The notes under the pieces: model-generated
Databases searched by the model: none
What the model saw: only the letters and a program-made list of their open reading frames with translations
What the model was told of the DNA's origin: nothing
Origin: Marsupella aquatica
Taxonomy: Eukaryota; Plantae; Marchantiophyta
Assembly: GCA_973895155.1 (NCBI GenBank)
Contig: OZ316891.1
Coordinates: 29,003,611 to 29,067,610, forward strand
Length of the DNA: 64,000 bases
Direction of reading: 5' to 3'
Translations under genes and position numbers: made by a program
In this document: piece by piece, positions 1 to 64,000 of the stretch
Layout: the number at the start of each line of letters is the position of its first letter
Position numbering within the stretch: position 1 is the stretch's first letter

Positions 1-1
1 G

Positions 2-571
2 GGTATAGATTTCATAGGTCCCATCACTTTGGTGACCGAGTCTAGAAGGAACTGATACATCCTTCTTGCAACTGATTATGCTACTAAGTGGGTAGAGGCC
101 AGATTAACAAGCAAGGATAATGCTCTCACAGTAGCAAGGTTCATGTATTTATCAATAGATTTTTACCAGATTTGGGCCACCTCTAGAATTGGTTTGTGAT
201 GGGGGACTCACTTCTTGAATGAGGTAGTGGAGGAGCTCACTAATCACTACTTGATTAAGCATACTTAGGAAGACTACTCCCTATCAACCCAAGGCAAAGG
301 ATTAACTGAGAGGGCTAATGACATCATTGGCAAGATCTTGAACAAAACTGTGGCGACACAAAAGACTGATTGGGATGACAAATTATACTTAGCTGTGTAC
401 TCCTACAATCTTGCTTTCAAGACCACAACAGGCCATAGTCCTTTCTACCTAGTTTTTGGATAGTACTCACTTGTACCTGTTGAGTTTGAAGTGCCTACTT
501 TAAGGGTGATTGTGGAGGAGAGAATGGAGGCCTCCTAGAGTTTGATGGAGAGAGCTTACCAGCTAGAGGCG
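2..571 (+). pseudogene. Gypsy LTR-retrotransposon integrase, 5' part (rve core), decayed
   Basis: Translates across stops and frameshifts to GIDFIGP...YILLATDYATKWVEA...FTRFGPPLELVCDG...GLTERAN...DWDDKL...YNLAFKTTTGHSPFYLVFG...ERAYQLEA. It stops at the insertion junction. Confidence 0.92.
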
Positions 572-644
572 CCAACTACATATGCAAACTTGCCAATATT
601 GTCAATACATGGTACATTTACAATGCACTTGACATTGTACGTTT

Positions 645-1362
645 TCAAGGGATTTTGTCGCCAAGTGTGTCGTTTTGATACCGTGAAAGATTGCATCCCA
701 AAATTGGACAAACAGGAAGATTTGCATACTCCTTTCTGTACAAGACACCCCCTCTTGGGCAAGCATATATGGTCTCCAAAGTCAGCCCTATTGATGAGAG
801 AAATTTCTTGGCTTCTCTCACACCTTGGGGCAAAGTATTTGGTTGTGGCAATAGCTTCCAAAGTAACTCAAACAATGCATTTGTGTGAACATCCGAGGAA
901 TTGAACATCCCTTGCAAATTTGACACCAATAAAGTGGCAGCCATCCTGCACAACAAGTTTACCCATGCATGAAGACAACTTAACTATGAACACAATCACG
1001 GGCTGCCAAGATAGGACGAAGGTGTGGTGTGCTTACCGTGATGACTCTGATCCCTCAAACAACGGAGTTCTTGCTTCTTTCTCAAGTTTGTTCCAATCGG
1101 GGTTGACATTGTCTGAGCCATCATGTGGACCAAAATGGTTGTCTACCAAGTGGGCAAATGCATCTTCCTCCAAAATTGGGTTTTCATCTTCCACATTTTC
1201 ATCCCCAGAAATCTGCTCATGGTGAAAAGGGGATCCATCCGTGTCACAATAGGATGATGTATACTCAGACGGATCTGAATCCTCCTCATTGTGCCTTTTG
1301 TAAAGTGCACGGACAGGAGTCATCATTGAAGTATGAGGCGTGGGAGTCATGGTGGAGTTCTG
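645..1362 (-). pseudogene. TNP2/TnpD-like CACTA transposase, N-terminal exons (1362-1037, 945-645), truncated before the catalytic core
   Basis: KLEKEARTPLFEGSESSR / MAATLL...ELLWKLLPQPNTLP...EAKKFLSSIGL...IYACPRGGVLYRKEYANLPVCP...SRY match the En/Spm TNP2 N-terminus. The GT-AG intron 1036-946 keeps the frame. Confidence 0.88.
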
Positions 1363-1474
1363 CTACATACATGACATTAAGTGAACATTAGCACAACATA
1401 ACATGGTCATAAGTGCAAAGAAATGCATGAGGTGCAAACTGGTATGTACTGAGGTATTTTGTACAAATTGTGAG

Positions 1475-2742
1475 TCAATGCCAATCGTAATCCACAAAAC
1501 TCTCATCTCCAGACCGAATCGTGCGAGTTGCATGCATGATAACATATCGTGTCACTCTACATGGTAGGCGAGGGTGTACCTATCGCACATACTCAACCCA
1601 CTCCGTATTGGGGCGATACCCACAATGACACGATCTAGTGATGCTATTGATGTACCCAGCCAGGTTCCCAGTCCTAGGCGGGAATCCATCAATACCATAG
1701 TGACTAAAGGTAGGGCACTATCGTGTCAAGATGCGCCAAGCAGCAGATGAGTACCGTGGCCCATAAACAGGAGGACAACCCTCTCGTGAGCCCTTTGGTA
1801 CTATGATGTCGGATAGGGCAAACAAGCCTAACCCAACCTCAAGACCAAGGAGAGAGGGAAGAACGACCCATGGCTGGTCCCAAACAAAGAATGGCTCTCC
1901 AACTTGGAATGCTCCACAGTCAGGATACCCAAAACTAGTGGGGAAGGAGTCCTTCACGACTTCAAGAGCTCTACCATGGAGCTCCTTGGCAGTCCTCAAA
2001 ACTGAAGGATCGTCTCAAACACGGTTCACCCATGCATCCATGCGAGGTAGCCTCTTCATACGTGGACGGGTGGGAACACGCACATCTAACTATAGAGGAT
2101 GCCTCTAATGTCTACACACACTATCAAAGTGTCTATCTATGGCTAACAATGCCTCTATGGCTGATGGGTGAACAATAGATGTCATAGCCGCACGTGCCAT
2201 TCGCCTCATGTCCTCCAAACTTGTAACCTCTAAAAAACAGGACGCCTCTATTAAATGCAAACATGCAATCATTAGTGGTGAGAATTTTTGTTATAGCAAG
2301 CAGGAGGAGACAATAGTATAGAGGCATACATGTTGTCACTAATAATTGCAAACATTACCTACTGTGGAGGGGGTACATATCGACCATGGATCCCACAATG
2401 GCTCAAGATAGTAGACTGATCCTGGTCCACCACTCCCTTGCACCGTCTGCATGGGCAAGGGGTCTTTCGCAGTGGAACATATGAATCCATAGCAGCCATA
2501 GTAGCAATCTCCACACAAGTCGACCAAGGTAAAGAACCAGATGATGTGGATGAAGATTGATGTCGATGATGATGACAGTGATGTCTCGATACATGATGAT
2601 GGTGTCGTCTCCGATCCCAATGAATTGGCGAATCACTACGGTCGTCATCACAATCTTGACTCCTGCTCCGATGTCTATATCGATGTCAAGATCTATCACG
2701 AGACCTCCACCTCCCGTCCCCATCTGAATCTGAGTCAGACAT
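1475..2742 (-). pseudogene. Transposon-borne SET-domain protein gene (exon 1 2742-2359; SET exon 2227-1475), inactivated by point stops
   Basis: One frame gives VLPSLLGLEVGLGLFALSDII...YGP (SET motif I), YGIDGFPPRTGNLAGYINS...RPNTEW (motif III-like) and VIMHATRTIRSGDESFVDYDWH* (motif IV). Exon 1 reads MSDSDSDG...CPCRRCKG...HCGIHG. All internal stops are TAG/TGA, each one C>T change from CAG/CGA. Confidence 0.8.
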
Positions 2743-3147
2743 GTCCCTCGGCATGCCTGGAAATCCAGGCAAAGTAAAAACCATTACCCTAAACTTGCCA
2801 CAAACCCTAAACCCAAGACTCAACTATGTTAACGTCGTACAAAACAAAGTAAATAGAATTAACAACCTTCCAAACTATGTCATACGTTGCTCCGACAATG
2901 TTACTTGTGTATTCCCAATAGACGTAAAGATTTGAATACGTCGTATGGAAAGACGCAATTAGCGCATGAACGTCGTTCAAAATGATGTTAATTAGTTAAA
3001 TGACATGAGCCCAAGGCTTCAAGCTTTAGGGTGGGAACGGGGACCAAGGGAAGGGAAGGAGGGGAATGGAAGGGAGATGCCCCATTGTAAACCACCACAT
3101 TTGAAACATTCACATTCAGGTTTTGCATGGAATAGTGAGCAACAACA

Positions 3148-5490
3148 ATGGTAGGCGTTCCTTTCTCACTGAACTTTGATGGAGAGAAAGTTAAGAATGG
3201 AGATGCAAAAGAGATTGAGAAGGTGCGCACAACAATGGAATCAATGAACCCAATGATAGTATCTTTCACACATAGCTGGAAGTTCATGGGATTACCGGAT
3301 GGAAGCAAGGAGTCAAAGTTTATTGCGTACCTAGAGCGTTTGGAGTGCGAGGTCTTGTTGGAGGAGGATGTGGGACCAGTTCTTGTTGCTCATGGATACT
3401 CTACAGATCTTCCAGGACCTTCGGCTCCTCCTCCTCCAGACTTAGGACCTTGGGACGATGTTATTGCTGGCATTTATGACACCAAGGTCCCCCTACAGCC
3501 CATGCCAGTCCGAAGTCAGGTTCATGTAGTGGACAGATTGAGAGGACGGCGATGAGAATGAACTCCTTTGATTAGTTTGTCTTCAGAGAGAGATGAGCAA
3601 AGAAGAAGGAAGGGGAAGGAAAGACATAGAAGTGATAGAAGGAGCAATGGAAGGAGTGAGAGAAGACAAGAAAGAAGGCGAGATCACACCACTGAGAGTG
3701 AGAGGAGGAGCATACGACACTCACCACGAGAACTTCACAGCAGGGGTCAAAAGGAGCACGCATCACATCCTCCATTGCCAACAATCAAGCTGTCAGTGTT
3801 TGATGCGGTTCCAGAGGTCCTTGATGAGAAAGGCCTAACAAACCGCATGAAGTTGGTCCTTGGCCAGCACTGTCCCAACTAGACCATTTGCTCGGGGGGT
3901 TAACTTAGTGTATATTTTGGGGTATCACGTGTGATCCTATCCTAATATAAACACACCTATTTTATAATGGGAATATTCTAAAAATGTTCTCTATTTTCAA
4001 TACTAATGACCTATTTTACTTTATAAAAGGTATATATTAGAGAATATTCTACAAATATAGGTTTATAATATCTTCTTTTGCTTCCTACGCTTTTTAAAAA
4101 TTTAGCTAATTTATATGAAAAATACCTATTTTGGATCGCACGTGGTTCCTAAGATTGTTGATAGTCAACCCCCCGAGACCATTTGGAGGGACTTGCAAAA
4201 GGACAATCAGAGGTTGCAGCTCATTATCAATGATGTGCAGGCCAGATTCAAGAATGGCCGAGAGATAAACTACTTGCACCTCAAGTCAAAGATCATCTCC
4301 CACTTGGCCGATTGTCACTTTAGGTGGAAAGAGAAGGTACGGGACCTCCAAGACCGGATCACAAAACAGTACAACCAACCAGAAGGGATGGTCGAGGCTG
4401 ACTTCCAAATTATAGTGAAGGAGCTCACGACAGCACCTCACACACCAACGGGACGCCGTGCATGAATGGGGGATGTTGCCACTCAAAAGCGAATGTCGCA
4501 ATCCAGGAAAGTGGTCACCAACTACTGGGGACAAGGCGGGTGGAGGGGGTTTCTTGCCAAATATGTAAGTGTGCTTGCCTCGGCTTATTCCCGATTTAAG
4601 GTCGGTTTTCAGTGTTAACATCATAGCCGCCGCATGTTTGTACGTCTCTCTAGATGTTGTAATATTAGGGTTTGCCATTTCATGTCGTTCAGAATGACAT
4701 TTGTTGAGGTTAACATCACTTTGATGGCGTTAATGCCATTGAAAAATTGTATAGATCAGGGAGACGACATCTTAGGAGATGTAATGTGTTAGGCGACGTA
4801 ATGAACGTCCATTTTGACAACATAAAGTAACTTCTAAACATCATACGGAACGACATTTTTGATAATGTGCAAAAATTGAAGTATGGTCATGATGCCGAGC
4901 CCACACAGCAGGAGAGACTATTTTCAAAGAGATATGGACCTCACGCGTTATGGCTACGATTAGACATGACAGGCAAGGGGGAGGAGGTGAGCATGAAGGA
5001 CAAAACCTCATACCTCATTGGTTAAGACATCCATAGCCTCATGGTTGCATGCAGGTCATTTATTCATGCGTGAACTTGTGTTGTAGGTTGACTGGAGTGC
5101 TCCGATAGGTTGCATTTGTCATCCTATTTCTGAGAATGATGAGAATGATGACACGGACTTAGCCGATGAGGAGCGTCCCACTAGGGAGGCATTTTGGGAG
5201 GCACAAGCGAGTGCTGATGGTGTAGTAGACAGGAGTCTTGAGGGTACTCAGGCCGCACTGACCTATTTCCCAAAGGATCTAGAGATAGGACTCCGAGGGG
5301 AGACCGGCAACGGCAGTCAGGAGGAGGGGCTACCCAGGGTAAGAGAGATAGTGCATACTCGTAGGAGAGTAGGAGGACGCGACACTGTGTATCCAAGCCA
5401 GATGCCACTGAGGAAGATAGCAACCACCTAGTTTGGCATAGGTCATCACCATCTAGTAGGGATGCGGGGCATCGTCATCGGAGTGCTTGG
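3148..5490 (+). pseudogene. TnpA/Ptta-like second gene of the CACTA element, multi-exon, decayed
   Basis: ORFs 3148-3555 and 3568-3882 share a frame, and 4186-4465 continues it once the MITE is removed. The frame runs on to KRMSQSRKVVTNYWGQGGWRGFLAKY|gtaagt, resembling the Ptta/En/Spm GxGGY motif. Further exon-like blocks lie at about 4875-4986 and 5088-5490. The 3' end is approximate. Confidence 0.65.
3891..4177. mobile_element. 287-bp MITE with 8-bp TSD (hAT- or Mutator-type)
   Basis: TIRs CTCGGGGGGTTAAC / GTCAACCCCCCGAG (13/14), with an inner inverted CACGTGYGATCC. TSD ACCATTTG at 3883-3890 and 4178-4185. AT-rich interior. Confidence 0.9.
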
Positions 5491-6152
5491 TAGGATAGTG
5501 CTTTGTTAGAATAGTGCTAGTTAGGATAGTGCTCCATAGGCCACAATTGTAAATACTTTTTTGTCATCTTAATCACGATTCATTTTGTGGGTGTATACAC
5601 TATGTTATATTCCTGACACCCACAATACATACATGTCTGATGAAATAGTAAACCCAACCACCAATTGGCAGCAAAAAAATAAAATAATTACACTCAGACG
5701 TCGTGCCTCGACCAGAACTTATTCTCATACTAGAGGACGTAAACACGATAATGTCGTCCACCGTACGGCACAATCCACGTACCAAAGGACTTTCTTAAAC
5801 TAACGTCTTCCAGTGATTGGTTCTTTACCTTAACCACCACGACGTTACATCATATTGAATGACTCATGCCACGACGTTTGTTACCAAAATAAGTACATTT
5901 GACAACACCTGTTGCGTCCCCCTGTCATTCACAAATATATGCTTCAAGGCCGACGCTACGTCATTTTACGTCCTCTTGTACGTGCTTGGAAACTATCCTT
6001 GCATGTCACGATGTATAGGAACGTTGTAATGGGAGCCGTAAATAAGATACCCTGATTTGCGTCGGTGGGTACAACGTACACAGACAATGTAATAACCCGT
6101 ATGAAATGACGTGGGAGACAACGTTAAAAGCTTAAAGATGTAGTTGTGGGCG

Positions 6153-6457
6153 TTGGAGGAAATCAGAGAAGAGGAAAGCCAACAAGTAAACCGAAAGCAA
6201 GCTCAAGCAAAGAGACATCATGACAAGAAGTTAAGGAAGCCGATCGACATCCTTAATTATTGGCTGGCCAGTTGGTACTACTCTATGACAATCGGTATGC
6301 TCACTTTCCAAGAAAGTTGCATACTTGATGGTTGGGTCCTTATGTTGTTCATAAGGTTTATGCAAATGGGTCCATTCAACTTGCTACTTTTGAAGGAGAA
6401 GTGTTCTCTACTCGAGTGTACCATGATAGGTTGAAGCGATACTATAATCAGGAATGA
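6153..6457 (+). pseudogene. Gypsy integrase C-terminal part (GPY/F region)
   Basis: LEEIREEESQQVNRKQAQAKRHHDKKLR, then after a frameshift GQLVLLYDNR...KLHT*WLGPYVVHKVYANGSIQL...RVYHDRLKRYYNQE*. Confidence 0.88.
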
Positions 6458-6497
6458 GGGTGTTTGCGGGGAGGCTGCACACTTAGGTAGGGGGCTA

Positions 6498-8250
6498 TGT
6501 GGAATGGTTCAATAGTGCCTTAAGTGAAAGTATATATGTCATTTTTTGTTTTAGAGAAGGAATAGTAAGAAAGTTATTTTCATGCTATTAGAGTAACTAG
6601 GTTTTAGGAACTTAAGTAAGTAGAGTAGGAAGGATAGTGAAATGGAAGGTTACTGAGTCTTAAGCAAGTGTCAAGGGATACGAAAGGTCTATATGGTAGG
6701 GCAAAAAATATTTCGTCCTTATTTAGAATAGGCAACTATACCAAGCCGAGAGATAATCCAACACTTGAAGTCTAAGTTTTGGTTAGAAAATTTCCCATAG
6801 GTGCTAGAAGTCCCTAGAGCACCCTTGTGAAGTATGAAGTCAAGTGGGGTTTCTACCTAGGAGTTTCTTCTGTTTTGGCGGGACTTAAATTAAAAAATAG
6901 CGGGTCCCAAGAAAAATAGCTAATGGATAAAAAGTTTGGATCTAAGTCAAAATATAAGTTTAGTAGTGTCCCTTCTATCCCTAGAACCTTGTGGAAGAAC
7001 TTGGTTAACTTTGGGTTACTTTTTAGAAACATCTCAAAGATGGGGAAATATAGTGCGCATTATGAGGCACATTATAGATATGGGCAAACTTAGGTACTTT
7101 TAGAGAAGTCATTATGAAATAATTATCAAGTTGGATCAATTTAGGAGGGAGTCCTATATCCAAGGATTCCAGGGATATACTCAGAAGTTCTTTTGGCCTT
7201 ATGGGCGATGTTTGGCAAGGGGTCCAATATGGGCCGATGAGTTATATCAAGATTTTCCAAAATAACAAAATTTAAATTTAAAATCCTTTGACGAGGCTAT
7301 GACAAGGCAGACATGAGGCATATGAGTAGACCACAAGGCAAAAATGAGGCACGAGCCATAAGGGTCAAAACATGAGATGAGTTGATCTAGAACCCTAAAC
7401 CCTAAACCCTTGAGTGATAAGAAGATGAGCTAATTGAGAGTAGTCGCCTTAATGACAGGTGGAATCTCCATAAAGAGCGTGTAAAGAGTCAGTATAATTG
7501 GGACGTTGTTTGTACCTACTTTACACCAAAAATGGCCTTGGGAGAATGATCATATCTCGGGCTAGGGGCATTCATTGGGCTCAAATATTTTGTGGTAACT
7601 CAAGGGAAGGAAAGGCACCCTTTAGAAAGGGTGACAACCCAAAAACTTAAACAAATAAATATTTTTTTAGCCAATGACATGAGGGGGTCCCAAACATTTA
7701 CAATTAAGTGTGAGTGAATTTGAAGTGTATGAGAGCAAGAGAAGAGTCCATGTTAGGATACAGTCTTGGTCTAAGCTCAAAAGGAATGTGTTGGTATATA
7801 ACCAAGCTATGGAGGCAAGGTTAAGGGAGAGCACTACTTTGGGACTTAGAGAGAGTTGTAGCTTGAGGGTGGAAAGTACCTGGCCTGGTGTGTGGCGTTG
7901 AGAAGAAGTAAGAACAAGAGGAAGAGTTCTTAGATAAAAGAGTTATCTCGATCTAGAGCTCAAAGGGGATGTGTGGACCCAAACCAAAGCTAGGGAGACA
8001 AGGTTGAGGGGTAACACTACTTTGAGGGTCTTGGGGGGGGGCTCAAACTTGAAGAGAAACGTACATTGGATTCTTGGGTGTTTTTGTGAAGGTCTACTCT
8101 AAGATGATAGCTTGCAGTGGATATCCCCCTTGTTAGTCCTTGGAGTAGAGGAGAGAGGACATGTGTGAGCACAAAAGTAGTCAAAATAATTACCTCTCTA
8201 GAAGTGAAGAGCTAAAATTACTTATGTATGGTGTGATTAGACATTGCAAG
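6498..8250 (+). mobile_element. Probable 3' LTR of the Gypsy element
   Basis: Purine tract AGGTAGGGGGCTA (6485-6497) directly precedes TGTGGAATGG just after the integrase stop. The right end was not located, so the end coordinate is approximate. Confidence 0.45.
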
Positions 8251-9327
8251 CATATTTCAGAAATTTTGTCAATCTTTTCTGACCCTGGTATGATATGGAG
8301 CAAGTATTAGGTAGTTTTTGAGGAGAAAAACCACTTAAGCTCTTTGAAAAGTGTTTGACAGGCCGGGGGGAAGAAGATTCCGCTGGTTGCTTGGGCTACC
8401 TTGGCTTGACCCAAGGTGATGGACGGATTGGATTTCAATTGATCCGCAAATAAAAAACTCCACACATGCACATCCCAAATCGGGCCCCCAAAAATGATAA
8501 TTCTCCTTTGCTCAGTAGGCATAACAGTCACCTCATTTCTCTCTCATCAGTCCATCCTTCACCTCAAGTCTACAAACGAGTCCTAAACCCCAACATGCCA
8601 TTCCGCTTGATGGATGTCGTTGTCGACAAATGGGAGTGTCGCAATTTTTTTGTCTATAGTAGCTTCTGGAAATAAAAAATGAGGCCAAGATGTACATACA
8701 AGCTACATAGCTAGGGAGTCCTCCGTGGTTTGTGGAGAGGATAGAGAGGGGAGTCCTCCACTAGTGGTTTGTGCAAAGGAGGTATTGTATAATGCGAGCA
8801 AACAGGAATTTTGTTAGGAAGGATTTTGTTAGCGACTAGAGTGTTGTTCGCAAGACACAAATGATTTTATTTATTTTTGCTTTTTGCTGTTCTTTTTTTT
8901 ATGACTCCATAGGGCTAGAAAGTTAGCTAGCAAAAAGAGGAGTCTAAAAAATGTATGTTATCAACCAGGTTGTTGTTAGCGAGGCAGTTGTATATAGAAA
9001 AATTAGGGGTCATGTGAGGAAAAAAAAGCTTGTATGAGAATTTTTTGTATTGTTTCCTTGCACGCTACAATGATCTTGTGGAGATCCAGGGGAGCTGATT
9101 AGCCGTGAGTTGCCACCGCCAGATCAGGAGGACAATGCGATGAAAGAAGCCAAATAGGATAATCTGGAGGAGATTGAAGAGGCCGAGGCATAAACAAGGG
9201 CGAAGGAGAGAGACTGGCCTGGAGGAGAGTGTTTTGAGGAGTTAAGGCCACTTGTTGAGTGGCAAGAAGAGCACTCTTTGAGCCTCAATGAAACACTTGA
9301 GTGGCTGGAGGAGATAAGGGCTTCTAG

Positions 9328-11339
9328 TGTAGTATTGCACTAAGGACATAAATCAGCATTTAATGTCCAAAACTCGGTATTCGATCCCATGGAAGAACAA
9401 GAAAGGAATAATTTTCTATCGTTTAACACTTATGAATGACTAAGGTCACAAAAAATACAGGTTTGAGCCTTTTACTATGATTGCTCAGCAAGGCATAGAT
9501 TTGAATGTTTGCTTAACATTGTAAATGCAATTAATAAAATGGAAACAAATAACAAAACACAATGAAATCTTGAGGTATGATGAGGGAGTCTGGAAAACAC
9601 CAAGGTAACTTCTCATCAATACTTTATTTGATGTGATTTGGGTGATATATCCGTAAGAACATTTTTGGAATGGATTACTGTACTAGGATGATTACTAAAA
9701 TGCCGTCAACACGTCTCAACTTTTCCTTCCAAAGGTACTCAGAAGAAACTAGTAATCAATCTCTTCGATATCCAGTCGGTACTCTGAGTCACGAATAATA
9801 AACACCATCATGATCAAATTGAAGTCACAGGTAATTGGTGAGTAACAATCTTTGCATCCCATGCACAAGCAATGTCACGCCAAAAATTATGCATCAAGAA
9901 CTCAAGAAGATGGGTTGTCACCACTTAAGGAATCTATTCCCTCATACTTCTGAGATTCAACTTCATACAAGTAATTTTACTTCAATGATCTAAACTCTCA
10001 ATCATTTAGACCAAGGAAGGGAGAAGAATTCCTTTGTATTTGCAAGCTTCATACCATACGAAAACACACCGAAGCTTTGCAAAGGTGATTACAGTACTGT
10101 AGCACATGCCACAGGCACTACTTTATTTCTTCACACTTGAAAATGACACAAATTCTACTTCATATAGGCTAGCAGGAACCCAAGGAGACTGAGATACTTA
10201 AAGGACATGCCCTTTCATATCTAAAGGGTCTTGAATAAACTTAATGACGGTCATCCTTGAAAAGTGAATGGACACTGCTGAAAGTGTCGAAAATGCAGGG
10301 GACGCTTCTCAAAGCATCGAGGTTTGAGCGGACGCTTTGCAAAGCGTCGTGTTTGCGCTAAAACTAATAAACAGTGATCTTAATCTAATTTTAACTTCTA
10401 AACTAAAAGTCGGAATGAGTTGAAACTTTTCTAGGGTACTCTACTACATATAATCTCTATGCTGGCAAAGTTTCAGACTTTTCTGAGATCTCTAAGTGTG
10501 TCAAATAAATCGGTAAAAGTGGCGCGGTGTTATAAAAGTGCGAAAACTGAAATTTTTTCTAAGTGTCGGGAACATAGTGGACGCTTCAGAAAGCGTCCAA
10601 ACCTACAAAGGACTTTTGTGGACGCTTTAGAAAGCGTCGGCTGAATTTCGAGGTTTGGTCGCAGCGTCCATCTTCTGGGCTCCGGGCGGGACGCTTCAGT
10701 GGGCGTCACAGTGTCGAGGTCACCTTCGGGGTAGCAGACGCTTCTGTGGGCGTCGCTCCTCATGTGGATTGCAGAGCGTCGGAGTACAACTGGTTGGGTG
10801 GTGGACGCTTCAGAAAGCGTCGTGGTCTTTGGGTGGACGCTTCTCAAAGCGTCGGCGAAGTCGCGGCTATGCGAAAAACAGCACAACTAAATTAATTCTA
10901 ACTTTCAAACCACATGTCAGTTTGAGATGAAACTTGTAGGGATGATTCTACTACGCAACTACTAATGCCTGAAAAAGTATGAGACTTTTCTGACCATGAT
11001 AGCTATTTAACTAAAATAGCAGAGATCGGCTGATTGTGATAATTGTATATAGAGCTCATTCTTGTTGAAAAAGTGTTTTGGAGCCGGTTCTTGAATCTTC
11101 TAGTCTGCATTGTTTCTCCAATGATGTCCAGTCTTCTTTCTTGGTAGCATGTAAAGAGCAAGGATTTATATTGGCGATCCTTGTCCAATAGAGGCAATAG
11201 CCTCCGATGAAGCATAACATTAGGTAAAGTGTTCGGTTGATCTAAATTGCTACAAAAGGTAACTAGATTGTACCTTGAGTTAGAAAAAGTTTAAAATTTA
11301 TTAAATTTCCATCATTTCTAACTAATGTACAGCATTATA
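9328..11339. mobile_element. About 2-kb solo LTR with 5-bp TSD
   Basis: TCTAG occurs at 9323-9327 and 11340-11344. Ends are TGTAGT...ATTATA (the terminal CA probably decayed to TA). The insertion splits one copy of a 51-bp tandem repeat whose intact twin is at 11379-11429. No coding remnants. Confidence 0.8.
10271..10853. repeat. Nine dispersed copies of an 18-bp palindrome GACGCTT-N4-AAGCGTC inside the solo LTR
   Basis: Copies start at 10271, 10301, 10331 (perfect GACGCTTTGCAAAGCGTC), 10580, 10621, 10690, 10737, 10804 and 10836; several are degenerate. Confidence 0.85.
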
Positions 11340-11454
11340 TCTAGTCAACTTCTCCTCAGTGACCCTCCTATGTTGTTCGAGGTAAGGGCTTCGAGTCAAC
11401 TTCCCCTCCGTGACCCTCCTACGTTGTTCACCCCGGAGCTCTCCCAGGCGTTAC

Positions 11455-11643
11455 AGTACATGGCTCAGTAGGTCTTTGTTCTTTGGCCGTTCGGTGGGGT
11501 TCTTAATTGTTCTATGGCCCTGTAGGCTTTTGGCCTTTTGGTTTCTTGGCTTTGGGTTTTTCAGGTTTTCTCGATCCAATGTTTTCCCCATTTATTGGCC
11601 TTTGGGATCATGTCTCCCGGTTAGGCATTTTTGTTCCTTTGCA

Positions 11644-11644
<1 letters not shown>
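11455..11644 (+). repeat. LINE/SINE-like 3' tail, one of four related copies
   Basis: T-rich block ending GCCTTTGGGATCATGTCTCCCGGTT...TTTTGTTCCTTTGCAG. Similar sequence occurs at about 25835-25945 (-), 26030-26195 (+, with A-rich tail) and 58128-58290 (+). Confidence 0.55.

Positions 11645-11696
<52 letters not shown>
11645..11696. repeat. (TA)26 microsatellite
   Basis: Perfect dinucleotide run. Confidence 0.98.
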
Positions 11697-11698
<2 letters not shown>

Positions 11699-12332
11699 AT
11701 GGACCAAAGAACCGCAATTTATAAAAAAAAATGAATAAACAAAGTAGAGTGAAGGGAAAGCAAAACGGTGGTCCCAAAAGGCAAACACCAAACATAAAAA
11801 AACAGGCAAATGCAACCCCAAAAATGGAATAACAAGAGGAAGAAAAGGAAGGGGGAAATTGCTACCACTTCCCATGTGGGTCGGACTAAAGGTTCATATC
11901 TGAGGAAAATATGGCAGGAGCTAATTGTACATATCCAGGGTGGTAACTGAATCTGCAAGTGGGACAAGGGCGGGGTTGGTGGAAAGGTTATCTCTAGTAG
12001 TTGAAGGCTAGACTTAAGTTACTTATACAACAATGTGCTTTTGGTGCTTTGGGGCAAGAATGTCCACTCTCCTTTGTACTTTGAGATCTTGTAGGTTGGC
12101 ATTGGAGATGGATATACTGGGTTATTAGGTTTCAATTTTAGGCTGCCCTCTCGGACTGCTGGTAGATCTGGTGTTTTAGCTCCTGGGCCTTTGGAAAGGT
12201 TGGTTGTAGCCCTTGGCCCCCCCTGCACGGCTAGGAGGGACTCTGTTTGGATTTGTGGATGTGGTTCTGCTCATTGATTGGTTATATTTTTACATAATTA
12301 TGGTTCTTTTATTTTGGCCACGTGGGGACGCT

Positions 12333-12840
12333 GTATTATTTCTCTTTGTATTTTTGAGTACATTAAATTCCATACACTCTCCCCTCTTTTGAGGATGGGG
12401 ATTATACTAAACACCATAAATGTAAGAAATGTAAAACCCAAAATATAGTTTTACCATGTAAAACAAAATAATAGGTTGTATAAAAAATAATAAGACTTGC
12501 TTTTAATTTTGTTGTGTTTTTGGTTAATTCCATAGCACCCACTTCTTGCATGGCCTTTCAGTTTTTGCGTATGTTAATGTCCCAATTATGGGCATTATAA
12601 AAATAATGCTCCTCAAAACTTGGGTTATCGCCCCTCGCTCTTGGGGGTATTATATCTCACAATGCCCTTCAACCAGGCATTATCTTATTGAAAAATATTT
12701 TTGTGATTTATTCCGTTGTGTTTTTGAGTGATTAATTTTCCATACAACCTCACTTAGTTTTAGGAGCGGATCATGCCGAACACCATAAATGCAGTAAATG
12801 TAAAACCCAAATATAGTTTTACCATATAAAACAAGAAACT
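12333..12840. repeat. Degenerate direct repeat, period about 370 bp
   Basis: ACACCATAAATG...AAATGTAAAACCCAAA...TATAGTTTTACCAT occurs at about 12412 and about 12780, with similar upstream context. Confidence 0.7.
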
Positions 12841-12975
12841 ACATGAAATATCACAAGATTTGCCAATCAACCACTTCTTGAATGGTCCTTTAACTTCAAT
12901 TTTCTATTTCAGAGATTCATTTTTAGTTGTCTATCACCAAAAACTTGCTTACATTTTAAAGTATGTTAATGTACT

Positions 12976-13143
12976 AGGGCGTCTCAATCCTTGGAGTCGC
13001 GGGAAAAAAAAGAGGCCCGGAACTAGCAGTTTCGGTCACGGTTCAGCAGTGTGCGGACATGGATTTTTGTGTCCTCCACTTTTTTCCCGGGATTCAGTGT
13101 CTGACCGCAACTGGAAGCAGCAAGGCAAAGTTTGAGACGCCCT
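12976..13143. mobile_element. 168-bp PHIS/Harbinger-group MITE
   Basis: Perfect 12-bp TIR AGGGCGTCTCAA / TTGAGACGCCCT, with ACT duplicated on both sides. Confidence 0.82.
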
Positions 13144-13552
13144 ACTAGTTCCTGGCATTATGAGACACTTGGGGTCAAAACTTGGGCTACCTCCCTCTTT
13201 TTTGGGGACATTATATCTCATGATGCCCTCTAGCAGGTACATTATCTATAACTATAATAAGTGATCCAGTCTGTTTTAGTCTTTCCTCCCAATACAAAAA
13301 AGCTGGGTGAAAAAGATTCACAGCCCTTGGATTTGATTGGTATTTGATTGGTTGTTTTCCTATCATTAATGGAGAAAATGTCCACCTCTGACACATATGT
13401 GCTTCTCCTTACCCCCATAAATACCTCTCCCCCATTCTGGCCCTCCTTGCTATGCCACTCCAGGGGCATAGGGCTCATCTTATTCATAATTTACTTAGGA
13501 TAGGATTGAATATATAGGGGGAAAAAGGGGAAATTCTTTCGTCCCTGTTAAG

Positions 13553-13673
13553 ATTTGGAGCAAAGGCCGGTGAAGTCTCTGCAATTTGGACAGTGGAGCT
13601 CGATGGGGCGTGGGAGGCAGACCAAAGGTGGATCACCTACTGCTGCTCATTGACATGCTGATTGGTTAGTTGT
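13553..13673 (+). pseudogene. Decayed duplicate of the TSR3 5'UTR and first coding exon
   Basis: Aligns with 14318-14438. ATG at 13603 gives MGRGRQTKGGSPTAAH then TGA at 13651 (CGA in the live copy). The GTTAGT donor is retained. Confidence 0.85.
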
Positions 13674-14367
13674 GTCTCCTTCACATCCATCTTTCAGGTA
13701 CTCTACTCTTTGAATTTAAGTGACAATAATCTGGCAATTTGAATGCGGGTCCGACTCAACTCTAAATCAGGAAGGTTGAAGTTTCTGTGCCTCGTAGTCT
13801 TTTGTCAGCGATAGAATTACCCGTGTGCGCGGTAGGATGCTCCAGACTCGACATGACCTACTTCGCTTGAGTTGGTTGGAGCGATTCGTCACTTTGCTTG
13901 AGGTAGTTGAAGCGATTCGTCTTGTTCTCGACTTTACAACGGAGTGCAGAGGTGAGGGGACGATAAGAAAGACTCCGCACGATTGATATTTGATAGATAG
14001 CTCTCTGAAATCTAAGATGTTCCGTGCTTTTGAGATTGACGACTGTTGTCTTCATTAAGAATAAAGAAATAAAGACAGTAAAGTTGTATACGCTGAGTAA
14101 TTTCTTAAACCCCTAAAAACCCCTCACATGGGTAACTTCTTTACACAACTTCGAAGGTAAAGCTCAGGGTTTGCTAATTGGTACTTAAATCCGTGGAATC
14201 TGGAAAGAGATACTGAACTGAGCTGTGGAAATGGTCACACTTACCGGACCAGAATGAGAGGGTTACAGAGTTCAGTTTGCGTAAACACACATGAGTCTCC
14301 CTCGAAGTAGGAAGTCCATTTGGAGCAAAGGCAGCAGAAGTCTCTGCAATTTGGACCGTGGAGCACG

Positions 14368-17300
14368 ATGGGGCGCGGGAGGCAGAGCAAAGGCGGACCA
14401 CGGACTGCTGCTCATCGACCCGCTGACTGGTTAGTTGTTTTCACCTTAGGCTCGCTGGAAAGCTCAGAAAACATCGGAGACACATCTGTAGAGGCTGTCT
14501 CTCGAAACTCGTCAAATTGAATGGGAGCTCTCTTTGCAAAATGCAGGGACTCGGATTGGAACATTCAAAGCCTTCCATCAGGTGTTCTAGTGACAGGTAA
14601 GATTTCAGCTGGTTACAATTTCTTTCGGCGTTGTGTTTCCATGCGTTCCATGCATTTTGACATCAGTAGACGATTGGGATGCTTTTGTATATATCCAATC
14701 TGGAATTTTGATGTCCTTTTGTAGAAGAAACTCATCGGGGATGATGACGCCCGTGGACAGGATACCTAGTTTGCATAGATGCAGATGCAGTGGCATTAAC
14801 CGAAGTTTATTCCACGTCCTTGCAGATTCCAATGAGCCTGGTAAAGGAAAGAAGCTGCCAATAAGTCTGGCTATGTGGGTACGATGAATGAACCTGTAGA
14901 AATTGTAGTCTCTGAATGAGGACGCCTTTGTTTGGTTCAAGGAGGAGGCCCTCTATCTGTCTCTTAAGTGAAGCTAGCTTCGCTCGCATGAGGGAGCTTA
15001 AAAAAATTCTTATTTTGAGTAGTACTTGATGCCTTCTGTGAGCCGTGGCCAAATCTTTGATTAGCGGCTCAGTGTACTCTCTCAACACTTTTTAAAGACC
15101 TTCAGTTTGGTAGGGAGGTTTCCGATGTTTGATTATCGGTCGGATCGGTCATCAAAGTTGTATCTCTGTTCCAACTTAATAAACTGTGCTGGAAGATCAG
15201 CCCAGGATCTTTGATGTAGGGGGGCTGCATATTGACTACTCTTCACCTTAGTAATAATCATTCGATTCAATTTTTGTAGCAACGACAAAGATGATTGAGA
15301 TTTCGGTTGTACTGTCTGTTTTGCAGGATTTTGGTCAATGCGATGCCAAACGGTGTACTGGACGGAAGCTTTCACGCCTAGGTTACTTGCGGGTATGTTC
15401 TGCTCTACAGCGCTCTCATCCAGACTCCAGATGTAGGATTGACACTACAAGACCAACGCAAGTTCTAAAGCGTTGCATTCTGTTCTTTCTTATGCAGGAA
15501 TTGCGAGTGCAACAGCACTTTCCAGGTGTTGTGCTCAGGTGAGCTTAATTATGCATGGCATATGTTGAAAGGAATTTCTTTTGTTCATAGAAAGTTTCAC
15601 TCTCGGAATCTACTGTAGTGGTTCTTCTAACCCCTTGTTTCCCTATCACACTCCATGGGGATGGCTGGAGACAACATAGTAGTAGCGGCTATAGTTTTCA
15701 AATCGTTGCTACGTTTGTTGCCTCCTGCTTTATTGCTATTATAATTTTTCTGATCTCACTATTCGGAATCTCACTAATAATCGTGAGATTGTGTTATAAC
15801 AATGAGGTGGACACCGTTTCTTTAGTCCATTTATGTTTAGACGCGGATCTGCCATGGGGAGGACGCAACAATTTCCTGTGCTGGGATAACCACTGAAGGG
15901 ATTGTCGTCTTGCTTAGTACATTCTTGTGATTTGACGTTCTTTCTATTGTTCATGTTAATGCAACTGAGACCTCTTACTGTCTGGTGCAGTCCTGTGGGT
16001 GGGAAATGTGTTTCAAAGGAGGACCGAGAGTTGATGAGAGTGAAAGGATTGGCAGTCGTAGATTGCTCATGGAGTAAGCTAACTGCTGTACCGTTCGCAC
16101 AGCTACGTTGCGGTGCCCCTCGCTTATGTACCGCTCTCTCCCAGAACGTTTATTTAGCCATTTGTTGTTCTTTTTATTTGTTACAATTTGGTGAGTTTTC
16201 CTGTTTATGTTGCTAGTACTGCTGTTGATAAGCCTCACAGGCTTTCATGTTGGCTTTAATCAATTCTACTGAATAATTCTGTAAAATGTCACATTAAAAA
16301 GGTGACCATTGTGAGGATGTGCTCATTTGGTGTAAAATGTCAGGGTACCCTTCAGACGTATCTCATCTCCAAGACATATTTTATTATTTTCTGTGTCCTG
16401 ATACTGTCTAAGCTGCCAGAGGGACTGTTGGTGGATGTTCTAAGCCACTGGTGTTTTATTATTTAACAGTTACAATTGCTCCAACCCGTTTGAATAGTTC
16501 CTCTCCACAGGGTAAAGCTTACATTGGCCATCTTGAGGACAGAGGAGTGTTACTGTCGCTGACAACCTTTCTTGGTTTAACGCATAATTTTATGGGAGTC
16601 TATCTCTGGAATGTACAAGCAGATTCCTACATACCCAATTTGTGAAACTTGGAAGGTATAGAAGACTGCTACATCCAATGTATTGCACTCACAAGGATTT
16701 TCCTGGATGATGTTTTGGTGGTATGCAGTGCCTTGGTTAGTGGCAGCAAATCCGGTCAATTATGGGCGTCCTTGCAAACTTTCGTGTGTGGAGGCTCTAG
16801 TGGCAGCACTTTTCATCTGGTGCTCCCTCTCTCTGTTCTGTTTGGCGCTACTTTCAACGTTTTCTCATATTGGCAACTTTCACTGACCACAATTTGCAAT
16901 TGTGCATCATGTGTTGAAGCAACAAAGCTCGATGGTCACTGGTTCTGTCCTTGTTGAACCCATCTTGATACCCAACTTGGTTCCTTCTCGTGGGTATCCT
17001 TCGACAGAATTGCTTGAAATAGAATCGTTTGGAGTGGGAGCCGTTCTTCCTGTCAGGATTTAAATTACCTTTCTGAATTAGTTGAGGCGACTCCAACGAC
17101 GGCACTCCTGTGTGTCCCCTCTTGATGATTTAGAAATTCCGCAAACCGATTGCAGTTTTCGTCATGGTTTGCTCTCGGGATTGTGCAATTATCTTGTAGT
17201 CCTGCCAGAGCGTCTGTCCGTCAACAAACTATGCATGCGCAGATGGGTTTGTGTTTCTTAGATCGTGTTGCAGATGTAGCTCCAGATTGTAGCAGATCGT

Positions 17301-18875
17301 TGTGGTGTTTTGATGGCTTACAGATAGCGTACGATATGTTTGTCAGATGGAGACAAGCAAATGTTATGGGTTTCTTGCGTCTTATATTTGAAATCAGTCC
17401 TACAAATTGACAATTGCATGTCTATATTCTGTATGGCAGACAGGCATCTGACGCGATTGTTTTTGGAAGTGGTTCAGTGGGGAGGAGCAAAGTGCTACGA
17501 CACTGCTGGACAAGTTTACATGGGGACATTCTTTCTTATCTCTGAATAGGTAGATTGTGAACTTGTGGATTTACTGTCGGAATCCATGAACCTCTTGATT
17601 GCTAGTTTAAAACAACTTGAATCCAGGCCTTTCACGTGCGTCCATTTCATGCATGTGTCTCCCAAGAGGACGTTCTGATGGCAGAATTTGCTTACTGGCG
17701 ATGTGTTTTTCAAGGACTGAATTGGGTGAACTTTGGATATATTGTGCAATTGTTTTCGAGGGTCCTTCATCTTTTGCTCAACAATAGGGTTGTATGTTGC
17801 TGATGATCTGACGAAGCTTAGTGAATTGTTAGCAGAGAGTTATTGGAGGCATATGCTGCTTGCAAAACTGGTGCGGAAGTGATAGAGGTGCAAAACGAAT
17901 GGCTTGCGAGTAATGATAAACCTGAGTCATCAACTGACTTGAAAGGTACAGATTCTTTAGCCAAAAGGAGACTGGTCATACTTTGTGAGACTTATCTCTT
18001 GCTACATATCTACAAGCTAGGAAATAGCGGTTCCTACCATGACATGGGAGTTCTTCGGAATGTCCGCTTTACTAATTTACCACAGTGGATGATACCTGAC
18101 CGCACATTGGTAGTCTGTCAATTTAACAGCCCTTGAGTTTGTCTGAACGCTAAAAGCACGTTACTTTAGGGGTAGAGATCTCTAATCCCTGGTTGGCAGG
18201 TTATTGTGTCAACTTGTTAAGTAGGTGGAGACCTGCTTTTGTATAGATTTGCGGGTCACTCATGTATGGTGCCGCTATGTCTTCCTTCTGAACGGAGCTA
18301 TTGGCGATGATGTGATCATTTGATGTTCTATGTTTCTTGTATGTAAATGGTGGAGAGCAGATGAGGCTCCTCTTAGGTTAGAATCAACGAAACTTTTACT
18401 TGGGCTTACCTGCTTACTGTTCTTCGTTATGAACAAAGCTAATGGCACTCATGGCTTTCACCTGAGAATGCCATCGAGAATCTTGCGGACTAGCTTTCAA
18501 ATTTAGATCTGTGCTCAGGTCTATGCAATTATAGACCTGGAGAGAACTTTCAGAGAAAAGAATATCTCGAATAAACATATAACAAATTCTAATTTGTTTT
18601 TTGGATTTGATATCTGACACTCGATTGTTTTCTTAGATCGTCAACGGCAAGATGGCAGTGACTCGGACGATGGCTTGCCACCTCTTGTCAGAAATATGAA
18701 TCGTTTAGACCTGGGAGAAGATGAAGAAGCTAGCGAGGACGAAGAGGACGATGGGGATGAAGATGAAGATGATGAAGAAGAAGAAGGAGAGAATAGTGGC
18801 GAAGACGAGGATGAAAGAGAGCATACTCTGCTCGATGCTCAGAAGGTTGAAGGGAATCTTGACGCTAAGCAGTAA
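14368..18875 (+). CDS. TSR3: 18S rRNA aminocarboxypropyltransferase TSR3; exons 14368-14429, 14547-14596 (alternative donor 14581), 14826-14878, 15327-15392, 15498-15538, 15991-16127, 16729-16819, 17478-17549, 17836-17945, 18637-18875
   Basis: Motifs [88 protein letters not shown] and an acidic tail. All introns are GT-AG and phase-consistent. Confidence 0.96.
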
Positions 18876-20084
18876 GGTCCTCAGTGACCATTCCATGTAA
18901 AATGTATACTCTCCAACATCGTCATTTTTCCTGTCACTGTGTGCTTCAGACGGTCGAATAAGTCATCCAAACAGGAAAAAAATGTAATTACTATGCGTCC
19001 CCACGTAGAAGAGAGGCTTCAGTTGTAGGCGATATGTTATTCCTATTTCTGTATGTCATTTCCATTTTTGTTATCACCCAGCCATAGGTTTGGAATGCTA
19101 CTTTGCTCTGCTAGCAACTGTTTCTGGAGGCTGTTTTTGAAAAGGTTTCTATCCTTTGAGCTTATTGAATGGGATCTCTGTTATATCATCATCCTGATTT
19201 CTTCCTTGAAGACTGGAAGGATTTCATCCCTGAGGATGAGCAGCCGACAACGTGTTGTACTTACAATTTTGACTTGGATCAATACAAATGAGTTGTGATT
19301 GATGCACTCAAGCAAATATAATTTCAAATGATGATCATGTCAGTCTTACCGATCTCTAATCACAAGCACATAGAATGTCATACCAAGTGCTTGTTGCAGT
19401 CAATGTTACAGGTGTTACAGGGAACTCTAGAACACTAAAATTACCGGGGACTCAGCAACACTAAGACATTTTTAAAAACCAATTATACCGCACCAATATC
19501 CCGCTCAGACATAGATATTACGAGACTTTGCATGGGGTCCCAAATCTTGCAGGGCGGACTGGGGAAATGTCTTAAACGATGAACCCAATGACAACTTGCC
19601 CACCTTGTCTATGGAAGGTCGAAAAACCTCCAATTTCAAATATTATTAGGGCCATTAATAGTTTTGTCAAGGGCTACCATGCAATTTTCGTTGTAGTCAC
19701 CAATTACAGTTGGCAAGCTGTCATTCAGGGGCTCGACAAGTTAAAAGTTTAGCGCACCAAGTAAAATTCTGGGCTGCTGTCATCCCCACTGTCGTCCAAA
19801 GGCTCGACAAGTAAATAGTTTAGTTCATGGACTCCACTAAGAAAGCAACCTCTTTTATGGCTGGAGTCTTTCATTCTTACTGCCACTATCCTTGACCAAA
19901 ATCCAACTTTCAGACAAACTTAACCAGGGGTTTATGGTTTCAGATGGGTTGCAATAAAATTCTTCTTTCAGCTCTGAACATCATGCTGGCGACCAGATTG
20001 GTTTTCAGTGGAAACACCCGTGCACAGACTGCCCAAGTTAGTGGTGGCAGCTCTTTTCAGGAACGACACATTTTCATTCCACTA

Positions 20085-20291
20085 CCCAGCCTGGCCTGCA
20101 GCATTTCCCTCATGTAAAATTTCTGTGGAATGGAAGGTTTGAGATGCCCGAATGAACCCAAACTTTGAAAGTCCTGGTCCAGGCCATTCCAGGACCCAGC
20201 ATGGCCTGCAGCATTCCCCTCATGTAAAATTTCTGTGGAATGGGAGGTTTGAGATGCCCTAATGAACCCAACTTTGAAAGTCCTGGTCCAG
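20085..20291. repeat. Two-copy tandem repeat, about 110-bp unit
   Basis: CCCAGC.TGGCCTGCAGCATT...GAAAGTCCTGGTCCAG occurs twice. Confidence 0.9.
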
Positions 20292-22499
20292 TTGGCCTGC
20301 AGGAGCACTGCAACTCACAGGCAGCCTCCCATCTTACTAATAAAACACGAACTGCAGCCTACTTTTCACAAGCTAAGGTCTAGAGTGAAGCCTCTAGACC
20401 GTAACTCTATGGTCATCATGTGCATGGTCATCATGTACATGGGAAAAACTTATGACATGACTATGATATATATACATGTCAGTTTTATGTGATAATTTTT
20501 AAATATTTACATTAAAAAAAATATAGGTAGTGCATACAAAAAGCTTGTGCACATCAAGGAGAATGATATATTATATATGACTATTAAAATGATGAATTTT
20601 TTTTATCATTTCATTAATCTTCAAAGAATATGAATCAAAAATATGTTTTGATAATTCTTTTATTGTCCTCTCCGCTATTCACGTTCAAAGAACGGGTAGT
20701 CGGGCTAGTACTTCCAATTAGCCGTGCCTTCAAAGTTGCGCCTCCAGTTGAGTGGTGTAAATGCGCTATCCCGTTTGGTCTCAAGTAGTCAGAAACTTCA
20801 GTGGGTTCTGTGCGCATGAATTGGGAGTGGAATCTGACACTATCTGTCCCAATGATGGGAGCCTCCCATTCTCCCAAAGTTGTGCCTCTGAAGTTACAGC
20901 TCTTGTTGAGTGTCAATAAGCCTGTTTGGTCTCAATAAGCCAGAACTTTTAATGGGTTCCATCGGTGCAAAGTTGGAGTGGGAGTTAGACACTCCCACTG
21001 AAGGGAGCCAGGTTCCATGGTGGACCAAAGACCCAGTTTCCCCCTAGTACTTTCAAATGTAGTACAAATTAAGTAGGATGATGATTTCTCAAACCCAGGA
21101 AGCTTCCACCTGCCTACTATAGCTATATAGTACAAATTTTCTATACAAGGATGAAAAGATACCCTGCCATTTAAAAACCAAAACAATAGAACCTTCCAAG
21201 CCTACCTGCCTGCCCTCCTGCAGGCTTGGTACCATACTGCACGACCATGGTTTGGAAAGGACTATGGTAGGTACAGTACCTTAGTTATTTGGATGACCAT
21301 GGACACTAGTGCGGTAACATACTGTAGGCAACTAAGAGGGACACAAATAGTGTTGTGTTGGTCATCTTTTGGTATTTTCTGCGGTGCTGTTAATCTTTGA
21401 ATAAAGTAGTGGTCTAGGATTAACAGGAACTCGTCGTTGGTTGCAACTCCCAAGGTTAGGTACTAAGGATTGAAGGATGTTTTCTTTAGCAATGGAGAGT
21501 TTGCAGACAAACAGGATTGCATTTTTAGTTCCCAGCACATTGTCTTGTGAATTAACGTTGACTTGCAACATATCCCTATTACACAGTTTGAGATCCATTG
21601 AAGAATGATGGTTGTTGACAATTGAGTTAAATGTGGAGTGACTTTTTGGTTGAGGTAGTTGCTAATCTTCAGGCTGGTGGGCTGGTTGTTATAGGAGTGT
21701 TAATGAATTTCTGTTGTTGGTGGACTTCATATTCTGTTGTTACAAGGACTGAAAAAGTTCTCTCTAGCTGTAAGCCCGGCTGTAAGTTCTAGACAGTTTG
21801 CACAATCATACAAAAGAAGGCCCGGAACAAGGCAAGAATGCATTTCTGTCTACCTGGACAACCACTAACATTATCAGACATGGTCCTATGGGTTTATGAA
21901 ACCAACACTGATGCGATTGCAAATATTAGGGTGTCTCAAAGCTGACAATTTGATGGACCTTAACTCTCTACTTATGGGAGGACACAAAAAAAATAAAGAG
22001 TCCACTAAATTTATGGGGTGCTTAACCAGAAGGAGTAGCAGAAACCTGGGCTACAGCAGACGCATGGCTGACTGGACTGGACAGAGTAGGGGCTCTCAAA
22101 CCTCACATTTGATGGACCTTAAGTTAGTAGTTATAAGTTAAGGTTATGGACAGGAAAAACTATGGACTACCATAGTTACAGATATTTGGGGTGTGTCAAA
22201 ACAAGGCCTTAAATGAGATATATGGCCAAGGTCAGGCCATTGTCATAAAATTGCTTTATGGCCAGGTCGTAAGGAAATCAAAGAGAACCTTAGGAAGTAC
22301 AACAGGGAAAACACCCCCGGGAATAACAGCCAATGAACAAGGCTCAAAGTGCAAGTGTCTCATACCGGGAATATGGGTACAGTCATTCCCTAATGTCAAG
22401 TCAAGCAAGGGTAGCGTTGCCATGCATGGCCAGGAAATAATGTCAGCCATACAATATTATACAGAGTTACAGGGCACCTAAGTATACATTGCTATTTCA

Positions 22500-23893
22500 C
22501 AAGAATAATTTGGTCAGGGAGTTTGGTATAATTAAGTATGATTTGTTTGATACACATGCACCCTTTTCCATTAGTGATACTGTAATTGTCCTTCCTGGCT
22601 TTGTGTGCATTAGGGGAATCCTTAGGAGAGTCATTCACATGATTTCTGTCCCAATCTGCATATGTCCTGGTCTTGGCAATGCAGGTGTTAAATCCTCTTT
22701 GCCCTTGTGACCAAAAGTGATTTCTGTCCCAATCTGCATATGTCCTGGTCTTGGCAATGCAGGTGTTAAATCCTCTTTGCCCTTGTGACCAAAAGTGTTA
22801 TAATTGTATGCTGCCACCAAATGCGGAGCATTCACATATCCTGAATCCCTGAGAATGTACTGTCCATCATCTAAAGCTAAATTGTCATGAATTTTGTCTA
22901 GGAGAATGCATCTCTTAACTCAGGCAATGAGGTCAAAACAAGACTGCGACATTCCTACACAAACAGACAATCATGAATATGAAACGATTATGCAATGCAA
23001 TATAAGATCGTACTCCGGTGAAGGATATGCGTAGATATGAAAATTACTGACGTGGAAATAATGGACAGTGCTCACTAGCATTTACAAAAATAATCTGTAG
23101 ACTCTTGTGGTCACACACAACCTGGGCATTGATGGAATAGCCGCGTGACAACCTGTCAAAGTAATATTCCCCATGGTTCTAGGGTTGTTGTGTTCAGGGA
23201 ATTGTGGTTCCATCAATCAACCCTAAGTAGCCATGGAAGCCACACTTGGCAAACTCTAGTGAAATCCCCATTTGCTCTTCATTGTGTGACCATGTCACTA
23301 ATCACCAATGGCAGGTTCTAGAGCCGTGACCCATCTCGTGGTGTACTTCACACATGACCCAACACTTACACCCCACGGCAACAAAGTTTGTTTCAAGCAG
23401 ACTCCATTCCCTATGTGGCCCAACCTATCTAGGCAAGTGTCTAACTGAAGAGAAACAGGGACCTGTTCATGACAGAATTGTTACAAAAAAATAGGATGCA
23501 ATTCAATTAGCTCAAGCAAGGCAAAGAATGCTTCCCTATCCATCCTGCAAATTTGCCTGAAGTCACTAGGGGGGAGAGTGGTTATGAAAAAGGTGTATGC
23601 AAATTCTTTAGCTGGAGTTGTTTTGATCTTTTCTCATAGAAACTGACTGTCCAAAACGGCATATAAGTCAAACAACTTGGCAGGTTTTGCATGGACATCA
23701 CTTGGATCATCAACAATTTCAGCCTTTGAATCAAAGAATGAGTATTTGGTGATATGAACCCACTGCTGCAAGAGGGTTGATTTGATGAGTCGCTAATGCC
23801 ATCATCATCACTAGAGCTATCCATCATAATACTCAAATAAATATGCTGACAAACCCATTTCAGGCATTGTTGGCGATTTGACACCTTTGGCAT
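22500..23893 (-). pseudogene. Harbinger-type (DDE_Tnp_4) transposase pseudogene
   Basis: Across stops and frameshifts: MPKVSNRQQ..., FRQICRMDREAFFALLELI, QLDTCLDRLGHIGNG, GFHGYLGLIDGTTIP, YYFDRLSRGYSINAQVVCDH, GMSQSCFD, GQYILRDSGY, FNTCIAKTR. The 3' end is approximate. Confidence 0.88.
22640..22795. repeat. Exact two-copy 78-bp tandem duplication within the transposase pseudogene
   Basis: TGATTTCTGTCCCAATC...TGTGACCAAAAG is repeated with no mismatch seen. Confidence 0.93.
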
Positions 23894-26244
23894 AATTTCA
23901 AAATGGCTACTTCACCCCGTGGCACAACAAAGGACACAAAGGAATATTCATTCAAACAAAACACAAACTGATTGACAATATGCAGACGGGTGTGCAGAAT
24001 TACAATGAAGGGTTTCAACTTATAATAGGCATATGTATTATAAAATCCACCATGTAGTAAAGTGGTTCAACGTTCATTGCAAGCCCCCAGTGAGTGCCCT
24101 GACTTCAGTAATATCACTCATAGTCACTTCAATCAGCATTCCTAATGGCCTTACAAAGTTTCTTGGCACTGCCCTGTTTATGTGAACTCACGTTGTGCTA
24201 GATTTGGCTGGTGTATAGTAAGGTGCAGTACTCAAATTTTGTGGAGTTGTATTGGATCGGTGTTGGATCTGCCTGGTATGTGGTAAGAACTGGTACTACC
24301 GCTTGCTTTAGGAGTCCTGCAAGCTCGACAATCATGCTATAGGTAGAGGGATGTGTGGGGCGTCCACCAAAGTCAATTTATCTAGTATCACATCATTCCT
24401 GTTCTGATGTTCCGAGGACAACCTCTGCTTTGGGAGTGCCCTCCATCATGGCATGCAAATACCCAGCTTGGTGACTTTTGGTCAAAGCTCTAAATTCAAC
24501 AGCTGAGCACCAAAGCAGCACAGAAGCCATGTCCCACAAGTTCACATGAAGAGGAAGCACTTCTCCATGAATAGCATAAAAATGATGAGCCTAAAACAAA
24601 AATTTCCATATACTTAGGAGGCTTGTCATGTTTGGGACATGGGCCAAACTCGAGTGACTTTGAGCAAAATTGACCACTGGGTACTCTATACGAGCATCCT
24701 TGATATACAAATTTCCGAGGGTAAGGATTAGGGGCAACATAGTTGGCTATCCACACTAATGCTGCTAGAAAGGTCATCATGATGTCTTTGCACCTACTAT
24801 TGTCCACTTAAGACAGGCAAGTCCACTGGGCCATCTCTTCCTACGGCAAGAAAAAATTTGATTCAGGCCCCGGGCATTTCTATGCATGGTACATGACTAT
24901 TGACAGAAGTGGACATACAAATCATGACTAGAGAGAGAAGTAAGTAGGAACTTACTACTTATTCTGGAATGAAGCTCCTGATGTTTGCATTGCTCGTTGC
25001 ATTGGTGTCCCCGGGGGTGTCCCCTGGCTTTTAAGCTCCCAATGTTTGCTTTGCTTCACTGCTATCAGGTATGGACCACAACTTTGAACTCTGACCTAGT
25101 AGTGTGGAAAGAAGGTATGGCTGCTCTCTGTCAACTTCCACTTACGTTCTCCAAATGATGGAGAGTGGGTAGTATGCACCTCCAACAACAGCTATGGCAA
25201 TAGCAGAATGTTTCCAGTTGTAAAAGGGCGAAAGCTGGAAAGACAAAGGAAGCCCAACAAACAATTAAAAAAAACACCTACTGACCGTTTGGGCCAAACA
25301 GTCCCCGGGAAACGGTCAAATCCCGCGACTGGAGTGTGTTGGGTAGGGGGAGTGCCGCACGCTTTTTAGCCACCCCTGTCCGAACCCTCGTCCGAACCTG
25401 AAATGGTTGCCCATCAGAATGGCCTGGGCCAATATTTGAGACCCCCTAGTGTAAGTCTCCTGTCCACGTTCCAATTCTCAAAGATACAGGGGGATTTATA
25501 CCACAAGTTCCCAAATAAAAGCAGTCCGGATCATTATTTGAAAGATTATATTGTAATTTCTTCTATGACTGTCATTTGACTAGCTAAATATAGGGGTGCA
25601 ATAGACAGCTCAATAAGTAAAGCTAGGTGAAATCATATTCCACAAAAAACTGCATTCAAAAATGGTTCAGAGTTTTTAACAAATCACAGGCCAAGAAACA
25701 AGTTTTTAAGGGTACCAGGGACCTATGATGGGTTGTCTGCAGGGTAGGTCCTAATGTTCACCCAGGCAAATGAACATTTTACTGGTTAGCCCCATGTATT
25801 GTGGCACCTGTGGTGTAAGAAAAAGTATACCTATTATCATACTGTCAAAAAACAAAAGGTGCCCACTGGGGAAACATGATTCCAAGGACAAGAGACCCAA
25901 TAAGGGAAAAACCATGGAAGATCCAAAGGCTAGAGAGTCCCAACGAGAGTTATCCTCATTTGCAAGGAAAAGTGGTAAGTAGTTAGAGGAATATAAATTG
26001 TTAATTGATCTTTATGAGTGTCATCCTTTCTGACTGGTGTCCTGCCTGGTGAGCTTTTGGGATTTTGGGGATTGTTGCTGGGTTTCCTTTATCTTCTCTC
26101 CTTTATTGGGCCACTTGCCTTTGGGTTTCTACTTCCAGGTTGGCCCATTTTGTTCTTTGCCAATGTAATATAAAAATAAATAAATAAATAAAAATATGTA
26201 TAGTCAAATATCATGACTTACCACATATTTTAGATTATTTATTA

Positions 26245-26524
26245 CAGTGCCACTTTTTTTTGGTCATGCGTAGTGATCAACTCTGACTAACCACAAAAGA
26301 TCCTACAGCCCTTAGATCGCACATAGGAGAATCTAACAGTTCCCATCACCCTCAATAGCAGATTGTACCCCGGGGCGCCTCCTCTGCCCTCCTCTGCCTC
26401 TGTGAATCTGACCAGAGGGTGATAAAAAGCATTGGATGGCTTGATGTGACAACCTCAGGACACTAAGATCTCTTGTGGCTAACCCAGCTTCAGTCAGTTA
26501 ATCCGCGACAAAACAGTGGCACTA
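26245..26524. mobile_element. About 280-bp MITE with long imperfect TIRs
   Basis: CAGTGCCACTTTTTT..GGTC versus GACAAAACAGTGGCACT, and an inner CCACAAAAGATC versus GATCTCTTGTGG. The left end follows TA; the right TSD is unclear. Confidence 0.55.
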
Positions 26525-29285
26525 CAGTACATTGTCCACTGCAATTCGTGTTAGTCACACTAATTGTGTGGCACTACTATACATTGCAATTAGTGTTAAT
26601 AACACTAGTTGCATAGCCCTTTAAAATTGAAGTCTCAGATGAAATAATGTGTCACATTATTTCAGGTGTCACACTAATTAGAGTTCACAAGAATTCGCAC
26701 TTAGTTTTGGTCTCATTAATTGAGGTGTTCGCCTTGAATATTGCACACTTAGAATCGAGGCACAAAACTGAGACTCAAGCAGACTCTCAATAGAAAGTAA
26801 ATAGTGTGACTTTACATACGTAATTAGTGTGATTCAGGCTAGAAAAATGTCCACACAATTTAGTGCGAATCACTCTAATTTTTGTGTCACACTAACTATA
26901 TACTCACAGTCACTATCTACGGTGAACAGTGTAGTTAATCTTAAATGATGGCAATGGAATCCCAAATTGAATAGCTCTTATATTTTGGATTGATTTCTAC
27001 TTCACCATGTGCCTAGTGCATTTTGGAGGAACAGAACCAAGCTCACATCCCAGCTCAACAGGTTGCATCTGGAGGTTGAGAAAGTTTGTAATTGATTGAG
27101 CCAAGGTGAAGGAGTACATCTCATGCGAAGAAGGAGATGTTCCTCCTAGGCCCATCTTTAGTTTCATAAGAAAGTTGACTCAATCAGATGAATATGTGGG
27201 GCAAAAGTTTTCCAGGAAATTGACCCCTGCTGTCTGACTTTGTTCTGATTTCTGACTTTTCTCAGCTTCTCTTACTCTGACCACTAATTAGGGCTTAGCC
27301 TCCGCCCCCCCACCGCCCCCAAGAAAGATAAAATAAAGAAAGAATAGTTTGGGTCAACAAGTCTTGCACAAACTCCTGCCATGGAACCCATTGTAATATT
27401 GCCATGGGACTCACACCAATTGACCCCATGGAATCTACACTGATTGTCACCTAGAACCCAAACTAATTTCTGCCATGGACCAAGGCCCCTTTCCACCCAC
27501 ACTATCCCCACAGGGCTGCCCATACTATACTAAATTTCTTTTTGCAGCATGATTCTTGAGCATGCACTAATTGTCAATCTATTGTAGAAGTAGTACTGTA
27601 GTAGTTGTTGGGTGTACATATTTGTTTACTCATAGCACCCAATAATCCAATGTGGAACATGCTGTAAGGACAACCATTGGTCTGTGCCACGCCCTTTTTT
27701 TTCTTTTGGCCCACATTAATTTCGAACCCACGTTTACTGCACAATCTAGTATAAGCCATTGTTGTCGGTGTTGTCGGTGTACTTACCAAAACCCAAATCT
27801 CTCTATTTTGCTTGCCACTACTGCAGTATCCGATAATCCAAACGTGGAAGGGTGTAAAGCTGAAAACAACTGACAGGTAAAAGACTGACGGTAGAGTGCA
27901 CAGCATTAACACATGTCTCTGGTCAAAGTGACAGACGAAGCTGAAGATGCAGCGAATCATCATGTCATCATAATTCTGTATTATAATTCTGTTCTTCTTC
28001 TCTTTTCCCTGGAAATGCTCGAACTGTTCACACCGAATCGTGTGGTTTTAGGAGTGTCTGAAAACCCCTCGAAATGCTGTGGAACTATTCATTCACAGCG
28101 AATTGATTCAGTGCTTTGGGAGTCATTACTGAAATTCAGCCGAGATCCTCGACTTTCGAGAGCACGGACCCTACAGTTGGGGGGCGAGAGAGAGTAGTGG
28201 GCGACAGGGATGAGAGAATCTCAGTCAGGCCGATGATGGGAAGTCAAATTGGACAGAGAAAGCACGTAGAGCGGAAAACGGTAATGCTGGGTCAAGTTTA
28301 GAGTAAAAGGCGTAAAAGTGTAACGCGCTGGACAGGGTGGTAGGGCCAGACAGGGATGGAGAATTGGAGAGATATGGATCTGATGATGATTGTATTATTG
28401 GGTCTCCTGCTCTGCAATCCCAAAAATCTGTCACTCTGCTGACCATCATCATTGGGGGAGGGGAGAAAGAGCCTGAGAGAGCGAGACAGAGGCATTGTGG
28501 CATTGACCTCAACCGGTGTTGCAGCAGCAGATCGAGGACGTGTGACAGCCGCAATAGCATAGCAGAGGTAGCAAGCAGGGCAGGACTGGCAGTGTGGTTG
28601 TTCACTAGTCAGGACAACATCTCTCTCGTAGAGACGAACGGGAGGCGAAAGAGAGGGAGCGAGGGTGGTAAGGAGAGGGGGAGGGGAGAGGGAGGGCACA
28701 AAAGAGGGGGAAGGAATTGTGCAGGGGAGGTGGGAGCTGGCCGGTGGCAACGTGTCTGGAAAAGGACAGTCCGTGCTAAACATTCCACGAAATTGGCAAA
28801 CATTTGTAGCCTTTCTCGAGTTTCGTATCATTTGTCCGTGAAGATTCCGGCGTTCTGCTGTGTCCGTTTTGGCGACAGGTGACAGGCAGAGTCGGGTGCT
28901 TTGGAGGCGGTACATCACTGGAGGACAGGCCACAACCCGAACATTCTCATTCTGGGTAGATTGAGATCGGTGGCTGATGTGATGATTTCAGCAGTTGTCA
29001 TATTGTGTGCATTGTGACAACTCGACTGGAAGATTGACTAACGAGGTACCGTTCTATAGTTCCAGCCTATCAGCGAGGTCTGTGAGTAGAACGAGGAGAG
29101 TTCTCTGCAGATGATAGCTATATTGTTGCCCCGCATCTATATGTTGAGATCTTGTCTGATGTGTACAATCTGGTGGTGGTGGATCTGCCCATGTCAGTTT
29201 TGATATCTATTCAGGGAAACAATATTCAAGACGGCGATGATGTGGGAGCTTTCGTAACAGCCGTCGAGAGGCAGGCTGCCCGGTG

Positions 29286-32200
29286 ATGGGGTGGAGATAT
29301 AAGACTGGGTTGCTTCTCATAGCTTCGGTGGTATTGATATGGGTAGCATCCGCGGAAGTAACACAGGTGTGTGTGTGTCTGCAGCCCCTCCGATCCTATT
29401 AGCTATTCTTTCACAGCATGCATGATTTCCACAGCTGAGAAGGAATACAGATCTTGAGTTTAATCTCCATTTTACCTGGACTAAGGTCCGGATCGTGTGA
29501 TGGGTGTAACATCAGCGAGATCTATCATTGCTCCTGATTTGTCCACTGGGATTCTAGATCTGGCCTGAGCCTGAAGTCTCAAGAGTCACGTTTGAGTCAA
29601 GATGTGAGCTGCAGTTGTAGCCCATCGCGCGCGGACCAAACTGGGCATTGAGTGCTATCAAGCACAGACCCCCACATCGAATTCCACTTGATGTTTGATG
29701 TGGATGCATGAGTTCTTCTGATAAACTTTACCCCCGGATTTTGAGTCTTTCATCACGTAGGTGACTCATGAAAGCCTCCTTGGCATCTGTGGAGATCTGA
29801 CATCCTGTCTGCATGGAATGAAGTTCCAGTGTTGAAATATTCCACTGGGGTTTTGCATCGTGAGACATGCCTTCACAGTGGCAGTCCTCTGATATAGTGT
29901 CCGTCCGGCATTGCCTTCCTACTTGTGTGGTAACTTCTAGTAGGTTGAATCCCGATTTACAGTTTTAAATATGCTGAAGGCGGTGGAATATCGATTTTGA
30001 TTTCAAGGGGATCCTGCCGTTATGGCTCCCTCAGGTGCCCAAATTACTGAAATCTGAATCCCGACAAGCAGAATGAGAAGTCGGTGGACCTCGCAAATTG
30101 GGTCTGAAAAACCGTTCTTCTTACTTGACATACGCTTGCCGAAGCCGTGAATATGTAGACCGTTCAAATTCCCGAGTTGATGTTCTTCTCAGAAGTAACC
30201 TGATACTCTTCATCCTGTCGTGCAGAGCATCTTTGCAGCCTACCGCCACCCCTTTGTTCTCACTTGGTTGGGAGCATCTCTTCTGGTTGTATATTTGCCC
30301 GTTTCGATCGCTAGGGAGACAATATGGAAATGTGTGAAAGGAGCGCGCAGGGATCCGAAGGAGTATTTCGAAGGTCTCAATGGATATAGTACCGGTATAT
30401 ACGAATCTCCCGTGAAATCCCCTCTGAGAAATGGGGTGCGGAAGGGTTCAGACCTGGAGCTGCATCATCTTACAAGAAAAGACTCTGACCTTGATGTGGA
30501 GGGTGAGGAGGGCAGATTTCTATTGCAAAATCTTGCCGATAAACACAACGCAGAAGTTTTTGGGTGGGATCTTGTCAAAATTGGATTCATCCTTGCTCCG
30601 TTGTGGTTCTTGACAGAGGTAATGTGCTGTTAGATTGTGTTTGCTGCAGTCTTCAGTGATTTCGGAGGGTCTCGACGGACGATGCTCTTATGTTTTTGTC
30701 CTCCAAGTGAGCGATTTGATAAAGGGAGATTTTCATAGGCTATGAAAGAAAAATTGAATCGAATCCTTACCTGGGTGGCCGCGTAGTTTAGTAAAAAATG
30801 GCGAAAGGTTGGTGAGACCGATTAGTCGGCCCGTACCATCAGGTCGTCAACAATCATAAGCACGCGTTGAAAAATGCGCCAGGACTAATTGAATTCAACT
30901 GTTCTGGGTACAGTACTTGTCAAATGCTGCATTGGCGCTCACAAGTGTGGCAAGCACAACTATTCTTTCGTCTACGGCTGGTCTGTTTACGCTAGCGTTT
31001 GGAACAATTTTGGGTCAGGAGTCCTTCAACTTCACCAAGGCTATTGCAGTTATGATCAGTATAACAGGGGTGGCTATGACAACGTTGGGCAAGACATGGT
31101 CTACAGACGAGGTCGAGATCTCAGATGCAAACAAGTAGGTCTCGTCACTTGACATTGTCAATTTGTCGCGCCGAAGCAATGTGGGGTAAATCCGAAGTGC
31201 TAGAAATGTGGTCTCAGGACGAATCTTATTTGATAGTTGCAAAACGCTAAGCCTACTCCCATCTTCCACCTCCATTGAAAACTCATTCCAAATGGTTTGT
31301 GACCACGTTGCAGCGCACAACATTCCTTTTGGGGGGATGTACTTGGGCTTCTCTCAGCTGTGTCATACGGAATTTTCACAAGTAAGTAGCAAAATCACTC
31401 AAGAGATGCCACGCCAATAATTCAGAAGGCCAATTAGGTAGGAAAGACGGTGTTTTAAGTTCTCTATTATAATACTTGTTTCTTGAATATCAAATGGGAG
31501 GTCTGGTTTTTGTACCTAATTTTTGTGCAGTACTCCTGAAGAAATATGCTGGTGAGGAGGGAAGTCGGGTGGATATCCAGAGGATGTTTGGCTATATCGG
31601 ACTGTTCTCACTGTGTGCGATGTGGTGGTTAGGTGGGTGTCGTTAATGTGAACCACCTGCTTTTATGATGAAGTGATGTTGCTGATTTTACGTAATTGGA
31701 AACTCTAGCAAAGGGCATTATCCATCTCCTGCGAGCGGGGCGTTATGTTCAAATTTGACAACATTCTTCTTGTGCAGTTTGGCCTCTCAGTTGGATCGGA
31801 TTCGAGCCAACATTCAGCATACCAACACAATTGAAGACTGATGAAATTCTTTTGGCCAACGGGATTCTTGGAAGCGTACTCTCTGATTATCTGTGGTAAG
31901 TTCTGAGTTCTTCTTCTTTGATATATTTCTTCTCTTCAGGGAGGGGCTTAATTGAAATGAAACCTTCGTTCTGTTTTGTTGGCTGAGAGAAATGATAAGG
32001 GTACCTTGCCTTAGAGATATAAATGTGCCGGGGTATTAACAACCACGTGTCCAAGGTCATAGATCTGCAAGGGTTTCAGTTATGGGAGCTTGTCACTGGA
32101 CTTTGCCAGCTTGAAAGTGATTCTCGGTCGGTTTGCACCTGTGTTGTTCCCATTTGATCTTTAGGAGAGCTTTGCGGGCAATAAGAGCTTTACGACATTG

Positions 32201-32633
32201 AATTTGCAGGGCAATGTCAGTTGTGTGGACGACACCTTTGGTTGCTACATTAGGGATGTCCCTGACAATCCCCTTAGCAATGGTGGCCGACATGATGGTT
32301 CATGGTCGTCATTACTCCGCCATTTATGTTCTTGGTTCCATTCAGGTATGAGAGACTATAATAAGCTATCTCTGGATATAAGTATATGAGAATTGGGGGG
32401 TTACACAAACCATGCTCAGACGGCACACAGATCTTAAGAATATCAAGCGGCGGGATATGATTAAGCTCACGAGTGGATTGATAGCTTTACTAACGACCAA
32501 GTCCGCTAGATCAGGCATATCTTTCCAATTTGTGACTCTTTCAACTACTGATTATGAGATTCTGCTGCAGGTGTTTGCAGGATTTGTCATCGCCAACATC
32601 ACAGATCAATGTTCACAAAAGGTTGGGCTGTAA
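29286..32633 (+). CDS. EamA/DMT-family transporter, THI74/SLC35F5-like; exons 29286-29366, 30226-30618, 30914-31134, 31314-31381, 31531-31632, 31778-31895, 32210-32345, 32571-32633
   Basis: MGWRYKTGLLLIASVVLIWVASAEVTQ, HPFVLTWLGASL, APLWFLTEYLSNAALALTSVASTTILSST, GDVLGLLSA, GSVLSDYLWAMSVVWTTPLVATLGMSLTIPLAM. Introns are GT-AG and phase-consistent. Confidence 0.94.
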
Positions 32634-33306
32634 AATATAACATATTTCATTCTTGAAAATAGAGTAGACTTCAAATTTACCACTGAGAAGACATGTGGTT
32701 TTCCCTATCCTCCACATGGGTGACTAGTCCACTACCCTCTGGCTCGTAGATGTCATGCAATAAATTTCATGCATAATCAATACCAGTATTGGTGATTAGT
32801 GTCAAAACAACGCTGGTTCTCTTCCTGATGCATCTCTCGACGCAAAGCGAGATCGTGAGCTCGAGAAATTCCTACACGCTTTGTGATCATCCGTCACGTG
32901 TGCTTAGATCCTGAAACTACTTGTTACAGGATAGGAATTGCCCAGTGGAAGAGCAGGAATGACCCATTGCGTAGCTGGCAACTGGGGCCTTCATGTAAGA
33001 TGTTAGAATGATACACCACTTTCTCCTTACCCGAGTAGGATAGGAGGCATTTTTGGATCCGGCAGTCTTACGACGGGAAGATCGTTTCTATCTGGAAGTG
33101 TACAGTTGGTCTGACGTGGGTCCTTTCAATGAAATAAAATTAGATGTGTGGGGTAATCTATCACCTAGATGGGATAATGGGATGTAATCCCTGAGCGCCG
33201 CACTAGGGGGTACAGCCCATTATCCCCAAGTGGGGATGAGTCACTGAGCCTCGAGTGAATTTTTGAAACATTCACGGAACCTTTACACTCCCAAAGTGTC
33301 ATCTGC

Positions 33307-33668
33307 CATTGTTTGTCACTTTATCTGTATTCTTATTTGAGAATCCCCAGGCCAGGCTCCCCAGGCCAGGCTAGTACAGGGATTCTATGGTTCACCCAAT
33401 GGGTAATGCCTCATAACCATCTCAATAATTACAAAGAATACCCACTGGGTTTACAAAGTCCTTTGGTAGCTAAGAAGTCATTGTTTCAAGTCCTTTGGTA
33501 GTTAAGAAGTCATTGTTTGTCACTTGTGCCTTATCTGTATTCTCATTCAAATTTGAGAATCCCTGGGCCAGGCTACCACAGGGATTTGATGGTTCACCCA
33601 ATGCGTTAAGCATCTCAAGAATTACAAAGAATACACAAGGGGTTTACAAGTCCTTTGGTAGCTAAGAA
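33307..33668. repeat. Imperfect tandem duplication, about 205-bp period, with internal mini-duplications
   Basis: CATTGTTTGTCAC...GGTTCACCCAATG...GTCCTTTGGTAGCTAAGAA occurs twice. Confidence 0.82.
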
Positions 33669-33885
33669 TTTGATCTCCTTTGACTCTCTGACTTTGCGCA
33701 ATTCATTTTTCTGGGCAACTTTATGTACCGCTCTTGTAGCACCCAGCCATTACTTCAATTAAAAGATCTTTCTCATGAGATTTCTTTGACAAATAGTATT
33801 TCACTAATATGTTTAACCCTCTCTGGGTCAACATCCAGTTCTATTAATCCAAACATGATGCCCAGAAGCGTAGGAAGCAGGTTGA

Positions 33886-34174
33886 ACTGTAGTTGTGGAG
33901 TCATGACCACCTTAGGGATGATCCTGTTGGAATTGCCAACACAATATGCCAACATGCTGTCCTAATTAAAGGATAGGAAGAAGATGGGACTGGATTCATA
34001 CCTACCTACCAAAGTGACCATCATGTGACCACTGTAGTTGTGGAGTCATGACCACCTTAGGGATGATCCTGTTGGCATTGCCAACCCAATATGCCAACAT
34101 GATGTCCTAATTAAAGGATAGGAAGAAGATGGGACTGGATTCATACCTACCTACCATTTAAGTGACCATCATGT
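33886..34174. repeat. Near-identical two-copy tandem repeat, about 145-bp unit
   Basis: ACTGTAGTTGTGGAGTCATGACC...AAGTGACCATCATGT occurs twice. Confidence 0.92.
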
Positions 34175-34191
34175 ATGCCCAAAAACGTAAT

Positions 34192-34374
34192 AGTGGGTCT
34201 CAAAGCTCAAAATTTGATACTTAAGTAGTAGCTAAGTTATGGACAGAATCATGATCACAAGTCACTGTAGAGGCTAGTGATAAAAACCCTTTTGCATGAC
34301 TTCGTGAAAAAGCTATGGCCATTTTTTTAGGGCCAAAAACCATCATCCGTAACTATGATGGTTTGAGACTCCCT
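34192..34374. mobile_element. 183-bp MITE related to the 22088-25447 element
   Basis: TIRs AGTGGGTCTCAAA / TTTGAGACTCCCT, AAT duplicated on both sides, and the interior TTTGAT..CTTAAGT.GTAG..GTTATGGACAG is shared with the large element's left end. Confidence 0.8.
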
Positions 34375-36893
34375 AATAGTTTTAGGTTCAAATTGTGGTG
34401 CAAAGCTATACATAATTTACCTAGATTTCATTTGTTTAAACTGATCACCAGTGTTTTAAGTCATTATGCTTAATAAAATACTGTTCAAATATGCATAGAA
34501 TAGGAAGAAGGTGTGGCTGGATTCGGGGCTGGATTAGTAACCACAGTAGGACTATCAGGTATGGGCAAAAACTGGACTGGATTCAAAACTCCCATATTCA
34601 TAACCCTGAGTATTCCCAGAATCTTAATATTTTTAGGTTCAATTATACCCAGATTTCAAATTTTTTTAAAACAATGTATACACTTATACACCAGTGTTCT
34701 ACATCAGAATGCCTAATATATTCCTTAAATGTGCTTAGCAATTTGTTTATCCAAGTTTTACAAACACTACCTCCAAGGGATTGAAGTTTTCAGTGACTTC
34801 TTAGTTATTGAGTGAATCTGATGGTGTGTAGGGTATTATGAGGTGTAGTGAGGCAGCTTATTCCGCGAGTCTCCTCACTAGGAAAACACAATTTTGTTGA
34901 GTAAGGTAAAGGCCAGGCCTTTGGTTAAAATTAACATGGAGGATATTCTGGGAGCTCTGAATGCCCTGACAGCCTGTCCAGGGAGTTTACAATGTATGCA
35001 GGGAGAGTGTTTGATGTTATACAATCTACACACCGTAAAATCCAATCCCACCCATTCTGACTGATTGCCTGTCAGTTTGCAGAGTTGCCATTTGGGTGAA
35101 AAAAATCCTAGCTAGTTGTTTGCTGAAAAAAATGGTTTTTTGGACCGTTCAATCAGCCAAATATCCCTCCCCGACCTCTCCCTGTGTGCCTCCCCCCCCT
35201 CACAATTTCTGGCCTTCTTAAGCACCCTCTACCTTGTTGTCCACGCCTCTCCTTCCGTGCTTCACCCTTGCCCTGTTTGCCTCACCATCTGTGCCTTGCC
35301 ATCCATGCCTCACCCTCCACACCTTATCCTCGCTAATCATGCAACAGAGAGGCATTGGGCTTATACAAACAAAAGAAGCTAGGGACATAAAGGACACATT
35401 TGTCTATGTATCACTCTCATATGGTGGCTTTACAAGATGTTGGGGAAGTTTCTTCTCTATTCTGATGTCTAAGATTCAATCCGGGTTGTCCAATCCGGGC
35501 TGTTTCTTTCATTCACCCTGCCGATCCTACATGGACTCGAGTGGGGGTCAACTTTTGCAGAAGTGGAGCTAGTAGTTTTTGTCCAGAATTTTAGACCACT
35601 TGCCTTGGAGGTCTCGTCATCTGGACACTCGGTCCATTCCTATTCTGGGCAGGTTTCAATAAATGTGGACCCGCACAAACCGTGCTCGTTGCCGCTGCAA
35701 GATGGCGGGCAGGGAGCAAGAGGGACGCTGTGGGTGAATTTGCAGTTTCAAACATTGATGTCAAATTTGTAGAATTTTAATTAATGGGCCCCAGTGGAGC
35801 TACTTCACAGAGGTATTGTAAGATTGCTCAAGTTTTCAGAAATTCCTTCAGGTTGATCTGCACATTTCTGTCAAAGGATATGGAGCACTCTGCTTTCCGG
35901 GCTTGGCAACAAAGCCGTCACATACAGAGAAATGGAGTTTGCACACAATGGCATTCTGGATGCAGGTATCAAGGAGGGGACTCCTCTCTACCAGGGAAGG
36001 CAATAGGTTTCTTCTCCAATGAGGAGTTTGAAAGGGCAATGAATGAAGCACCTTACCCATTTATTTCATTTCATGCTAACGGGCACCATGGGCAATCCTT
36101 TCAATCATCCTCGTTCCCTTCTCCTGCTCTTCCCCTTGATCCATAGATGCCCACTCCATGGGGCCTGGCAAGAAACTGTTAGTGCTTGTAAAGCCCCCTT
36201 AGTAGAAGGAAGGAGGCCCAAAAGAGGATTGGTAGGAAATGTCAAATAGTAGGGATTGAGTAGTGTAGTGTGTGGTCAAGATTACTCATACATTCATATG
36301 GCTTGGTCATCTCTTCAAACCAAGATCAGGTCTGGTCCTATCAAGATACAGCTAATGTCCTCCTCGTCTCCCACAGCCAATTTGGGTAGAGCTTAAACAT
36401 ACTGTAGTGGTGACTTATTGCAATTATCAAGTGCAAAAAGTTATTTTGACTTGCGTGCTTCCACACTACTTTTGAGAGTGGCGATTAAAATTTTTCCCAA
36501 TCAAAACGTTTTCTCAGCCTATTCTCCTGGACAGTATTTTGCTTCCTCTGAGCCAACATGTGTTTGAGGCCAATTTCAACAAATAACACAGTTTTTCAAT
36601 TAAAGATAGTTTGATTCATTCAAAGTTTTCTAGGTTGTTGTGTCTGGAATCATCCTCCTCATTTCCGCAAACTGCCGGCCTAATTTTCCAGCCCATTGCC
36701 CACAGAGGCATGGCTGCATGGTAACTCACTTGAGTTGAGATTCATAGGTCTAGAATTCAAATGTTGTGGTTGACTGTTCACTTCCTACGGGGTTTCACAG
36801 ATTTTCACTTAAAATATTAAAAACAAAAAAACTTCCAGCCCACCATTTTTAGAGTTCCCTGAATTGTCCTCCCATGATCACGTAACTGAACCC

Positions 36894-37221
36894 TGTTAGG
36901 TATTTACTCAAGGTCTAGGGTTATGACATATAACCGTAGTCAAAGACGTGGTTAGGTTAACTAGGATGCACACTATATGCCAAGCGGTGTTTGCTTGGAT
37001 AAGTGGAACTTAGGCTCATTGTTATGGAGCCACTTGAGAGATGAGGAGAGCTTACACTTTGGAGACTTGGTATAGCCGAAGGGCTTAGAGTTCAGTAAAG
37101 CTCTCTTGTGTGTTCCCATGGATGTAACCTTGAGGAGGTGAACCATGTATCTCTTGTGTTGACTACTTGCGCATTGAATGTGTCATGTGCTTACCATTGC
37201 GATTATCATCTATGCTCAACA
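36894..37221 (+). mobile_element. 328-bp Copia-type solo LTR
   Basis: TGTTAG...TCAACA ends, AACCC duplicated at 36889-36893 and 37222-37226, and the Copia LTR-like motif CCCATGGATGTA...GAACCATGTATCTCTTGTGT. Confidence 0.88.
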
Positions 37222-37849
37222 AACCCTACTTTTAGAGTTACCAACAATTGTAAGACATATGTTGACATAGTTGTTGACACATTGTAGAACATTTCTCATT
37301 GTTGAGTTACCAACAATCCTCCAGCAACACGCAAACTGCAGTTTTCCTTGAATACTTGTCTATAATTAACATATGATCAGTATTCTATTCCCAATTGAAA
37401 TTGAGCTCACTAAGTAATCCTTAGTCTCACATGTTACAATAATCAAGTGGACAAATAGGATAGGTACTTTACAAATTTCTAAAATTGAGATAGAATTTAG
37501 TAAACTTTGATTGAAGGTTGCTTTTGTTACTTTCCCAGTTCAATATTTAAAATGAAATCCATGATAGACCATGATGGTTGACTGCCCAAAACCTGTGTGG
37601 ACTGTTTTGAAACATGATTTGTTATTTGGATAATATCTTTTGTTCTTGAAAATGTTTACATTAACAAGAATTGTGAAATAATATTTGGTTTATTAGAATC
37701 TTAGGTTAAGCTGCCACTGGCCATATTAGAGTTAGAAACACCAAAGGCCAAAAACCTCATTCATTTCCCTCTGCCCCATTACTGTAGCACCCATCATTTA
37801 CGGTCCTAAAGTTTAGAGCACGATTTGCCAGCATGAAATAGATTTTACA

Positions 37850-38415
37850 GAAATACGCTGATCAAATAATGCTTACAGCTGTTTACTAACCTGTCCTCTA
37901 CACTACCATATATTACTAACATGTCCCATAAACAAACTTATTTAACAACCTGCACCCATTTTGTATTTGGGTTAATATCAACTTGTATACATTCCCTTTG
38001 CCATGTGGTGAGTTGCTACTACCTAGCATTAACCCGCCGTGACCCCCCTTGGTACCCCTTTCCCTCCCCCATTGCGGGGCACAGTCACAACTTCGAGAGA
38101 AGCAAAAAAAATTTATTTTTGCTCCACACTCCCCTCACAAAAACCTGACATTTTTGGCCCTAATTTTACTCAGGAAAATGCTACGGGAAAGGGAAGTGGG
38201 GCCGAGGGGGGTCACAGTGGGTGATGGTAAGTGGGTGATGGTAAGCAGTAGCAACTCACCACATGGCAACTGAAACCCATATATGACTTAAATGGGGACG
38301 GGTTGATGAATAATTTGGTTTTGGGGGGGGGGGTGGGGGGGGGGGGGGGTTAGTAATACTGGGCAGTTAGGGGGACAAGGGAGTAAAAGGTTGATAATGC
38401 TTCTGAGCATGATTT
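37850..38415. mobile_element. Foldback/MITE-like element
   Basis: Perfect 23-bp inverted core TTGCCATGTGGTGAGTTGCTACT (37998-38020 versus 38247-38269), inner GTGACCCCCC/GGGGGGTCAC, and weaker outer arms. Limits are approximate. Confidence 0.65.
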
Positions 38416-39012
38416 CAAGCCGCATACTAAGTACAAAGCCACCAATTCCCAGAGCATTATTTGCCAACCCGAAATAGTTTTTTCCAGAAATTACAGTAGG
38501 TGATCAAATAATGCGCATGTGTATGGTTCGGTCGGCTTCCCTGCATATAAAAAACTACCGTACCTAAATCCAAGTACTGCTGATTGAACTCGACATTGCC
38601 TCCTTTCAAAGCCTGGAACGACAAATGGCCAAATGGGCGGAGTTTTTCCAAGGTGTCAGTGTTCTCGTTGGACATCATGCAAAAGTATGGTGAATTCATT
38701 TATTAGGGAAAGTGTTCAGTACAGACTTTTTACTGGTTCTACCGTCCCCTGATCACCCTCCATCCCTCCATAGCCGGCCTGGACCGGCGCCTTCATCTCA
38801 GGATTCTTTGACTGCGGGTCTCTTTCATATAATGATTTTATCCGGCCTACTGGAGTACTGAATGCAAAAGTACTGTACAAAGCTGGGAAAAGTTGGGGAC
38901 TGGAATGATAAAGCCCTGCGTCCTGTTGGAGCTGCTTACAATTCATTCTCTTAATCAGCCTCTGGCATTTGCAGTTTGTTACTGGAGCAGAGCCAAAAAA
39001 GCCAAAAAGGAA

Positions 39013-39263
39013 CCAAAAAAGAACCAATTTTCGAAACATGGCCAAACAACGCTTTTTTTATCAGGCTCTGGTGTTTGCATTTTGTTACTAACGACGACTC
39101 GAAAAAGAACCAGTACTGAAAAGGGCCCAAAGTACGCCGAACTAACGCAGAGCCAAAAAAGAACCAATTTACGAAACAACGCTTTTTCTATCAGGCTCTG
39201 GTGTTTGTATTTTGTTACTCACGACGACTCGAAAAAGAACCAATACCTGGAAGGCCCAAAGTA
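39013..39263. repeat. Two-copy tandem repeat, about 130-bp unit
   Basis: CCAAAAAAGAACCAATTT.CGAAAC...TCAGGCTCTGGTGTTTG...GGCCCAAAGTAC occurs twice. Confidence 0.88.
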
Positions 39264-41291
39264 CACTAAAAGCAAAAGAGGACAAACACCAAACTAGAGA
39301 GCAAAAGCAAGTGTTGGATGGGTCTGCTTTCGCCTTTCCAGGCAAAAACAGCAAACCCTCAAAACTGAGAAAGATTAAAAAATAGGAGAACAGATCTACA
39401 ATTTCTAGTGTGATGAGGTAATGGTCCACCATGCAGAGGCGCAGGAGAATGCAGAGATTGCTTACGACATGAGCTTTGCGGGAGGGGTGCAGTTTTTAGC
39501 TATGCTTGTGCATATGGGTTACCGGTGTAGAAACATTTGTTTACTAATTTCCTTAGAGGGATGTTGAAGTATGGCGGACAGGGATTTTGGAAGATCCAGG
39601 ACAGACATTCTCTACTGTATGGTTGGACAGCACGAGGCTTGAAGCTCTAGACCAGCTGGAAGGGTGCCCTTGACTGTGGGAAAAAAATGATCGCTTGAGA
39701 AAGCAGCTTGACGTTTCTCGTGTACAGATCGGTGAGGAGATGTGCTGTTCGTGTACGTGGGTGGTCCATGGATTGCATTGTTCCTCTGGGAAGTGTTCAG
39801 CTAGGCGGACAATAAGAGAGATCGTTTCAGCAGAGGCCGTGGATTGATCCATTGATTGCTGATTGCTGTGTAGGGATGGTGACGCTTTGGGAAGCCCAGT
39901 TTGAGTATTGGCCACTTCTTATTTTCACTAGAGGCAGAATTTCTCCACATTAATTGAGAAACATATGACGTGTCTGGTCTCAAGAAGCAGGCTCTTCACT
40001 CCACTTGCCAGGCCAGGCCAGGACGTTGTGGAGGTTGCGTTCAGATCCAGAATGATGCAATAAGGGAAGACTCTTCCTTGAGCATCGAGGCAGAATCGGG
40101 TTGATCTTTCCTTTGTGTTTGTGTCTGCACAGACTTAGGTGTGGATCCGGTGAAATGTGAAATTGCGTTACATTTGCTTGAGTGTTCGTCACACAGGAGC
40201 TGCCTTGGCTGTCATAATTATCATGGAGAGTAGCTGGTTTAGAGCCTGGGGTTGGACTTTGAAGGGCTTAGCACTTGATCTAGTGACAGGGCGGAGTTGA
40301 GAGTCTGGTAACTTAGATGTTCTCCGCTCTACTTCCTGGCGATCAAAATCACGGAATTTGGAGAATTGGGTGTTTTATCCACGCAGAGCAGGTGGTGCTT
40401 TTGGAGGTGAGGTCTATTTCCGAGACAACGTCTTACCGAGATTGTGGAGGGGTGACGTAGGTTGCACTTGACTTTTTTCCACACAGGAATAGGCAGTGAA
40501 GATTAAACTCTACGCCATTTAGTGTCCCACGATGCTACAAGGCAAAATTAAGCTCCTCTTGCAAATTACTGTGGCATGATGCAAGTGATCGTTCTCGTCG
40601 GATTCTGTATGCAACCATCCTATTCCCACCAGAGTGCTCCATTGCGAAACTGACCAGTGACAACCCAGTTGTGAAGATGTTATCTTGACCTCATTGGACG
40701 TGGTTTATATTGCCCTGTTGGGTAATGAACCAATCCATACCTGAGGAGGAGAGCCCATGTAGGCAGCTCTCCCCATTCCCTATCCCTTCCATATCACAGG
40801 GTTTCGTTTGGGGATCGCATTGACCATAATAATATGCGCTAGTCTTGAGGGACGGTTCAATTTGCTATTTCAGCAGAATTTCAGTTGCAAGAATAATGTG
40901 CCAATCACAGGTTAGGATTATGATGCCCTTCTCGTGCACCCGGCTAAGAAACATCAGATAATGGCCTTCTTTTCATCTCACCTCGATTTTCACAACGTAT
41001 TCTGTTTGCAGAAGTAAAATGGATTGGCAATACTACTTTTTAACGAGAGGTAGCCTCCTTTTTGTTCAGGAGACAAGCACTGTCAGCAATCAGCAATTTT
41101 TTCTGGAGAATCGGCACTCTCGCGTGACTCAGTAGCTCGAACTTCCTTCTCGCGTGAAAGATACAATTTAGGCTTGCATTGCCGAAACAAACGAATGATG
41201 GACGCTGAGAAGAAGAGTGCCATGTGATACGCTGGTGGCCCCCAGCTAGCTGATCATCTAAAAATTACACTTCCTGAGCATGCGGGGCGCA

Positions 41292-44200
41292 ATGGAGTCA
41301 AAGAGTTTGCGAGATGGGTGGGATCGGTGGGCTTGTCTCGCAGCAGCCATGATCATGGAGGTAAGCTGGTCTGGTTTGCACTCTTTGATTGAGATTGGTC
41401 ATTTCTCGATGTCTGATCATTCAATTGGGTGTTGGGTGATCCTGGACGAGCTGTGTGGACATTGGGAATTCAGCACTTGCTTCCTTCAAAATTGATCATT
41501 CAATTGGGTGTTGAGTAATCCTGGACGAGCTGTCTGGACATTGGGCTTTCTTTCTGAAAAAGTGTTAGTGTAATGATGACTTAAGGAAACACATCTGAGA
41601 TGTGAATCATCCGGACTGAACTGTATCTTTGAGCGTCTGACTTTCTATCCATGCAACTCCGCTTAACTCTGAGCAATATTAAACCAGGGGTGTGTAAATT
41701 CTTTCTGGATTGCAATGGTTTCTCCCACACTTGTTGGAGGATGCAGCTTAACAAGTGAAACTGTGACAGGCATGCGGAGGTTTGGGCTACACATTTGCAG
41801 TTTACAGTCAGCACTTGAAGGAAAGACTGGAATATGATCAAGAAGACCTGGACGGTATTGGCGCTGCCAAGGACTTCGGTTATTCTCTCGGAATAGTGGG
41901 GGGAATTTTTTATAACTTCATTCCTCCGTGGATGACCGTTGGTATCGGGTCCATTCTCCACATTACGGGTTACTTCATGGTAAACTTCTCCATCTCAAAC
42001 TTTTGGACGAACTATTAGTTTTTGCAATTCTCTGTCCATATCTTTCCATCTGGATGACCTTAGGTTGGATCATGGTAGGAAAGGTCGGAATTTTGCGCAA
42101 GACACTACGTTTTTCTGTCGCGGCTGCCATTGCTGCTTAAGCGATTGGATCTTGCTCCATGTCACACATTCTCCAAATGATGTGACAATTTTCAAATCAG
42201 GATGTAGGCATTTGATCTGCTAGATTGTCGAGATTTATGGGGTGGATGGAGCCGTCCCACACATTTAGAAGCTACGTTGTTGAATTAGCCCTTACCAGGG
42301 CCTTGATTAGAACTGTGTCATTAATTAATGTGTTTTCCAGTGTCAACTAAAATTGGTCTTGTCTTCAGGTTTACTTGACATCAGCAGGGAAGATTGAACC
42401 ACCGTTTTTTTTGGTACGAGAGTTACCTCTCCGTTTGTCTTGCAATCCTGTAGATGATTGATGAGAAATAAATAGCTTCAGTCATCCTTATTGTCATGGT
42501 TGTGTTGGTTATTTGAGCTTGGCTTGTGAAGGTAGTTCAGCCGGAGAGATGCAGTAGATCCAGTGAAAAGAATGAAGTTTAGATCTTCGACGCACTAATG
42601 CATTATCTCTTGACACGAGACTCTGAAATGCCTGCGTAGTTCGTACAAGGATCTGCTGGCTTTACTCTAATCTTCTCCCTTGTTCTGAATGAGGGCAACA
42701 GATGTGCGGATTCATTGCTATGGGTGTTGGAGGTGATAGCTGGATTGATACAGCTGCTATTACGACAAGGTATTCCATGCACGGTGGAAACTCTTCTTGT
42801 CATGCTCGATTGACCGTCCTGGTTTTAAGCATGGCTATTCTAGCAGTTGGTGTCAGTGTAATTCAATCCTTTGGTCAATAAGATTCTCACTGTCATAGCA
42901 CTCCTCTACAACCTAATCTTTGCATCCAGTGTACAGAATTTTTCGGATTATCGAGGAACTGCATTAGGCGTGTTGAAAGCTCAAGTTGGTATATCAGGGG
43001 CAATTTTTGTGACGGTACGTAGGTCATATATTTCTTTTGCGTCTCTGTGCTTATTGTTACATGGTTGATACTGTTACAGCTGGTGACTGACTTCTCCATG
43101 ATTCGCTAATGCTCTTGTTGCTTGAAATGGATACCTTCGTTTTTAGATATAAATTGAACCTCATACTGTTGATTATCCCCTCTTGTGGAGCGATCATGTC
43201 TCTGTTTGTCCTTTTTACTCCGAATAATGTGTGTGGCCTGCAGCTTTACAAGGCATTTTTGAAACCCAACGTCGATGGATACGTCCTCTTGGTAGCATTG
43301 GCGCCTGCACTCATAAGCTTTGCTCTAGCTTTTATCATTCGGCCTTTCCCTTCCAACGAGTCTGATTCCAGTGATCGTGGGAGATTTGAAATGGCATATG
43401 TAAGTCATGCTTGAGCTTGAGTAGCATTGTAGACAATTATCGAAATTGCAATCAAGAATACTCGCGCGAGTGGAGACATTGATACGCTAAAAGCTTTTGG
43501 TGCGGCTTGCTGGGGAGTGTGGAAGGAGTGTGGAGTGTGGATTGTGATTGATTCCAAAATTGTGTTTGATGACAGGGGGCTACGATTTTCCTTGGTCTGT
43601 ATCTTCTATTTTCGATAATTTTCCAGGTATAAACTTGATTGAGCAGTGACTTTTGTTCCGACCTGGCGAATTTGTTTGGGACAGAAATACCGACAGCATG
43701 TTCAGTTTGTGTGTGTGGACATTCACTCTTGGACGGCCGAGAGTTCGAATTTTACAACCTCGTCCCTGGCTTCTGTTCATAGGATATTATCTAACAGCGA
43801 CTTTTGTGTATTCTGTATTCTTGTTGGAATACAGGCATGGCGGGATTTAGCAAGGTCGTGGCTAATTTTCTTTGCTGTGACCATGGTGACACAGTTCTTT
43901 GTAACTTCTTTACTTTTGGTAAGTACGATACGTTTTATACTGAACACTGACGTTATTGCACACTGTCGGTGTCTTCTGTCACAAGAAATTTCCAAATGCT
44001 GTTGGCTTTCTTTCATTGCCTTCTTTCATTGCTAAATATCTGTTATGTTGTACTTTTGCAGGTTTTTTATCGACCTGCTAAACGCATTTTTGACTCTCTG
44101 GTGGGTGTCCCTTTGGAACAAAATAATGTAGAAGAGATGGTGCTAAAACCCAACTTGAAGCACAAGCATTCAGATATCATCTCAAGAGACGATAATTCAG

Positions 44201-46465
44201 AAGAAGATAGCCAACCATTAAAAGGTGAAGCACAGGACAGTCAAGAAGACTCTCAGGATCATCATGCGGTATCCTTACCTTCTCAGATGTTGGGGCAGAA
44301 GCAGGGTTATCATATTCTTGAACCACAAGGAGAAGAGGCATCGAAGGGCATGCAATTGTTAGCACAGCAAGAGGTTCCTCTGGCGGAGTCAGCTGGGCCT
44401 GAGAGCTATACCTTATGGCAATGCGTCCATAGCGTCAACTTCTGGTAAATCATAATATTTTGTCCCGGGTGGAGGTACATGGTATCGTAGGGTTGCATAG
44501 TAACTTGTGGCCACTATGTCCCTTGAGCTGGAGCATGGAAGTAGCAAAATTGCCACCTTACCAAGATAGCTTGCTAGTAGTTCTATTTGATTATGAGAGA
44601 CCTAATGCCGTGTGTTATTTACTATCATTGGTGGGGCCTCAATATTAGTGACTAGACTTGTCATCTTCTCTCCAACTGGCGATCGTATGTCGTAACTACT
44701 AGTTTTTCTTTTCGTTTCTTTCCTGACCAAATGTTCTCATCTGAACTGGACATCGCTTGTTAACCCAAGTATTGCTGCGGCAGGATAATATGCTTGGTGG
44801 CTATAACTGGCCCTGGAACTGGACTGGCTGTAATCAATAACTTTGGGCAGGTCAGGTTTTGTCCAAGCCCGACACAACAAAAAACACGCAACAATTACAA
44901 TCAACCTCTTCTGTTAGTCCGGTATTCATTGCATAGTAATCCTAGTCGTGCTATGGTTCTGGTCGCAAGTATTTTCAACTCAAATGAGTTACATGTCTGC
45001 AGATTGGGAGGTCATTGAAGTCGGAGAGTGTGGAGCTGTATGTGGGTCTGATAAGCGTTTCCAGCTGCTTTGGCCGTCTCGCTGGAGGGTAAGGTGCTTC
45101 CTGATCCTTTTGGTGATCGTTATCTTTGCAACAGAGAAGATAGCTGATTCACCCGTACCATCAGTACTCCCACCTTCATGGGCTTTGTACAGGTCCTGCG
45201 GAATGACCTGACTGTCATTAGAACGTGCTCTTTTTATTTTAGATTTTAAATTTTGCTGAGCTTTAGTGGTAATTAGCCCAACAAGAGACATGTCGTTCCA
45301 TTGTACAGGTATGGATCGGATGCGTTGCTGAAACGGACATCATATCCGAGGCCTTTGTGTTTGTCTTTATCACACCTGATAATGACGTTGGGTTGCTTGA
45401 CACTCGCTGCTGGATGTGAGTTTTCTCTCGAACCTCTGGTTCTAATAGTTCTCTTCTTCTCACTGCTTGGTTTGCGATTTGTTAGAAATAGAAATTAATT
45501 TGTGGGGCGTTACTTGGGAACTTTGTTCGGTTCGAGTCCAGTTCTCCCTTTCTGTTCCGTGCAGCCACGATGTGTCCTACTCATTGCCGTCGTTCTGCCG
45601 TAACATTCCGGTTATGTGGGAACATTGTTTTCGTAATGCTCCGACACACACTTCTATTGTGAACTTGGCTAATGGAGAGCTGCCTTGGGTTCATATGGTC
45701 TGAAACAGACGTCCCTTTGCTTTATGTGGGTTCCGCCCTTGTGGGTGGCTCTTATGGATCTTTTTGGGCACTTACACCAGCAATTTTAGCCGAAATTTTT
45801 GGCCTCCAGAATTTTCCTGCACTCTACAAATTGATAGGGTAAGCAAGATTTGTCTCCCTCTCCCTTTCTGGCATTTTCTGCATTGTGTCCCTGTCCCTTC
45901 GGAGCCCTTATCATTTAATACAGTTTAATTCAAATCCATTCAATTCAATGCTTAGCTGACAAGCTCAAAATTCGAAGCAAAAACAAAATCCACACATTCT
46001 AAGGTTTTTTAATCTCTTGAAAGGTTGGAACATTGAATTTTTCTTTGTCCACGCGTTGTTTTCCTGGACAGTTTCTTCAACTCCGAGAGTGTCCAATCCC
46101 CTCATAACTAGGGTTTTTAGAATGAAAGTGGAATTGGAGTAATGAAGAAGGTAATTCTCTTGTGTCTGCACAAATTTCACAATTTATACTTACCATTTCA
46201 TGTTCTGATCAAGTTCAGGGCATTTGGTCCAGTGGGAGCATTCGTTCTTTCGGCCAAAGTTGTAGGACAATTCTATGACGATGAAGCGGAAGCTTATCAT
46301 GTGGTCGGTGACGCTGGTGAACAGACCTGCCTAGGAAGAAAATGCTTTGAATTTTCCATGTTGATTTTGGCCGTCGTGTGTATGCTTGGGGCATCATTAG
46401 GGGCACTGTTGTCCATAAGAACTAGGCAAATATATGCACAGATGAAGTTGCAATCTAGACAATAG
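41292..46465 (+). CDS. Nodulin-like/NFD4-like major facilitator superfamily transporter; exons 41292-41360, 41770-41979, 42369-42413, 42702-42769, 42930-43014, 43244-43399, 43576-43626, 43835-43918, 44062-44444, 44784-44850, 45003-45088, 45309-45415, 45709-45838, 46219-46465
   Basis: RWACLAAAMIMEACGGLGYTFAVYS..LK..L.YDQ, AKDFG, NFSDYRGTALGVLKAQVGISGAIF, NFW, GTGLAVINNFGQIG, FGRLAGG, AEIFGLQNF..LY, CLGRKCF. All introns are GT-AG and in phase. An in-frame ATG at 41280 is an alternative start. Confidence 0.93.
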
Positions 46466-47086
46466 TCTCTGAATCGGGCCGAATGTAAATTATTTTCCGG
46501 CCAGCTGAAGCGGGCATTGCAGGGACTTATGTAAAGATAAGAGGTAGCAACGCTGAAAATCCTCACTATTTGTGAAATGTATTACCTTCTGACCACCTCT
46601 ACGTTCTTCAGGCCGAGATGTGTTACCCTTGTAAACAAGAACTGTAGTTCAAAAGTGTTCCAGTGATGTTGGTCAATAGGGGCTTGCTAGTTGACCCCCT
46701 CAAGCCATAATCCAGGGAAATGAATGTGATTTGCTTATTGCTGCTATCCATCTCAACTTCCCTGTTCTAGGAAGTTTCAAGAAGTTTCTCTATCAAATAC
46801 TACTACAGTAGTGGTCTTCAGTTGTAGTTGTGAATTCCTTGTAACATGTCCAGTGGACGAGACGAGAAATTGTGGTAGAACAAAGTAGAAGATCATAGAA
46901 CTGAGCTGGTGGAGATTCGGAGTCTTATACTTTTACCAGACAGCACAATGGACTCGAACTTGGGGAATTCACTAAAGCCTCATTTCGCAGAGTTGGAGAG
47001 GAGATCTCGAAGTGCCACAAAGCTATCATTTGCGTATAGTTGAGTACGGGATTTCTATGTCAATTGCCCGGGATCATAGGGAAACA

Positions 47087-47300
47087 GAAAAGGTTGCTCG
47101 ATTTTGTTCTCCCGATGTATTTGCCAAAAAATTGAAACTGAATTTGAAAGAGTTGGAAACGCTTGCTAACTTCTGTTCTCCTGATGTATTTGCCAAAAAT
47201 TGAAACTAGATTTAGAGAGTTGGAAAGGTTTGCTCAATTCTGTTCCCCTGACCTGTCTGCCAGCAAATTGGCAATGGACTATATTAAGTTGGAAAGGTTG
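47087..47300. repeat. Three-copy tandem repeat, about 69-bp unit
   Basis: TTGCT...TGTTCTCC.GATGTATTTGCCAAAAATTGAAACT...GAGTTGGAAA is repeated. Confidence 0.85.
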
Positions 47301-49504
47301 TTATTGCTAATATGAGCCACTTGCCAGTGTCAAAAAGTACTGTTTCTCATATTATTACCGTTCTGATTAATAGTGTTCAGTGGAGTCTGGTGATCTTGTC
47401 AACTGGATCTGATTGTGGTTTTGTATTAGTCTCTGGGCGTAGATACAAGTTCAACGTGCATTCATGTTTAGTTCGCAGTATGCACTCTTTTAATGGATTC
47501 GCGAATCAATGCTAGATTGAGTTGAGGAACGCTTCAGATCTTGTTGAGAGCCTTCGGTGGAGTCTGTCCGAGGTTCACCACAATTATAAACACGAAATCA
47601 CATCCTTAGATTCATACTTCATACCACATGGTATTCTCAGATAATGGCATTGACATCAGGTTTGTTTGTAAGAATTTCAACATTACATATATGCAATTAT
47701 AAACATCCTGATTCCTTTTAGTGACAAGTTTTCGGACTCTATGTTTGACTGTAGCTTTGGTCTGCCTCGATACGGTCCATTCCAGACTTGACGATATGGT
47801 GCAGTTATCATTTTTTTGGTTTGGATTTTACTGTGTACCATAGCATCCATTTCTTTTAATGTCTGTCCCCTGGTCGAGAAATTTGCTTAATAGGTGGGGC
47901 TCCAAATGTAAATAAGTTTTCTAAAGCATGCCTAAAACTTTCCAATTTAGTACGTGTGGCTGTAGTACTGTTGTGCTAACCTTTTTTAAAAGGAATGAAA
48001 GACATACTACAATGACAAGGGGCAGGTTCCATAGGAAGGAAGGGGGGCAGAGCAAGTCCTTGTCCTGGTGACCATAGTCTAATGGAACTAACTAGAGTTC
48101 ACCTGTCAAACCGGGGAGCTGGTGAAAACCGGTCATTTTGTTCCTAAACCCAAGACCCATGTTGACTGGCCACTCTTGCCCCTCTGCCACAGTTAGTGCA
48201 ACACTGCTACAACCCCATTGTTTGGGCCACACCTACTGGTACCTGATTAAGAAACTTCCTTGCTTTTGTGGTCTCACTAAGCAGAATGAAAAGGTTTGGG
48301 CCTGGTCAAGAATTCTTTTTCATTTGGGGTCATACTATTTGAGCAAATTTCCTGCCCCGCTCTTTCCACAGAGCTATGAAGAACAATTCTTTCCTGGAGC
48401 TTTTTTAACTCCTAAAAATTCAACATTCCTAAGCAATTTGATCTAATTCCTAAGCTCCCATGTAACTTAGAACCCACACAACCGGGATGAACAAATTAAT
48501 AATATTCTCTGATACATGGAGGAAATGTTGAGGGGTGGGTAACAATTTGCTTTGCATCAAAATTGTGGGCTGCAAGTTTTTGGAGCTTGTTGCAAAAAGC
48601 AAATAACTATGCAAGGTGGGCAATCTTTTGGGAAGTCTTCAAATTTTGATGGGAGGTACATTCAAGAGAGGGCTTTGGTATGCAGTTTTGACCTCTCCCT
48701 CTTACAACTCATTTACTGGTTATTAGGCGCACTGCACACTCAGGAGCCTCAATGGTTGACTGTGGAAATCCGTAGGAACCAGGTGCAAGTGAAAATAGGG
48801 ATATCCAAGTGATTTGCAAAATTCTAAAAATTCATTGGAGGCTAAACAAGGTATTATAAGGGTTTTAGAATATTAACTAATTGCTGAGAGCATAGAGATT
48901 GCAATGCCTTCTGGACCGTGGTTGCATAGGCTTATCCATTTAAAAAAACGTTTGTCTTATCATACAAAGTTACCATCCATCTATGAAGAGAACGGACAAG
49001 ATAAGTGACCAATGCTAAGCATTGACATTGCAATGTGGGATTGGAAAACCTAGAAACTCTTGCTGAGATTGCAATGTGGGATTATAATGTCAAAGAGTTG
49101 TGACTCTTCAATGGACCAATCAGAATTTGTTTAAATCACTTTTTGGACCAAAAGTGATTTTTAATGGTCAGCCCTTGCTTTGTTGAGGAATTGTATTCCC
49201 ACATTCCTCTTCAATTCTTCATTTATCATGGAAAGAGTCATTCCGCCATCAAATGTTCCTACTTCAAGGATAACCTTTAGATCTGGCAATGAACCTCATT
49301 GGGGGTATAAGTTTTTGACAAAATTATCCATAGTACATTTTTTCGTTTTACCAAAGTCATTATTTGGTCCATCCAATCTTCTGTGATTTTAGGAGCACTT
49401 GTCAGATTTGGTGATCTAACCCCATTGCAGACATAAGTTTTTGGCATATTTAGTCCGAAAACTCATTTTTTTTCCTCAGACATATATTTGAGGTGACAGA
49501 GTTT

Positions 49505-49627
49505 CCTACATTTAAGGAGAACTGTTAAATCTAGCAATTAACCTTTGCCAAAATTTATTCCTTTTTGTGACAATCTTGGCAAAGGTCAATTGCTAGATTT
49601 AGGGTGACAGTTCTCCTTAAATGTAGG
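49505..49627. repeat. 123-bp hairpin (MITE-like)
   Basis: Perfect 21-bp arms CCTACATTTAAGGAGAACTGT plus inner 26-bp arms TAAATCTAGCAATT.ACCTTTGCCAA. Confidence 0.88.
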
Positions 49628-49937
49628 TTACCCATTCTAGCTCCTCGGCATCCAACAGTTGTCTGTGTTCCCGATGTCAAGATCCGATGGTGTCAGATTC
49701 TCTCAGTCTCATCTTTGACCACCCTTGGGTCAATTGGCCCAAAGGTGGGTCGGCAAGCCTGCAGTCGGGCAGTACGGCAAGGCCGAGAAGGGGTGCGGTT
49801 GGGGGCAGGCAACCCACCTTTGGGCCAACTGACCCAAGAGTGGTCAAAGATGAGACTGAGTGAATCTGACGCCATCAGATCTTGACAGTGGGAACACATA
49901 CAACTATTGGATGCCGAGGAGCTAACCTGGGTTACAT
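49628..49937. repeat. About 310-bp foldback with about 120-bp arms and a GC-rich loop of about 60 bp
   Basis: TAGCTCCTCGGCATCCAA...TTGGCCCAAAGGTGGGT pairs with ACCCACCTTTGGGCCAA...TTGGATGCCGAGGAGCTA with only scattered mismatches. Confidence 0.92.
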
Positions 49938-50024
49938 TTCTTGACACATGGACAAAAACAGTGGCACTTTGATAAATAGAAAAAAAAATGGTGACAATGT
50001 ATCTATTATGCAAAGATGTCAATC

Positions 50025-50337
50025 TAATAAATCATATGTTTATGTCCTTGGTCACTTATGTTCCTATCGGTTAAATGTTGAACGCCAGGTTAAGGTGGCC
50101 CAAGATAGGTTCTCATGACTTTCACGGAAGTGAGATTATTCCGACTATTCTGGTATGGCCGAGTATATTGGGCAAAGATGACCATGTAATAAATCATATG
50201 TTTATGTCCTTGGCCACTTACTGTATGTTCCTATGGGTTAAATGTTGAACCCCGGTTAAGGTAGCCCAAGATAGGTTCTCATGACTTTCACGGAAGTGAG
50301 ATTTTTCCGATTTATTCTGGTATGGCCGAAGTATTGA
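50025..50337. repeat. Two-copy tandem repeat, about 163-bp period
   Basis: TAATAAATCATATGTTTATGTCCTTGG...TATTCTGGTATGGCCGA occurs twice. Confidence 0.9.
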
Positions 50338-52913
50338 AGTGGAAAATCACGCTCGTGCGAATGTCGTCCTTTCACCACCAAAAAACGCGGTCGCTTCTGA
50401 AGGAGTTCAATGGTCAGCGCGTGAGCATGAATTCTTGCTCTCTGCCTGACACTCATGATCACTTCGGTCAACTCACTGTACTGCATTGGGAACAGAAGCC
50501 AGCCCAAGATGTGAGCGTGTGATGTGCTTCCGATCCGCCAGATGTTTCTCTTGCTGGACAGTGAAGCCATTCGAATCGCTGGTCCTATGAGCTGAGACAG
50601 ATTGCTCGATTCCTGTAGCCCACGATCCCAAAATCTGGGACACTTTCAGAAATGTGGTTCCAAATAGCCATTTCATCTCAGAGCCGCAATGTAGAGTCCG
50701 GTCACGTAGTCAGTGTGTTGGGGTGGGGGCATAGGTCGTGCTCAGGAAGTTGATCAATCACAAGTTCACACAACTCTGTCTGTCGCTGTTGTTTCATTCT
50801 TTACAGAGGGCCGAGAAATGGTACCAATTTGGTCGGAACAGTCGCCCCCACCACGCAAACCTGGGCTATTTGTCGTGTGCCTATCAGATGTAATGTGCCT
50901 CGAGAGGGAAGCCTTCCTCTTAGCCGTAATCTGGACATTATTGTGTAGATAGGCGCATGGGTGGCAGTGCATCTCGTGTTAGCGTTGTTTATAAGAGACT
51001 TGTCAGTCGCTCTGTTTCCACGGTTGATGCTTAAGAGAACCGGAAAGTTGGTGTGATTGCTCTGGAGAATTTGCCCAAAGAAAAGAATATCTGGACATTA
51101 TATGGGGTGTGTACAAGTATAAGAATCTGGCTGGAGGACCAAGCCAATCCTGAGGGGTAAGCTGGGCACAATTAGAGATTTGATACGGCTGTCTATGTGG
51201 TGTGAATCTTAGTTGTGGGTCGGGTTGGGGGAGGGACTAAATTAGAGGAGACCAGTTTGGGCGGTTGCCCCACGAACCCAACATAACATCTGGGCACTTC
51301 GTCGAGTGCTCTCACGTGCACTGCTGGGACAGCCAGGTGAAGAACTCCATCGAGAAAGTGTCTTGGGCTGTGTGTTGTGGCGTGGAGTTCAATGGGGAGT
51401 CATGGTTAGTTAAGGGAGCATTTACAGCTCTGCCTGCCACTGTTGATCCAGACTTTACAGAAAGGAAAAGGGGGATGTCAAGAAGCACTGTTCACTGATG
51501 CACTAATTCACCAAGTGCCGTCGATTGATTGATTGATGGGTTGGATTCAGTCCCACGAAAAAGGGCAGTAAAGGTTCTTTTCTTCTGGTTGAATACCCGA
51601 GCAGCCACGAAGAGTTCGTTGGCCAGACCCTCGGATTACAGCTAGGATGACTGCGTGCGTTGCTACTCACCGGATCCTGTTCATTCCTTCGTGAAAGCCT
51701 CTTTGCTCTGCATTCTGCATTCTGCATTGGGAACTGAAGAAGCAGGCTAATTGAATCCTTAAGCTAAGGCTTGGCGTTGTTGTTGTCCTTCGTGGCACTG
51801 GGGCACGGAGGCAGGCAGTAGGCAGAAAGGGGAAGCAATCTTCTGTCAGGTCCTGTACCGTCTCTGCGATCTGTTGTTACTTTCATTCTGATTCTCCTGA
51901 GGCGGCAGCCGCAGCGTAATGTCTCCACTACCGTCGGCCGTGGGCCCGAATCTCCCACGGCCAGCGAACCCCATGAAATGGCCTCATCTATTTGTGGGCC
52001 CGATTCCTCCCACGCCCTGCCTAGCAGCGCTGCTGTCATGACGTATTACGGCGACGGGTGAAACAACTGGACGGAGCTTCCGGTTCTCGCTCGCTGCCCC
52101 TGCCTTTCCCTTCCCCCACGGATGGAGAGCGGCTCCCCATCCTCCGCTTCTTCTCCTCATTCGTCTTCTCATCCTTCCCACCCCTTGTGGCGCAAGCGAA
52201 TGGGAAGGAAGGACATCTGAAAGGGACGAGCATTCTGCAGCTCTCCGATACACTCCCTCATTGTGAATTAAGGCCGCTGAATTGGTATAAGCTATCCCTC
52301 TCCACCAGTGTGCGTGTCGGCTTCATTTTGTTTCTTCATGACCGGGCGACCTTTGCCCACTGCACTCCCCTCCCACAAGAGTACGCCTTCCCTCCTTCCT
52401 ATTTCATTATTGTATTGTGTTCGGATATGCTGACAAATTACCAAGGGTTGGCTGGCTGCCTTTCTCTCCCTTGGCTCTCTGGCCGGCAGCAGCAATTCAT
52501 TTTACAATCGTTGAGTTGATTGTAACGGATTAGGTCAGAGTTTTCATTTCTTGAAATCAGCTTCCCTGGAGGTAGGTCTCTTGGTAGAGATTAGATTGTG
52601 AATCCATGATTTTATGTTCCCTCATAACTGCAATTGGGAGGGGAGTGGGAGCTTGACACCGAGTGAACCGCACAATCTGTTCGTCCGGGAGAAGAGAAGG
52701 CTGTTGGAGAGGGACAGAGAAAAGGAGGAATTCATTTTCAGTAGGAGACGAGGAAGGCTGTTACTGATGTGGAGAGAGAGCAAGAGTAATCTCTTCTACG
52801 AAGGCTAGTGGAGAGACAGAGAGAGATTCGTCCGTGTATGTGAATTCCGTGGGGGTTTAGGAAGGAAAGGCAGGATCAAGATTAGATGTGAGTCACATTC
52901 GAAGGTTGTGGCC

Positions 52914-53528
52914 ATGGGGGACGAGGATTATCGGATGAAGTTGCTGCTCATTGGAGACAGTGGAGTAGGGAAGAGCTGCCTGCTTCTCCGATTCTGCGAC
53001 AATTCGTTTGTCACCAGCTTCATCACGACAATAGGAATAGATTTTAAGGTGAAAACGATTGAGCTGGAAGGGAAGAGAATCCGGCTGCAGATCTGGGACA
53101 CGGCCGGCCAGGAGAGGTTCCGCACCATTACCACTGCCTACTACCGAGGAGCAATGGGAATTTTGCTGGTGTATGATATATCCGACCAAGGATCGTTTCT
53201 TAACGTTCGCAATTGGATCGGGAGCATTGCTGAATACGCATCAGAGAATGTGAATGTCATACTTGTGGGTAACAAGGCGGATGTAGACGGTGCCACCAGA
53301 AAGGTGTCCAAAGCGGACGGCCAAGCTCTGGCTGATGAGTTCAACATCAAGTTCTTCGAGACAAGTGCCAAAATCAATCTTAGGGTGACCGAGATTTTTG
53401 CCTCCATAGCTTTAGACATCAAGAAACGGTTAGAGGACACGAAGCCTATTAGATCTGACCCATATCCCGAAAAGAAACTTGAGCAATTGAAGCCGGCTGA
53501 GCAAACTTCATCCTGCTGTACTTCATGA
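52914..53528 (+). CDS. RABE1: Rab GTPase of the RabE1/Rab8 (Sec4) family, 204 aa, intronless CDS
   Basis: GDSGVGKS, effector [41 protein letters not shown] and C-terminal CCTS prenylation motif. The ATG is in GCCATGG context. Confidence 0.96.
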
Positions 53529-55455
53529 GTACAGGATGCGGGATGCTGTAGTATTTCCTTAGTAAGCTAGACCCTTTTTGTAAGCCTCCTTACTGCTGTT
53601 TCCCAATTTCTATAGCAAGTTGGCATCCTGTGGCTGGCGAAAGAATACCCAAAAACGATAACAATGATAATGTCGATGTAGGCCATTTAGGATACGATTC
53701 CGGCCCAGTTTAATAGTCTATGAAAGTTATGATCTCTTTGTCTTAATTTTGACCTGTTCTTTCGGGAGAAAGCTCCTCTTATCTGGTTACTACTCGTCCC
53801 TCTCGACCTAAAGTTCTCTCCATTACGATGCTTAGTGCTGGAGCAATTGGGGTGGGGCACAAGGATGTCACTCGGTCGACGATGTCAAAAAGCAAATTTA
53901 CTTCTGGTAGTTGGAATTGCTCCAGGTTCTAGATTTATGGCCGATCTACGTTGCAATTAATTATTTGATCAAAGGGTTTTCCATGCTGAGCACCGCGTAC
54001 TCATGAATAGACAGTTGCAACGAGTTTTCTGCAGGCGATACCGATGTCGAGCTTCTGTGTATTGTTCCACGAAGGTCACTCTCACTCTCTGTCACGCTTG
54101 TGGACCGGACTGACTTCGAAAGGAAGTCGCTCGTTCTCTTCCTGAACTCTCTGAGCGAGAGGATTCAAGCGGGGCAGTGTATTTCTGAGCCTGCCAACAT
54201 GTCAGTTGGACATTCATCGACTGTGATGGGATTCTCGTGACTTGGGATCAACACCAATGTTGTGGTCATTGAAGTATTGAAAGTTCGGAAGAAAATCGTT
54301 TCAATGGTAGGGTCTCCTTTGGATTGGGCGATCGCCCACAAATGCAGATTCTTCTGAACCTGAGAAACAGCCAGCTGAGATACGACAGGCCCTATGAATT
54401 GGAGATTGCCAGCTCTCTGAATTGACTGTGAGCTCGATGCGTATTCTCATTGGAAACATCACATATACCGCTATAGAAGTGGCCCACATAAATTTGGAAT
54501 CTATTCTTATCTTTTGGTATTTAGTCCGGCCTCGCCTCTACCTTTATGGTTTCTCGACGCTGGTCCAGACTCTGCTGGCAACATAGAATGCTGGGACCAT
54601 GTCTTTATCTTCCTCATTGTCAATGCTTGGAGATGTTTATTCGATGCCGTCCGAAGGTTGGCATTCAGGCTCATGGGGTGGGGCAGAATATTTTCTACCA
54701 CAGATGGTGTTCGGGATTCGAATGAATCCATCATGATCAGCAAATCAGAAACAGGAGTGGCAGTACGATCGGAGACATCTTCAAGTCTCGTCGGCTCGAA
54801 AGGGCCGTAGTCAGCAAGCTACAAATGTCTTTCAGCGTAAGATACAGATACACATGAAGTTGGCAGGAATGGAGATTCAAGTCTCGTCTGCTGAGAAAGC
54901 CAGTACTCAGTAGTTCATCAATTTTTCAGATTAGGACTTCTGCAGAAGTTTGAAGCAGCCAACATGATCTGTGGGTTTCTTTCGGAGCCTATCATCGGTT
55001 GCCGATCTAGCTGTCTAGCTTTCGAGAGTTGGGCGAAATGCTAGCTGCACGAATCGATTTGTCATCTAAGCTTTCACGAATTCGTACTTTTCATGACTGA
55101 CACTCGATCACGTCCACATCGTGATAGCCTCCGACCCCACGATTGATGAATGCACTCTTTAGTAGCTAGCTAGCAATTATGGTCCACACAACAAAGGGAC
55201 ATGATCGTCGACAATAGTAACCATGCCGGAGGTAGTTCTCTGTAGGAAGAGTAGTGCAACCCTTCACCGAATTTAGAATCTTCTAGGAGTCTTTAATTAA
55301 TAGAATGATATCCATCCACCAGCATTGATGTACTAAGTGGAAGCAATTATTAGCATTTAGTGTAACATTTTACTGTTCTGCACAAAATGGAAAGCATTCA
55401 CTCGCCTGATTTGTTCATCTCAATATCTCAAGACCACTGTTGAGTAGTTGCATGA

Positions 55456-56158
55456 GAATAGTTTGTGGCAATATGACATTCCTATATAAATGTTTCTCCG
55501 AGCATCACGTTCTTTGCATCCATGAAGCGTTTGAGTCAAAAGAACTATATTGTTTAGATGCAATATGACAGTTTTTTATACATGTTTCTCCGATCATCAC
55601 GTTCTTTGGATCCATGAAGCGTTGAGTGGAAGAATTATATTGTTCAGATGCAATATGACAGTTCCATATAAATGGTTTTCCGAGCATCACCTTCTATGGA
55701 GCCATAAACTGTTAAATTATACTGTTCAGACAGACATGAGACTAGAAACTAGAACCAGCACAGAACTCCTTTTGGTGCATAGATGGAGTAGACACTACGG
55801 TTTCTCATGTCTCACTGTTGGAAAGCACGAATCCTTCGGTTTCTCATGCCTCACTGTTGGAAAGCACGAATCCTCGAGTCTCAGCCTGAAACCTTGTCAG
55901 ATGGTGTGTTTGACTGTGTTTGACTTCCAGCTGTAAATCCAGTTCAGTATATTGGTCATAAAATACGTCGACCTACCTTGGCCCGTGACAAGAATCTAAT
56001 TGAGCCCCTGGGAATCTGTTTTGTGATTCTCTGTTGCTTCAGGTGTTCGTGTAAAAGACAAAAGAACCTCACTACAAAAATCTAATTGAGCCCCTGGGAA
56101 TCTGTTCTGTGATTCTCTGTTGCTTCAGGTGTTAGTCCAAAAGACAAAAGAACCTCAT
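55456..56158. repeat. Cluster of short tandem duplications: about 90 bp x3 (55456-55712), 39 bp x2 (55798-55874), 86 bp x2 (55993-56158)
   Basis: Direct repeats read from the sequence. Confidence 0.88.
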
Positions 56159-59100
56159 TACCAAATTTCCAATGAAGGTCAGCCTACGTAGCTATCACCA
56201 AGGACGGGCAAAATCTGTTCACATGTCAGTGGGACATTTATATTCCCGAGAAGCTCAACATTGTGCAGTAGATTTTCCATGTTCTAAATGATCGTACTTG
56301 GTCAATTGGCATTTTTAATTTTTGTCACGGATTGATGTTCCTCCTCATAGACGTGACGAGGGAGAGAAGGGAAACCAAGCCCAGAAAATTTTGCAATTAA
56401 CGTCGCCTACACGATGTGGTGTAATTTGTCAATTCTTTAAATGGGCACAAAATTTGCTCTTTCTTTGGGTGGGTGGGTGGGGGAGGGTGGAAATGAAATT
56501 TAGTACTTGACAGGGTGTCGTGAATTCAATTACTTGAGTAAGCATTATTATAACAAGATGGAAGCTCAAATGAATTGTTAAGGAATATGGATCATAGCAT
56601 ATTGACCTCGATAAATAGATGAGAGATTCATTATAGGATAAAACTGGAGAACTTAAATTTGCCATACTCGTCAGGAAAAAGTAATGTGCATACCAGCCCC
56701 AAAGAATAAAAGATTGAGGTTGCATCTAAGGCAAGAAGCATCCTACCTAGTGGCAAGGATTTGCAAAGGCCAGATAGGCCCAGCCACCGTTATGATTGAA
56801 AAGTTTAGACCAAGACCAGGAACAACTTGTCATGTCTAACACTAGCTACAATTCATGCTAGCACTAGTCAGAGTTGTTGTATAGCTACACATTGCCAATC
56901 AAAAGAACATAAAGTATGAGGCACACAAAGCACAAGCAGTTTCAGGAAGACTCAATTTTGCAGAATGAACCTCACTCATCATTATGATCCAAGTATGACC
57001 CTCTTTTAAAGCCTCCTAGGTTCTCTCCTAGCCATTAACTTTCAATACAATCCACTCTTCAACATTTACTCTTAGATCTAGAGTTATTTAATTGATCACA
57101 ATCAGTTTAACTGTGGTAAATTACTTGGTTATGGTTGGATGTGCGACTACTATATTAATTAGCAGGATTTAGCTAGTGAATGAAACTTAGACTCATTGTT
57201 ACCGAGCCATCTAAGAGACAGAGAGAATTTTGTCTATGGAAACACTTTGAGACTAACCAGCTTAGAGCTCAATAAGGGTCCCGTGAACATTGCCTTTTGG
57301 TGATGAAACTAATTTATTTGTGTCAATTATTTGTATGTTTATTGCATGTTGCACATCTGCATGCTAACTTAGAGTAGTGGTTGTTTACTCAACATCCACA
57401 CTCTATCCTTGAAAGAGGTTACCTGCTCACATAGGTCATAATAGTTCCTTGTTTAGGTGTGTGTGTGTGTGCTCTACATAAATGACATGTCTATGTGAGT
57501 TGTGTACATCCACAACGTCAATCAACTACACTCATTGCCATTGTCATGCACCCTTCATGCCCTTCATGTTTTTTGTTTTTGGTGCTTGTGGGGAATCATG
57601 CACACGACAGGTTTGGATCAGGGCAGTATAAAACTTCTCCTTCACTTTAACAGGAAATAGAAAAACTTAAAAAACTCATAGGCCTTTGTTAACAAGACAT
57701 TACTAAAAACTAACTATCAAACTTGGTAGTGATTTCTAGCCAACTCTAGGAGTAATCTCAAGTTGGAGACTAGCTGGAATTGAGCAGAATAAACACAACG
57801 GACTGAATGTAAGTTTCGGTGATTTTGAATGTCTCCCTTTTCGAGCAGGCTTGTTCATACTTCTGGGCAACAAAACTTTGGATTCTGTGAAGGACAGAAT
57901 TAGCAGAACAATTGGTGTTCTAAATTCACCCGAAGCCCCTCCTGTCAGATTCATGAACATGGGTCTAAACAGCTCGTACTTCTTTTAGCAAGCCTGCTCT
58001 GTTCAGATAAAAACAAAAAGTAGAGAATGGCACAATGCAGTCTAGAGAAGTATCTCTGCTTTACAGTCCCAAACATTTTGTTACCCTGCCTTTTTTTTAT
58101 AGTTTGCTTTTTAAAGTTTGCCAATCCGTAGGCTTTGGGGTCCTGGTTTTTAGGTCTGAGATAGTTCTTTGTTTGGCCTCTCTTGGCCCTTAGGTTGTCC
58201 CCCCTTGATTGGGTCTTTTTGCCTGAGGGATCATAGCGGGATCATAGCTCCCGGTTGAACACACCCTTTGTTTTTGGCAATTGAAATATATTTTACACCA
58301 TTTGGATATTCTTTATTTGGTGATGGCCTGGCACTAAGATTGACATGGGACCAGAGGGGGCAGCGTGGGGAGAAGACAAAAGGACAAGTGACGATAGATG
58401 TGGTGAGTGGTCTTTTTATAAGATTGCCCACCTGGGCTAATACAACCTAGACAACCTTGATTTTCCTTGTCTTCCTGAGTGGTTCCCTTCGAGTTTCCTT
58501 AACATCCATTTGCAGTCCCCGCGAATACTTTTTGAGGAGAGGTCTAAGGCTTGCCAATTTCCCAACTTGTTCTAACAAAAATTAGAACTCAAAGCAGAAA
58601 CAGGAGGGCTTTGTGACCACTGGCTATTCTAGGGAGGAAATCCCCTTATAAAGTGAAATGACAGTAGACCAATAGATAGAACAACCAAAACACAAATCAA
58701 TGCATTGAGACGCCAGCGTTAGTACACGTGCGTCAATGCATTGAGAAAACAGAATTATTAGAGGTAACTCCATTCGGACCTTGCTCGAGCACCTGAGATA
58801 TTCACATTGGGTCAGATGAAGACTACTCCAGCAATTTTTATGTCAAATAACGTCCTCTCCGACTCTACTCACCAGATAACATCCTCCACTACATGCCACT
58901 ATCATCCAAGGTATGCGCAGCAACATCCTTCACTAAGTTTTGTCACAAGGCTACGGTCTAAAAACTGCTGCTCAAGGAAGTTCGTGCAAAGATCCTGGGA
59001 AATCATGATACCATGGTCTAGATAAAAAAGGCTCGCTACTCATCAACAGGATTTCTAACGAGAAGGGTCACCGAATCTTCAGCACAGTTGCTGCATCACT

Positions 59101-59652
59101 GCTCGGTAGTTGGAACCACAACATCTTTGAGTTCGTTTCACAAATTTACTAGCAACGCGAATGGATTGAACTGACAGATTCATAAAACGCTGTTCAGAAT
59201 CAAAGGATGGCCGTTTTGGCTTAAAATCTGAACAGGTGAGACTTTCACATTAGAGCAACTATGTTCGGCTCTTGGATTGTTCGACATAATTCTTCAGAAG
59301 TGGAACAGGTCTATGCCATCTGAAGTACCTATCATCGACACCAGTGGGGCAATGCTAATGTGCATCTAATTCAGGTTAATGATCGATTTTCTGTTCTGGA
59401 TTAACCAAGACAGTAGACAGTACAGGATTTTTCACCCTGTCCAGTCTTAAGTCGAGTGTTTTACACTTGTGTTAAACTAGTTGAAACCCCTCTTCAGGGT
59501 GGGAATGGAATCACAAAATTCAACTACTGTATGAATGCTTAGAAATACTAAAATAAGCCTCAGTCTGATCCAAGTTTGGGATCGTTTGGACGCACCTGAC
59601 CAGGTCTTAAAGGTTGAGGAGGTTAATAATCCACTTTCCTTTACAAATAGAC

Positions 59653-62565
59653 CTACTTGTCAGTCTGGGGCACTTTGGCTGATAATGCCGTTGACGCAGG
59701 TACCGTTTCTGGAATAAAATCTGCACCAAACAGAAAGATTAGTCACCATCTCTATTTTAGACAGCTTGGGCTCCGTCGGAGATGTTATAGGTGTTCGGTG
59801 GACGCTCTCCCAGCTGACGAAAATCGAAATTGGTGAGGATTAGCCTCGCACATTTATGAATATATTCAGATATCCCCCATAGCGGGTCCAGGGCTTTGCT
59901 CTCTGACTTTCCTCCCTGTTTTGCTTTCTTTTACTACTAGAGTATTTCTAAAGTACCACCTTAGATTTCGAACGATTCACTACAGGATAAGGGTGAAGAT
60001 TCCATTACTAGTTCATTCAGGCCAGGATAGTGGGCCAACAATAAACTAAACCCTAAACCACTACCTCAACATAAGCATATTTCACAGGTCGTTTAAGTAC
60101 TCATGGAAAATTCTCATCCAGAATCTATAATACTTTCCCTTAACTCATGGAGTAACAACACAAGGGTCAGATCCTGCAACTTTAAAACATTTATCTGCTC
60201 CTGACCCGTCGTCGATATCGTCAATCCGTGATGATTTATAAACTAGCCGAGTTCGATCATCTGTCTTGTTCTATTTCTCTTGGCGTTCTAGCCCTCGCCA
60301 TCTCAACTTGCAGATACTAAAGGTCATTCTCTTTGGATCATCATAGATATCATTGCTGTAAAAACCGTAGGACTCCGTTTTGCGTGCCCATGATTCACTA
60401 AAGATCTAAATCTCTTTCGCTTGGTCCCCCCCACCCCCAACACCGTAGTGTCTCAGCCTTTGATCCTTCTCATTATGTGACACCTGGTCAGTTGCAGCTA
60501 ATGATTTACTAATTCAACAAAATGCAACCATGTCCTTAACTCTCAATAGCTTTGTATGACAAGAGCACTCACCGGCTAGGAAGTCATATCTGTCAGTAGT
60601 ATTGACATGAGACGCTGCAAAGATCACAGAAAACGACCCAACATTCCATGAGAGTGCTATATAAATATGATGAGCGAATCATTTACTATATAAAAAATGA
60701 GGTACTGCACAGACATAAGCTAGAGTCAGAGTCTGTCCCTTGTTACAGGAAAACAAAGATTTTGACTTCAGCTGGGGAGTTGACAGATTAGGATGCTATT
60801 CGAACCCCAACCTACGATGGAATGACACGGGAGTAACGCCTCACCATGTATGACGCAATACCTGGAAATTTTGTTTTCATTACAAAAACAGGGGAACGAA
60901 CTTCTTCGGGGAAGAATCAACTAGACAGACTACTTTTTCCAAATATCAGTCGCGCGGAGAACAACCAAATGCCAGCAAATTGGCACCTCTTACCGAGATC
61001 TTTGTAGCACAAAACAATCCTCTCGTCTTCTGTCATCTTAACGAAGGCATCCTCCACAAATTTCTCCAGAAAAAGCTCCTACAAGAACGTGGTCATCGGT
61101 ATCAGACCCACAGCAATACTCATTCTCATTAGAAAGATCAACGCTTGGAGAAAATTTGATCACTTTGTTTCTCTTGTCTTACGTGATAGAACGAGAAGCT
61201 ACGACGGGATCATCTTTGTCAATATCGACCACTTTTACAACTAGTAGAAAGGTATCGTTCTGATTGCACTGCCAGATAACGGAAGAAGAATGTCAGAGTC
61301 AGTAACGTTTCGCCGCCTGGCATTCCATCCGCTCGAGGCCACACCTCGACGGAGCAGACGCCATCGAAGGAAAAGCCTCCGGCATAGCGACACGTGACGG
61401 ACAACTGCAATTTAATTTCATGTTACAGGAAGCAACTGCCAGAAAATATGATTTCACAGTTCATATGTGTGCCGACAAAGACCTTATCGAGTAGATAATG
61501 AGCAGTTGAGAGCAACAAGCTCGTCGACTTTCTCGGCCACAGCACCAAGCACCGAGAAAAACTCTCAATCCTGTCAGGAAATTCCTCATTCTCTCTTGCT
61601 CTTTCTCTGGTGCCACTGAAGTATCCGACTTCAGATTCCAATGGGGAGAAGTGAGGATAAGATTCTATTCAAAAGATGGCTTCAGCCTAGTATACAATGC
61701 ACGCCAATTGGGAATCTGAAAAATAGAAGAGGGCTGACGGGAACCCTGAGCGATGAAAGGAGAATTTTCTCATTCGGCATTCTGCAGTAGCAAAATGTGT
61801 CTCCTTCATACTGTTGGCAATTCAATTGCCCCGAAGCCAATGATTGAAGTATTCCACCCATTTGTGGCGCACACTTTTCGACCTCAAACATTGTCAGCTC
61901 GGATTGCACACACCTCGAGGGTCGTGCACTGAGCGAGTTCTCTCAGACCATTAGGGTTGCCAGAAGCACATTGCTCCACAGACTATCTCACCGGACATAT
62001 CAACCGCCCGGAAGAGAGGGTAGCCCAGAGAGGGGAAAGCAAGGTTAGCCAATTCCATCCAAATGTGGACCATCATTAAAAGGATTCTCAATCTTTCCCA
62101 CACAGCCGATAAGAACACGACTATCCACAGGGAAGAGGCACTCACTGCAGCTTTGGCGATGAGGAAACCGGCCTCCACGCCCACCTGTTGAACCTCCACC
62201 TCGCTCTTTACCAACCGCCGCACTCTCGAAATGGGGAACGCCAATGTCGTCAGCGCGGCGGACTTGGTCGGCTTCCTGCTGCCGCCATTTGCAACAGCAG
62301 CTGAGGACTTCCTCTTTTTCGTCGACCTAGCAGGCGAAGTGTGCCCATTCTCCACCTCTCTTTCCCCTTCGCCGTCCTCTTCATCCTCTTCCTCATTTCC
62401 CACCTCCTCGTCCTCCTCTTCTTGCTCCTCCGCCTCCTCCGCCGACTCCTCCTCCTCTTCCTCCTGCTCCTCTCCTTCGGACGACCTTTGCGCCTCCTCC
62501 TCCTCTTCTACTTCTTCTTCTTCCTCTCGTCTCCCGGATTCCGACTCAGAATCTGTGCCGCTCAT
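59653..62565 (-). CDS. DPB3-1: H2A-like histone-fold protein, DPB3-1/NF-YC10-like, with acidic N-terminus; exons 62565-62146, 61078-60994, 60614-60573, 59720-59653
   Basis: FPISRVRRLVKS...AGFLIAKAA|ELFLEKFVEDAF...YKDL|ASHV...RYDFLA|DFIPE. The exons total 615 nt and the GT-AG introns are in phase. The symbol is assigned by resemblance. Confidence 0.88.
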
Positions 62566-62928
62566 CCCGCCGTCTTCGTGGACCCGGTTGATGCACCTCC
62601 ACCACTGCCACTACTGAATTGTGCACAACACCAACAATCTCTCGACCTCAAGGGATTCGTGCCCCACTCCACTCCACCGATTCAGAGCACACAGCTTCGA
62701 CCTTCCACTTGGACGCCAATTGGGCTCATCCGCCACACCACCACTGCCGATGATACCGAATTGTTCACAACATCGACGTATGCAATTCGTCCCCTCTTCA
62801 CCAATAATTCAGAGCAGAGCTTCGCCCTTCGACTTGGACGCGAGGCGGAGGCTTTCTCATTGTCGTTCAGCTATGCTCAGCCGAGTGGCATTTGCGTTAC
62901 GAAATTCCTTTAGAGCTGTTGTCGACAG

Positions 62929-62930
<2 letters not shown>

Positions 62931-62968
<38 letters not shown>
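62931..62968. repeat. (CT)19/(GA)19 microsatellite upstream of the DPB3-like gene
   Basis: Perfect dinucleotide run about 370 bp upstream of the minus-strand ATG. Confidence 0.95.
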
Positions 62969-62972
<4 letters not shown>

Positions 62973-63348
62973 GTGTGCGCATTGTGAAGAGAAGAACAGA
63001 GACTCCAGAACTGCGGGAGGGGCCATTCTACTGCGACCGAGACTGCGACTGAGACTGCGACTGTGAGGTATCGTTCCAGTTAGTACCGTAGTCGGGAACT
63101 TGGGCTCCACGTCGCGCAAGTTCTGTCGCGCAAAATACTTGATGGACCCCTCTAGGTAAAGACATTACTTACGAACCCCTCACTTTTCAAATATAGTTAA
63201 TGGGCCCCTTGTCTCTGCAACCCTTTCTCATGACTTGTGTGGTTATTTTTTCATGTTTTAATTGTAACATGATCCTACAATTATCTACGTCAGTCCACTA
63301 AATGTATTCTCTAGAAGCAATTTTCAGTGTACACTTGCTTAAAGATAA

Positions 63349-63465
63349 GTAGATAACGTATGTACCAAATATTTAGCCCTTGTCACTCCCATATTCATTT
63401 TTTTAATATGTAGATAAGGCATGTACCAATTATTTAGCCCTTGTCAGTCCTGTATTCACTTTTTT
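63349..63465. repeat. Two-copy tandem repeat, 61-bp period
   Basis: GTAGATAA.G.ATGTACCAA.TATTTAGCCCTTGTCA occurs twice. Confidence 0.85.
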
Positions 63466-64000
63466 CATGTTTTGAAATACTTGTGCAAGCTAACTAATAC
63501 TTTAAGGTATGTAATATTTACTCTCTTTAGTTATTCCATCTCAATTTTTGGCAGTACTCACACCTGAGTATTTCTCCAAAGCATAGTCTTACCACCTCCA
63601 TGAAGGCTGGAAAAACTGTTTGCACAACCTCAGGCAAAAGAGACCTTGCCTGACAGAGGCAAATCTGAAAGGAGAGGACCCCATCCTCCACTTATGACGT
63701 GGTCAAAGAGGATGGGTTAAAGATCCACAATAAAAGGAGAGGCCAAGGAGTGCCTCTATGTACCCCCCAAAACTAATTTATCTGGGTACACATGTCAGGA
63801 GGCTCACAATTTTTCCAAGCTGACTCCGCTGACCGTCAAAGTTGTGAGAATGAGGGAGGGAGACCAAATTGCAAGAGTTTTTGCTCCTAGACAGTGAGTA
63901 GTAACTCTTTATTGGTTTACTTGAATAATCATTATTTTGGGGCACAAGCAGGACATAGGTGCCCAAGGAAAGGACATAAAAGTCATAGCCTCAATCTCCC

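Follow-up and report, generated by a model that had tools for sequence, protein, structure and literature searches.

A SET-domain exon between the first exon and the transposase exons of an En/Spm-like element in the liverwort Marsupella aquatica, and its possible alternative splicing

The locus described here raises the question of whether one first exon can serve two different proteins. In the window analyzed (the whole stretch of 64,000 nucleotides from contig OZ316891.1 of Marsupella aquatica), an exon encoding a Cys/His motif is followed on the reverse strand by a SET-domain exon and then by exons of a TNP2-type transposase, and the original prediction was that the first exon could be spliced to either. 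We compared this arrangement with sister contigs from four runs and two organisms (organism B among them), in which contig depth gives no copy number, and with a distant relative, the 2195-bp contig Ga0066793_10058413 (hereafter L001). L001 was the sole relative among 96 pattern matches in metagenome contigs; none of the 8 matches in viral contigs or the 9 in prokaryote genomes was a related locus.

The host element and its decay

The exons lie within an element that interrupts a retrotransposon, with these surrounding features:

572..6148, reverse strand: En/Spm (CACTA)-like element of 5.6 kb, internally deleted
56-571 and 6150-6457, forward strand: decayed Gypsy integrase, split by the element
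2750..3000, no strand assigned: GACG/ACGT-rich stretch upstream of exon 1
3148..4620, forward strand: decayed reading frame head-to-head with exon 1, continuous across the MITE, the two ATGs about 400 bp apart
3891..4177, no strand assigned: MITE, a later insertion, with an 8-bp target duplication and G-rich terminal repeats
5087-5431, forward strand: further open frame in the same element

Imperfect inverted repeats with the core CAACTACAT mark the ends of the element, and the target duplication, as read from this one insertion, is GCG (569-571 and 6150-6152) or GGCG according to the choice of ends; En/Spm elements characteristically make 3-bp duplications. Because the integrase frame resumes at 6150, with GCG or GGCG flanking the element and the inverted repeats inside it, the element was inserted into a Gypsy retrotransposon. 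The opposite order, a Gypsy element inserted into the transposase, was rejected since the element sits within the Gypsy integrase. Pfam gave no integrase match for the left part (56-571). In one sister contig, position 569 is joined directly to the right flank, which represents the empty site. CACTA ends have been described as 5'-CAC..GTG-3' (CACTA in flowering plants), with target duplications of 2-5 bp in the wider clade, in the available text of PMC12730594; the right end here can be read as CAC.., not CACTA, and the left end is short by one or two bases.

Assignment to the En/Spm superfamily is most likely on the basis of the transposase, which is of the TNP2/TnpD type as judged from the region 640-945, 39-42% identical (E 2.6e-23 to 1.5e-17) to the PF02992-bearing proteins P0083, P0100, and P0122. 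The transposase ends at about 640, some 70 bp from the element end, because the element is internally deleted; the DDE core with its C(2)C and H(3-4)H motifs is deleted in the window copy, and the L001 contig stops short of this core. Differing contigs in the four runs cover 30 of 30 bins of positions 1-6000, so the element belongs to a repeat family.

The window copy is dead and unable to make either the SET protein or the transposase. Exon 1 contains two in-frame stops, a TGA at 2688 and a TAG at 2361 directly before the donor, and the SET exon carries a one-base loss near its start, stops at 2107, 2092, 2017, 1720, and 1582, and in-frame deletions relative to its homologues. All of the stops in the two exons are TAG or TGA and lie one C-to-T step from a sense codon, and at 4 of the 5 SET-exon stops the nearest intact homologue has Gln. 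Nearly all of the sister depth lacks the stop at 2688 (2686 differs). Immediately ahead of the donor, a sense codon stands in 2 of 3 contigs of each organism-B run and TAG in 3 of 3 X2 contigs, including X2 contig 5, which retains the TAG at 2361. No sister contig was intact among those compared. The exon layout originally described for the SET region is borne out in the window, but the five stops there and the two in exon 1 had been missed.

The upstream half of the element holds further candidate components. The stretch at 2750-3000 contains 5 ACGT per 250 bp versus 0.39 in the rest of the window, has a similar cluster upstream in L001, and could possibly serve as a promoter or as binding sites for an accessory protein. 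The MITE, which we take to be hAT-type by the 8-bp duplication rule, is skipped by sister contigs (3880-4176) and is high-copy, with many flanks in all four runs; from exon 1, sister contigs bridge only as far as 3079-3101. The divergent frame at 3148-4620, possibly TnpA-like from its motifs, has no Pfam, Atlas, PDB-sequence, or Foldseek match, and its predicted model is a three-helix fold with pLDDT 67. A truly TnpA-like identity would be notable, given that the available text of 10.64898/2026.08.24.746577 confines proteins of this type to flowering plants.

Several features elsewhere in the window are separate from the element. Positions 10268-10853 contain nine copies of a 21-nt palindromic unit and a duplicate spaced at 507 bp, possibly the end region of another DNA element. 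Host-like sequences include an uninterrupted Rab/Ras-family frame (52809-53525, forward), a PF04034 piece (15890-16213, forward), nodulin-like/NFD4 pieces (43091-46462, forward), and a 219-aa frame with a weak histone-fold match (61954-62610, reverse; E 0.0017).

The first exon and the SET acceptor

The exons and introns under study, all on the reverse strand, are as follows:

2359..2742, reverse strand: exon 1, 384 nt, 128 codons, with a low-complexity R/H/D/S tail and then the Cys/His motif
2398..2457, reverse strand: C-x-C-x2-C-K-x12-H motif, transposase-associated domain-like, a predicted zinc site
2248..2358, reverse strand: intron 1, 111 nt, 67% A+T, with donor 2358 and family acceptor 2248
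1475..2247, reverse strand: SET exon, terminal, ending in DYDWH-stop (1477-1475)
1363..1474, reverse strand: non-coding gap after the SET stop, 112 nt, 64% A+T
1037..1362, reverse strand: first TNP2 exon, an acidic linker with EEDAFA and TPLFEG motifs
946..1036, reverse strand: phase-2 intron GTAAG..GCAG, 54% A+T, assigned from sequence only
640..945, reverse strand: helical/Cys region from the N-terminal part of TNP2, truncated ahead of the PF02992 core

Exon 1 has the composition first claimed for it, with an ATG at 2742, the CPCRRC..H..HG motif, and a GTAATG donor at 2358 in phase 0. The second and third Cys, the Lys, and the His of the motif are invariant in 7 of 7 aligned sequences. It had been proposed that this motif represents the transposase-associated domain PF13963. 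A scan of the window exon (with X at stops) does give a match (E 0.0079, 16.8 bits; 18.6 bits for a trimmed piece), but these scores fall below the 27.7-bit cut-off, as do those of L001 (20.6 and 22.6 bits), with all window and L001 matches on profile positions of about 31-61. We therefore treat the motif as PF13963-like. Such a motif usually sits at the N-terminus of TnpD.

Phase-0 acceptors had been placed before 2227 and before 1362. AGs are present in phase at both points, but 2227 does not hold as the site used by the family. In the window copy the intron is free of AG for 91 nt and is closed by an AG at 2248, which is out of phase because the copy is one T short in the run 2232-2237; the AG at 2228, just before 2227, belongs to a GAG that follows an out-of-phase TAG by two bases. 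The sister comparison over intron 1 used 22 of 26 pieces, from runs not recorded as RNA; none of them had the intron spliced out, which bears neither way on splicing. It yielded one contig identical to the window and four differing sequences at the SET acceptor. Two of these have one extra T in the run 2232-2237, which puts the CAG at 2248 in phase 0; a third, the loose end of a contig, has a TAG at 2248 with the same 21-nt spacing and without an AG at 2228. In the fourth (X3 8 / X4 16) the AG at 2248 is lost and a T-rich TAG at 2228 is in phase 0, an apparent acceptor turnover in which the site has moved 21 nt downstream with phase 0 retained. A phase-0 YAG thus occurs at the SET acceptor in 4 of 4 differing sister sequences (three at 2248, one at 2228), even though two of the four are dead too because a base is lost a few codons past the acceptor. 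Judged from these alignments, the usual SET acceptor of the family is 2248/2247, and 2227 was rejected for this role since the sister contigs have 2248 as the usual phase-0 site.

The donor GT is retained in 5 of the 6 listed non-identical contigs, and the divergent loose end has an open codon and a GT at the equivalent position. We rejected a phase-2 donor at 2362, which is lost in all organism-B contigs. A phase-0 AG by itself is close to chance expectation, with any given phase found in 3-4 of every 8-11 AGs listed; the phase-0 acceptors carry weight because they are conserved in L001 and the sister contigs.

In L001, exon 1 starts at an ATG (322), is Ser-rich, and ends at a phase-0 donor (706); 32 codons separate the Cys motif from this donor, a spacing found in the window too. 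Its SET acceptor is a phase-0 CAG (850) after a 97-nt AG-free run, with an ATG as the first codon past the acceptor, and its SET exon has one internal stop and an end stop at 1692. The TNP2 acceptor is also a phase-0 CAG (1882). That CAG is not the first AG to follow the long AG-free run ahead of TNP2: a GAG at 1862 comes 20 nt earlier, is out of phase, and, lying 5 nt past a TTAAT, is probably too near a branch point to serve. In both the window element and L001, A+T makes up 64-72% of the presumed introns and 50-55% of the exons. The two share exon order and splice phases, with the SET exon between exon 1 and the TNP2 exons as first described. Conservation of the donor and acceptors was looked at in the sister contigs (of whose differences from the window the top 40 of 1307 were covered) and L001, the far acceptor being compared between the window and L001, and the sites proved to be conserved.

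The ATG at the L001 acceptor raises the alternative that exon 1 serves the transposase only and that SET is a nested gene in intron 1, translated from an ATG of its own that coincides with the acceptor or lies just past it. An ATG is found nearby in the window too, at 2209, and most contig ORFs start near this point, though gene callers must choose a Met. Against a nested gene, intron 1 is just 111-144 nt long, the phase-0 acceptor is retained even after it has shifted, and the relative P0008 has Gln and no Met at the acceptor point. Reading frames joining the Cys/His motif to SET, without a transposase, also exist in P0043 (an ORF in a 2141-bp Logan contig) and in the Riccia models P0048, P0055, and P0070. 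We consider the nested gene unlikely, and continue with exon 1 as the probable first exon of both products.

The SET exon and the transposase exons

The window SET exon is 62% identical to the intact protein P0001 (E 9e-94), and a search with it recovered 12 intact relatives among 524 candidates. A profile built from these relatives found 123 representatives at E<=0.001 with <50% mutual identity. The Pfam SET model PF00856 matches the window exon (X at stops) with E 0.029 and 15.2 bits, under the 22.4 cut-off, and 9 of 27 homologues score above it, including P0009 at 25.9 bits. Residues G134, G156, Y159, and Y247 are invariant in 13 of 13 aligned SET sequences; they fall in what we take to be the GxG, YxG, and C-terminal Tyr motifs of SET domains, patterns found in 74, 64, and 58 of the 123 representatives, many of which are fragments. 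In the Asn-His cofactor motif, Asn is retained and His is mostly replaced by Ser (54 of 62 matches are N-S), and N-H in SET motif III occurs in 0 of 123 representatives.

Structure comparisons also point to a SET fold. The predicted model of P0004 (pLDDT 58.8) has SET matches in Foldseek (E 3e-6, 117 at E<=0.001), and VIA comparisons with this model give Z 8.1-9.3, with EZH2, SETD8, vSET, ASH1L, MLL, and PR domains tied. On such a model the substrate class does not appear separable by sequence or fold. The nearest Atlas cluster is SET (0.97, Streptophyta), and a PDB sequence search with the SET profile gave no match. Named relatives in the SET family come from the liverworts Riccia and Calypogeia and, far off, from Ginkgo. 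P0068 (Calypogeia), P0117 (Ginkgo), and further neighbours are more distant members of the family with other Cys/His-rich N-termini.

One could regard the SET exon as a passively carried host-gene fragment of the Pack-CACTA type. CACTA elements capture gene pieces, and both the window copy and its sisters are decayed. However, the frames are intact in the 12 relatives and across the 123 representatives, SET occupies the same position beside TNP2 in L001 and the Riccia models, and the window and L001 SET sequences, 35% identical over 266 aa, are about two changes per site apart in a quick tree (built from the 47 of 130 rows that cover most of the SET domain). As read from these comparisons, the SET exon is under long-term coding constraint, in keeping with the original view of an integrated module, and the passive fragment is strongly disfavoured to the point of being hardly credible.

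The SET exon is normally terminal, since of 75 homologues that extend to the SET C-terminal motif, 69 stop no more than 30 residues beyond it. Nevertheless, the sequence continues from SET into TNP2 in six Riccia or Riccia-like proteins (P0056, P0077, P0083, P0100, P0113, and P0122; five of them are named Riccia models), and in P0083 the Cys/His motif is followed by part of SET and then by PF02992. These proteins, which account for 4 of the 6 homologues with long tails past the SET C-terminal motif, would fit a single motif-SET-transposase fusion made through a donor inside the SET exon. But they leave SET at five different points, 5 of 6 lose the C-terminal Tyr motif, and no phase-0 donor with >=6 of 9 consensus letters occurs in the last 600 SET coding bases of either the window or L001; the early stops of the 69 homologues likewise speak against a fusion. 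Because the Riccia models mix transcript-based and ab initio prediction (according to the accessible part of PMC11735767), we read them as evidence for gene order and not for fusion; they also fall outside the window's clade in the quick tree. A fusion is in our judgment highly improbable.

Downstream of the SET stop, tandem TAG/CAG acceptors, both in phase 0, precede 1362/1359 after a 76-nt AG-free run. Splicing from the donor at 2358 to the acceptor at 1362 would remove a SET-skipping intron of 996 nt, of which 1363-1474 is the 3' end. The first TNP2 exon is 48% identical to L001 over 23 aa and matches P0113 with E 7e-5.

The in-frame ATG at 1350, in a CCACC context, suggests another arrangement, in which a first gene consists of exon 1 and SET, and the transposase follows in tandem as a gene in its own right, beginning at this ATG. 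Two tandem genes are reported for some Arabidopsis En/Spm families in the available text of PMC13547354. In-frame ATGs in the window's first TNP2 exon lie at codons 5, 13, and 14 (1350 among them), and none is common to L001, where the only Met of the exon is residue 60, past the conserved EEDAFA; a transposase start at 1350, which would have spoken against a shared first exon, is thus not seen in the relative. Comparison of the window with L001 gives no conserved start for TnpD other than exon 1. Moreover, the SET stop and the TNP2 exon are separated by only 112 nt, ending in the phase-0 acceptors and their AG-free run, and a transposase starting at 1350 would lose the PF13963-like motif. A separate transposase gene therefore seems very unlikely. 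We found no protein with exon 1 joined directly to the TNP2 exon in searches that were weak (1 motif candidate and 84 TNP2-exon candidates).

A proposed splice choice and its relation to known systems

The reading that we favour, and think probable, is that one first exon is spliced to either of two acceptors to give a motif-plus-SET protein or a TnpD transposase. In an intact element, a single transcript would begin upstream of exon 1. Use of the near acceptor (2248) would yield a predicted zinc-motif and SET protein of ~390 residues, terminated by the stop of the SET exon. With the far acceptor (1362/1359), SET would be skipped and TnpD would be produced with the motif at its N-terminus.

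What the SET protein would do can be proposed more tentatively. It could be a SAM-dependent lysine methyltransferase that reaches copies of its own element through the shared N-terminus and marks chromatin or methylates proteins there, a suggestion to which we give somewhat less than even confidence. The motif is short; the enzyme would not read DNA itself but would be recruited by the transposase complex or by a DNA-binding accessory protein, and would lay down an activating histone mark or methylate a silencing or transposon protein. The fullest version is doubtful as a whole: a splice switch in bryophyte En/Spm elements between transposition and protection of the element itself, in which the zinc-motif exon is joined to the transposase or, alternatively, to a SET enzyme that is specific to the element, has a non-canonical cofactor motif, is brought to the element's copies by the shared N-terminus, and writes an activating mark there, the divergent TnpA-like gene perhaps supplying DNA binding.

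In maize En/Spm and in Arabidopsis EN/SPM3 and EN/SPM7, a single gene is alternatively spliced to give two proteins, TnpA and TnpD (available text of PMC13547354 and 10.64898/2026.08.24.746577). The Marsupella element resembles En/Spm in having a CACTA-type TNP2 transposase and, as far as can be deduced from its sequence, a second protein from the same transcription unit. It differs in that the alternative product would be a SET protein and not a helix-turn-helix TnpA, and in that SET, placed ahead of the TNP2 exons, would serve as an alternative last exon and have a coding exon in common with TnpD.

SET domains in DNA transposons are known from several other systems. One is PAG2 of red-algal Plavaka elements (EnSpm superfamily), a SET-domain protein with a proposed role in chromatin modulation (10.1101/2025.02.11.637652). 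PAG2 is described as an accessory gene of its own, fused to an N6-adenine methylase and carried by elements of 17-19 kb, and the available text describes no exon shared with the transposase. SET genes are also carried by HarbingerS and oomycete MuDR elements (available text of PMC12730594), and Helitron captures of SET are known (available text of 10.1101/2025.02.11.637652). These likewise reside in DNA transposons, but in other superfamilies and hosts, and as far as those texts describe them they are accessory genes, not transposase isoforms.

A possible parallel in function is offered by VANC of VANDAL elements and by TnpA, sequence-specific anti-silencing factors (PMC12730594; 10.64898/2026.08.24.746577, both in their available portions). 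They act on the chromatin of their own copies, as the SET protein may, but they are non-SET proteins of demonstrated activity, whereas the activity here is predicted only. No land-plant CACTA element in which a SET exon and TnpD have a coding exon in common was found in the literature searched, although Repbase, subscription journals, and bioRxiv supplements (for example the Bostrychia curated-element table) may hold some; the available portion of PMC11982613 contains nothing on a SET-bearing CACTA layout. DNA transposons that carry SET genes are known, as is the alternative splicing of En/Spm; what appears new, against the literature searched, is their combination.

The known plant transposon counter-defences, VANC and TnpA, are non-enzymatic or of undetermined mechanism, and the SET genes known from transposons, in oomycetes and algae, are accessory genes apart from the transposase. 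If the proposal is true, a land-plant transposon would methylate histones or other proteins on its own behalf, splicing would determine how much enzyme is made relative to transposase, and a SET enzyme would have been retained within a transposase gene across moss-like and liverwort lineages. The Riccia "SET domain-containing proteins" that are annotated as host proteins would then be transposon cargo.
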